Assembly (NCBI RefSeq): GCF_006345805.1
Contig: NC_043006.1
Location: 3,286,001-3,350,000 of the forward strand
DNA: 64,000 nucleotides
Source of the DNA: Octopus sinensis
Lineage: Eukaryota
Reading direction: 5' to 3'
Position numbers and translations under genes: made by a program. This document shows positions 1 through 64,000 of the stretch, piece by piece (within the stretch, counting starts at the first letter, position 1; each line of letters starts with the position of its first letter). The notes beneath the pieces were generated by a model that worked only from the letters and a program-made list of their open reading frames with translations, did no database searches and was not told where the DNA came from.

Positions 1-64
1 GTATGTCACTCATGATGATCTTTCTTCAGCTAAGCCATTAAAGTATACTCGTCTATTATTTTAT

Positions 65-416
65 TCTTTTATTTGTTTCAGTCATTGGACTGCGGCCTTG
101 CAGGGGCAACGCCTTGAAGTGTTTCGTTGAACATACGGACTTATTTTAAAGTCTGATGCTTATAGTATGGTTCTTTATTTTTGCCACACTACTAAGTTAC
201 GAAGGTCATAAACAAACCTACACTGGTTGTCAAGGGATAGGCGACAAGCACAAAGTTACATGTACAGAAACATACATACTCACACACACGCGCGCACACG
301 CTTGTACATGACGAACTTCCATACAGTTTCCATAAATCTAATTCACTCAAAAATGCATTAATCGACCCGGCACTGTACAAGAAGATACTTGCCTAAGGTG
401 TCGTGCAGTGGGACTT
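65..416 (-). mobile_element. tRNA-derived SINE, family A (degenerate, head truncated)
   Basis: Tail motif TTTGTTTCAGTCATTGGACTGCGGCC, internal CA tract and GCAGTGGGACT match the many other family-A copies in the window (e.g. 19318-19731). Confidence 0.8.
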
Positions 417-2334
417 CTTCATCACACAATCAACATTTATTTATTCATTTACTTTCCAGCTGTTGTATATTTTTTTCAGCTATGCATTTCAAATACATTC
501 ATTGCGGATGTGTAACATTAGAAAGAAACATAACAACAATACTTTTTGGTTCAATTGTTGCGATTGCTTTTGTTATCTTTGTTGTTGTTTTCTTATTAAG
601 TCATGCTCTTTTTACCTTTTTTTTTTTCGTGGAGTATTTTCTTAAAGAAGGTTCTTTCTGGAATATTTTGCGTTTTAAGTATTCGTTCCAAGATTTTGGT
701 TCGAAGATAACTTCCTACTTTACCACTACCAGTAACGGAAGCCCTGTAAAGAGACTCGCCTGAGCGATGCCTTTTCTGTGATTACTTCAGGATCATCGAA
801 CCAGTTACCTACACTACGATACACATCCGTAATCACTATAGCCTTTTTTTTTTGTAATACTCTCAGCAAAGCAACAAGGAACTCTTTCCAAGAATTTTAT
901 GTTTATATTTGTACGCCCAAGTTTTGCAAAAGACTTAGTGAACTCATCGTTTCTGGAAAATCGATGCTCTGTAAATGTAGGGAAAGTAAACGAGTTATTC
1001 GCTCTGCACATGTAAAGATCTAAGACTAAAGTCTCACAGGTATGACTTGGGTAGTATTATGGGTTTGTCGTGTCTGCATATAAAAACAGGCAAGTGGGAC
1101 GTTTGTGTTTTCAGTTCGGTTTGGGTTTTCTTAATTCAGTCAGCAAATTCCAGACAGTGAATAACGAAAGTTTCAGTTGGTCCCAATTCATACGTAGCAA
1201 CATGAGTTGAATTCAGCAACTTAGTGAATAACCAAAAGCTGGTTCATGCTTATAGTGAATCCGCCATGTTTCGTACAAGATAAGAAACCATTTACGAGGC
1301 AGTAAACATTCATCATTACTTTGTAGAAGGAAAAGAAAGAAAGAAGGAAAAAAGATAGGAAGGAAGAAAAGAAAGCGGGAGGGAAAATGGAAGAGATGCA
1401 ACAGAAACAAAAGTAAAGGAAATGACGAAGTATTTTAATCATATTACATAAAAATAAATACCTTCGTTGGTAGCCATAATCTTCCTACAATTTTTTTGCT
1501 TTAAAGAATTTCAAATAACTGAATGCATAAAATATAGGGTTTCAAACTTAACAGATACAAGTTCGTATCTCATTTTTTCCTATTACTTCTTCCAAGTCAA
1601 TAGGTTTCTTTCTGTACTTTTTCTCCATCATTCGCGAAATATTGTCACTATTACACACAGCAAAATGGAGGGTGATGGCTCGGTGATAAACGCACAAAGA
1701 AGCGAGGAATTGACTAGATATTTTGTGGTATTGTGTATATCTAAATTGGTTTACTGCAGAACAGAATGACCGTGAATTTCATTTTGTTTCAGATGAGGAC
1801 ATTTAATACCCCACAATTATATAGCAGGAAATGCTCTAGTATTCGTTGTTGTATTCTTTGTATTACACACACACACACACCACACACACACACACACACA
1901 GACACACAGACACACAGACACACAGACACACAGACACACACACACATACATAATAAAAAAGATACAAGTGTGTGTATGTGTGTGTGTACACACACACAGG
2001 CAAACATATATATACATACAAATATAAGCATATATGCATGTATATATATGTTTGCATATATGCAAGTGTACACAAATACACATATAAATAGGTTCATATT
2101 TTTCCTGATATTTATATATATATATATATACACACACATACATATATGCACATATACATGCATGCACATATATATATGTATATCTATCTATCTATCTATC
2201 TAACTAGCTATATATATATATATATATACATACATTTAATTTACCTATTTATTTCTCGGAACTTTAGCTATCTTTTTATACATACACTTATGTATGTGTG
2301 TGTATGCGTGCGTAAATAAATGTGCGTGTGTGTG

Positions 2335-2366
<32 letters not shown>

Positions 2367-2756
2367 TATACATACATACATACATACATATATCTTATTC
2401 CTGTGTAAGCGTGTTTTTATGTTATAGATATATCCATCCATCCATCCAGCCGTCTCCCTTCCCATTCGTCTCCCTATCCATCGAGCTATCAAAACATTTT
2501 CTAACCGAATGCAGGTGGATAGAAGTGAACCTGTAGCAGCGAACAGTCTGACTTGAGCAAGCCATGTGCATATGGCATGTTGCTAGTTTGACTTATTACT
2601 CCCTGGCTAATCAAATTATCTTTGGACCGCTGTGAAAGTAATTTTCTGCATGCCGATCTTTTAGTTTCGCTTCACTGCATATCATAGCCGCCTCTTCTCT
2701 GCAAAGAACTTGCAGATTTTTCAGCAAACAACCCATGACTCTAGCACTACAAGCTC

Positions 2757-2814
<58 letters not shown>

Positions 2815-2951
2815 TACCTTGTTTACTTTTTCGCTTTCTCTCTCTTTGTCTTTCTCTCTCTTTCTTTGTATTCTCTCTATGTGTATATTCTTCTAATGTA
2901 TATATGCGCATGCATATCAATGTATATCTATGTTTGTAAGTATATACGGAA

Positions 2952-3002
<51 letters not shown>

Positions 3003-3042
3003 TGTACGTATGTATGTATGTATGCATGTATGTATGTATATA

Positions 3043-3081
<39 letters not shown>

Positions 3082-3349
3082 TTTTCTTTCGCATTCCTCT
3101 CTTTCTCTCGCTCTCTTTCACACACTCTCTCTCTGTGTATGCATACACACACAAACAAACACATACACACACACACATATGTATATATAATCTATCTAAC
3201 GAAGCATGTGTAGTGTGGTATATGCGTGTTTGCATGATCTATTTCTCAACCTATCTATAAAGCCCCCTCTCTCTCTCCCCCTTTCTCCCTCTCTCTCACC
3301 ATCTCTCATTCCCCACTTTCCCCCTTCTCACCGTCTCTCTCCACCTCCG

Positions 3350-3827
<478 letters not shown>

Positions 3828-4262
3828 AGTCCTCTTCCTAGCTCTCCTTCATACTTCCTCATGCTCTCTCACCACACAATAAACCTCGAGCCATCGCAAG
3901 ATTTCTCATTCTCGCCTTCTGTCCGCCATTTCAGTGAATGAAACATATATACAGTAATGCTCGTACAGCCACATTCACATACGTATATGCATCTGTACGT
4001 ATGTAAACAAACGCATAGATATGCATGTGGAAGCATACACACATATGTCTAATGCAAACAACGAACGTGCACATAGATGTACAAACCAGACACTTATGTG
4101 ATTGTATATGCATGTATTCATTTTCATGTACGTGTACACGCGAACAAATGAGTTTAACTTTGTATGGGAATATATGCATGCGTCTGTGTATGTACATAAT
4201 CATGTTACACACAAACACACACACACATACGTGCGCACGCACATAAGTACACGTACATGTGA

Positions 4263-4308
<46 letters not shown>

Positions 4309-4589
4309 TGTATGTATGTGTGTGTATGTGTGTGTGTATGTATGCATATGTATATATATATATTTATATATAGAAACAGAGGGAGAAATAAGGAGAAAGA
4401 GAGGGACATAAAGATATATAGACAGACATATATATAATATACGTTTATACCTATATATAAAAGCATATATATATATATATATGTATATATGTATATATAT
4501 ATATATATGCATGTATATATGTATATATATATGTCTATATATGTATATACATGTCTATGTATATATGTATATACATACATATATATATA

Positions 4590-4624
<35 letters not shown>

Positions 4625-4682
4625 GTTTAAATATATATATATATATATGCATACATACATATGTATATATTTGTATGTGTTG

Positions 4683-4714
<32 letters not shown>

Positions 4715-5331
4715 TGTATGTATGTATGTATGTATGTATGCATGCATATATGTACGTATGTATGTATGCATGTATATATTATGTATATACCCATGCACAA
4801 ATGTTTATCTACACAGACTCATGCTGATATACACAATGTGCATGTGTGTGCTTCTTTTAACTGTTATGTAGAGGCTGATATAAGTATTTTTAAAATGGAG
4901 CTTTCCAGCCATCATACAACTAACAGGCTGTAAAGAATATTATGATTACTTTAAAACTTGCGCATGACAAAGGCTAACATACACCATTCATCATCCGTCA
5001 ACCGAAAATATTTTTCAGATTCTTTCCAATATAGAAAGTACATCCACCTGTAACGAACGAGTGAAGAAATGCCAGAAATTGCTAGAGAGGGGGAGGGATC
5101 GGGATCGGGGGAGAGAGAGGGAGGGAGAGAGAGAGTGAGGCCGAGAGAGACAGAGAGAGAGATAAATAGAGAGAAAGAGGCTTACCTAGTGTCGTAGAAT
5201 AAAGCAACATATAGGGGCATCAGTGTAAGCTAAAGAAATAAACTTTTGTTGGATGGAGTCCACAATGTGGTTTCAATGCTGACTTTACTCGCACGCCTGC
5301 TCACATAATACTTATGTATATATTTTTTTAT

Positions 5332-5524
5332 CGAGGCGTGGCTGCGTGGTAAGGAGCTTGCTTCCCAACTATATGTTCCGGGTTCAGTTCCAGTGGGTGG
5401 TGGCATTTTGGGCACGTGTCTCCTGCTATAACTTCGCGATGACCAAAACCTTGTGAGTGGATTTCCTATTTGATTGACGGAAACTGAAAGAAGCGCTTCG
5501 TGTATATATATATATATGTATATA

Positions 5525-5567
<43 letters not shown>

Positions 5568-5790
5568 CTTTATGTCTGTTTTGCCTCTTCCCATCACTTG
5601 GCAACCGATTTTGATGTGTTTACGTCCCCATAATTTAGCAGTTCGGTCAACGAGACCGATATATTAAGTATTAGGCTTACAAACAATAAGTTCTGGGGTC
5701 AAATTCATCGATTACAATCACTTAAACTTGAAGCTCCAGCATGGCTGCAATCAAGTGTGTGGAAGAAGTAAAAGTATAAAAGAATAAAAG
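5332..5790 (+). mobile_element. tRNA-derived SINE, family A
   Basis: Head GGCGTGGCTGCGTGGTAAGG...GGTTCAGTTCC (A/B-box-like), internal (TA)/(TG) tract, tail CTCCAGCATGGCTGCAATCAA. Confidence 0.88.
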
Positions 5791-6286
5791 AATACATTTA
5801 TTTATGAATATATACGTCGGGTGCAGTGCTGTGCAAGGTTACTATTTCGAAGGAGATGATGTTAAAACTTGGGTAAATAAGTTATTTTATATTAAACATA
5901 TTTAGTCCATATGTAGTCCGGGAAATTTTTGATACCACTTCGTATGTGTATACATACATATATGCATACAAACATATACGCATTCATACATACATACATA
6001 CATACATACATACATACATACATACATGCATGCATGCATACATACATACATACATACATACATACATACATACATACATACGTACGTACATACATACATA
6101 CATACATATAAAGATATATATATATATTAATTTTTCTTATATATACACCTGCTGATATATGACCTACGTTGGACTACTCATTCACATAACCACCGAACAT
6201 GGAGCTTAACTACAGTCTGTCCATAGCACTTACTCAGTATTATCTATCACCTTTGGGTCTTCTTGACACCATTACCTCTCATAACC

Positions 6287-6326
<40 letters not shown>

Positions 6327-6514
6327 TGTGTGTGTGTATGTATATATACATATACTCACGCACATACGCACACGCACGCACACACACACACATATACACA
6401 CATATCGAGAGAGAGAGAGTGAGAGAGAGAGAAATAGAGAGAGAGAGTGAAAGAGAGAAGGAAAGAGAGAGAGAGAGAGAGAGAGAGTTTCCATACATTT
6501 TCTTGTGTTTTACC

Positions 6515-6878
6515 TAGATGCATCAACAGTGATGTTTTCTGGGCCCATCGGTGTTTCGGGTCTTTCAGCTTCAGCCACTCTCAACAAAGCGACTCACCCA
6601 AGGTTGATCAAGCGCCTGCTTGTATCCTGTTAGCACTACCCAGGTTAGCACCAACCCTTCCAGAGCTCGCACATCCTAATTTACAACCAATGTAAGGCAA
6701 ACTCAAATGTCTCCGGTATCAATCTGATAATTGCTCTCTGCCCAATTTCCTTTGTGATGCCAAGCATATTAGTAATAAGCTCGGCTCAGTGTATGCCCCC
6801 AAATTCTCTGCATCCCACATGATAAGATCATACGTTGCTTGCCATCTATTGCTTTGACATACCACCACCAGCTCAATA
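6515..6878 (-). mobile_element. Degraded 3' end of an RLE-type (Hero-like) non-LTR retrotransposon
   Basis: Broken frames give CQSNRWQA...CG(M)QRIWGHTLSRAY, resembling the CQ..GW...EVGCRGF...LSRAY RLE C-terminus; 3' UTR GAAAGACCCGAAACACCGATG...CATCACTG resembles Hero 3' ends as I recall them. Confidence 0.6.
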
Positions 6879-6881
6879 TTT

Positions 6882-6915
<34 letters not shown>

Positions 6916-6917
6916 AC

Positions 6918-6959
<42 letters not shown>

Positions 6960-6999
6960 ACACACACACACAGAAATTTTGTTTTGGAAAAATTATCTA

Positions 7000-7995
7000 T
7001 ATATATTTTTGTGATGAAACATTTATATAGTCGACCGATTTCGCTTATGCTAATTAATACTTAGTAGTCAGTGATAGTGTTAGGGATTATAATTTCATAC
7101 TGTCATAGATTTTAATTCCTTGCTTGTAGCAGAACTGATATTATGTAAATGAATCACGAGGTCAATAAATTTTCGTGGACGTAAGTATTGATCGCACTTA
7201 TTATAAGCAGGGGAGATAATCAATTACCCCCTTTTTTGTTTGGGAAGTAAATTGTTCATAGGTAGAGAGAAAGATATATCTACGAACTAAAATATTTAAA
7301 CAGTTCAAAATTGGTTATATGTGCATATTAAGACGCGGTTGATATCTTTTAATAAACATAATGTCTTCATTTGACTGTTGCAATACAGAAGTTGTTCCAT
7401 TGTATTAAGCACGTAGGGATATTTTGAATTTTCGTTGGAGATTCCCTCCACATCTCTCTGTATTCGCTTAGTTGTATTTGTCTATATCTTGGGAAACGGA
7501 TTTGTTCTCTATGCTGTAATGTTCTCCGTCTGGGAGACATTTTTGTTTGCCCTATAAATTTGTGCACATATCCTGAACAAGATGTAGAGTAAATTTTCGG
7601 ATGCATGGGTAAAATCAGACTTAATTTTGAATCTTAATCCTATTTAAGATGGAGTTCTGAGCCTTCCAGTAGTTTCGACATGTTTCCCAGTTACGTAACC
7701 CACAGTTTTTCCATTCTTGGTTCCGTTCTTATTGCGTATGATTTTGCATTTGACAGTATTACCTTTAGTGATTTTGACTGTTTTAATTTACTTTTAATAA
7801 TTTTGTGCGTGAAAAAAACTGGGTTCATCTTAGGCTCCTTATTGAGTAAGGGTAAATTTTGAACTATAGCATTATATGCTTCATTGTTCCCGGGGTAATG
7901 GGGAGATATATAGAGTAGTATTTCAAAATTTGGTTTGCTATTTCGTTTGTGTCTGGACATCAATTCTTTTGGTACGGTATATCCCATCATCTATT
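7000..7995 (-). mobile_element. Penelope-like element remnant (RT-EN linker and GIY-YIG endonuclease)
   Basis: ORFs 7691-7990 (LYISPHYPGNNEAYNAIVQNLPLL...KIIKSK.KQSKSLK) and 7367-7606 (IYSTSCSGYVHKFIGQTK...RRRTLQHREQIR) show a degenerate GIY-YIG signature; frameshifted. Confidence 0.8.
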
Positions 7996-8034
7996 AGTGA
8001 AGGTGGTTAAAGTCTCTCAATATGTATACAATGA

Positions 8035-8290
8035 CGAGGGTCCTATCTGATACGATCAACGGAACACCTTGCTTGTGGAATTAACGTGCAAGTACTTTTA
8101 ACGTACTTCTCAGAGAGTGTGACAAGGCTGGTCCTTTGAAATACAAGTACCACTCATTTTTGCCAGCTGAGTGGACTGGAGCAACGTAAAATAAAATGCC
8201 TTGCTCAAGGACACAACGCGTCACCGATAAGTGAACTCATGACCTTTCGATTGTGAGCCGAATACCCTAACCACTAATCCACGCGCCTTC
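8035..8290 (-). mobile_element. tRNA-derived SINE, family B
   Basis: Reverse strand GAAGGCGCGTGGATTAGTGGTTAGGG...GAGTTC...GTGTCCTTGAGCAAGGCA...CCACTCAGCTGGCAAAAATGAG; similar copies at 36930 and 38075. Confidence 0.85.
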
Positions 8291-8575
8291 ACACACAGGC
8301 TGTGAGAGCGGTAGAGAGAGAGAGGTAGAGGGAGAGAGAGATGAGAGAGAGAGAAAGAGAGAGAAGTAGTGTTTAATGCCACCTAAACACGGTCGTTCCC
8401 TTGGAACCGACAACACTGCTATTTTAACCGCGGGCGGACGTCCACTCCAGCTGATTGTGTTGTGCACTCTGCGCTCGATATATATTGCAAGCAGGGTGAG
8501 ACCTCCAAGCCGTATGGTTTCGACCTCTTTATGATCATCCTCGGTGATGGATAGTCGTCCACTCTCTCTTTATAT

Positions 8576-8610
<35 letters not shown>

Positions 8611-8612
8611 AT

Positions 8613-8655
<43 letters not shown>

Positions 8656-9034
8656 AATAAAGTGTCACCACCTTTTCTGTATGCAACACGTTTGTTTTTA
8701 AGCTAGCAGATACAGTAAGTCTTTAGGACTTGCTCTTACGCCACATATATTTTTACGTATATTTGTTTTTTAGACTAATTCGTGCAAAAATCCATACACG
8801 CAATGCCATCATGTTCGTTGTTCTCTGTGACATGAACAACAAGGATGTGGCTTTTGGGTTCTGCTAGGGACCTATAATCCTTTGCACAGATATTGCAATG
8901 ATGAGCGCCTCTTAAAGCAAGTGTTAAGAGAGCCTGCAACTCAGGCTGCTCTTTAACTTTATGTGTAAGCATGCACGCACACATACATACATGCATACAT
9001 ACATACACACACACATACATACATACATACATAC

Positions 9035-10638
9035 ACTAGCAAAATATCCAACAATGATTTAACTCTTTCCCCCATATCTGACACATAATGTTACAGGTAT
9101 CTATGGATGGATGGAAAAATTTCTTACAATGCGACCTGTAACAGAACACGTGTCACTAGAGAATTTTACAGCCGAATAAAGAAAATTGAAACTAAGAGCT
9201 CTCCGCAGTACAACAGTGGCTTACAATGTTTGTAGTGCCAGTACACATACCAACATTTGGACTGCTTGATTAGACGCTTGTGAAAACCCGAAAAATACTA
9301 ACAGGTACACATAATTTCCATATAAACAGTGACGTAGACCGTCTCTGCCTATAACGAAAACAAAGCGACAGAGGCTTAACATCGATACAAAATGCCTTTG
9401 AATGTTGTATCATATCCCTTCGGCAACAACTTTTAATCACCAAATGTCAAAGTGCATCCTTTGACCAAATTTGCATACATGAGGCTGATAACATCATAAG
9501 ACTTGGAAGGCAGCTCCCTGAGCGACATTCCTTGTCTGATAACCTAAAATAAGGCCCAAAGAAGTCACACGACTCTACCGCAACGTACCATCAGATGAAA
9601 GGATGAGCGTATATGAGCAAAAGATTATGCATAGATATGTTAGAAGAAAGCTCCAAGATGATAGTAACATCGATCATTAAAGCGGTCTACCTCCCACTTT
9701 GAAGGGTATGCGTTTGCAATCCGGGAATATGAAATATCAACCAAATACTTGTTGCACGAAAGGGATAGAGATGCGGGAAAAGCAGTAAAATGTGACAACC
9801 GATGCAAACTTTGTGTAGTTAACACCAAAGATATCAGCCACATCATAAGCAGTTGTCCGAAAATGTCATCACGGTAAATCTACCAATGGAACATGATGTT
9901 GCAGCTAGAACACTTAATTATGAAATCCGTCGGAAGGATAACCCCGTAGAGAAAGAAATAAGAATCCACAGTATGGTAGAACCCATAGCCACTCATAATA
10001 AAAAGGAGTATTGGTGGAATGTCCCAGTGAAGACCTCAATAAAATGTAAGCACGACAGACCTGATATAATGGTACAGGATAGGAAGAGAAAATGTGTGCA
10101 ATTGTGGAAATTAGCTGAACACAAAGCTGAAGATCAATGAAAAAGAGAATGCCTACGCTGAACTATTGAGAAATCTGCAGTTACTCTGTCCAGATTACGA
10201 GTTCAGGTTTATACCTGTAATCGTTACAGTGTTTGATAAAATAGTGACTTTTTCTCTTTTTATTTATACCCGTAATTGTTGGGGCACTGGGATATGTAAC
10301 AGACTGCCTAATTACCAATCTTGAGAAAGTAGGCTTCTCTAAACGAGAAAGGAGGAAGCTGATTCGAAGACTACAGATCCAATCCATTATTGGAACTGTA
10401 AAAATCTGTAAAACTATATGCATGAGAATACATGCACAAAGCATACATACATACATAATACATACATACATACATACATACATACATACGTACGTACGTA
10501 CATACATACATACATACATACATACATACATACGTACATACAAAAATACTCTGTGGTTGATGTTAAAATCACAATGAAGGAGCCTTGGATCTAAGTTAGA
10601 TACCGGCAAAAAATCTTGAAATAAAATTGAACAATGAC
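9035..10638 (+). mobile_element. 5'-truncated R4/Dong-like RLE LINE in (TACA)n
   Basis: Broken frames give the zinc knuckle CDNRCKLC...DISHIISSC, WWNVPVKTSIKCKHDRPDIM (PD of RLE) and FIPVIVGALG; flanked on both sides by (ACAT)n. Confidence 0.85.
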
Positions 10639-10689
10639 ATGCATGCATACATACATACATACATACATACATACATACATACATACATT

Positions 10690-11845
10690 ATTAGGATAAT
10701 AACTAATGAACCTGAGGAGAGGTATGAAATAAGAGCTGATATAAATTTCTCCCCAAGAGCCATTGGTAAAATTTATTTATGAGAACAAAATATTAAGACC
10801 TGTTCACTAAGGATACAGTACATGGGTACTTGGCTCGAAAAACACAAACCATGGAGAGAATTGATCATGTCAAATGTTTGGCACAGTGTATAGACAAATT
10901 TATGACATCCCACTTCGAAAGCTACCTTCACGCAATCAGGAGGTCAAGTACCCATAGCATAAAGGGCAGAAAATATTGACAGACAACAAATGTACACTGT
11001 GCAAGACCAAGACTGAAGACATCAACCACATTATTGCCAACCGCGAGAGAATGTTTTCCAGAAATTATCTTCTCATGAGTCATGACTGGAGCAGGATAAC
11101 GAAGAAGAAAAAAGCTACAGACGAAGTTGACTATATTGAGCCCGACGGGTCAAAATAATGTTGGTGGAACTTTAAAATTAAAACAACTACCAAGTTAAAA
11201 CATAACAAGCCAGAAATTGTTGTGTGAGATCTCAAGGAAAAAAATGTTTTGTTGTGGAAATCAGCTGTCTTCTGGACGCCTATGTGCTTAGGAAAATACA
11301 AGAGAAAGACAGCATTTATGGACTATTGATAAAGAATTTACAAATTCAGTACTCAAGATACACGTTCAGCTCATACCTATTATTTTTAGGGCGGCATTTA
11401 AGGCGGCAAGTTGGCAAAATAGTTAGTACACCGCACAAAATCCTGACATTCCGAGTTCAAATTTCGCCGAGGTCGACTTTGCCTTTCATCCTTTCGGGGT
11501 CGATGAATTAAGCACCAGTGCAATACTGGGGTCGATGTAATCAATTAAACCCTTCCCCCAATTTTCAGGCCTTGTGCCTATAGTAGAAATATTTATTAGG
11601 GCAGCATGATACATACCAATTCGTTTAGATCAAAGTATGGCTGAACTTGAGTGCTGGGAGAGGAAATGCAGATCCTTTAGTCTATAACTGATCATGATAT
11701 CTGGGACTATAAAAATCTGCAGGACCTTTTTAAGATTTAAAAGATAATGATGAAAACAAGATGCTTTCCTTAACAACTTCACTACTAAGTAGGTGGCCGA
11801 TCGAAATTATTCTAAATTAAACACAGAAGGAAAGAAAGAAAGAAT
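10690..11845 (+). mobile_element. Second, diverged R4/Dong-like LINE 3' fragment (interrupted by a SINE)
   Basis: TDNKCTLCKTKTEDINHIIAN, KHNKPEIV, CFVVEISC motifs; begins directly after (ACAT)n. Confidence 0.78.
11388..11592 (+). mobile_element. tRNA-derived SINE, family C, inserted in LINE
   Basis: GGCGGCAAGTTGGCAAAA...GAGTTCAAATTTCGCCGAGGTCGACTTTGCCTTTCATCCTTTCGGGGTCGAT core shared with 55640-56035 and 63405-63625. Confidence 0.85.
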
Positions 11846-11856
11846 ACATACATACA

Positions 11857-12230
11857 ATCAAATTACAAGTTCAGCTTTATACCTGTAATACCTGGGATAT
11901 GTAACACATTGCTTAAATACCAATTTTGAGTAATTAGGCTACTCAAAAACCAGAAAGGAGAAAGTTGATTCGAAGTCTAAAGATCCAATTCATCACGGGA
12001 ACTGTAAAAGTCTGCAAAACTTTCCTGAAGTTTATCATTTAAATATATATGAGCATAAAACTATATGCACGAAAATACATACATAAAGCAAAACATGCAA
12101 ATTTGCGCATATCCGTAGACACATAGAAAAATACTCTGATGTTGAAATTCCAGTGAAATAGCCTTGAATCTAGGTGAGAAAAAGATTCTCTGTTGGTAAG
12201 GAATCTTGAAATAAAACTGAATGACATAGA
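11857..12230 (+). mobile_element. Third R4/Dong-like LINE 3' end (same family as 9035-10638)
   Basis: Aligns by eye to 10195-10638 (TTTATACCTGTAAT...GGAACTGTAAAA...AATCTTGAAATAAAA); TACA repeats on both sides. Confidence 0.8.
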
Positions 12231-12237
12231 CACACAT

Positions 12238-12457
12238 TCATACATACATACATACATACATACATACATACATACATACATACATACATACATACATACA
12301 TGCATACATACATACATACACATACATACATACATACTTACATACATACATGCATACATGCATACATACATACATACATACATACATACATACATACATG
12401 CATACATACATACATACATACATACATACATACATACATACATACTTACATACATAC

Positions 12458-12488
<31 letters not shown>

Positions 12489-12690
12489 CTTACATACATA
12501 CATACATACATACATACTTACATACATACATACATACATACATACTTACATACATACTTACATACATAAATACATACATACATACATACATACATACATA
12601 CATACATACATACATACGTACATATATACATACATATATACATACATACATACATACATATATACATACATACATACATACATACATACA
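12238..12690. repeat. (ACAT)n microsatellite
   Basis: Directly visible. Confidence 0.97.
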
Positions 12691-12741
12691 CCCTCACATA
12701 CATATCGTTCATACATACATACATTCATGCATACATATATA

Positions 12742-12984
12742 CAGGGTTGGCCAAAAGTCACCTGACAGAAAATCAAAACCATTTAATTCCAAGATTAAAA
12801 CAAAAAATTATTTCATATGACACTTCGCTAATAAATGGACAAATGTTGAAAAAAAACCCATGATTTTAACTCACAGCTTCCAATTATTAAACATTCATAA
12901 TTGGAATGAACAAATAAAATAAAATACTAAATATCTATGGCATTTTCTTAATATTTACTGTCGGATGACTTTTGGCCAGCTCTG
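12742..12984. mobile_element. Tc1/mariner-type MITE
   Basis: TIRs CAGGGTTGGCCAAAAGTCACCTGACAG / CTGTCGGATGACTTTTGGCCAGCTCTG, TA dinucleotide on both sides, non-coding interior. Confidence 0.85.
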
Positions 12985-13377
12985 TATATTCCTACATTCA
13001 TCCACGCATTCACACATATATACTTACATTCTTACATGCATGCATACACATACATACATACATTCCATATATACATACATGAATGCATATATTCCAACAT
13101 ACATACAACATTTATACATAATTATATATTCATACATTCACACATACATACAAGCATACGTATTTACATTTATGGAGACAAACATACGTACCATACATAC
13201 ATACATACATACATACATACATACATAGTCGACTGGCAAAATCTTTTGAGCGTCAGACAGAATTCTTTGCGATAACCCTTCAAGCACTTTGCACTATCGT
13301 GAGTTCAAATGCCAACAAGGTTAATGTCACTTTTCAGTGTTGATAAAGAGTACCAGTCCAATAGTGGGGTAGCTCCC

Positions 13378-13700
13378 TCTTCTTCTTCTTCTTCTTCTTC
13401 TTCTTCTTCTTCTTCTTCTTCTTCTTCTTCTTCTTCTTCTTCTTCTTCTTCTTCTTCTTCTTCTTCTTCTTCTTCTCTTCTTCTTTCTTCTTCTTCTTCT
13501 TCTTCTTCTTCTTCTTCTTTCTTCTTCTTCTTCTTCATTCTTTCTTCTTCTTCTTCTTCTTCTTCTTTTCTTCTTTTCCTTTCTCTTCTTCTCTCTCTTC
13601 TTCTTCTCTTCTTTTCCTTCCTCCTGACTGTCTGTCTGCCTGCCCCTTCTCTCTCTTTCTCTCTTCTCTCACACTCTCTCCTCTCTTTCTTTCTCTTCAT
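13378..13700. repeat. (TTC)n / pyrimidine-rich tract
   Basis: Directly visible; source of the poly-E/poly-S ORFs. Confidence 0.95.
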
Positions 13701-13841
13701 CTAATAATTTTCATGTCCAAACATGAAGAGGAGTGGACTCCAGGATTAAACATGCATGAAACAACTATGATGGAACCCACCACGGCTCTCTCAGGAGTCA
13801 AAGACACCACATATCCATCAAACATATGCATTTTTACATAC

Positions 13842-13895
<54 letters not shown>

Positions 13896-14821
13896 ATATA
13901 TATCGATAGGTGAACGAATTATCCTATGTTTACCGTCAACATGGAAAATTCGATGAACCGATACCAGGATAGCAAATTGCCGTCAGAGACACGGTTGAAG
14001 CGACCTGACCAAGGGTAGAAACTCCGGGTTCATGTGCAGAAATTTGTGTGTTATATATGAATAAGTAAATGAATGGAGTTGAACGAAGATGTTAACAAAA
14101 TTCCTTTACTCTCGACATATGTTTCGAAGACAACATGGTTTCATTCCAAAGGAATAAACGGTGCAAGATGCAATCTTCTCAGGAAAGAAAGGGAGCTTCT
14201 CTCAACAACAAGACAAACAAAAATTGCGATGACTGCCTACATGGTAAACAAAACGATAATAAGTGTTTAAAAACCCGTTATTAGAATTGACGTCAAAGTC
14301 AGATAGTAGGAAGAGAAGGGTTAAAGGAATAATAGGTAGGGAACAAGTGGAGAGGGAAGGGTACGTTGATTAAAAGAATGTTCAAAGGCTTAGGAAAGAA
14401 TTCTCTATTGAAGTGGAGTGCACGTTAAGCTAATTGTTCAAACCACAGTGACTATCGGAATCATTTATATGAGTAGAAAGTATGTTTCTGCCAGTGTTTA
14501 CATTTGTACGATTTTTCTATGAGTGTGTTTACAAGGGGAACCTTAGAGAAGAGAATATGGAAGAGTTCAGAGTTGCAAATGTTACAAAATCTCCTGCCCT
14601 TATCAGAAGGAAAGGATACAGACAGTATGAACCAATCTAACTTAAAATCTATATTATTGTCTTTAAGACGCGAAACTAATTTACTTAGCCCTGTACTATG
14701 TCGTTTTTTACTATCCCTAAATGTTGAATAATAGTTTGAAATTCTCTCGGATAACTGGGAAGTGGACGCACCTATATAGAAGACATCGGTACCGGAAGAA
14801 ATTCTACACTATTTACTAGTG

Positions 14822-14855
<34 letters not shown>

Positions 14856-14911
14856 TGAGAGAGAGATTATATGAGTACGTGTATGTATACGTATGCGTGA
14901 CTGTATGCGTA

Positions 14912-14949
<38 letters not shown>

Positions 14950-15450
14950 TGTGTGTTTGTGTGTGTGCGTGTGTAAGCAGAAAAGAGAGTAAGAGAAGAT
15001 ATGGATGCAAGTGAGATAGTGACACAGGGAAGTATGACTCGGAAAAATGAGAAGAATGCTTGTGTATGTGTGCGTGAGTATGAGAGAAAGTGATTCGTGC
15101 GTAGATGAGAGAAAACGTGAAAGGGGAAGAACAAGATAGAATAGAAAGAAGAGATGAATGTGTGCACTTGTGTGAGTGTATGTAAGTATGAGATTACATG
15201 AGCGGGAGAAATGACATTACGTAATTCAGAACAAAACTTTCGTCAATGACTGACTCTGATTGGTGTCTCTTGTAATCAACCTGGACGTTGCTGCTTTACT
15301 GAAGCTATCATATGGTCACCTTGTATCTAAGGAATGAGAAATATATAGTTATGAGCGCCAGCGGTTAGACGTCACTCTAAAATGAATTAAAGTGATACTG
15401 TGTCAATCTCTCAAGTCTCGAGGAATGACCTGTCAAGAGTATGAGTACAA

Positions 15451-15692
15451 CCGGTGGCTCTCAACCGGGGTCCGTATGGCCCCTGGGGATTCCTACAAGA
15501 TTTTGCTGTTAAAATTTATGTGCAATAAATTGCTTATACTTCAGTAATACACAAAATATTAAAACTTTTTGAATGCATCTACTAACAATATTTAATTATA
15601 AAAATACAGTAGGATGTTTGATGTATTTTTTTATATGCATTGAATGGCTAAGGAGGTCAAGTACAGCAAAATAGGAAACAAAGATGTCCCAT
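15451..15692 (+). mobile_element. hAT (Charlie-like) MITE, right end lost at the LINE junction
   Basis: Left terminus C(C)GGTGGCTCTCAACCGGGG resembles CAGTGGTTCTCAACC hAT TIRs; GGGGTCC...CCCCTGGGG subterminal motifs. Confidence 0.55.
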
Positions 15693-15745
15693 ATATAAAA
15701 ACAAGGCCATGTAGGGGGACAGAGAGTTATGTACAGGGAGGGTGG

Positions 15746-18619
15746 TCATACAAAGAGTTCAGGCCATTTCTGGTCAAGAGAGACTTTGAACCGAGCGGTC
15801 GTCGGCATCTTCACTATCTCGTCTGGCAGCTTATTCCACGGATCCGCAACCCGGACGGAGAAAGCCACTCTCCTTCGATTGAGATGAAATCGTCGTAGAT
15901 AGAGCTTTTCGGAGTGACCCCGCAGCCGACGCTCTGGAGTAGGAGTGAAGAACAGCTCTTTCGAGAGGTTACACTTTCCGCTTATGATGTTGTGAGCGAG
16001 AATGAGATCACCACGGCGTCGTTGTTTTTCTAGAGAATAAAGGTCGAGCGTCTTCAGCCTTTCTTCATAAGACAAATGCTTGAGACCAAGAACCATGCGG
16101 GTATCCAGCTTCTGGACTCTTTCGAGATGATGTATGTCTTTGAGGAGATAAGGAGAAGAGGCTTGAATCCCGTACTCCAATATGGGTCTCACCAGCGTGA
16201 CATAGAGCGGTAGGAATATGGCTGCTGTGAGCATTCCGAATGACCGTCGAATCAAAAACAGAACTCCGCGTGCTTTGTTGGCAGCATGGACGCACTGGGC
16301 CGAAGGCGAAAAGGAAGAATCCACCAAGATACCCAGGTCCTTTACCTGGTCGGTTCTCTCCACCAGCAGACAACCCGGCTCGAAATCAAGTTGAGTTGCA
16401 GGAGAGGAGCCAACAGGCAGATGACAGCACTTTGACACGTTCAGACACAGGTCCCATTCGTCTGACCATCTCCAAACTTGGTGGAGGCATCGACGAAGAT
16501 CATCTATACCACTGCGCGGAGCGACCAGTTTGACATCGTCGGCAAATAGAAGGGTGTGTTGCGTGAGGTCGTCGGGCAAGTCATTTATGAAGACTAAAAA
16601 CAATAACGGCTCAAACACTGAACCCTGAGGCACGCCACTGCTCGCACTGGAGACGTTGGACAGCGAACCATTAACTTGGACTTGGAAGGAGCGATCTGAG
16701 ATGAAAGCACCAACCCATCGTATAATATCCGGATGGAAACAATATGCTTGAAGCTTGACAAGTAATAGTCGGTGGTTAACCGTGTCAAAGGCTTTGGCAA
16801 AGTCCAATAAAACGATGTCAACAGCATCACCATCATCCAGGATACGCGTCATCAATTCTTCCATTACCAGTAAGTTGGTTAAGCATGATCTCTTCGGCAC
16901 GAAGCCGTGTTGGGAATCAGAGATAGAGGCTGTGCTTTGGAGGTGGAGCAACATACTTTTCTTGAGGATGGTTTCGAACATCTTGCTGATTATTGAAGTA
17001 AGGGAAACCGGTCGGTAGTTAAGCGGGTCTTCGCGGCTCCCTTTCTTGAAAATAGGGCAGATTATCACTGTTCTCCAGTCCGCAGGTACAACACCCGTCG
17101 CCAATGACATATTGTATAGAAGTGTTAAAGGTCCGCAGATGACCGGAGCCAACGCTTTGATAACCTGTGGGTGTATGCCGTCAGGGCCGTGACCCTTGTT
17201 GACATCGAGGCCTTGAATAACGCGTTCGACTTCGTCCCGAGTGATGACCAATCTAGGCATTGGAGGTACCGATATATCAAATGGAGAGGGCTCACCACCA
17301 TCAACTTGTTTGAAAATTGCCGTAAAAGCCTCGGCAAATAACTGACTCTGCTGATAAGGGTCCTCAATTGATACGCCTGTTGAGTCTACCAACGTTGCAA
17401 TTTGGTTGTTCAAGCGGGAATTCCGTTGGACATGGACAAAGAAGGTTTTTGGATTGCGACTGGCGTTTGCCGCGATTCTGCATTCATATCTGAAGCGTTC
17501 TTCCTTTTCAATTTTCACGGCTCGGTCTCGTTGAGTTTTGTACACCTCAAAAGCTGCAGTCGAATCTTGATTTTTGAATTCAGCCCAAGCAATATCTCTG
17601 AATCGAAGTTTTCGTTTAACCTTCTTCGTCACCCAGGGCTTGTGTTTCTTCTTCTTGGGAAGCCCAACGGGAACTGCTTGGTCAGTCAACCAGATTGCAT
17701 ATGCTTTGAGGGACGACCATAGATCGTCAACTGAGGACATCGTCATCAGGGATCGCCAGTCCAGAAGCGCAGAAGCCTCGGTTAGAATTTCAATAATGAT
17801 AGCAGAGAAGATTCTACGTGGCAGCGAAGTAGTCGTGGGTGTAGAAAAAGTTGTGTGCATGTCGAACTTAAAGACCGCGTGATCACTCTTGGCAAGAGGG
17901 GCGCACACAGATAAGCCCGACACTGATCTTGGATAGCGGGAGAAAACCAGATCCAGCATAGATGACTGCTGCCCAGACCGATGCCTTGTCGGAGATTCAA
18001 CATGTTGCGATAGAAAACAACCTTCAGCCACGTCAAGAAGGGCCTGGCCGAACCGGGAAGATGATCTACAAATTGATGCGGGCCAATCGATCGTGGGAGC
18101 GTTGAAGTCTCTTAATATCAAACATTCATGAGAAGATGAAACGAATCTTATCGCTTCGAGTAAATGAGCATTGTCCTGGTGGTCGGCAAGAGGCGGCCTG
18201 TAGACAGCTAACACGGGCAGGCAAAACCCGGATAGGCTCAGCTTGCAATAGACGGCATCGAATTTTGTTGTAGGTTGAGCATTAGTGGGTAGAATACAGC
18301 TGGACGGTTTGGGATCAGATTTGACATACACAGCAACACCTCCACCTCGCCTTTTTTCTCTGTCACATCTGAAGAGGACGTAGCCCTGTAGGTAGATTTC
18401 CGAGTCCTTTACTGCTGGAGTCAGCCAAGCCTCGGTGATAGCTATCACATCTGGGGAATCACGTATGGCCAGTGTAGATAATTCGCTGAACTTTGGAAAT
18501 AAGGAGCAGGAGTTGATATAGATGATGCTGAGCTGTGAAGTTTGAGGGGCGGAAATTAGGGAACAAGCAGAATAAGGGGTATCAGAGATAGCATCGTTGT
18601 CGGGGGTATCTACTTTACT
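15746..18619 (-). CDS. LINE ORF2: AP endonuclease + reverse transcriptase (CR1 group)
   Basis: Stop-free frame extends upstream of the 900-aa track ORF (LSIIYINSCSL...IAITEAWL); motifs RGGGVA, VYRPP, DFNAP, SDH, GPDGIH, NYRPVSLTS, QHGF, LDFAKAFD, GVPQGSV, FADD, KDLGI, VRPILEY, RRRGDL, WNKLP. Confidence 0.93.
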   Translation of the reverse strand, partial: SKVDTPDNDAISDTPYSACSLISAPQTSQLSIIYINSCSLFPKFSELSTLAIRDSPDVIAITEAWLTPAVKDSEIYLQGYVLFRCDREKRRGGGVAVYVKSDPKPSSCILPTNAQPTTKFDAVYCKLSLSGFCLPVLAVYRPPLADHQDNAHLLEAIRFVSSSHECLILRDFNAPTIDWPASICRSSSRFGQALLDVAEGCFLSQHVESPTRHRSGQQSSMLDLVFSRYPRSVSGLSVCAPLAKSDHAVFKFDMHTTFSTPTTTSLPRRIFSAIIIEILTEASALLDWRSLMTMSSVDDLWSSLKAYAIWLTDQAVPVGLPKKKKHKPWVTKKVKRKLRFRDIAWAEFKNQDSTAAFEVYKTQRDRAVKIEKEERFRYECRIAANASRNPKTFFVHVQRNSRLNNQIATLVDSTGVSIEDPYQQSQLFAEAFTAIFKQVDGGEPSPFDISVPPMPRLVITRDEVERVIQGLDVNKGHGPDGIHPQVIKALAPVICGPLTLLYNMSLATGVVPADWRTVIICPIFKKGSREDPLNYRPVSLTSIISKMFETILKKSMLLHLQSTASISDSQHGFVPKRSCLTNLLVMEELMTRILDDGDAVDIVLLDFAKAFDTVNHRLLLVKLQAYCFHPDIIRWVGAFISDRSFQVQVNGSLSNVSSASSGVPQGSVFEPLLFLVFINDLPDDLTQHTLLFADDVKLVAPRSGIDDLRRCLHQVWRWSDEWDLCLNVSKCCHLPVGSSPATQLDFEPGCLLVERTDQVKDLGILVDSSFSPSAQCVHAANKARGVLFLIRRSFGMLTAAIFLPLYVTLVRPILEYGIQASSPYLLKDIHHLERVQKLDTRMVLGLKHLSYEERLKTLDLYSLEKQRRRGDLILAHNIISGKCNLSKELFFTPTPERRLRGHSEKLYLRRFHLNRRRVAFSVRVADPWNKLPDEIVKMPTTARFKVSLDQKWPELFV

Positions 18620-18849
18620 TCAATTCGCCCTCGATTCACTTTCCCTGTCAGCACTACAGCATGCGACCAGAGGTAGGACTTGATTATTTGTCCATCTTGG
18701 ATGCGTAAACCCTTCTCTCCCATCTGCTTTCTCATCTTCAGCTCGGATGTGAGGTTCCTCCGACGAATTGTCTCTCTCAGTGAGTATTCCTCGCGAAAAC
18801 CCATATTGGGGTCCCCCCAGGCATGCTTCTGAGCTCTGTTCAGAAGCAT
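18610..18849 (-). pseudogene. C-terminal remnant of LINE ORF1
   Basis: IRRRNLTSELKMRKQMGEKGLRIQDGQII resembles the R..L..ELK.R...GE..L.I...I C-terminus of CR1-type ORF1; lies directly upstream of ORF2. Confidence 0.7.
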
Positions 18850-19282
18850 GCCTGTGTAATATGACTTCTTATAATGTCTTAAGCTTAGGGTATGGATATA
18901 CCTGACTAGATCAGCCCAGATAACAATTATTTATACTGTTGATCTCAGTATTTAACCAATATCCAACCCGAAAGGAGAACAAAAGCCATTTGAATCCAAT
19001 GCAGAAAGTTACACAAGTAAATATAACTATTTTGTCCGCTGCATTAACTGTGGCAATTCTTCCAAGGAATCACACATTAAAACAAAGGGGTAAATGTATA
19101 CATTCTTAAATAACACACACACACTCGCTTACACACACACAGACACACACACATACACACACACGCACACTCACCCCCACACACGTACGCACACATACAT
19201 ACACACGTACACATCATACACGCACAAAAACATACAAACGCATGTACAAATATAAGCGTATATATATATTTATATGCATATG

Positions 19283-19317
<35 letters not shown>

Positions 19318-19318
<1 letters not shown>

Positions 19319-19731
19319 TCTTTACTCTTTTACTCTTTTACTTGTTTCAGTCATTTGACTGCGGCCATGCTGGAGCACCGCCTTTAGTTGAGCAAATCGA
19401 CCCCGGGACCTATTCTTTGTAAGCCCAGTACTTATTCTATCGGTCTCTTTTGCCGAACTGCTAAGTGACGGGGACATAAACACACCAGCATCGGTTGCCA
19501 AGCAATGCTAGGGGGACAAACACAGACACACAAACACACACACACACACATATATATATATACATATATACGACAGGCTTCTTTCAGTTTCCGTCTATCA
19601 AATCCACTCACAAGGCATTGGTCGGCCCGGGGCTATAGCAGAAGACACTTGCCCAAGATGCCACGCAGTGGGACTGAACCCGGAACCATGTGGTTGGTTA
19701 GCAAGCTACTTACCACACAGCCACCTGCGCC
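19318..19731 (-). mobile_element. tRNA-derived SINE, family A (near-complete, young)
   Basis: Full head (GGCGCAGGTGGCTGTGTGGTAAGTAGCTTGC...GGTTCAGTCCC), internal microsatellite, tail ending in (GAGTAAAA)n. Confidence 0.92.
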
Positions 19732-19785
19732 TATATATACATATATATATATATATGTATATGCATATATATGTATAACATACAT

Positions 19786-19830
<45 letters not shown>

Positions 19831-19962
19831 ATATCTATATATATATATATATATATGCGTGTTTGTATATATATATATATGTGTGTGTGCGAGTGTGTGT
19901 GTATATATATATGCATATATGATATATACACATATATAATTACACGATTACAAATATATGAG

Positions 19963-20030
<68 letters not shown>

Positions 20031-20199
20031 GGAGGGAAACAGAATATGTATGCATACATATACATAGATACAGAAATATATGGGTGTCTATGTGCATAAC
20101 GTAAAAACCTATCGACCAATAAAACTTGTAAAACCCATCTACAAATTTTTCATGATTCTCGTAATTGCTTCTCGCATAACAAAGGACTTTTACTTCTGC

Positions 20200-20870
20200 T
20201 TTCCTTCTTCCTACCAAGTTGCCTACCAAAAATGTTGCAATGTAACAAATGTTTTCCTTACAACAAATTATAGAAAAACCAATGGAACTGAACAACCCAA
20301 TTCATATTGCTTTCATCGATTTACGAAGGCATTTGATTGTATGTAACTCGCGTCGATGTAGAAAGCCCTAGAAATTCGTCTTATACATAACTCATTATAC
20401 CAACCTCCATAAATCTGTGTGTAAAGTTTCACAATTTACAATGAAGACTGATGTTAGCGCAAATATATTTGTGGACATAAGGAAAGATGTTAAGCAAGGA
20501 GATAGTTTGGTGTTATCTTAAAAAGTATATTAGAAAATAGCATTAGGTTCCCTATAAGGACTCTGATAATCTCTAAGTTAGGTTTTGTAGATAATATTGC
20601 TGCTGCTAATGATAGCTCTGTTACTCTTCGCGATTTCACTAATCACTCAGCTACAAATAAAAGAGAAGCAGATACCAGAATTAATCTTGACAAGATTGGG
20701 TCGGTGACTACATGTCCTAAGAGGTAACCAAACCTAGGCTGAACAAACTAGAATTTGTTTATTTATGTTGGGCATAAACTATTAGCTTTAAACATAAATG
20801 AAGTTGCTGTCAACCACAGAATTGCAACGGCATAAGCAGCTTTTCGAGATGAAGATTACCTTTTGAAACA
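20200..20870 (+). mobile_element. Highly degraded LINE RT remnant (RTE-like)
   Basis: FHRFTKAFDC, K(D)VKQGDSL and FVDNI (FADDI-like) motifs in broken frames. Confidence 0.6.
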
Positions 20871-21024
20871 CTAATTGTAATTAATCGAATAGCAATTGAT
20901 ACTTGGTATGACTTTAAACTGCATCCACTGCATCCAGTATTGCGGTCCTCGTCCTGGATATCACTTTAAACCGCATCCAGCATTGAGGCCCTTGTTCTAG
21001 GTGATTATAAGTAAGTTCTCTGTC

Positions 21025-21105
21025 ATCAATTCACTGCAAGGAAATTTCACCACCATCAATTCACCGTGAAAAAGTTCACCGCAAAGAATATTTACCGAGA
21101 AACTG
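21025..21105. repeat. Degenerate ~15-bp tandem repeat (AATTCACCGC-like)
   Basis: AATTCACTGC, ATTTCACCAC, AATTCACCGT, AGTTCACCGC, ATTTACCGA at about 15-bp spacing; resembles subterminal arrays of DNA transposons. Confidence 0.6.
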
Positions 21106-21497
21106 TATTCAAAATATCTCACCATTAATAGTTAAAAAGCTATTTTACTGAAACCCCCCCATCCCAGAAAAAAATCGGTGATGTAAATTTTATTCAGGGT
21201 TTTGAGTTCTGTAGTAACACATCCACTAATGCTATCAAGGTCTATTCTGACGCGGAGTCCTAGCTGTGGGTTGATTTGTATGCTATAGAAATAAATAGAA
21301 GTACAAACCCTCATTGCTTTCTGAGTGCAGTGGGAAAGGAAAATGCTAAATGGTGTGGTTGAGCCTTGACAGCAAATCGATGAGTGGAGTCCCTCTGGAG
21401 ATATAGTGCCGTCTTTGACATCCTTCCAGCAACTCCAGGATAGGTAGAGTTTTTCACCACCACCACATATCCATCAAATACATACATTTTTACATTA

Positions 21498-21554
<57 letters not shown>

Positions 21555-21563
21555 ATATATATA

Positions 21564-22498
21564 TAGCAAATAGTAAAAAGTGAAAAAACTACAGAAGGCT
21601 TGTTTTAAAGGTTAAAAAATATATATTTGAGTCAATATGTCTGAAGAATATTATAAATTTTTTTCCTTACAATGACATAGTTAGAAGAAAGACCGGTTTC
21701 GCGTTTAGCTTTTCAAATTTCTTACGTCGTTATGTTTATGTTGAGCAGAGTTATCGTTATGTTTATGTTGAAAAGAGTTCTAAATAAAGGGAGGTAATGA
21801 GTGATTTCTTCCGGTGTAAGGGAGATAATCGCTTAAAATTTTTTGCCTTTCCCTTGGTGTGAATTTCTCTGTATCAGTATGTTGGAATGGTCAAGCCTGG
21901 GCTTGTACTTTTCAATGAAGAATATTTCCTTGTTTAGTCTAATTTGTGTTGATGATCCGATAGCACATTGGTAAAATGGAACGATTAAAAATTGTGGTAG
22001 TAGAAATGCGCAAAGCAACTACTACCACAATTTTTAATCTTTCCATTTTACCAATGTGCTATCGGATCATCAACACAAATTAGACTAAACAAGGAAACAT
22101 TCTTCATTGAAAAGTACAAGCCCAGACTTAACCATTCCAACATACTGATACAGAGAAATTCACACCAAGGGAAAGGCAAAAAATTTTAAGCGATTATCTC
22201 CCTTACACCGGAAGAAATCACTCATTACCTTCCCTTATTTAGAACTCTTTTCAACATAAACATAACGATAACTCTGCTCAACATAAACATAACGACGTAA
22301 GAAATTTGAAAAGCTAAACGCGAAACCGGTCTTTCTTCTAAACTATGTCATTGTAAGGAAAAAAAATTATAATATTCTTCAGACATATTGACTCAAATAT
22401 ATATTTTTTAACCTTTTAAAACAAGCCTTCTGTAGTTTTTTCACTTTTTACTATTTTCTATATATTCAACCACGTGCTTTCACAAACCAACTTTCTTA

Positions 22499-22500
<2 letters not shown>
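21564..22500 (+). mobile_element. Palindromic Penelope-like 3' end (inverted pseudo-LTR) in (TA)n
   Basis: Arms 21564-22003 and 22019-22460 are near-perfect inverted copies; right arm reads CAKQLLPQFLIFPFYQC...NKETFFIEKYKPRLN (GIY-YIG C-terminus); degenerate hammerhead GAAA-TTTGAAAA-GC.....GC-GAAACCGGTC-TTTC near 22301-22335. Confidence 0.85.
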
Positions 22501-22537
<37 letters not shown>

Positions 22538-22639
22538 TCGGGGTGAGTACTTGATAATTATAAGCACCTGTGTATACCGTTTGGTGGTGTAGGTGGTGGA
22601 GTAAATTGATCAAAATAAAAACATGATGCCAAGGATTCT

Positions 22640-22717
22640 GCGGTACATATGTTTCGGGCCTTTATTAGACAGATTTATAACAATGCATAATGTATGTCTG
22701 TGGCCTTCTTCAGCCGC
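22640..22717 (-). ncRNA. Inverted copy of the same hammerhead ribozyme
   Basis: Reverse complement of 22878-22955 in the left arm. Confidence 0.78.
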
Positions 22718-22877
22718 GCATAACAGCTTCCACAAGGACATGTGTTTCATCAAAATTTCTTGGTTGGGGGTGCAAATCCTCTCATTCGCGTACGACATAA
22801 TACGGCAACAGCATAGAGTTGAAGCGTCCATCTCTTTCTTCTCTCAATGATTCTACATTGAGAGAAGAAAGAGAGAC

Positions 22878-22955
22878 GCGGCTGAAGAAGGCCACAGACA
22901 TACATTATGCATTGTTATAAATCTGTCTAATAAAGGCCCGAAACATATGTACCGC
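22878..22955 (+). ncRNA. Type I hammerhead ribozyme (minimal stem III, long stem II)
   Basis: GCGG-CTGAAGA-A-GGCC...GGCC-C-GAAA-C-ATAT-G-TA-CCGC: stem I GCGG/CCGC, intact core, palindromic stem III, GUA cleavage triplet at 22949-22951. Confidence 0.8.
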
Positions 22956-23002
22956 TGAATCCTTGGCATCATGTTTTTATTTTGATCAATTTATATATAT
23001 AT

Positions 23003-23040
<38 letters not shown>

Positions 23041-23224
23041 CTCCTTTTTTTTCTCTCCTTTTTTTCTCCCCTTGTTTCTCTCCTTGTTTTTTTCTGTGTC
23101 CCTTTCTGTAGAAGAGCGTAGGATCGAAACGGAAATGACTTTTTCAATTCCCGAGCGTTATACTTATACATCTGTTTGTTTTGTACACCACCTGTCTTCG
23201 TCTTTTGTTTTTTTCATGAACTCT

Positions 23225-23228
<4 letters not shown>
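23041..23228 (+). mobile_element. Penelope-derived terminal fragment with variant hammerhead-like motif
   Basis: Same family as 43568-43750 and 59773-60330 (CTGTNGAAGAGCGTAGG.TCGAAACG); (TA)n flanks. Confidence 0.7.
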
Positions 23229-23299
<71 letters not shown>

Positions 23300-23486
23300 C
23301 AATATATCAATATATATATCAATCAATATATCAATATAAGGGTAACAGAAAAATTCAAGAAAATTTTTTGCAAATGTTTTTATTTTCTCCTCTAGTTTCA
23401 GAATTACTACTATTTTTGCGGTTTTGAGTTTAGCTGCTCTTTTCAAGTGAGTCGAACGACCTGTAAGGGTCTTTCCTTAATTTTGT

Positions 23487-23521
<35 letters not shown>

Positions 23522-24383
23522 CGCAAGTACACATTTATATTATATTATATCTTTCTGAAACAAAAATGTTATTGAAAGTGACTTTAAAGTTTTGAGCAGC
23601 TGAGTCATCTTACAAAAGTATAAAGTAACCCATCGGGTTAATGTAATATTGTTTTTATTGAAAGTGAACATGAATAAGGTGGCGAGCTGGCAGAACCGTT
23701 AGTACACCGGGCGAAATGCTTAGTGGCATTTCCTCAGTAAAACGATTCGCGTATCGAAGAGTCACGTTATCGTTGAATCTTCAGCGTTCTAGTCACTGTA
23801 ACCATCTTAGCCACCGTGGTCAAACCTGAAAGGCCGAAGAACAGGAATAGATTACGCAAACTGACTCTCACTTTAAAACCACTAAGCTCATGCAGGAAGA
23901 AAGATAAAACATGCAGCCTCACGGATCAGCTTACGTTGCCACTTGAAGGTGTGCCGCACTTTCTCACGATTTTCGGACACGAAGAAACTGCCGTCTTCAA
24001 TTACCACTAATTGAATATCAAGTAAGTCAATGTAAAACATATAACATTTACATTATCACTATATTTATGGATGGATTGGATTGTAACTTTGTTAAATCGT
24101 TCAATGACAGAGTTAAAAACTAAATCTACGAGAACTGGCACCGCTATACCTAAGTTGTTACCTGAGTTAATAGCAACTATCTGCAACTTTTTACCCCCTC
24201 TAAGTCTATGTGGAGTGTCTAGATTGCACACACATATATGCATAAATTCATACTCATATATAAACGTATACGTATCTTTGTTTCATTCTATCTATCTACA
24301 TTCATATATGTATACACACACACACTCACACACACATACACAGACATATATATACGTATCAATGTGTATATATATATATATAT

Positions 24384-24422
<39 letters not shown>

Positions 24423-24441
24423 TATATATATATCTAAATAT

Positions 24442-24483
<42 letters not shown>

Positions 24484-24487
24484 TATA

Positions 24488-24563
<76 letters not shown>

Positions 24564-24809
24564 TATATTATATATATATATATACATACACATACACACA
24601 TATACATATGTACATACACATATATATACCGTTCGATATAATTGAATTTTCAAAAAAAATCCCACTTGATAAAATTTGCTGCACGGTGTAATGAAGTACA
24701 TATAGACGCTTATGAATTAGTAATGTACTAGTACTCCAGTCACCTTGGTGTATACCAAAGCATCCGTGTGTGTGCGTGTGTGTGTGCGTGTGTGTGTGCG
24801 TGTGTGTGT

Positions 24810-24858
<49 letters not shown>

Positions 24859-25117
24859 TGTGTCTGATATAACATATACATAATTAATGCAGAATTAAGC
24901 CCCTGTTTGAAACATATTTCGATACATTGAATTGTTTACTGTTTGATGTATTAGTTACTTTACAGATATTAGTCAAATTGATAAATATTTGAAACTTTGT
25001 ACGTCCTCATGGGTCATGTGAACAAAAACCTAAGTCAGAAGTGTACTGCGACGTCGGTTCCTCGTCTTCTGTAAAAGCCGAAACAGCAATGGTTCAAAAT
25101 ATGCGTCTTGCCTTTAT

Positions 25118-25404
25118 ATTCTTTTACTCTTTTACTTGTTTCAGTCATGTGACTGTGGCCATGCTGAAGCAACGCTTTTAGTCGGGTAAATCGACCCCGC
25201 GACTTATTTTTTGTAAGCCTAGTACTTATTCTATCGGTCTGTTTTGCCGAACCGCTAAGTTATATGGGTATAAACACACCAGCATCAGTTGTCAAGCAAT
25301 GTTGGGGGGACAAAAACAGACACACAAACTTATACACATACGTACATATACATATATATATATATATTATATATATATATATATGGTTCGGAAGCAAGTT
25401 ACTT
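25118..25404 (-). mobile_element. SINE family A, 3' part (head resumes at 27314-27340)
   Basis: Family-A tail and microsatellite, then TGGTTCGGAAGCAAGTTACTT; the rest of the head, AAGCAAGCTATTTACCACACAGCCACT, follows the 1.9-kb insert. Confidence 0.82.
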
Positions 25405-27313
25405 TTATTCATTAAATTTGCTATGTAGGCAGCACATAGATAAGGTAGCTTTGCGGGTTGGACACAGACATTGATGAGGCGAATGATTATGATACAAAAA
25501 TAATAAAGATGGGAGAAGACAGAAAATGCCTGCCGACCCTCTGCTTCTCTAAAACATGGTTCTTTAAAAACGCATATACAGAGGTATTAACCCTTTTACA
25601 ATTTAAAATACAATATATTTGGACTAAAAAGTTCTTACAATTATAAAACACAATTTACACACAACTTGGAGACAATAAACCTCTACAATCTCTTCCCGAA
25701 CAATTTTCTTGCGACTTGCAGGCATTCCTGCAACCGCAATACGGGGCTCCAAAAAAGAATTCTGTAATTCTCGTTTTTACACGAATCAATTATCAGATCA
25801 CAGTACTTTCTTTCCAGCCCCAGAGCAGCCACCTGCGAAGGTCACTCTGGGCTGTCAGTACAAGTCGGGTCTCTCAGGACCCGACTATCCATGTTATTCT
25901 CCACGAAACTGCCAATAGCCCCTCCCCTGAGATAGAAGAACATATATTCTTCACCACTTTCACTGGGAGGGGCCTCAACTCCCTCGCTCGGTGGCACACA
26001 TCCCACTGACGAAGTTATCTTCTTCCCCCACTCTGTTGGCACACATGCTACCAAAGGGGTTTCGGGACATGCCGTCGCCGTCAATGCCCCGTTTTTCTTC
26101 TTTCTCTTTTTTTCCTTTTGCGATGGGAGGGTGGAGTTCCTCTGACATCTCCCTCCACCCTGCCATCTCAGGATCCATCGGTGGGCAACCATTGTTGTCC
26201 ACTTTCTTTTCTTTCTCTTTGTTTTCGAGGAGGTTACCTTCTCCTCGACTTTTTCCTCCACTGGGGAGCAGGGGGAACCTTTTCAATTAACTGTTCTAGG
26301 ATACTTGACTGGTCCCGGCGACAGTTCTTTTTATATGGCCCGATTCCAGGCACGGTGACACTTGGAGGGGACTTCCCTCAACCATCACCTGGTATCTGGA
26401 ACCGGCTATTGTTAAAAAATCTGGTAAAACCAGATCATCGGCTGATTGGGTCCATAGGGTCAAAATTGCTTTTGACCCGACCCAATCGCAGGCAACATTT
26501 TTACATTGAAGAGCTTGGCAGGGCCGCCACCCAGGCCTCGACCGATAGTGTCTTCTATCCACTCGGCCTCTATACCGGGTGGCAACCCACACACCTAGGC
26601 TCTTGTCAACTTTCCACCGCTATAAGTTGGCAGATAGTCTGCCAATTCCTCCTCAATTTTTTCCTGAGAGAAGACCTTGATGGTGTCGAGGACCCTGGAA
26701 TAGGTTCTTAACACCATCGTTCTCACCGTATAATTTTCAACTATTCTTTGGGGGCCACAATTTGCCACCCCAAAGCGTATTTACCATGTTGATAGCCAAA
26801 ACAAAAGTAAAAATCCACAAACAAAAATCAAAATGTTCAAATGAAAGTCTATAAAAACTCAAAAAAGATCAGAAAGACAGACAGGAGAAGAAAGAGCGAG
26901 GGAAGATAGTCCAAAATGGCAACACAACACAATTCTGCTACTCTGGTAATCCCAAACTGGTAGTCCTTCGCATCACGAATAGTATTCCGTCCAACTCTGG
27001 CTGTACTCCTATCCTTTATGGTAAAAACCCACTTGAAAGAGCACAAACACAGACATAGAAAAGTGCAAATATTTTTCGGAGGAACACGCTTCCTAAAATA
27101 AACACAATTCCCACTACGAAGTGAGACTTTTTGCACGACCACTGGCAAACAAATGCTTCGAAACCAGTGGCGACCCCTGTTCGAAAGAAATACTTAAATA
27201 CAAACAGCAGACCCCATTAGGCTCCAAAAAAACAAATGCTTCAAAAGTTCAATTTTTCACGTACGACGTGACTTCGGCCGCGAGGAAAAACAATGCGACA
27301 ACTTGGCAGCAGT
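25405..27313 (-). mobile_element. ORF1-only (HAL1-like) Tx1/L1-group non-LTR element
   Basis: Broken gag-like ORF1 (LPDFLTIAGSRYQVMVEG...CLESGHIK zinc knuckle, K/E-rich tail); 3' tail ending AATGAATAAAAG resembles the Tx1 tail at 53323; ~13-bp TSD; no EN/RT motifs seen. Confidence 0.65.
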
Positions 27314-27542
27314 AAGCAAGCTATTTACCACACAGCCACTATATATATACAAATTTCTTATCGCATTGATGTTGGCCGTACTGTAGTTGATGGGCATATT
27401 GAACACCTGTAAGACAGGAAATAAAAGTTGATTGGGAGTAAATACTTTTGACTTAGATGGAGTTTTCTATTGCTTTTCCTTATTAAAATATTGCGAATTG
27501 AAATCGGTTCAATCTCTTTGAATAACCCTGTATATACATATA

Positions 27543-27591
<49 letters not shown>

Positions 27592-27638
27592 CTATTTACC
27601 TATCTATATGTGTGTGCATGTGTGTGTGTTTATAAAGC

Positions 27639-27713
<75 letters not shown>

Positions 27714-28724
27714 CCTACACGTATTTGCGTATGTGTGCATGCATCTATTCACGTGGTGTGCCTGTGTGTGTCCGCCTGTGCGTATTTTCCAGTAATTGTT
27801 TGCGACTTAGGTATAATAGAAGAAAAGATATACAGTGCAGCTTAATTATCCCGGAAGAAACTTTCCTTTCGTTCCACAAGAGGGTTTTCCATACAACAAC
27901 ACTCCCAGTTAAAACAACCTCGATAAAATTCGCTTTATTCACTGGATTTTAATATCCAGTGGAATAATAAATATTGTCTTCATTGTTCAACGCATTATTG
28001 CATATACCTACTGAGGCGCATGAGCACACATACAGGTATATATGTCTGTATCTATCTATCATATGTTCACGTGTGTGTGAATGTGTGTAAGTGTGTATGT
28101 GAGTGAGTGAGTGTGATTACTTTATAACTCGTTGTGTTAGACTTATTTCGAAACTCCAAAGACATCCAAATATCTCAATATGCCCATTCTTTAAAAAAAT
28201 ATTTATTCGTTATTAAAATTTATATTTTGACTTTTGCTCCTCTCTGAGATGATAATACTTTTTTTTTCTTCTCGAAGATTTACATTAAATTTAAAGGGAA
28301 AGAATGAAAATAAGTTCATTGTATAAAAATATGTTGGGGTAAATGTTTGAAAGTATGTAATTGTACCAGTATGCTTCTGTAGGTTTACAGTCGTATTGAT
28401 ATATTCGAGAATGTTATGAAACATAATCACAGACATATCGAACATGCTGGCTATTTTATTTATAAATCTTTACACACACACACGCGCACGAACGCGCATA
28501 CACGTACACACATACACATATACACACATCACTTACACATTGATAAATTTCGCAAACACATTTGACTTAACTCCGCATGACTTAAAGTTTCTTAGGTGCA
28601 TAGAACGCATACGTCTTATTTGTTGCTTCTAGCATCTGCTGCGATGGAGCTGTTATTAAAAGGTATGTTTATAATGATTTATTGTTGTGATGTTGCTGTT
28701 GGCGGTGATGATAATGAAGGTGCT

Positions 28725-28787
<63 letters not shown>

Positions 28788-30311
28788 TCTGGTACCGGAT
28801 TGGTCCTTTACATAGAGATCACGAAAGGGTGAAAGGCAAAGTTGCTGATGCTGACAATTGTGCTCAGAGTGCAGAAATCCGAAACAAATCCCGCAAATCA
28901 TTCTCGCAATTTATGCAAACTATTGTCAATCGACCGAGACAGATGTAGGTATGTATGCATGTATGTATGATTTTTTTTTACATCGGTACCGAACGGGAAA
29001 CTTTTGTGAGTCGCAAAAGTTGATTATTCTATCTTAATATTTGACTAATAAACTATTTTAGCAACTACTAAACAGATGAAAAGCCTTGCAAACCATGGTG
29101 GGGTTTGAAATCAGGATATGAAGATGTAAAACAAATATCACTTTAAGGATTCTGCTAAACCAATAACAATAATGAATGTTAACCAGCGGTATAGCTAATA
29201 GCAGAGTATGTGGAGCGACTGCTGTCCTTGAGTATATGTTTCAAAATTGGCACCTTTTCAACAACGTGGGATCCTTTTTCCTTTTTTTTATCGCGTGGCC
29301 TTGGAAGAACTTTCTGAAGTCATTAATTTATTTGACCAAATTCTCATATTTTTCAAATGTCCGCTCATTCTCCTGCGATATGTTAGTGTGACTGACATCT
29401 GAACAACCAAAACAAACGCTGACGTCATAACCTCTCGACCCTAAACTATCATGTGGAGTTTCTTTTTCAAGCCACACCTATCTCAATAGTTTTAAGTTTC
29501 ATACATAAAAACATTCTTACGAAACATGAAATTAATTTACGTAGAATATAATTAAGTATATTATAACTAATGAAATATTTCGCGTAATATAAGAGAAATG
29601 ACTTTAAAAACGGTTTGATATGTGCCACGGCGGCTCATTTATGAGTTCGCTCCCCCCTAACTTGGGAATCTGGTTCCGTCTCTGATCTTAACGCAAAACC
29701 AAGGGAGTAGGATCGATCTACTCAATAACAAATTATATTCACTTCATTATTTACTACATTGTAAAGACAGACCATAAAGTAGCGAGTCATTGCATGCGTT
29801 TATACAGACATGAATAATTAAATATATTGAATCTTTCGTTTCTCAACGAAATCAGTTCCCTATGACATTTATTCGTTTATTTATTTATGTTTTTTTTTTT
29901 TCATAATTTCAAATGAGTACCAAACCGGTTGGTTTCGTTGTTATTGAGCAACTCCACAGGATTCGTTTACCCCCCTCCCCTACTAAGATTCTTGGTTACA
30001 GTATTGGAAATCTTATTAAAATAGCGTCATCAACGTTGTGTCGAAATGTGCATTATGGTACGGAATTACACAAATGCCTTGGTTCTCGGTATATACTTGA
30101 TGGTTTTGATAAGGAGTAATTTCCACTGTCGACCTCTGAAAGATGTTCAATTCATTTAGTAAGAACTTCAGAAATTGCAAAACGGTGTCGTGTGACGAAG
30201 AAAGGATTGTGGGAGAAGATAGTAGTGAGGAGGAGGGAGAAGAAGAGGAGGGGGAGGAGGTAACTGACCTCGATTTTCACAAAAAAGACCTTAACCCCTC
30301 AACTGCAATTT

Positions 30312-30348
<37 letters not shown>

Positions 30349-30399
30349 GTGTGTGTGCGCGCGTGTACACACTCACACACATACAGACGTATATAATAT

Positions 30400-30748
30400 A
30401 TTCTTTTATTTGTTTCAGTCATTTGACTGTGCCATGCTGTAGCACCGCCTTTAATCGAACAAATCGACACCAGAGCTTATTCTTTGTAAGCCTAGTACTT
30501 ATTCTATCGGTTGCTTTTTGCCGAACATTGGTTGTCAAGCGATAGTGGGCTGACAAACACTCAAAACACACACACGCAAATATATATATACGATGGGCTT
30601 CATTCAGTTTCCGTCTACCAAATCCACTCACAAGGCTTTGGTCGGCCCGAGGTTAAAGTAGAAGACACTTGCCCAAGGTGCCACGCAGTGGGACTGACAC
30701 CGGAACCATGTGGTTGGTAAGCAAGCTACTTATTACATAGCCACTCCT
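30400..30748 (-). mobile_element. tRNA-derived SINE, family A
   Basis: Head and tail match 19318-19731. Confidence 0.9.
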
Positions 30749-30819
30749 ATATACATACACACAAACACACACACACACAAACATACACACACACACACAT
30801 ATTATATTATAATGCTCAT

Positions 30820-31675
30820 ATACATAATTATAACAAGAAAATAGAGTCTAAAAGGCGCTAGTACCACCTCAAAAACACCGAAAACTAAAGTACGGGCCGT
30901 AAACTTGTGCTTAAACGTGTACAAGATCCCATTTCAAGCTTAAGGTAAAAAAAAATTATACCTACTGCTATCTTCAGCAACGTTACTCCATAGAATAAAT
31001 TCACGAGTATCTACACATACGTATACGAGCAGCGACTTCGTACAGCAATATATATATATATATACCCACGCGTGAAAATATAGAGTAAAGAAGAATTCCC
31101 ATCCCTCTTTTCAGCCACGTGTAGATATCAAAACTCTGCAGTGAGTGCAGCTTTGATCAAAGAGTAAATGTTTTCAAATATTAATTATAATACGTATGCA
31201 TCTGCGCATGCGTATACGAGCAGCGACTTTGTACAGCAATATAGGGAGATGGAAATTAATTTTTGATAAATTTATTCCTCAATCAAAACTGCATTCATTG
31301 TAGGGTTGTTTTGATATACTACCGTGGCTGAAAAGAGGGATGGAAATTCTTCTTTACTGTATATTTTCACGAGTGTGTGTATATATATATTGCTGTACGA
31401 AGTCGCTGCTCGTATACGTATGTGTAGATACTCGTGAATTTATTCTATGGAGTAACGTTGCTGAAGATAGCAGTAGGTATAATTTTTTTTTACCTTAAGC
31501 TTGAAATGGGATCTTGTACACGTTTAAGCACAAGTTTAATTCATTATCTTTGTTTTGCTCGACTACAGCCCGTGTTTTATTTTTCGGAGTTTTTGAGGTG
31601 GTATCAGCGCCTTTTGACGTCTATTTTCTAGCGCGTGGAGAGGCTTATAGCCAATCCCTTGTTATAATTACGTAT
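30820..31675. mobile_element. Long imperfect palindrome (probable Penelope-derived non-coding element)
   Basis: Arms about 30820-31187 / 31254-31675; core 30901-31050 pairs nearly perfectly with 31380-31537; loop holds a third copy of TATACGAGCAGCGACTT.GTACAGCAATATA. Confidence 0.75.
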
Positions 31676-31794
31676 ATAATTATTATATATATATAGAGAT
31701 AATATTTGTAAAATTCATCTATGACGTTTTTATTTCCGCGCTGACCCTTTGATAAAATCATTAATATATTTTCATTATATACATATATATATAT

Positions 31795-31892
<98 letters not shown>

Positions 31893-31960
31893 TATATATA
31901 TATGTATTATATATATATATGTATATATATATATAGCTAGGTAGATAGATAGATATATTG

Positions 31961-31996
<36 letters not shown>

Positions 31997-33119
31997 CATA
32001 TGTGCGTGCGTATGTGTGTGTGCATGCGCGCGTGTGTATGTATGTGCATTAACAAACGCAACACAAACTCTGCTGCTTGCATCTATCCTAGTCATTGACA
32101 TCAATCGTAGCCACGTCAATGTATCTAACAAACACTTTCAATAGCAACAGAAACAATGGCCTTAACAACATCAGTCATGTATTTTCTGTCTTAAGTACAA
32201 TTACCACCTCCATAGTTATAAGAATTTTGCATTGAACCTTAGCAACACCACGAAATTTGATTCTCAGAGTTGGTGCCAGCCGCATCAGTCTCACAGGTAT
32301 TGGAGTGTTTGTAGTGTTTCTTCATTAACCTGCAATTAAACGAAATAAATAACTGACAGAGGTTTAACTCGGAATATATGAAATGTCCTTCTACAAACTC
32401 CAACGAAAAAAAATGTATCCGTTGGGCCGTGTGGGAGCCTATATGTGTCGCTTGACTTGCAAGAAATAACATCCAAATTTCCCTACAATTTCACCCTATC
32501 TTTTTAAACAAGAAAAGAAACACATTAGAAATTTTACACAGAGTTACCCTACAAAAAGACGAGATGGTCACGAGTGAAATGTCTTTGAAATGTTTGTGTA
32601 ATCAGGTTTGAAATGAAACTAAACAACGTCGATATTGATAGTCGTTTATGAATGTAGACATTAACAGACTTGGTAACAGATGGACTCTGAATTACAACAA
32701 CGCAGCCTCGTTTGGTTTTAGTGTTTTTAATTTTTACCTAATTAAATACAAATGTATTTTATTCTCTGCAACTCAACCATGTTATTTCTCAAAATCTGCA
32801 ATGATGCGGAAAGAGGAAAGTAGATTTAAAACGTAGTTTCCGATAATGTCAGTGTACTGAAGTTTAGTGCAAACAATTAATACTTATGCTCATTATAAAC
32901 CAGTTAATATGGCCTAATTTTACACACTGTTTTTCGTTGTTATTCTTCAAGTTTATACAGTCGTTATTACAGACGCTGTTATTTGTAATTCTAACGAGCC
33001 TAAACTAAAAATTAAGAATAAAGAAACACATCGCCAAATCAGCATACATATTCAGATATCAGATTTGTATAGTTTAGCAAAGCATATATATATATGTACT
33101 TAACAACCCACTGATTTAT

Positions 33120-33400
33120 CTTTTATCCTTTATCCTTTATCCTTTACTTGTTTCAGTCATTTGTGCGCGGCCATGCTGGGGCGCCGCCTTGATGGGATTT
33201 TTAGTCGAACAAATCGACGTCAGAGCCAAGTACTTATTCTATCCAAGTACTTATTCTATCGTCTCTTTTCTGAATCGCTAAATTATAAGAACGTAAACAC
33301 ACCAACACCGGCTGTCAAGTGGTGGTGATGGGACAAACACAGACACAAAGACACACACACACACACACACACATACACACACATATATATATATACACAA
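33120..33400 (-). mobile_element. SINE family A, 3' half
   Basis: Family-A tail motifs with an internal duplication of CCAAGTACTTATTCTAT. Confidence 0.75.
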
Positions 33401-33649
33401 ATGTATATGTGTGTGTGTGTGTCAAATAAAATGAGTCAACAAAGCCAAGGATGTGTGTAATTTTCAGGACATTTATAAAGAGAAAGTTAGTCTTACAGAG
33501 ACGATGTGAGATGGTTAAATAGCGGGAAATATTAGAGATCAATATGAGAAGTTATTTCGGAAAAGTAAACCAATAAGGAGTATATAGGGAAATAGGAGAA
33601 TGAATGTAGAAATTAAAGAAATATATAAAGATGTTATAGTTGCCGTTCC

Positions 33650-34350
33650 ATTATTCTACAATTCGATATAAATAACCACTACTCTTCTATTCCACCAGAC
33701 GTCGTAATCAGGCGCTCCTTCTAGTTAGGAATCCAACTAACCTCACCCCACCAGAAATCAACACAATCCTTAATGCCCGTAAAACCCTTATTTCTTTGGA
33801 TGACCAACTTTGGTGCCGGACCAACCGCTATAACTATAATAATAACCATAACAAATTATTTGACATTACTATGGGATCATCCGACTCTGTCCAAGTCATC
33901 GACCTCGCCGGACTATACATAATCCACCAGTTCCAAATACATTTCCCTAACATCAAGGGAGGCCTCTACAGCGATGTCACCTTGCTAGTCATCAAGAGCG
34001 TAAATAAATCCTCATTGGAACGAACTAGGAAAGATGTACACAAATTTTTCTCTAGCCTCTATCTATTACTTTTGAAAATTTCCACAAAACTACTAATTGT
34101 TTTAGACGTAGCATTAAACTTAGAACCCGCCCCCAACACTCCCCATATCACAAACCTAACCAATACCTTAAGTACTTAAAGATAAATTTCAATCACCACA
34201 AATCCCCCTTTGATAATATAGTTAAGGGTATCTCGATTCGTTTATCTGACCTCTCATCCAATGAGGAAATATTCGATAACCACGCCCCATTTTACAACCA
34301 AGCGCTCGCTGTCTGCGGCTTCTCCCTCAAAATAAAATAATCCCTAATAC
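33650..34350 (+). mobile_element. Penelope-like reverse transcriptase remnant
   Basis: FDITMGSSDSVQVIDLAGLYI...GGLYSDVTL (GLYRDDGL-like), LDVALNL, then IVKGISIRLSDLSSNEEIFDNHAPFYNQAL; stops and frameshifts. Confidence 0.78.
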
Positions 34351-35114
34351 TAAGCTCAAGCAACATATATCTCAAATCATATCACAACGACATGCCAACC
34401 TTCAGAATCACAACAAACCACACGTACACTATACTAGAACCGCGGGAGAACCCAGATGAAGACAACTTAAACATATAACGCTAGGTCAAGAGCTAAATCA
34501 GCTGACAATCACCGGCCATATTACCTACCTCTAATTTCTAAAAATATAGATAACATTATCCTTAAGCCTATAAAAAAGTGGTGGCTGCTCTATTCTATGC
34601 TATACACTCAGCTTCTCACTAAACATTAAGAACTTATGAGCGGATTTGGGAAATTGAAATAAGCCTGTCTATTTTATTATATGGATTATTACAAAATAGC
34701 GAAGCATTACCAGTAATTCTTTTATACTTATACAACCTTACATAGACATACACATGTTTCAACTACATCGATTAGGAACCGTTGCAACTGTAACCCGGTG
34801 CAGTTTCTTCAGGGTCTTTAACATCCCTCACTTTAATTGCTTAAAGTTTTTCGTTTATCAACTCTGCGTTGTATGATGTAGAGTTGTTCGTTAATTTAGA
34901 CGAGAACTAACTTCAGTTCAAGTTTTGATTGGATAATCCCTTATACTCCATTATTTGAAAACATTCTGTTGTTTAAATGCTTATTACTCATTTATACTGA
35001 GCAAATGTGAATTTTCTCATGTGCAAGCATCTCAAAGCTTGTTCCTGTCAAGAATTTATTACGTTACCCTTAGATGTAAAGATTTGGTAAAATTCCCCTA
35101 AACATAAGTCACAT

Positions 35115-35730
<616 letters not shown>

Positions 35731-35749
35731 TATATATATATATAATAGG

Positions 35750-35875
35750 ATAGGGTTATTTCAATTTCCGTGTCCCAAATCCACTCACAAGGCTTTGGTC
35801 AGCTCTTGTCTGTAGTAGAAGACACTCCCCCAAGTTGCCTCGCAGTATGACTGAACCTAAGACCACATGGTTGAG
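35750..35875 (-). mobile_element. SINE family A, head fragment
   Basis: AAATCCACTCACAAGGCTTTGGTC...GACTGAACC motif. Confidence 0.7.
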
Positions 35876-36929
35876 GAGGATGTGCATGCATATATATACA
35901 TTTATTTTTAATGTAGCTACAACCTTTCAATTCTTCCAACTTTTTGAAAACATCAAAATATTTACGATGTTAAATATTATTCTTCTGTTCCCACTAAAAC
36001 GTTACGTTATCTTCAATCACTACGTTCAACCCGCAGAACTCAGCCGCAAAGTCTTTCGCTTTTTACCAAACTCTATGTATTTATATGTACTACGCACTTT
36101 CTAGAATCACACCCCAATAAAAAATAAAAATAAAAATACACACACCCGTCCTACATGAATGCCATTAGAACATTGCTATGAAAATACGTAATTAAGCTGT
36201 TTAATTACGCTTATCTCGCTTTCATTATATTTCTCTTCTCCACCCTTCGAGTCTCCGACATTCCTTTTCTATTGCAAGCATTTATTCCAGATTTCTTTTT
36301 TGCCTGTTTCTTTTTATATTTTTCTAAATTCGAACGAACCATTATCATTCCCTTTTCCCTTTAATATTGTCAATAATTTTCTTTATTCGTTAGTTTATTG
36401 TATTATTTTCTTCCAATAGTTTATTTCTTCACTATTGTCTAGGATTTACTTTCCGTTCTTATCTTATTTATGCCAATATGCTGGCTTGACTGCATATACG
36501 GACCGTGTATGCATTCCATTCTGTATTATTTTGTAATTTTTACATGAGCCAGTATGGCTGTAAGAATTCTGGTAAACTGTAATTATTTATTAACGTTATG
36601 CCAGTATTTTATTTGATGCACTGACTGATATATCTGACGTTATTTAGCGGCATATATCTACTTAGGTTTAGCTTTACATCTCTTCTTGAGCTCCCAGTTT
36701 ACTCAGATTTTTTTCCATTTCTCAACCGCCTCATTTAGCTTTGCACCATTTGATTTTTTCATTTTTCATTTCATTTTTTAAACCCACCCTAAACTTATAA
36801 CCGATAAGTCCCTAAACATTTTATCATAACTCTTTCTTTTTGATTCAGTCATCTTTCAACCTTTCCCGATATCGTAAATTCAGTCTTAGAATTACAGGCT
36901 TTTTTCAGTCAAATTAGTTTTCCTTCTTC

Positions 36930-37045
36930 AAGGCGCGTAGCTTAGTGGTTAGAGTACTCGGCTTACGGTCGTAAAGTCATGAGTTCGAAATTCGGCGGCG
37001 TAAGACCCTTTATTTCACATTGATCCTGTCCATTCAGCTGGCAAA
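36930..37045 (+). mobile_element. SINE family B, head
   Basis: AGGCGCGTAGCTTAGTGGTTAGAG...GAGTTCGAAA, tRNA-like A/B boxes. Confidence 0.75.
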
Positions 37046-37373
37046 TAAATGCTTGTGTTACCAGCCTGTGTGTGTTTTTGAATGCTTACTAGGCTGTAAT
37101 TGTTTTAGTTTCCCTTTATCTGCTGCATAAACTTTGTCCTAGTAATTATAAATTACAGGTTCACAAACAAGTAGGGGTGAAATTTCGAAGTCATTATTAG
37201 TTTTTAAACCAACAAAAATACGCTCACTCTACATTTGTATTGAGTTCTTTATCAGCATGATTTTTGTGTATTTTTATTACATTAATACATACAAATTATT
37301 TGCATATAGATGCGTTTATATATGTGTATGTGCGTCTGTGTGGGACAAATGATTTACACACATACACAGACAC

Positions 37374-37413
<40 letters not shown>

Positions 37414-37516
37414 GCATATATACATATATATATCATATACGTATATGTATGTGTGTGTGCAAATATATGCATGTATATACATGCATACACATATATGTAT
37501 TTGTATAATGTATCAC

Positions 37517-37579
<63 letters not shown>

Positions 37580-38074
37580 GCACGTATATCTTATACGCAT
37601 ACACACACACAATGAAAAATAGAAGGAGACAATATTGATGTAGCATTCTTAGATTGTATGAAATTATGTATATTTGTTATTGTTTCTCGCTATTTATGTC
37701 CTGGGACCCACAACTATTTAATATTTAATGAGATTTTCTCTCCTTTGAGGATGAATAAATAATTCAAATCAAACAATAATGTAACTAATCAATCAACCAA
37801 TTAATGTATGATTAAATCAATTAATCAATTAATACGTTTATTCAGTTTATCAGTGGATGGACAAGGTGTCGCAATTGTGTACTGCTAAACTTCTAATGAA
37901 TTTCCTATTAGTAACGATCTTTTATTCTAAAGCAAGTTCTTCCACTTTTGTTTCACTGCTCTAATGCGAAAAGTTTCTTCTTGTTTGCCGCTGTTTATGA
38001 TCAATTAGGAAACAAATGCATATCAACCGTGACCATCTCGACTGTCATTTTATTTTGTATCTGGCACTGCAAAG

Positions 38075-38370
38075 TCGCGTGGTGTAGTGGTGAGAGTATA
38101 GCACTGATGATCGTATGGTCATGGTTTCGATTCCCAGATTAGCTGTGGGTTCTGTTTTTTGAGCAAAACAATTCGTATCACGTTGCTCCATTCCACTCAG
38201 CTGTAAAGAGTTGCTATGCGACGAACTGGCGTTCTGTTCAAGGATGAATGTTGGCCTGCGCGCTTAAACAGCGGTGTGGCATTATTCGAAAGCTTAAGCT
38301 GAGCGAGGAAACCCATTGTGATCAGCTGTGTATAGCACCATCCGATAGTCTTGTTGATACAGTGATACTG
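38075..38370 (+). mobile_element. SINE family B-like, degenerate
   Basis: CGCGTGGTGTAGTGGTGAGAG...TTCGATTCC...TTGAGCAAAACA...CCACTCAGCTG. Confidence 0.65.
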
Positions 38371-38457
38371 TGCTGGTTTTCTCCTAGGATAATAGAACTA
38401 AATTTCAGGGCTGTTGTGGTTACTGCCTCTAAAATAGGGAGAAATTGGGAGAATAAT

Positions 38458-38500
<43 letters not shown>

Positions 38501-38793
38501 ATGAGATAGTCAGACAGACGGAGAGAAATTACGTTGGAGAGGGAATACGAGTAAAATAGGATGTACGAGAGAGGCAGGGGTAATTTATGATGAGATTAAG
38601 TAAGAGTGGTGTTGCGTGGTGGAGAATGTGAGGAGAAATCGAATGGAGAGGAACGAAAGGCAGGATTTTTTTTATTGCGGCAGTAGAAAAAAATAGAAAA
38701 CAACGAGAGTCAGGAAAGAGAGGCTTATTTAGTGTACGATGTAAGGTTATTAGTATTGCTGTGCCTCAGCGAAATGACAACAACAACAACAGC

Positions 38794-38836
<43 letters not shown>

Positions 38837-38851
38837 TAATAATAATAATAA

Positions 38852-38882
<31 letters not shown>

Positions 38883-39000
38883 AATAGGAATAATAATAAT
38901 AACAACAACAACAAGAGAGTTCAGAGAGCTCAAACCTCTTCCAAGGCAGCACCAACGTCCTCTCAAGAATTAGTTGGAGATGATTTTTAAAAGGAGAATA

Positions 39001-39143
39001 TTGGGGACGTTTAACAGAGAGAACACCGGGGACATTTAACAGAGAGAACACTGGGGACGTTTAACAGAAAGAACACCGGGGGACGTTTAACAGAGAGAAC
39101 ACCGGGGGACGTTTAACAGAGAGAACACCGGGGGGCGTTTAAC
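39001..39143 (+). repeat. ~26-28-bp minisatellite (GGGGACGTTTAACAGAGAGAACACC) x5-6
   Basis: Directly visible, upstream of the Dong-like ORF. Confidence 0.9.
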
Positions 39144-39149
39144 ATGTGA

Positions 39150-42100
39150 GAGCGATAAAACAGTGCTCCGAAACCTATCCACAAACATCGGAAACATAGA
39201 CATCGCGTGGAGCCAAAAAATAACTAACAAAGGATTGGACTGTATCCGAGTAAGTAATATTAATTGAAATTTATTGCTATTTTCCAAACGAAATGATGTA
39301 TTTTAACTCGATATCATCTCCACCTCTCACACAACACATGTAAACATGCGTGGTACATTACGATCCATCAACACCAGATCATCTCCGGCCCCAAACACCA
39401 TGTACAAAAAAAACTACGAAGAAATTAAATAACACCGATATTATTCAACCCAAGAATAGCAATCGGGAAGTCATTAAACTTACAACATAAAATGTATGAA
39501 AAAATAAGAGTGCAAAGCAATGTGACAACAGAAATGAACAGACCGGTACCCTACGAAAATGACGACCGTCAAAATAATGGGCCGGACGTTGTTCCTCATG
39601 TCCCGCAAATAAAACCAAAACGGCATAAATGGACACGTGAGGAATACATTTCTATCCTACACGCTTACTTTACAGCAGTGCTCTACCCAAAGAACGAAAA
39701 CACAACAACATATACATATAAAATATGGAAGAAAAATAACATAAATAAAGACCTGGATACAGCAATGAACCCTAATAAACTAGCAAACGTACGAAGATAT
39801 ATTCTCAACGCAAAAAAATATCAGAAATAAAAATAGAACATTTAAAAGAAAAAATACATCAGGAAGATGTAGATAGAAGCCACACAACAATGAAAAATAA
39901 TATGAATACTGAGATAGTAAAACAGGAAGACAAACGTAACATTCCCAACAAAAACGATGTAAACAAAAAACAACAAACCCAGACCGTAAAGATGCATAAT
40001 AATGCACGACAAGCAGCAAGCCAAAACACGACAGACAAGCATACGAATGAGTAAGTAAGCAACACAAATCTAAAACCTGGAAACAACGAAGGGGAGCCTA
40101 ATGATTATGACACTATAAAAAGTAGAATAATCAAAGAACTGAAAACTACAGATCTCAAAATGGACCATCGATCATACCTCCCAAAAATCAAAATAGACAA
40201 AAAATCAACATCAATTATAAATAGCATAAACCTAGCCGTCACGGAACTAATAGCCACTGAAACAAATAGCGATATCACTGAGCTAAATGACTTAGTATAC
40301 GCAGCAGCCACTGCAGCCACAAAAGAAGCTGGATACTCACTCAAACCCATCCAAACAGGAGTACCACCACCCAAACAAACCCTGTGGATAAATAGCATCC
40401 AAAACAAAATACAAAAAATGAGAAAAGACCTGTCGATTCTTAACGAAATCAGTAGACAATCATCGCTACTAAGCAACAAAAAGAAAACAAAAATACTCCG
40501 CAAATATAACATCACAGAAAACGATTTACCTGAGATGAAAGAAAAGCTAAAGCAAGATATCCTTGCCAAAGCACAAAGGATCCGCCGGTATGAGAAACGC
40601 CATCGTTTCTTTGAACAAAACAAACAGTTCAACTCCAACCCCAAAAAGTTCTACCAAGAACTTGGCAAAAATAAAATAGACATCACTGCAGCACCAACGG
40701 CAGAAAAAGTGGAAGAATTCTGGAAAGGAATATGGTCGGCGAATGAACAACCAAAAAAAAAAAAGGAGTATTAAAACAACAAACATAGCATCTGAGCAAC
40801 TTTGGACCCCCATAACAACCGAAGAGGTCACCCAGGCACTGCAAAGACTAGGCAACTGGAAGGCACCTGGGCATGACAAGATCCCCAACTTCTGGTTGAA
40901 ATATCTAACAGGAATGCACAAAAAGTTGGCTGAAAACTTTAACAACATACTAGCAGAGCCAGAGACAATGCCTGAATGGCTCACGAAGGGGAAAACCATC
41001 TTAATTCCCAAATCCAATGAGACAGCAAAACCAGAAAACTACAGACCTATAATCTGTCTCCCTACAATGTACAAAGCATTTACTGCAGTAATATCACCAA
41101 GATTAAACAAGCACCTGGACGAAAAACAACCTGTTTCCAGAAGAGCAGAAAGGATGCCGCAAAGGCTCATATGGCTGTAAAGATCAAATAATGATCAATA
41201 AAGCCATAACTGAAGACAGCCACAGAAAGAAGAAAGGCCTCAGTATGGCCTGGATTGACTACAAAAAGGCGTTTGATAGCATCCCCCACACATGGATCCT
41301 CGAAACACTAGCCATTAACAAAGTAGCACCAACAATCATAAAATTCATAGGGCACTCTATGAATAAATGGCAAACAGTGCTACAGCTCCAAACAAAAGAG
41401 GGACTTGTGAAAACCAAAGCCATTCCCATTAGAAGAGGTATATTCCAGGGAGACACGCACTCTCCACTCCTTTTCTGCTTGGCACTGTCACCTCTATCTG
41501 ATATGCTAAATAGAACTGAATGCGGATATAAATGTTACGGTAAAACGATCAGCCACCTTTTATATATGGATGACCTAAAACTATACGCTGCAAATGACAA
41601 ACAGCTGGAAACACTATTAAAGACAGTTCATGAATTTACCAAAGAAATAGATATGAAATTTGGATTAGAAAAATGCGCCAAAGTAACCCTGAAAAGAGGA
41701 AAACTAGTTAAGAGTAGCAACATCACGCTAGATAAAGCCAATGAAAAAAGAGAATTACACCAAAGCCAAACTTACAAATACTTAGGAATCCATGAACTAG
41801 ATAAGACACAACACACACAAATGAAAGAGAAAATAAAAAAAGAATACTATAGACGAGTTAGATCAATACTAAAAAGAGAGCTCAATGCTAAAAACAAAAT
41901 AATAGGTATTAACACTTTAGCCGTCCCAGTTATAAGTTACAGCTACAATATCCTTAACTGGACACGAAATGAACTGACCAAAATAGATAGGAAAACAAGA
42001 AAAATACTGACAGGATCTAGGATGCATCACCCAAAATCTGACATAGAAAGACTATATATACAACGTATAGAAGGTGGTAGAGGCCTTATACAGCTGGAAA

Positions 42101-43024
42101 ACTACTATAAAATAACCACCATAGGACTGCAAAAATATCTACTTCAGAGGGAAGGAAAACTGATCCAGATAGCAGCAAAACACGAGCAAAACAAAAAAAC
42201 TGTTCTCAGTATTTAAGGAAGCTGACAAATACAAACAAGAAATCATACCACCTAATAAACATGATGAAGAAGAAGAAGAAGATGAAGTAACAACAAAAGC
42301 TATAAAACAAATGAAATCCAAACTAAAACTAGAACAGCAACAAACCATGATAAAACGATGGCAAGAAAAGCCCCTTCATGGCAAATACTGGACTAAACAA
42401 AATGCAAAAGAAATAGACAAAGAAAAATCCCAGCAATGGTTGAGAAGCTCAGGACTCAAAGTAGAGACAGTGGGATTTTTAATTGCAGCACAAGACCAAA
42501 GCCTCTCCACCAGAAGTGGTATGGGCACACACCAGAAAATGTCACAGAAAACGAGAAAGCACCCATACTCTGGGATATGCCAATACACACAGATAGCGAA
42601 ATTAGGGCCAAGAGACCAGATATATTTTTCAGAGATCATGAAGAACAAAAATGCTTTCTCATTGATGTATCAATACCAGCAGATGACAACGTGTCTCTAA
42701 AAGAAATGGAGAAACTTTCAAAATACAAAGACCTGGAAATAGAGGTAACTAGAATGTGGAATCTAAAAACAGAAACAATTCCTATCATAGTAGGTGCATT
42801 AGGCATGATAAAAAAATATTCAGGCAAATGCATAACAAAAACACCAGGACTTACAAACACATATAACATACAGAAAATTGCACTATTAGGTACTGCACAC
42901 ATCCTACGCAGAACACTTTCCATACAGTAACCATCAGAGCATCACAACAAATCACAGCACATACCCAAGGCACACAGAGCTGCGCTCGGTAGTGAAGTGA
43001 AAGCACGATATAAAAATAAAACTA

Positions 43025-43027
<3 letters not shown>
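39150..43027 (+). mobile_element. Near full-length R4/Dong-clade LINE (RT + restriction-like endonuclease), inactivated
   Basis: N-terminal KRHKWTREEYISILHAY (Myb-like), WKAPGHDKI, NYRPIICL, DYKKAFDS, GIFQGD, YMDD, YKYLGI, GGRGL, RPDI...IDVSIP...KLSKY; several frameshifts; 3' UTR runs into (AAT)n, with (AAT)n also upstream at 38795-38852; 5' boundary uncertain. Confidence 0.92.
39492..42930 (+). pseudogene. Disrupted single ORF of the Dong-like LINE
   Basis: Consecutive track ORFs 39492-39830, 40160-40774, 40743-41180, 41191-42216, 42311-42700 and 42436-42930 join into one RT-RLE polyprotein. Confidence 0.9.
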
Positions 43028-43098
<71 letters not shown>

Positions 43099-43279
43099 TA
43101 ATCCTCTCTACTGTATGAACAGGGCCTGAAATTTTGAGTGCGTAGTCTAGTCGATTCGACATATCGAATAATGAGAAATGATAAGTAGTGTGGGAGAGTA
43201 TCGGTTGAGAGACTGTAACCGAGTTAGAATGACAGACAAACAGATAGATGGATAGATAGATAGAGAGATAGATGGATAG

Positions 43280-43438
43280 ATAACGGGCTTTTTTCAATTT
43301 CCATCTACCAAATCCATTCAAAAGGTTTTAGTCGGCTCGAGGCTATAGTAGAAGACACTTGTCCAAGATGGCATGCAGTGGTACTGAACCCGAAACCAAT
43401 TGGTTGGGAAGCAAACTTCTTATCGCACAGCTACGCCT
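43280..43438 (-). mobile_element. SINE family A, head half
   Basis: Matches the family-A head. Confidence 0.75.
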
Positions 43439-43567
43439 ATATATTTTTATATTTTTCTTTCTTGTGTTTCAACCCAAAGGCTATGGCCATACTGGGGCAC
43501 CGCCAGTGACATAGATACAATGATACAAATAACATATATATATATATATATAATATATATATATATA

Positions 43568-43750
43568 ACGGGAAGCTTTATGAAAATAGACAAAATACGA
43601 AGGCAGGTGGGAAACAAACAAACAATTGTATTAGTATGGCGCTCAGGAAATATAAATAAAACAAGTCTTTAACGTTTCGAGCCTACGCTCTTCAACAGAA
43701 AGATACACAGAGAGAAAAGAAACACAGAAGGAAGGAGAGAAAAAAAATGC
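43568..43750 (-). mobile_element. Penelope-derived terminal fragment with variant hammerhead-like motif
   Basis: Near-identical to 59773-59950; (TA)n flanks. Confidence 0.72.
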
Positions 43751-44047
43751 GTATATATATATATATATATACATAATTATTATTTGAGGGAATATTATAT
43801 ACGTTTTTATTATTATTATTATTATTTTATTATTTATTTTACTTATTTAATTATTATTTTTTGCAATTTACTTAATCATTGTCATTTTATTGTTATTTTA
43901 ATTTTTAATATTTCTATTATATGTAATTTTCTAGATGGTGAAATTCAATTGTTCATTTTGAATCGATAAAAGGTGTTATTTTTCTAATTTATATATATAT
44001 ATATTATATTAAATTAGAGGTAAAACCACTATTAGGCAAATATATAT

Positions 44048-44081
<34 letters not shown>

Positions 44082-44962
44082 CATATGTGTGCATGTGTGT
44101 GTTTGTGTGATTGTATATGTGTGTATGCATGTAAGTATGTATCTTATTCATATACACGCACACACATGATTATGCATTCAGATAGAGAGGCAGAGAGACA
44201 GACAGACAGACAGATGGATAAGAAATAAAACAACGAAAAAGGTATCGTTAATTGGAGAAGTTTTATGTTTTATTTATATAGGATGAAGTTTTAAGTAGAG
44301 AAGTGATAACACATCTCACACCTGCCAATAGCTGCCAATTATGTATTGTGAAATCTATGCGTAGCAGAATTCGGTTAGTTACCCATGTTGTTATTTGATA
44401 GTGTCTTTTGTGGTGGTGTGTCTGATGGTGGTATTGGTGGTGAAGGTAGATGTATCATGGCTATAAGGAATTGTATCTAGTGTGACAGAAGGGATGGAAG
44501 AAATGAATTGAGGTGAAAGTAAGAAATGGGGAGCTGTACAGAGAGAATGGTTAATGATCTATATCAGACAATACGGGTGATAGGAATAAAGAGGTAGATT
44601 TTATGGAGTGACATTCTGCAACTGAGTGGGTATGAGTGACGAGGGAAAGATAGACAAAGAGTGAGAGAGACAGAGGAAAAGGGAGGGAGAGAAGGAGAGG
44701 ATGAGAGGGAGTGTGGTGTATGTGTACGTGAAAGTGCGGGAGGAAGGCGAGAGACTGAAAGAAAAATGAAGAGACTGACACCTAGCTGGCTAAAGTAATC
44801 ATAATATAGATAGAGTGATAGATTAAGAGTGTAAATAGACACATTGTTGTGTGTGCGCGCGCATGTATACCTCAGTATATATGTATATGTGCATGTAAGC
44901 ATATATATGTGTATGTATGTATATATATATATATATTATATATATATATTTGTAAATTTATC

Positions 44963-45030
<68 letters not shown>

Positions 45031-45279
45031 TATATATATAATATATATATATTATATATATATATATATATATACATATACACACACATATACATATATC
45101 ATATATATGCGGATATATGTGTGTATATATGTATTTGCGTGTGTGTGTGTGAGTGTGTTTATATATCTATATAAATAAGTATTCATATGAATGTGTCGTA
45201 TATATGCAGATACATGTATACAGGCATACATACTTGAAGATACATTTACAATCACGCACACACATACACACACACTCAC

Positions 45280-45312
<33 letters not shown>

Positions 45313-45507
45313 AACGCACATATATACCATAGATAGAAATCGTGGTTGTGATACAACACAAAGTTATCTAAGTGTTAGAGGAGAGGATACGGTTTAAGGT
45401 GAAAAGAAATAAAACGTTTCTCACAACTCAACGAAAGATTAGCAGATTGATTTTTAAAACTTTAAGTCAGTGTGTGCGTGCGTGTATGTGAAAGAGTATG
45501 CATGTGC

Positions 45508-45546
<39 letters not shown>

Positions 45547-45773
45547 AGTGGGTGTGTAAGTCAGGATGTTTATTTTGTTCTTTATGTTGTTTATTTGTTG
45601 AGAACAACATCTTTTGATGGAGAGTGAGTGTTAAATCAAAATGTCATTGTGTGCTTTTTGCTTCACTGCAAATGAAGGAAATGGTAGTCTGGAGAATTCT
45701 GTGCGCGCTTGTGTGTGTGTGTGTAATGTATAGATGTATTTATATATATATATATGTATATGTGTATGCATAT

Positions 45774-45819
<46 letters not shown>

Positions 45820-45945
45820 TATGTACGAATGTATGTACACATGTATGCATGCATGTATATATGTATGTATATATATGTATATATATGTATATATATATAT
45901 ATATATATACATATGTACATGTATATATGTACATGTATATATGTA

Positions 45946-45994
<49 letters not shown>

Positions 45995-47333
45995 CATATA
46001 TACATATATACATGTACATATGTATCTCTATGTAAGTATGTATTAATGTATGTACATATATGCATACATACATGCATATATATATATATACAAATATATG
46101 AATGTATGTATATATGTAGGTAGATTGGTAGGTAGGTAGCTATACACATCACCTTGGAAAACAACTATTGAGTAAGGTTTTATGGCAACTAGTGTTAGGG
46201 AACGGACTTCAGCCGGAGGTGAAAGTATACAGTGTTGATAATTGGACGGGGTGTCCTGATTCCAACGACGCGGAAAGTCGAGGGGAAATGTGATTGAGAG
46301 AGAGAGAGAGAGAAATGGGGGGGTGAAGGGAAAGAAAGAAGGAATGATAAAGAAAGAAGAGAAGTGAGAGAATGTGATAGAATATACGCTAATTGAAGAT
46401 ACTGGCAATGAAATTGCAAGAAGGGGACAAGAGTTTGTTACTTTTTTATTGTTTAAATTCTTAGCGGCATGAACAACAAAAAGGACAACAATAACAACAA
46501 GACTATTGGAAAGAGAATAGGGTGAAAGGAAGAGATAATGAGAGAAAAGTGAAGAGAGAGAGAGAGAGAGAGAGAATGTGTTTGGAATTAGAAGTGATAG
46601 AGATAAGTTGAGAGGTAAGGAGAGGATGAGAGGGGAAGAGAATGTGAGTGTGCGAGAAAGAGAGAGGGTGAGTTTAAGAGAATTTGGAAAGTAAAACAGG
46701 AAAGGAGGAAAAGAGGAGAGAGTGATGATTAGTACGAAAAGGGTTAAATGAAAAAGAACAACAACAAAAAAAAAACAACAGTTCAACAGTAAACGTTCTA
46801 AAATTTGGCTTCAGTGAATGAGACGATGGCACATCAGTGATGATGATGATGATGACGACGACGACGATAATGATAATGATGATGATGAGGAGGAGGAGGA
46901 GGAGGGGGAAGAATAGGGAGAAGAGGAGGCGGAAGGGGAGGGGGAGGGGGAGAAGGTGATTATGATGATGGTGGTGGTGGTGGCGGCGGCGGGGATCGGG
47001 TTGTTGATAATAACTGTGACTAAAATGGCGTTTTTGAAAATCGAATGCTTAGCGTTCAGCGATACCATTTCAGTGATATTAAACGTGGACAGAAATTTAG
47101 TCAATAGGCCTTAGCATATGATTGTTTATTTCAGATAAAAATACGCTCTTAATACAATTGCGGACTCTAAAGTACGGTAGTACAATATGCATTTTAAACA
47201 ACTTTGATGATCCCAGACTGTGGTAGTACAATATACGCTTAAATACTTTTGAAGCCTCCAGAGTATTTTGGTACCTTATACATACCTAATAACATCTTTG
47301 ATGATTGTATTACTATTGTTTATATTATTATTA

Positions 47334-47410
<77 letters not shown>

Positions 47411-47436
47411 GTTATTATTATTATTATTATTATTAT

Positions 47437-47974
47437 GTTTTTTCCTTCTTTCTTCAAATTTTCTTCCGTTTCTCGCCGAGTGTTTTCCATACACCTAGGG
47501 CAGAGAATCTCAATAAGCCGTTCCAGTTAATACGATTTTTTGCACTTCCTGTAGGGATGGTAAGCCTGGAATCATTTTCAAATAGGTTTCAGTACCTTTT
47601 TTTATCATTCCTAGAGATCCTACAATCACTGGTACTGTAGTCGCCTTAAGATGCCACATTTTTTCAATTTCTATTAGCAGGTCTTTATATTTACTCATCT
47701 TGTCAAATTCTTTCGCCGCTATATTGTGATCGCAAGGGATACTCATGTCAATTAATAAACACATCTTTTTTGTCTGATCTTTTATAATAATATCCGGTTA
47801 ATTAGCTTTTATAGTCTTGTCGGTCTGTACGGGAAGTCCCATAGAATCGACACATTTTCTCCCTCAGTTACAGCTTCAGGATGGTGTTCATACCATTTGT
47901 CAGCGGTTTTGATTTTATAATACCGACATATTGTCCAATGTAAATACTGGCCGACTCTGTCATGTCTTGCTTTA
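47437..47974 (-). mobile_element. 5'-truncated Dong-like LINE in (TAA)n
   Basis: RHDRVGQYLHW...KWYEHHPE...PDIIIKD...IDMSIP...KMSKYKDL...PVIVGSLG; (TAA)n on both sides. Confidence 0.9.
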
Positions 47975-48043
<69 letters not shown>

Positions 48044-48329
48044 CATTATTATTATTATTATTATTGTTACTATTATTATTATCATCATCATCATTAAATT
48101 CCGGCGAGGTGGACTTCGTCTTTCATCATTTCGAGGTCTTTAGAATATGTATCGGTTGAACGCTTGCGAAATCAACTTACCCTTTTCCACCGAAATGCTG
48201 ACTTATGGCTAAAATTATAATAGAATAAGTACCAGACATAGACAAAGAGTACCGGAGTCGATTCATTCGACTAAAACCTCTGCAAGGCGGTGCCCCAGCA
48301 TGGCTACAGTCTAAACAGATAAAAATAAA

Positions 48330-48698
48330 TGATGGATTAGAACAGGCAGTCCACTTCCCTGGCCACCTAGATCACCAGATGTAACACCTCTAGGCTTCTA
48401 CTTTTGGGACTATATTTAAGACAGAGTCTGTTGTACAAAAGTTCAAAACCCCAACGAGCTCAACGAAAAAATACGCCGAGCCATATACCACATTGATAAG
48501 AGGATGGATGCTCCAAGGCACATGGTCAGAAATTGAGCAACATCTAGATGTGTTGCTTGCAACCAAAGGAACCTACATGGATGTGTTCTTATTGTTCTGA
48601 TAAAATCTGTTTTCCAATAAACTCTGCTGAGTTATCCTTGGTTTTCGTATTTTTCTAAAATTTTCAAATTGTAAAGGTGATTTACGGACGCCGGTACA
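48330..48698 (+). mobile_element. Tc1/mariner-superfamily transposase 3' remnant
   Basis: WIRTGSPLPWPPRSPDVTPLGFYFWDY (WPPRSPDLTPLDF motif); TIR-like end TTTACGGACGCCGGTA. Confidence 0.75.
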
Positions 48699-48764
48699 CC
48701 CAGTCACTGCTAAAGTAAAGTAATAATTGCAAGAGGCGAATAAATTAATTTACTGCAAGGACGA

Positions 48765-48925
48765 GGGCAGCAAGTTGGCACAATCCTTAGCACGCCGGAC
48801 AAAATGCTTAGCGTAAGTTCTTCCGACTCTGAGTTCAAATATCGCCGTCGTCGACTTTAGTTTTCATCTATTCCAGCTCTATGAAACAGATACTGGTTGA
48901 GCACTCAGGCCAATGTAATCTCTCC
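48765..48925 (+). mobile_element. SINE family C, degenerate
   Basis: TTAGCACGCCGGACAAAATGCTTAGC...GAGTTCAAAT...GTCGACTTT. Confidence 0.7.
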
Positions 48926-49645
48926 TTCGAAATATCAATCATGATAGAAAGAAAAAGAAATTTCCTTCTTCAAAATCCCAATTCTGATAGGAAGGAAAGG
49001 AATACAGTTAGTATGTTTAAAGAACAAGGCATTTACGCGCTGACAAGCTGACAAGAAATAGATATCCAATGGCTACGAACAGATAAAAGAAAATTAATGT
49101 TATTTTCATGAATCCTGGACAAGTATGGGAGATAACCTTGGGCAGGTTTTGACTATATTCGGCTTTCCACAGCTAAGCGCAAACTTCACCCTGCTTGACA
49201 AAGTAATGGCGAAAAAATCACGAAACAAATGTACAACATTGTACATTATTTGACGTAAGCTTGATCGTCTTCTTTGCACAAATATACCAAACCATTTCAT
49301 GAACTCACCTGTTGACAAATTACTATTGCTGACAGAGGCCATCATCAACTTACTGAAATTCTGGGATTCAACCTATTCATATGAGCGTCTCCACGTTCAG
49401 TCTTCTGTAACTTTTGAAGGGAACATGAAGAAGAACGTGAGCTTCGCACAAATAAATTAGTTAATTATTGTCTCGCTCAGTCACTGTTTCACTGTCTGTC
49501 TCTTCGTCTGTCTTTCTCTGTCTGTTTCTTGTTCTGCGCCTCTCTCTCTCTCTCTCTCTGTATATATATATGTGTGTGTGGTGCGTGTGTGTATTTATGT
49601 ATGTGTGTATGTAAATATACGTGTATATATATATATATGTATATA

Positions 49646-49689
<44 letters not shown>

Positions 49690-51001
49690 ACATATATTTA
49701 CATACATACATACATAAATACATATATCTTATATATATATGTGTGTGTGTGTGAGGGCGTGGGTGTCAGTATATATATAATATATATATATTATATATAT
49801 ATATATACATATATATATATGTATATATATTATATATATATATGTATATATATATATATAAAGTGTGTGGATGTGGATGTGTGTGTGTGTGTGTATATAT
49901 ATGTATGCATGCATGCATATCTGTATTTCCACATACAAAGTCACACATGTGTATGTGAGTACGTGTGTGCGTATGTATGTACGTAGGTGTGTGTATATAA
50001 TGCTACGTTGTTGTTTGTATGCATGTATGTGCTCGTGTATATTATTAAGGCAGATATAATCCATTTTCTGTTTTATTTGGTTTACATACAGGCCCCGAAA
50101 TATAACATGTTCCGGTGACAGATTAAATATTAGCTGGTTGGTGCCGGACCAGTAAGTAATTTTGACAGTCGGTGGTGTAAAAACCAGCCGGGATGATTGG
50201 AGTATAGAGTAGAAGAAATAAATGAAGAACAAGAGTTGAAGACAGGAAAAGAAAAGAAAAACAAAAACGGATAACAGCATTTCTATAACAACAATAATAT
50301 TGATTCCATGCATAAAACTAACGATTACTTACATAATAGATACTAATAAGAATGAAAATAATAATAATAATAATAATAATAATGATACTGGTGGAAGGTT
50401 GGCTGGTGGGTGTTGGGAAACTAGTTTTCTGCACTGGTTGACACAGCTCAATACTGTGACACATTAAGCGGCAGCAACGTTGTTTATTCATAGACGTAAA
50501 TGGCCGAACACGCAAGCATTGTTGTAGAGAGTCAATAGAGACACATTATATGTGAGTGGAATATCGAACAACTATTTAAGACATTAGAAGAAGTGTTGGG
50601 CGGTCGATTTTCGCCCCTTTTATTGACAATATATATATATGTAGGCATGTAAGTATATATATGCATGTATGTATGCATGTACGTACGTACGTACGTATGT
50701 ATGTATGTATGTATGTATGTATGTATGTATGTATGTATGTATGTATGTATGTATGTATGTATGTATGCATGTACGTATGTATGTATGTATGTATGTATGT
50801 ATGTATGTATGTATGCATGTACATACTTCCAAACACATATACACACACACATATATGTGTCTATATATGTGTGTCCGTGTAAGCATGTGTATATATAAAA
50901 ATATACATACACAATGTGGATAAATATATATATGTATGTATATATATATACACACATATATATAAACGTATAGATACGTATATATGTATATATATATATA
51001 T

Positions 51002-51058
<57 letters not shown>

Positions 51059-51328
51059 CATACATACATACATATATATATGTATGTATAAATATATATA
51101 TATATATACACACACGTATCTATGTATATATAATATATTGTACAAACAGCTATACCTTATCTATCAGCGTATTTGTGTATTGATTAGCAAATATTTTCAT
51201 CATGTATATACACATATCTAATATCACAGCTACATGGATCTAGATTCATGGCGCTTTTGAGCATAGGAAACCGTGCGGATTTTTGTGTCTCTATGTGTGT
51301 TATATCAAAACGTATATGTGTATGTATG

Positions 51329-51362
<34 letters not shown>

Positions 51363-51526
51363 TTATGCATGTATGTGTGTGTGTGTGTCTGTGTGTGAGG
51401 GTGTGTGCATGTCGGCTATAAGAGCATAAAATAAAGGTATGTTTATCTACCCGAGGAAGCAAAAATGTATAACAGTTTTGTCTGAATTCAGCATGTAGCA
51501 TTAATAACCGAGACACACATGTTCCA

Positions 51527-51562
<36 letters not shown>

Positions 51563-52017
51563 ACACACACATACACACTTACACATGCATACGCGCACAA
51601 ACTCATACATACTTATAATACACACTCACACATATGTATGTGTATATATATATATATATATATATGGTGGGATAACCTATACAGGTTCCTGCAGGTTCTG
51701 GCAGACCAGGTTCATCTTAAAAGCTTTACATTGTGAATACTTTTGAAGTGATATCTAGGGGCATCAGAATGTCACTCAATGTGGGAAAGAGTTGACCAAG
51801 CTGTATCCGGATGTGGGTATTTTATTTGATATACTTCGAGGAATTTCCCCAGATGCTTAAATATTACCAGATGTTAGTCTTCGATGATTTTATTTGGTAC
51901 AAAAAGTTTGAAGCAGATAAATAAAGCAATCAAAAAACAAAACGGTGTGGAGTGTGTCGCGATGTTTTCATGTTATGTGAGCTCGAAATTTTGGGAAGAG
52001 TGTTAAGATGAAGGATC

Positions 52018-52533
52018 TTAATTTCGGGATGATTCGTCAACTCCATCAAAGCATCGTTTGGTCCATACAGTTCTGATCACATCTACTGAACTCATATTTT
52101 TTCCGTCTAAATGATTTTGAAAACTGCAGAATAAATTACAATCAGAAGGGGAAATGTCCAACGAATATGGTGGGCGGGGCATCGTTTCCCATTCAAACTG
52201 CTCCAGCATTTGGAATGTCATCGTCGTTGTAGGTGACCGAGCATTATCCCGATCTCCATATACTACATTGATATTCCTCGCGCTTTCCGTTATGTTGTTG
52301 CCTTTATTGAACTCATAAAGCAAAGTATGCCTAATATGCTCTTTTGTCACTCCCATTATAGCTTTGAAAAATAGTTGTTAACTGCAATCTTCAAAACTTG
52401 CACTAAGAATAAGAACAAGGTAAAGTTACTACCAGCTTTTATAGCAAGTTAATGCAAGTAGTATACCTGGCCCTACTCCGACTTTTAGTTCATGCAATTG
52501 AAAAAAAAGGCATTATTTATGGGATGACCAAAT
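52018..52533 (-). mobile_element. Internally deleted mariner transposon
   Basis: N-terminal HTH (KEHIRHTLLYEF...VYGD) fused to C-terminal DNARSP...PPYSLDISPSD; TIR-like TTTGGTCATCCCATAAATAATG at 52511-52532. Confidence 0.85.
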
Positions 52534-52552
52534 TTATATAGATAGACAGATA

Positions 52553-52619
<67 letters not shown>

Positions 52620-52639
52620 ATATATATATATATATATAT

Positions 52640-52747
52640 TACTTTACCTCAACTGGTCCAGCCCTCTTTAATACCATACCAAAATACGTCAAAACGGAAA
52701 CGGATCCCATAAAATAGAAATGTTCATTGGACAAATTTCTTCAAAAA

Positions 52748-52750
<3 letters not shown>
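52640..52750 (+). mobile_element. Short CR1/L2-type LINE C-terminal remnant
   Basis: FTSTGPALFNTIPKYVK...SLDKFLQKI. Confidence 0.55.
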
Positions 52751-52786
<36 letters not shown>

Positions 52787-53124
52787 GTTATTATTATTAT
52801 TATTATTATTATTGAAGGAGGCGAGCTGGCAGAATCTTTAGCACGCCGGATAAAATGCTCAGCTGCATTAAGTCTGTCTTTATGATATGAGCTGAGATTT
52901 CACCGGGGTGAGTATGACTTACATGCTTTCGGATGCATTTCATCTACGGCTTCTACCACTTCCACCACTTTTGCTATAACAAATTCTGAAGCTGGTGTTG
53001 CTGCTACTGATACCAATGCTTCTACTAGTGAGGCTGATACAGACACAACTCGGGAAGTGAAGAAGTCTTTAACGTTACAAGCCTAAATAGTTAGACATAC
53101 GGAAACAAAGACTGAGATAGATAT

Positions 53125-53161
<37 letters not shown>

Positions 53162-53162
53162 C

Positions 53163-53213
<51 letters not shown>

Positions 53214-53265
53214 CAGATAGATAGATAGATAGATAGATAGATAAATAAATAGATAGATAGATAGA

Positions 53266-53307
<42 letters not shown>

Positions 53308-53322
53308 GATAGATAGATAGAT

Positions 53323-54218
53323 ATGTTTCTTTATTAGCCACACAGGGCTGCACACAGATAGAACAAATTACAAGGTAGAGCTTTTCTTTTGAAGGTTTAA
53401 AAAAAAAAAAAGGAAGGGGGAGTTTCGATCAAAAGGGATCGTAAAAGGAGAGAAAGAGGACAAAAAAAGGGGGGTTAAAAAAAAGGGGAGAGGAAAAAAA
53501 AATTGATCAATAGGATCGTTATCACAGAAATGTCAATATGAAGTGTAAAAGGGAGGACAGGTGAGGTTTACCCGTGGAAAGAAAAGCCTACGGAAAAGAC
53601 CACGGTAACCTCGGTCAATGAAGTCACATTTTATATTCTTTTTTTTTTTTTTTTTTGCAAATAAGCAACTCTCTGTTTTCGATTTCTGGGTTCATAGGAC
53701 TATGCTCAAGGTGGCTTCGTCATTCATACGTGCCATTCTTGCTACATTCACCCATCTTTTTTTAAAACATTCGCTAGACAAAACTTGCCTCTCTACTCTC
53801 ACTTTCCTTTTCAAGTGGTACTTGAAGAAGTTGATGAGAGATTGACCAGAGAGGAAAGTGTTTGTCTCCAATCCTTTCAGACGCGTCCACCAGATACATT
53901 CTTTCGCCATAGCCACAAGGATGATGAAAATAGCTCTTCCTTCCCGTTTGAAGGAAGGAGGCGTGACAATATTGACGATAGACTCAGCTGATAAACCGAC
54001 TCGTCCCACACGTGACAGCAGTTGTTCGACATAAGTCCACAGGTCGGAAATTGTTGGACACTGAACGAGTGCGTGCAGAACGGTTTCGTCGCTCTGACCG
54101 CATCTCGGGCAGGTCGGCCCCGTGTTTCTCGAGCCGTGTCTGTAGAGCTTATCCCGAACGGGTAGCGCTTCTCGGTAGCACTGCCAGGCCAGGGATCTCT
54201 GGAAGTTGTCCATGGGCC
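53323..54218 (-). mobile_element. 5'-truncated Tx1/L1-clade LINE inserted in (GATA)n
   Basis: Uninterrupted 173-aa zf-RVT C-terminus ([12 protein letters not shown]...[18 protein letters not shown]), pyrimidine-rich 3' UTR, AATAAA, then (TATC)n; GATA repeats on both flanks. Confidence 0.9.
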
Positions 54219-54273
<55 letters not shown>

Positions 54274-54291
54274 CAGACAGGTAGGTAGATT

Positions 54292-54358
<67 letters not shown>

Positions 54359-55639
54359 TGATAGATAGATAGATAGATAGATAGAACTGCAAAATTATAA
54401 TTATATGCAAAAATTGTATAGTTGTGATCAGTTAAATCAGAACAGCAAAGTCAAATTATCAATTATATTTTATTCACTAAACATAAATCAAGATCCAATT
54501 GTATCAAGTTTGTTGAAATATGGTAGTTTATGGTTTCCACGAAAGAGATAATTAAATATCGAAAATATTCGAATGATATATCAGAATATCTAAATCATAT
54601 TACAACAGAGGAATAATAGCTAAAAATTAGATGGTTCATACGATTCGTTATTTAGGAATTGGCTGAGGGTTCTTCAGTTTCTGTGATATCCTAAATGCTT
54701 CATGGTGTAGAGAAAACCAGCTGTTAATGCTGCCCCTTTGTGATGGAAGCATCTTGCAAAAAATAAAAAATAAGTGAAGCCATATGATAGTAAAGGAAAC
54801 TTTCCTCCAGCCATCTCATCGGACATGTTATAAATGTAATACCAACGTATATGGACGAGTTTGGCTAAATAAAGATAATGAAACGGAAGAAGGTCTTGAG
54901 AAGATCATAGTAATAAATTCCATAGCAAGTTTTAAATCTCTCAAGGAAACACCGAAGCGCAGGGATTATGAAGACAGAGAGTCTGCTTAGTTCCCATTCA
55001 TGTGTTCTGTTGTAAATCGCCAGAGTGACTACCTGGCAGATTAAGGGAACTAAGGATTAATTGTTTATTAATAAATACAAGGGGAAAGATAAAGTTAGAG
55101 ATCAGACGAAAATGTTCAAAGGTGCCAGTTTATTACTATATTGGCAGAAGTGTCATTGAAAGAAGGAAGGAAAAATATATAAGAAAACCGAGACAGACAT
55201 AGGATTTGAAACCATGTGGACGAAGATGCACAACAAATCTACACCAGCACCACTGGAATTATGGTTTAATATTATTTGACCGATTACAGCTGAAATCAAA
55301 GAATACCTTTAGTTACTTTATGCAAGAAAGATATTAAGCATGCGAGAAATAAGATGTAGGAGACATTTTATACAGGATCAGCAGCGATTAAACTGAAGTA
55401 ATACAAATAAGAACGATAGCTTTAGCATTATCAATATTATGTAAATTAGCTGAATGCATTTTAAAGAAAGTTATATTGGTGTGCACAACGGATCAATAAA
55501 TTTGAATATTAATTAGACTTGATCTATACCTGGGAATTTCGAGTATTTCCATGGAACAATTACAGCTATCCCCACTCTATGGGAGTGCAATATTAATAAT
55601 TGACTGCGAAATTTTGTAATCAATATTTCTCTCTCTAAG

Positions 55640-56037
55640 TCGGTGAGGTAGCAGAAACGTTAGCACGCCAGACGAAATGCTTAGCGGCATTTCGTTTGCC
55701 GTTACGTTCTGAGTTCAAATTCTGCCGACGTCGACTTGGCCTTTCATCCTTTCGGGGTCGATAAATTAAGTACCAGTGACGCACTGGCGCCGATATAATC
55801 GACTTAATCCGTTTGTCTGTCCTTGTTTGTTCTCTCTGTGTTTAGCCCCTTGAGGGTAGTGAAGAAATAGGTATTTCGTCTGCCGCTACGTTCTGAGTTC
55901 AAATTCCGTCGATATCGACTTTGCCTTTCATTCTTTCGGGGTAGATAAATTAAGTACCAGTTGCGTATTGGGGCCGATCTAATCGACGAGCCCCCTTCCC
56001 TGAAAATTTCGGGCCTTGTACCTAGAGTAGAAAAGAA
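55640..56037 (+). mobile_element. SINE family C, internally duplicated (dimer-like)
   Basis: Two copies of ATTTCGT.TGCCG.TACGTTCTGAGTTCAAATT...GCCTTTCAT.CTTTCGGGGT.GATAAATTAAGTACCAG. Confidence 0.88.
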
Positions 56038-56164
56038 TATTTCTCTCTCTGACATCCCAGATAAATTTTACAAGAGAAGATCTCAGAGCTTTATTTTTAT
56101 TATTAAAGGAATGTATAAGTTTGGTAGAATTCGCAGGCTGCATGGCATGCTTTATTCTTCTGTT

Positions 56165-56367
56165 CTTTTAGTTGTTTCAGTCATATGACTGCGACCATGC
56201 TGGAGCACCGCCTTTTTTCGAACAAATCGACCCCAGGACTTATTTTTCGTAAGCCTAGTGCTTATTCCATCAGTCCCTTTTACAGAACCACTAAGAAACG
56301 GGGACGTAAACATACCAGCATCGGTTGTCAAGTGATGGTGGGGAACAAACACAGACGCACAAACATA

Positions 56368-56440
<73 letters not shown>

Positions 56441-56608
56441 GCACACACATATACCACGGGCTTCTTTCAGTTTCCGTTTACCAAATCCACTCACAAGGCT
56501 TTGGTCCGCCCGCAGCTATAGTAGAAGACACTTGCACAAGGTGCAACGTACTGGGACTGAGCCCGCAACCGTGTGGCTGGTAAGCAAGCTATTTACCACA
56601 CAGCCACT
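56165..56608 (-). mobile_element. tRNA-derived SINE, family A
   Basis: Full head, (CA)n insert and tail. Confidence 0.9.
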
Positions 56609-57732
56609 GATACATGTTAAAGATTTTACTATGAATGCTAGAAGAGGCGTTATATATGTATACATGTATGTATGTATGTATGCATGTATGTATGTATGTA
56701 TGTATGTATGTATGTATGTATGTATGTATGTATGTATGTATGTATATATGTGTGTATGTTTGTATGTATGTATGTATGTATGTATGTATGTATGTATACA
56801 TGATCTTAAAGATCATATATATATACAATGCTACATTAATTCCAAAAAGGAGACTATACCATATAATATTTTTCTACCAGTATTACCGCTGTTGAGATTG
56901 ATGTTGCTGATCCTAAATTTACTCATTACACACACACACGCATGTACGCATGCGCGCATGTACGCATGCGCGCATGCACGCACGAACGCTCACAAGCTCG
57001 TACACACGCACGCACGCACACACACACACACACACAAACACACACAGACGCACGCATATATATATATATACACATATATACACATATATACGTATGTGTA
57101 TATAATATGTGTGTGTATATATAAGTTATGTTTGTATGTATGGGTCTATATAATTAATATTATATATACTATGTATAATATAATTATATGTATATATATG
57201 TATATATATATATGTTATATCTATATATATATATATATATAAGTAATTAAATAACTATAATTCTTTTTATGATATAGCCTGCATTAAATATGGCTACAGG
57301 AACTTCAAAATATATATATAATATCTATTTGTAAAAAATATATATATATATATTTTGTATATATATATGAAGTTTTCGAAATGCTGCTGTCTTATACGAA
57401 TTTTTAATTTTTTATAATAACATTATAACATGTTTCATGTTCCTGAAATGAACCTTATCACAAAAAGTTTATATAAAAAAAGACAGCTTCATGCCGTCAA
57501 ACACAAGAAATTCATTTATAATACACAACGGAGTCAGACATCTTAGAGTTCATGTATAGTTGATATATAGTTCATGTATAGTTGATATATAGTTTGAAGT
57601 ATATGTTCAAAGTGTTCGATGCAGTGGCCCACGGTGGCGATACGTATTCAATACAAAAAACAGATCAAAGTGGTGGAAAGCGGTCAATACAGAAGATTGA
57701 TGTTTCCGAAAGAGCGAGGAATTCATTTTTAC

Positions 57733-57910
57733 CTTAAGCAATTGTGATGACCCATGTGGATGTTCGCTGGGTGGTTCTAGTGAGTTTTTGTGAAGTGCTC
57801 GGTTTTATAATGCCTGTTAGATGGTCAATCCAGCGTAGCGTGACGTCATCAACGTTTTGACCAATCGTTTCGTTAGGTGGCTTTAGTCAAGTAGAACGGG
57901 ACGTCATCAT
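57733..57910 (-). promoter_or_regulatory. Possible CRE/CCAAT promoter and short first exon
   Basis: Full CRE TGACGTCA (57841), CCAAT (57861), GACGTCAT (57900), CpG-richer unique DNA, minus-strand donor AAG|GTAAAA at 57733; motifs only. Confidence 0.3.
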
Positions 57911-57916
57911 TATTTT

Positions 57917-57961
<45 letters not shown>

Positions 57962-58420
57962 CATATATACATCATACATACATACATATAATACATACAA
58001 TACACATACATACATATGTGCATACATATGTACATACATACATATTTATATATATATAGATAGATAATCATTTGTGTGTGTGTGTGTGATACCTGTATGT
58101 GAGTGTATTTATATTTATACTGTAAAATACAGTATAATTAGTTGCTATAGTGTATTTGTATGCTTAGTGTCACGGAAAATGTTCTGACTACTTTTGGATA
58201 TCTTTGAGCAGAACCTGTAGTCACAGCATTTATGTAAACATAATTTACAAACGTTTTGAATCGTTCTCGAAAATATTTCGACTTTCCAGAAGATTTAGCA
58301 AATAGATACGCCCTGAGAAAAGTTTTAATAACATACGTTTATATAAAAGTAATGTTGAATGAGACTTGTGCCTGTATGCCTGAACTATATATACACCCAC
58401 ATATACACATACTATAGTAT

Positions 58421-58517
58421 AGGAGTAGCTGTGTGGTAAGTAGCTTGCTTACCAACCACATGGTTCTGGTTTCAGTCCCACTGCGTGGCACCTCAGGCAG
58501 GTGTCTTCTGCAATAGT
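58421..58517 (+). mobile_element. SINE family A, head
   Basis: AGGAGTAGCTGTGTGGTAAGTAGCTTGCTTACCAACCAC. Confidence 0.8.
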
Positions 58518-58632
58518 ATGCATGCATGCATACATGTATCTACGTATGTATGTAAATATGCATGTATGCATGCTTATATTTATCTATATACGTATGAGTA
58601 TATATATATATATATATTATATATATATGTAA

Positions 58633-58945
58633 TATGATATAGTGTATATTTAAACGCATAAGGAATCCACTTATAGGAATTCAACACGCTAGAAAGAACA
58701 GCTAGGTAGCTAGGTTCTATAATCACAAAAATTAGGGATAGATGGTAAAAAAACATTTTACCATCTAGTTTCCTGGACCAATTGGCTTCTGATTTTAGTT
58801 TAGCGAGTCAAGGAATTCCTATAGGTTGAATTCCTACAAGTGGATTCCTCATGTGTTTAAATATACACTATATCGTATGACTAATATATAGTCTTTTGAA
58901 CTAAATTTTTTACACGTTAGACCACTGGAAATGTAAATTTTAATT
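58633..58945. mobile_element. Small non-coding inverted-repeat element related to 59009-59659
   Basis: IR 58633-58685 / 58825-58877; shares AGGAA...ATAGG.ATTCA..C.CTAGAAA.AACAGC and AAAAAACATTT(T)ACC with the neighbour; (TA)n flanks. Confidence 0.6.
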
Positions 58946-58961
58946 AATTTCTATTTCCCTT

Positions 58962-59008
<47 letters not shown>

Positions 59009-59010
<2 letters not shown>

Positions 59011-59654
59011 CACAATCAAGGAACGGCCATAATAGGCCATTCACCCACTAGAAATAACAGCCAAAAGCTTTAACCGCAAAATAACATCAATTCCGTAAAC
59101 TAGGAGAAAATTAAAAAACATTTACCCTGTAATTTCTTATACGATGCACCGCTTCGTCTACTGTTTAATGGTAAACTAACCTGATTAAATTAAATCAAGC
59201 CAATCTATCATAGGCCCTTAGATTCATCAGTAAGAAATAGCCAAGTCGGAACAGATATTTTTCACGAGGCATTCCCGTCCCTGCCTCGGCAATATCTGAC
59301 CTAAAATTTTCAAATCATCGCACTCGCGCCAAATTTATCGGCAGCAAATAAATATAAGCCGCCGATTCCATTACGGAATTAACCAGAAAATTCATAATTA
59401 ATCAATATAGGGTGGCAAAAAAAAATTTTGTAGAATTTTTTTGCCACCAGCGGCCTAGTGGGAAAAAATTAAATAGTCATAGACCATTTTTAAGTTCAAC
59501 ATCACAATCAAGGAACGGCCATAATAGGCCATTCACCCACTAGAAATAACAGCCAAAAGCTTTAACCGCAAAATAACATCAATTCCGTAAACCAGGAGAA
59601 AATTAAAAAACATTTACCCTGTAATTTCTTATACGATGCACCGTTTCGTCTACT

Positions 59655-59659
<5 letters not shown>
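59009..59659 (-). mobile_element. Retrozyme-like non-coding element: 492-bp unit plus 159-bp direct repeat
   Basis: 59009-59167 and 59501-59659 are identical except two positions; no ORF; (TA)n on both flanks; contains a hammerhead and several hairpins. Confidence 0.8.
59132..59238 (-). ncRNA. Type I hammerhead ribozyme
   Basis: ATTTCTTA-CTGATGA-A-TCTA...TAGA-C-GAAG-CGGTGCATCG-TA-TAAGAAAT: 8-bp stem I, core, near-palindromic stem III, GUA site; the repeat copy has canonical GAAA. Confidence 0.8.
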
Positions 59660-59726
<67 letters not shown>

Positions 59727-59772
59727 GTATATACGTATTTATATATGTATGTATGTATGTATGTATGTTTGT

Positions 59773-60330
59773 AACGGGAAGCTTTATGAAAATAAACAAA
59801 TGACGAAGGCAGGTGGAATACAAACAAACAATTGTATTAGTATGGCGCTCAGGAATATAAATAAAACAAGTCTTTTACGTTTCGAGCCTACGCTCTTCGA
59901 CAGAAAGATACACAGAAAAGAAACACGGAGAGAAACAAGGAGAGAAAAAAAGTGCGTGCAGAAGCTAGCGAATCAACATGGCGAGTATGGTTTTCAACGG
60001 CTTTTAGTAGTGGGGCTCTGGCTCTGGTTTTGTAGCTCTATTGTTTTAAAGAATGTGAATCCACCTCTTAGCCACTATTGTTGCCCGGTCTATCCTGACC
60101 TTGATTTGTGACTCCTTACAGTATCGGACCTTTAGCTGTTGTCACAGCATCATTCTTGGAGGGGAACACTCTAATGTAAATCTGCGGTTGTATATGATTA
60201 CGAGACATCTTGTTTTGGCTTGTCACGAGGTACGAATCACAGAATCTCAGAGAGTGGAACTCGTGTTGTTTAAGTGCTTATCACTATAATCTTGTGATGT
60301 ATGGATGTTTTTTTTTGTGCTGACCTCATT
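59773..60330 (-). mobile_element. Penelope-like 3' fragment (degraded GIY-YIG tail plus terminal repeat)
   Basis: Degraded GIY-YIG C-terminal remnant (NTRVPLSE..., IQPQIY) followed by the same terminal sequence as 43568 and 23041. Confidence 0.65.
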
Positions 60331-60399
60331 TATAATTTGTTATTCTATTTACTGGAACTAGCAAGTTATGTTTGACCTCTCATCTGAGAGTTCATAGAC

Positions 60400-60815
60400 A
60401 GAATGTCAGAAATGCCATTGAGAACGAGGAAGCACAAGGAGACAGTAATCACCAAAATCATAAAGTGTAAACTACACACCGTCGTCAACAATTGTATGCG
60501 CTACCTCCTCAACGTCTTGTGGAAAAGTTTCAAATAGAAGTATTTGAGATAGAACGAACCAAACCCCATTCAATCAAGATATCCTGAAAAGGAAATAGGG
60601 TTGGATTGGTTACACTCTAGCAGCACTGCAAGACAAGTGTCAATCTAAAAGGAAAAGGAAAGACGGACGACTAAGAAGGCCTGGAAAGGATGTGTGGAGG
60701 ATGAAGCGAAAGCAGTGGATCTCGCTTGGTCTGAAATCAAGGGAATAGGCCAATATCGCATCCACTGGCATGAAATGATCACGGCCCTTTGCTCCTTACA
60801 GAATAATGTGGACTA
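60400..60815 (+). mobile_element. RTE-clade LINE 3' remnant
   Basis: RK.GWIGYTL...KGKGK.GR.KKAWKGCVEDEAKAVDLAWSEIK...RIHWHEMITALCS. Confidence 0.72.
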
Positions 60816-61399
60816 AGAACATTGTAACATACGGTGTATATTTATGAGCAACGGGAAATATATAACAACAGATACTGATTGATTGTATAAGGGAAGTATT
60901 AAGCCCGAGTATAAATCCAACAACCAGTGGTTCTAATCTTAAACACACCGCAATTTGCTGTTGTTCCGGTGTAATTGTCTTGACAAACCCCCTTCATTTC
61001 CAGTTTGTTTTAAAATCATTTTCAATACATTTAATTCTAATAAACATATTTAATATTATTACTGGCGGCATGAATGTATTTTAAGACATTAATAAATAAA
61101 TTATTTTTAAAGATTAAACATTACGTCAATGGATCAATGAAGTGAATGATATGAATTAAAAAATATTATAAACTTCAGAGAGATACAGAGAAGAAAAGGG
61201 AGGGGGAAGAGGGCAAATTGTTTTGAATAGCAACGTGGATGAGGGGGGGGGAGTAAATAAAACATCAAATAGAAGAAAAAAGCAACCAAAGTGTTTTGAA
61301 ATATGAAAACAAAACGAGAAATATTGCTGGAATGGCGGACAAAGAAAGTAGATTGGTAGTGATAAAAGCGGGAAAAGCTGTATATGCGTGGTCGTGAGA

Positions 61400-62030
61400 A
61401 TGTGCATGAAAGAGAGGGGGGAGGGGGAAAGAGAACAACAAAGAGAGAAAGCAAGAAAAGAAAGAGAAAGAGAGAGAGAGAGAGAAATCTTAAGGGAGAG
61501 CGAGAGAGAGAAAAGGAGAGAGATCTTAAGGAAGAGCGAGAGAGAGAAAGAGAAAAGAAGAGTGAAAAAGAGAGAGCAAGGGAGAGAGAGTGGAGAAGAG
61601 AGAGAGAAAATGAGAGAGTGAGAGAGAGAGGGAGAGTAAGCGAGAGAGAAAGCGAGACAGAAAGACAAAGAGAAAGCGAGAGGAAGAGAGAGCTGAGGGG
61701 AAGTGAGAGAGAAAATAGGGAGAGAGGGCGAGGAAAAGAGAAAGAAAGAAATAGAGGGAACTGAAGAGAAAGTGGGAGAGATAAAGATAGGGAGGAAGAG
61801 AGAGAAACAGAGACGGAGATATGAAGAGAGAGAGAGAGAGAAACAGAGACGGAGATATGAAGAGAGAGTGAGAGAGAGAAAGAAAGATATGAAGAGTGAA
61901 TGAAAATTAGAGAAACAGCAGAAGAGAAAGTGAAAGAGATGAAACGAAAATGAGAGAGAGAGAAAGGAAGAGAAAGAGAGATAGGCAAAGGAAAATGGAA
62001 AGAAGAGCACACGAGAAGAGGACTATATTG
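61400..62030. repeat. Polypurine (GA-rich) tract with short internal duplications
   Basis: Directly visible; source of the spurious 306/284-aa LS-rich ORFs. Confidence 0.92.
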
Positions 62031-62352
62031 AAAAAATGGTGAATGAATATTCACAGATCAGTTGTTGATTTCGATGTTGAAGTTGTTCAAGCGCAGGTCA
62101 GCAGCGATCAAGCCGAGCTATGATGAAAGATATCCCAGTCGAGTGCATTAATATAAAGTTTCTCTCGTGGTAGCTACAGCAGTAAAGCTTGTTCTAACAG
62201 AACATCCTCCTTTAAGCAGGGATAAATATTACCTTTTGATGTTAATACTTCCTCTGTCGCTAATATATATGATATAAAATTATGAATTTTTTGTGTAATG
62301 AGATAAAAAAAACCCAAGGCTGTATAGATATTAGAGCATTTATAGATAGAAG

Positions 62353-62407
62353 GTCTTACAGCTGTTTCTAGAATATCAATTAATAATAATATTCCTTCAT
62401 CGGAGAC
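62353..62407 (-). ncRNA. Minimal hammerhead motif (Penelope-type), core mutated
   Basis: GTCT-CCGATGA-A-GGAATAT...ATATTCT-A-GAAA-CAGCTG-TA-AGAC; palindromic stem III; U4>C change in the core. Confidence 0.6.
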
Positions 62408-62594
62408 GGTGTGAGAGGAAAAATTAAGTCATAGTTAGTTTCGATGTGATATAAATATGATATAAAATTATCTATGAGTAAATTATGCAAAGAGTTCTTA
62501 GCTTTTAAGATATGGTCAACGGTAATTAAACTTTGAATGATCTGAGGATCGCGAATTCAAGTCCTGCAGACACTCAAAGTTATTTATATAGGTA

Positions 62595-62830
62595 CAGGTA
62601 TGGCTGTGAAATAAGAAGTTTGCTTCCCAACCATATTGTTTCGGATTCACTCACAATGCGGGGCACCTTGGTTAAATGTCTTCTAGTGTAACCTCGGGTC
62701 GATCAAAGCTTTGTGAGTAGACTTGATTGATGAAAACTCTAAGATCGATTTGGTCGACTAAACCCCGCTCAAGGCAGTAACTCAGCATGATGGCGGTCTA
62801 ACGACTAAAATAAGTAAAAGGTAAAAAGAT
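62595..62830 (+). mobile_element. SINE family A, degenerate
   Basis: GGCTGTGAAATAAGAAGTTTGCTTCCCAACC...CAGCATGATGGCGGTCTAACGACT. Confidence 0.7.
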
Positions 62831-63404
62831 GCAACAAAGCATGTGCGCGCATGTATGTGCGCAGACGTGCCTGCGTGGATGAGACTGTGACGCGCCCACG
62901 TGTGGCTGTGACTATGTGCGGACGTGACTGTATGCGTGTGCGTGGGCGGATAAGCCATATGCATTTCATAGAGCATTGGTTTTCGTAGCAATAGACGCAT
63001 TTGTGGTTTCCGTTTGCCTCACTCTACTGTCCTGTCAAACTATAGGCCGAGTGCTTCTGTGATTTCCGAACTCTGACAACATTTTTATAAAAATATTTCA
63101 ATCCCAACAATTAAAAGTGAAAACAAGTGATATAGGAAAATTACAAAAACAAAAAAAGAAAAACAAAACAATGTGGATTTAAATGCGTCACGAAAATTAG
63201 AGCGAGTTGATAAATTAGAACTAGGCATCCCAGTAGCACGTGTTTGTGAAATTTACGGCGTAAAAAGCAACGTTTTAATATTACGTAAATCAAATGCCAA
63301 ATTGCAAGTTTTCTTTAAGCTGTGACTCTAATTGGGGAGTAAAAATACACGAAAGTTGAACATGATAAAGTTGTGTAAACCCTGAGTGAATTGTAGATGA
63401 ATTC

Positions 63405-63625
63405 AGGCGGCGAGCTGACAGAGTCATTAGTGTGCTGGACAAAATGTTTGGTGGCATTTCTTCAGTCACTTTATGTTCTGACGAAGCCCAAATACGAGTG
63501 GGGTCGATTTGGCCTTTCATCTTTTCGGAGTCGACAAAATAAGTACCAGTTAAACACTGAGGTCGATGTAAACGACTAAATTCCTCCCCATAAAATTGTT
63601 GGCTTCGCGCCATAATTAGAAAGAA
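63405..63625 (+). mobile_element. SINE family C, degenerate
   Basis: GGCGGCGAGCTGACAGA...GGCCTTTCATCTTTTCGGAGTCGACAAAATAAGTACCAG. Confidence 0.78.
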
Positions 63626-64000
63626 TTAACATACGAAGTCTCGAAATAAAATTCCCATGTCAAACTCTTGGAAAATTCATGGAACTTAAAGCTGGCTGTC
63701 TTCATGTTTGGACAAGAAACACGTGACTGTTCTATTTTAGAAAAGAGCACATTTTGAACGTGAAAATCTGTGCTGGACCTGTATAAACCATTTGCAGGTT
63801 GGGGTATTTAGAAAATTCATAAAAGAACTTATATTTGACGGCTTTATTTCTTGACAGATATACAATGTTGATGAAGATATTCCTAAAGATAGACTTGGCA
63901 ACAAATATGAACGTAGCACTCTTCGTCACCAGGGAAGTAAGGAATATATTTTTGCCTTATCAAGTGCAAATGATGATTACTGGATCACATGATACGCATA

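Follow-up and report, generated by a model that had tools for sequence, protein, structure and literature searches.

A non-LTR retrozyme family in Octopus sinensis with an insertion anatomy resembling that of Penelope-like elements

Non-LTR retrozymes of metazoans, as described for coral, mussel and axolotl (PMC7229834), are non-coding tandem repeats of low GC content with units of 150-450 bp, which occur as dimers to multimers and carry one type I hammerhead ribozyme (HHR) per unit, with a weak palindromic helix III suited to dimer cleavage. Both the RNA circles and the cleavage were shown experimentally for these retrozymes, and Penelope-like elements (PLEs) were proposed as their mobilisers. 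A 2026 preprint on vertebrate non-LTR retrozymes (bioRxiv 10.64898/2026.07.22.740005) reported tandem HHR repeats of 51-972 bp alongside PLEs, the link between the two being co-occurrence and homology to PLE pseudo-LTRs. Its authors favour local array growth by unequal crossover and require two complete HHRs of an 'active' retrozyme; its 35 species, going by the available text, include no mollusc. A literature search that covered articles and part of their supplements found no paper on cephalopod retrozymes, and the words 'ribozyme' and 'retrozyme' are absent from the accessible portion of the main text of an octopus repeat annotation.

The EN+ PLEs of the Neptune and Poseidon type (PMC11167929, PMC8557442, PMC3846280, PMC4209133) form partial tandems with an inverted arm and a tail at one end, target AT-rich or (TA)n DNA, and carry an HHR upstream of two internal reverse-transcription start sites. 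Partial tandems, inverted arms, (TA)n targets and a tail of 30-40 bp, often at one end, were reported in PMC8557442, whereas self-priming was proposed for the inverted junctions in PMC3846280. A PLE protein assayed in vitro nicked AT-rich DNA and extended both of its strands, copying from two internal start sites that flank the tail; uncut RNA served as the main insertion substrate, and the choice of start site did not differ between strands (PMC11167929). How animal retrozymes re-enter the genome is treated as open in the consulted parts of this literature (bioRxiv 10.64898/2026.07.22.740005, PMC8557442, PMC7229834), and so is the origin of the PLE inverted arms and one-sided tail.

The locus studied here lies in a 64-kb stretch of the Octopus sinensis genome (NC_043006.1, positions 3,286,001 to 3,350,000), referred to as the window, whose own coordinates are used below. 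A first full unit of 492 nt at 59009-59500 is followed by a partial second unit of 159 nt at 59501-59659, the minus strand being the RNA-sense strand of both. The resulting 159-nt direct repeat (59009-59167 and 59501-59659) has a period of 492 and two mismatches (59101/59593 and 59152/59644), in agreement with the original prediction of a 492-bp non-coding unit plus a 159-bp direct repeat embedded in (TA)n. The flanking (TA)n target tracts occupy 58964-59008 on the side of the fixed end, called site A below, and 59660-59766 on the side of the variable, truncated end, which joins (TA)n at a TTTA/TATA junction. This copy is thus one-armed, starting at site A and running for 1.32 units. The unit is non-coding, ATG ORFs in 2 kb of one of the arrays (L031) being no longer than 42 aa, and no tRNA-like head was found by ARAGORN in 57000-61000. 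Three positions of the first unit are private or nearly so within the family, namely 59101 (1/148), 59152 (1/135) and 59208 (2/129).

A complete type I HHR is predicted on the minus strand at 59132-59238 from its motif, the family alignment and a motif scan of the whole window, which found this single HHR and on one strand only. Stem I comprises 8 bp (59238-59231 with 59139-59132), the core CUGAUGA lies at 59230-59224 and GAA at 59155-59153, and the palindromic stem III at 59152-59141 is followed by GUA, with the cut between 59140 and 59139. Stem II carries a branched loop of about 57 nt and has an A-C mismatch in the base pair at its foot. A complete minus-strand type I hammerhead had been predicted, of which stem I, CTGATGA, the palindromic stem III and the GUA site stand; however, the core of this copy reads GAAG where the family reads GAAA, and no other of the 135 units compared has its G at 59152 (133 have A and 1 a gap). 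The change falls on HHR position 15.1, which we take to matter for cleavage. A second HHR 3' half at 59624-59652 (minus strand) retains GAAA at 59647-59644 and an intact GUA, with its cut between 59632 and 59631, and its own 5' half has been truncated away. Since the sole complete HHR carries GAAG and the GAAA half lacks its own 5' half, the copy at 59009-59659 is probably inactive and a dead end. With one complete HHR, and that one with GAAG, it is also not 'active' by the two-HHR rule of the vertebrate preprint. An Rfam search returned no hammerhead match at E values up to 1, nor up to 10, for which the long loop II is a likely reason.

In the family, the core positions of the HHR are nearly invariant across 126-135 units from 35 loci. 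Variation among 210 complete matches, a set that includes overlapping loci (188 among the matches listed), sits at position 7, at the foot of stem II and in the choice between GUA and GUC. The same 210 matches contain compensatory swaps in stems I and II, from U-A to C-G and from A-U to G-C, and they are no test of the core letters because the search pattern fixed those letters. Covariation of the pair 10.1-11.1 was considered and rejected, this pair often being mismatched within the family (A-C, A-A, U-U). Helix III is palindromic in the family and in both related families described below, and its computed energy as a hairpin is -0.2 to -0.5 kcal/mol vs. -17.5 to -18.1 kcal/mol as a dimer duplex between units; such a dimer-hammerhead arrangement has been described in PMC4209133.

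The unit as a whole is predicted to be highly structured. The original prediction had proposed folding the unit as a circle against shuffled controls and looking for stem covariation. Using 40 dinucleotide shuffles per condition, the unit is far more stable than the shuffles on both strands, in two phases and in linear as well as circular form (z -4.5 to -7.0). The two long-range complements that had been pointed out are present as helices at 59044-59051/59455-59462 and 59089-59098/59371-59380, and the three proposed hairpins at 59252-59298, 59337-59366 and 59411-59448 were recovered in the predicted folds, together with a further one at 59021-59039. These elements form a putative scaffold on the minus strand (59021-59462) around the two fixed ends described below, based on the predicted folds and on covariation with a second family that is 75% identical. 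In 17 sequences of the latter the helices are kept, 97% of the cells being paired. Both-sided changes between the two families affect 6 of 60 pairs, 4 of them in the HHR, which joins the compensatory swaps within the family as evidence of covariation; this is a comparison of two families with few events, and 48 of 500 shuffles reach the same pair count.

A search of the 2.72-Gb genome gave at least 202 matches, from 39 of 931 candidates, and most of the full-length ones are 96-99% identical. Exact-pattern counts, which are lower bounds, amount to at least 1,317 intact HHR 3' halves, at least 436 junctions of (TA)n with site A and at least 679 junctions of (TA)n with site B, the second fixed end. 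The majority sequence of a locus differs from that of the family by a median of 1.5% (range 0-4.7%, 55 loci), and the arrays consist of exact head-to-tail 492-mers, up to about 12 units. The family is young, dispersed and without protein coding. It thus has the short non-coding tandem unit, the dispersal and the absence of LTRs that define retrozymes, and (TA)n borders its ends also in loci picked by similarity rather than by flank. In addition, junctions of (TA)n with sites A and B occur in several contigs from eight sequencing runs of guessed or unknown kind. Clustered T>C changes at the ends of two contigs resemble A-to-I editing of the HHR strand, in runs that are not recorded as RNA and in a genome that has stem-variant subfamilies. 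An excess of A>G/T>C among locus-wide alleles (8/22 vs. 10/92) was dropped when a larger set gave 6/26.

Two related families extend this picture. The 75%-identical family has the same unit size and the same two ends. A sister family with a 482-nt unit is 48% identical and colinear with the unit (z 11 overall; 8.4, 5.7 and 4.3 by part). The z of its HHR part is only 1.8, the motif having been kept and the letters not, and its hammerhead has a CUGAAGA core and a GUC site; the search returned 1,434 candidates for this family. An older copy of the sister family, absent from the original prediction, lies at 58632-58966, with an A arm at about 58632-58835 (plus strand) and an inverted B arm at 58966-58825, and adjoins the studied element through a common TA tract. 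At least four further CUGAnGA hammerheads with a palindromic stem III, most of them with a long loop II, were seen beside PLE insertions (L074, L098, L099 and L103), and these are probably further retrozyme families. At two loci an internal deletion recurs in consecutive units, from 54 to 206 in L003 (L003:1501-3203) and from 180 to 429 in L208, as the result of either repeated template jumps or later duplication.

The neighbourhood contains other mobile elements. At 57338-57916 (minus strand) lies the 3' end of an autonomous PLE, young and of Neptune type, which shares 95% identity with the copy at L096 and carries a variant minimal hammerhead with a UUGAUAA core, so that together with the sister copy and the studied element there are three PLE-type elements within 2.4 kb. 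A fragment of an extremely abundant, SINE-like short repeat at 58418-58520 gives by far the deepest signal among the contigs compared. Elsewhere in the window there are an open LINE ORF2 of 957 aa with AP endonuclease and reverse transcriptase (RT) at 15749-18619 (minus), further RT pieces at 40680-42213 (plus) and 53695-54450 (minus), a mariner HTH at 52021-52377 (minus), and decayed PLE protein remnants at 7327-7966 (minus) and 22004-22132 (plus), which are 30-39% identical to the young Neptune-type protein.

The original prediction expected copies with permuted start points. In contrast, the starts are fixed at two internal sites, neither of which is the GUA cut. Site A (59009-59030, plus strand; repeated at 59501) is a fixed element end and a likely start of reverse transcription; measured along the RNA, it lies 131 nt downstream of the HHR cut. 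Site B (59390-59415, plus strand; end at about 59394) is the second fixed end, 238 nt downstream of the cut. Site B forms the end of the other arm in two-armed copies and is unused as an end in the one-armed copy at 59009-59659. The interval from A to B is 107 nt and corresponds to the 'tail' of PLEs.

Insertions were then compared in a set of 97, made up of the first 30 listed A-junction and the first 30 listed B-junction loci, minus 10 duplicates, plus 47 A-junction stretches; 13 of the insertion loci were refetched at greater length. Inverted two-armed insertions account for 81 of the 97, and 76 of these 81 pair an A end with a B end, as against 1 with A+A, none with B+B and 4 with another far end. 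The remaining 16 are one-armed (14 with A and 2 with B), at least two of them having a tiny B remnant by eye. Partial tandem, inverted arm, one-sided tail and two fixed starts are thus combined in the manner of a non-autonomous PLE. Given the A+B pairing, the 107-nt tail and the published start sites and architecture of PLEs, the footprint is that of an EN+ PLE, and mobilisation by a PLE, judged from this genomic footprint, is very probable. The near-strict rule of one site per end (76/81) differs from the in vitro PLE reaction, in which the start site was reported not to differ between strands (PMC11167929, as far as its accessible text goes).

Taken together, we consider the element to be a non-autonomous PLE, i.e., a non-LTR retrozyme, copied from circular RNA by a borrowed Penelope-type enzyme, with a probability of roughly 0.7. 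Membership in the retrozyme class is the safest part of this reading and very likely. The proposal that a cephalopod retrozyme family was mobilised by a PLE into TA repeats therefore finds support in the dispersed young tandems, the lack of an ORF, the covarying HHR and the PLE-type architecture.

The nature of the template was approached through the arms themselves. An arm longer than 510 nt is present in 51 of the 97 insertions, and of the 128 arms long enough to reach the first cut site 117 continue past it, so that a cut linear monomer is not the usual template. One alternative is that the same family, with the same PLE enzyme, is copied from an uncut or partly cut linear multimer, its arrays arising by later unequal crossing-over and its HHR only trimming RNA ends. 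Uncut RNA was the main substrate of a PLE in vitro (PMC11167929), and DNA-level growth of arrays after insertion is visible at L040, L032 and L047, so units can homogenise without a circle. Moreover, 11 of the 128 arms end no more than 12 nt from the cut, and there is a cluster of inner ends at 101-140, suggesting that some templates may be cut linear RNA; the modest pile-up at the cut is explained equally well by a stall at stem I.

However, the variants carried by the two arms argue against a linear multimer. Divergence is 0.62% between opposite arms, 0.60% between units within an arm and 1.36% between different loci (183 segments, 35 loci). Haplotypes were compared in 65 two-arm insertions that could be parsed, from L141-L260 and from 16 loci picked by similarity; 37 were informative, and in 18 of these all copies of both arms share a rare allele, which points to a one-unit bottleneck. 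In-register copying of a heterogeneous multimer predicts lap-specific variants mirrored between the arms. Despite the 0.6% divergence within arrays there were none, whereas the laps with a mirror counterpart hold 108 singletons, some of them possibly due to assembly error; 15 alleles are common to copies within one arm, and 5 are shared across arms out of register, in 3 loci. The shared rare alleles and the lack of mirrored variants favour a single monomer per insertion that is read repeatedly. In addition, a conserved cutter in every unit would be expected to destroy a multimeric template. We thus regard the linear multimer as unlikely. The circular RNA template that had been proposed is favoured by these haplotype tests, and on the genomic evidence a circular monomer is the probable template.

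A second alternative concerns the inverted arm, which could be a fold-back (self-primed) copy of the first cDNA, trimmed by the endonuclease, in line with the self-priming proposed for PLE inverted junctions (PMC3846280). Both arms end at the identical template position in 17 of the 76 A+B insertions, where permutation predicts 2.6, and the two arms correlate in length (rho 0.58); the rho of 0.86 in the class in which neither arm is contained in the other was left out of the argument, as it is partly built in by the definition of the class. Deletions at the centre of the palindrome could further blur the pattern. However, neither arm contains the other in 29 of the 76 insertions, and only by chance would a fold-back copy end precisely at A. 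One-armed copies have A (14) or B (2) as their single fixed end, so that both are start sites, and in vitro a PLE protein extends both strands (PMC11167929). The equal arm ends and the correlation fit double priming as well, since cDNAs of the same sense can anneal only through hairpins and two enzymes on one template would travel together. The fold-back origin is therefore very improbable, and two independent RNA-templated arms made by double priming are likely.

Slightly less probable still is that the unit belongs, as a pseudo-LTR, to a longer Penelope element with coding capacity, or that it is a satellite with a hammerhead by descent. In vertebrates, homology between retrozymes and PLE pseudo-LTRs is frequent (bioRxiv 10.64898/2026.07.22.740005), and a rare coding master could be missed because genome searches score the best candidates only. 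The genome holds 5,029 GIY-YIG candidates, the best 150 of which were scored. Two young PLE families were found with open RT + GIY-YIG frames of 775-781 aa, (TA)n targets and minimal HHRs; by published description, their CxxxxCxxC linker makes them Neptune-type. Their tails of about 35-40 and 15-20 nt compare with 107 nt in the retrozyme. The young Neptune-type PLE of L096 (L096:1674-3110) and L100 has another open frame, 479 codons long from stop to stop, which lies upstream of the RT frame and overlaps it; this frame has no confident Pfam match. None of 45 PLE loci yielded an autonomous element with the sequence of the unit by BLAST and profile search, old relatives inserted nearby aside, and none was found in 18 further 3' flanks. 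No RT + GIY-YIG ORF lies between pseudo-LTRs; the arrays are pure head-to-tail units.

Searching all element-bearing loci with two PLE proteins (tblastn) revealed PLE pieces nearby at 8 loci. Among 10 non-TA ends inspected, no second retrotransposon recurs inside the unit, and only one, at L206, runs into coding sequence. There, a retrozyme arm breaks off at unit position 298 and passes directly, with no TA in between, into a 5'-truncated coding fragment of the second young PLE family (91% amino-acid identity to L103). This junction, which could be taken in favour of a coding parent, is possibly a template switch or a later insertion. It was set aside as proof of a PLE partnership, being a single case with a tail-less far end. 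Against a pseudo-LTR stand the arrays of as many as about 12 exact 492-mers joined head to tail, the near-absence of coding sequence at the inspected ends, and the 75% and 48% families, which keep the unit size and colinearity all round; against a satellite stand the dispersed copies with fixed ends. A viroid or viroid-like replicon, passing from RNA to RNA without a DNA form and often bearing ribozymes on both strands, is ruled out by more than 1,000 genomic DNA units and an HHR on one strand only.

The reading of the element as a retrozyme copied from circles by a PLE enzyme suggests the following sequence of events. A tandem array would be transcribed on the hammerhead strand, and neighbouring hammerheads, because helix III is a weak palindrome, are predicted to pair as a dimer and to cut the multimer into 492-nt monomers, which a host ligase is expected to close into circles. 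A Neptune-type PLE protein would nick both strands of a (TA)n tract, and two cDNAs would be primed on one circle, at site A and at site B, 107 nt apart. Each would then follow the circle past the ligated cut, covering anything from part of a lap to several laps, and the two would finally be linked end to end, in many cases where a hairpin or palindrome lies, to give an inverted A+B insertion. Completion of one arm only would leave a one-armed copy such as that at 59009-59659. Arrays may later grow by DNA-level duplication, as shown at some loci. A bolder version, which we offer tentatively and rate somewhat below even odds, holds that a dimeric Penelope-type enzyme loads once on one circle and primes both strands simultaneously, one subunit at A and one at B, and that, with it, the genome hosts hammerhead circles of about 490 nt whose lineage is old, has no close coding parent and is maintained by selection on RNA shape, its three or more families being as little as 48% identical.

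Compared with the retrozymes of coral, mussel and axolotl (PMC7229834), the octopus family shares the non-coding tandem repeats, the single type I HHR per unit, the low GC content and the weak palindromic helix III. It differs in its longer unit (492 nt vs. 150-450 bp), in the long branched loop II and 10-nt palindrome of its HHR, and in being known from genomic DNA alone; of inverted two-armed insertions with fixed starts, no description was found in the available text of PMC7229834. The unit falls within the 51-972 bp of the vertebrate retrozymes and likewise occurs alongside PLEs, and the PLE link rests here on the anatomy of the insertions, no homologous PLE having been found in the searches above, rather than on co-occurrence and pseudo-LTR homology. 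With the EN+ PLEs it has in common the partial tandems, the inverted arm, the one-end tail, the (TA)n targets and the HHR upstream of two internal RT start sites; unlike them, it has no ORF, a tail of 107 nt instead of 30-40, and a long-loop instead of a minimal HHR.

The retrozyme class is already known, and the family is a real addition whose value lies in a clean, countable insertion footprint. With it, the known range of retrozymes would come to include cephalopods. The insertions follow a near-strict A+B rule, include arms of which neither can derive from the other, have haplotypes that suggest one template each, and supply exact start sites; young, short and numbering in the hundreds, they make testable both how retrozymes re-enter the genome and how the arms and tail of PLEs arise. 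If the simultaneous priming by a dimeric enzyme is true, the inverted pseudo-LTRs of PLEs, their one-sided tail and the multi-unit arrays would all come from one coupled rolling-circle double-priming reaction.
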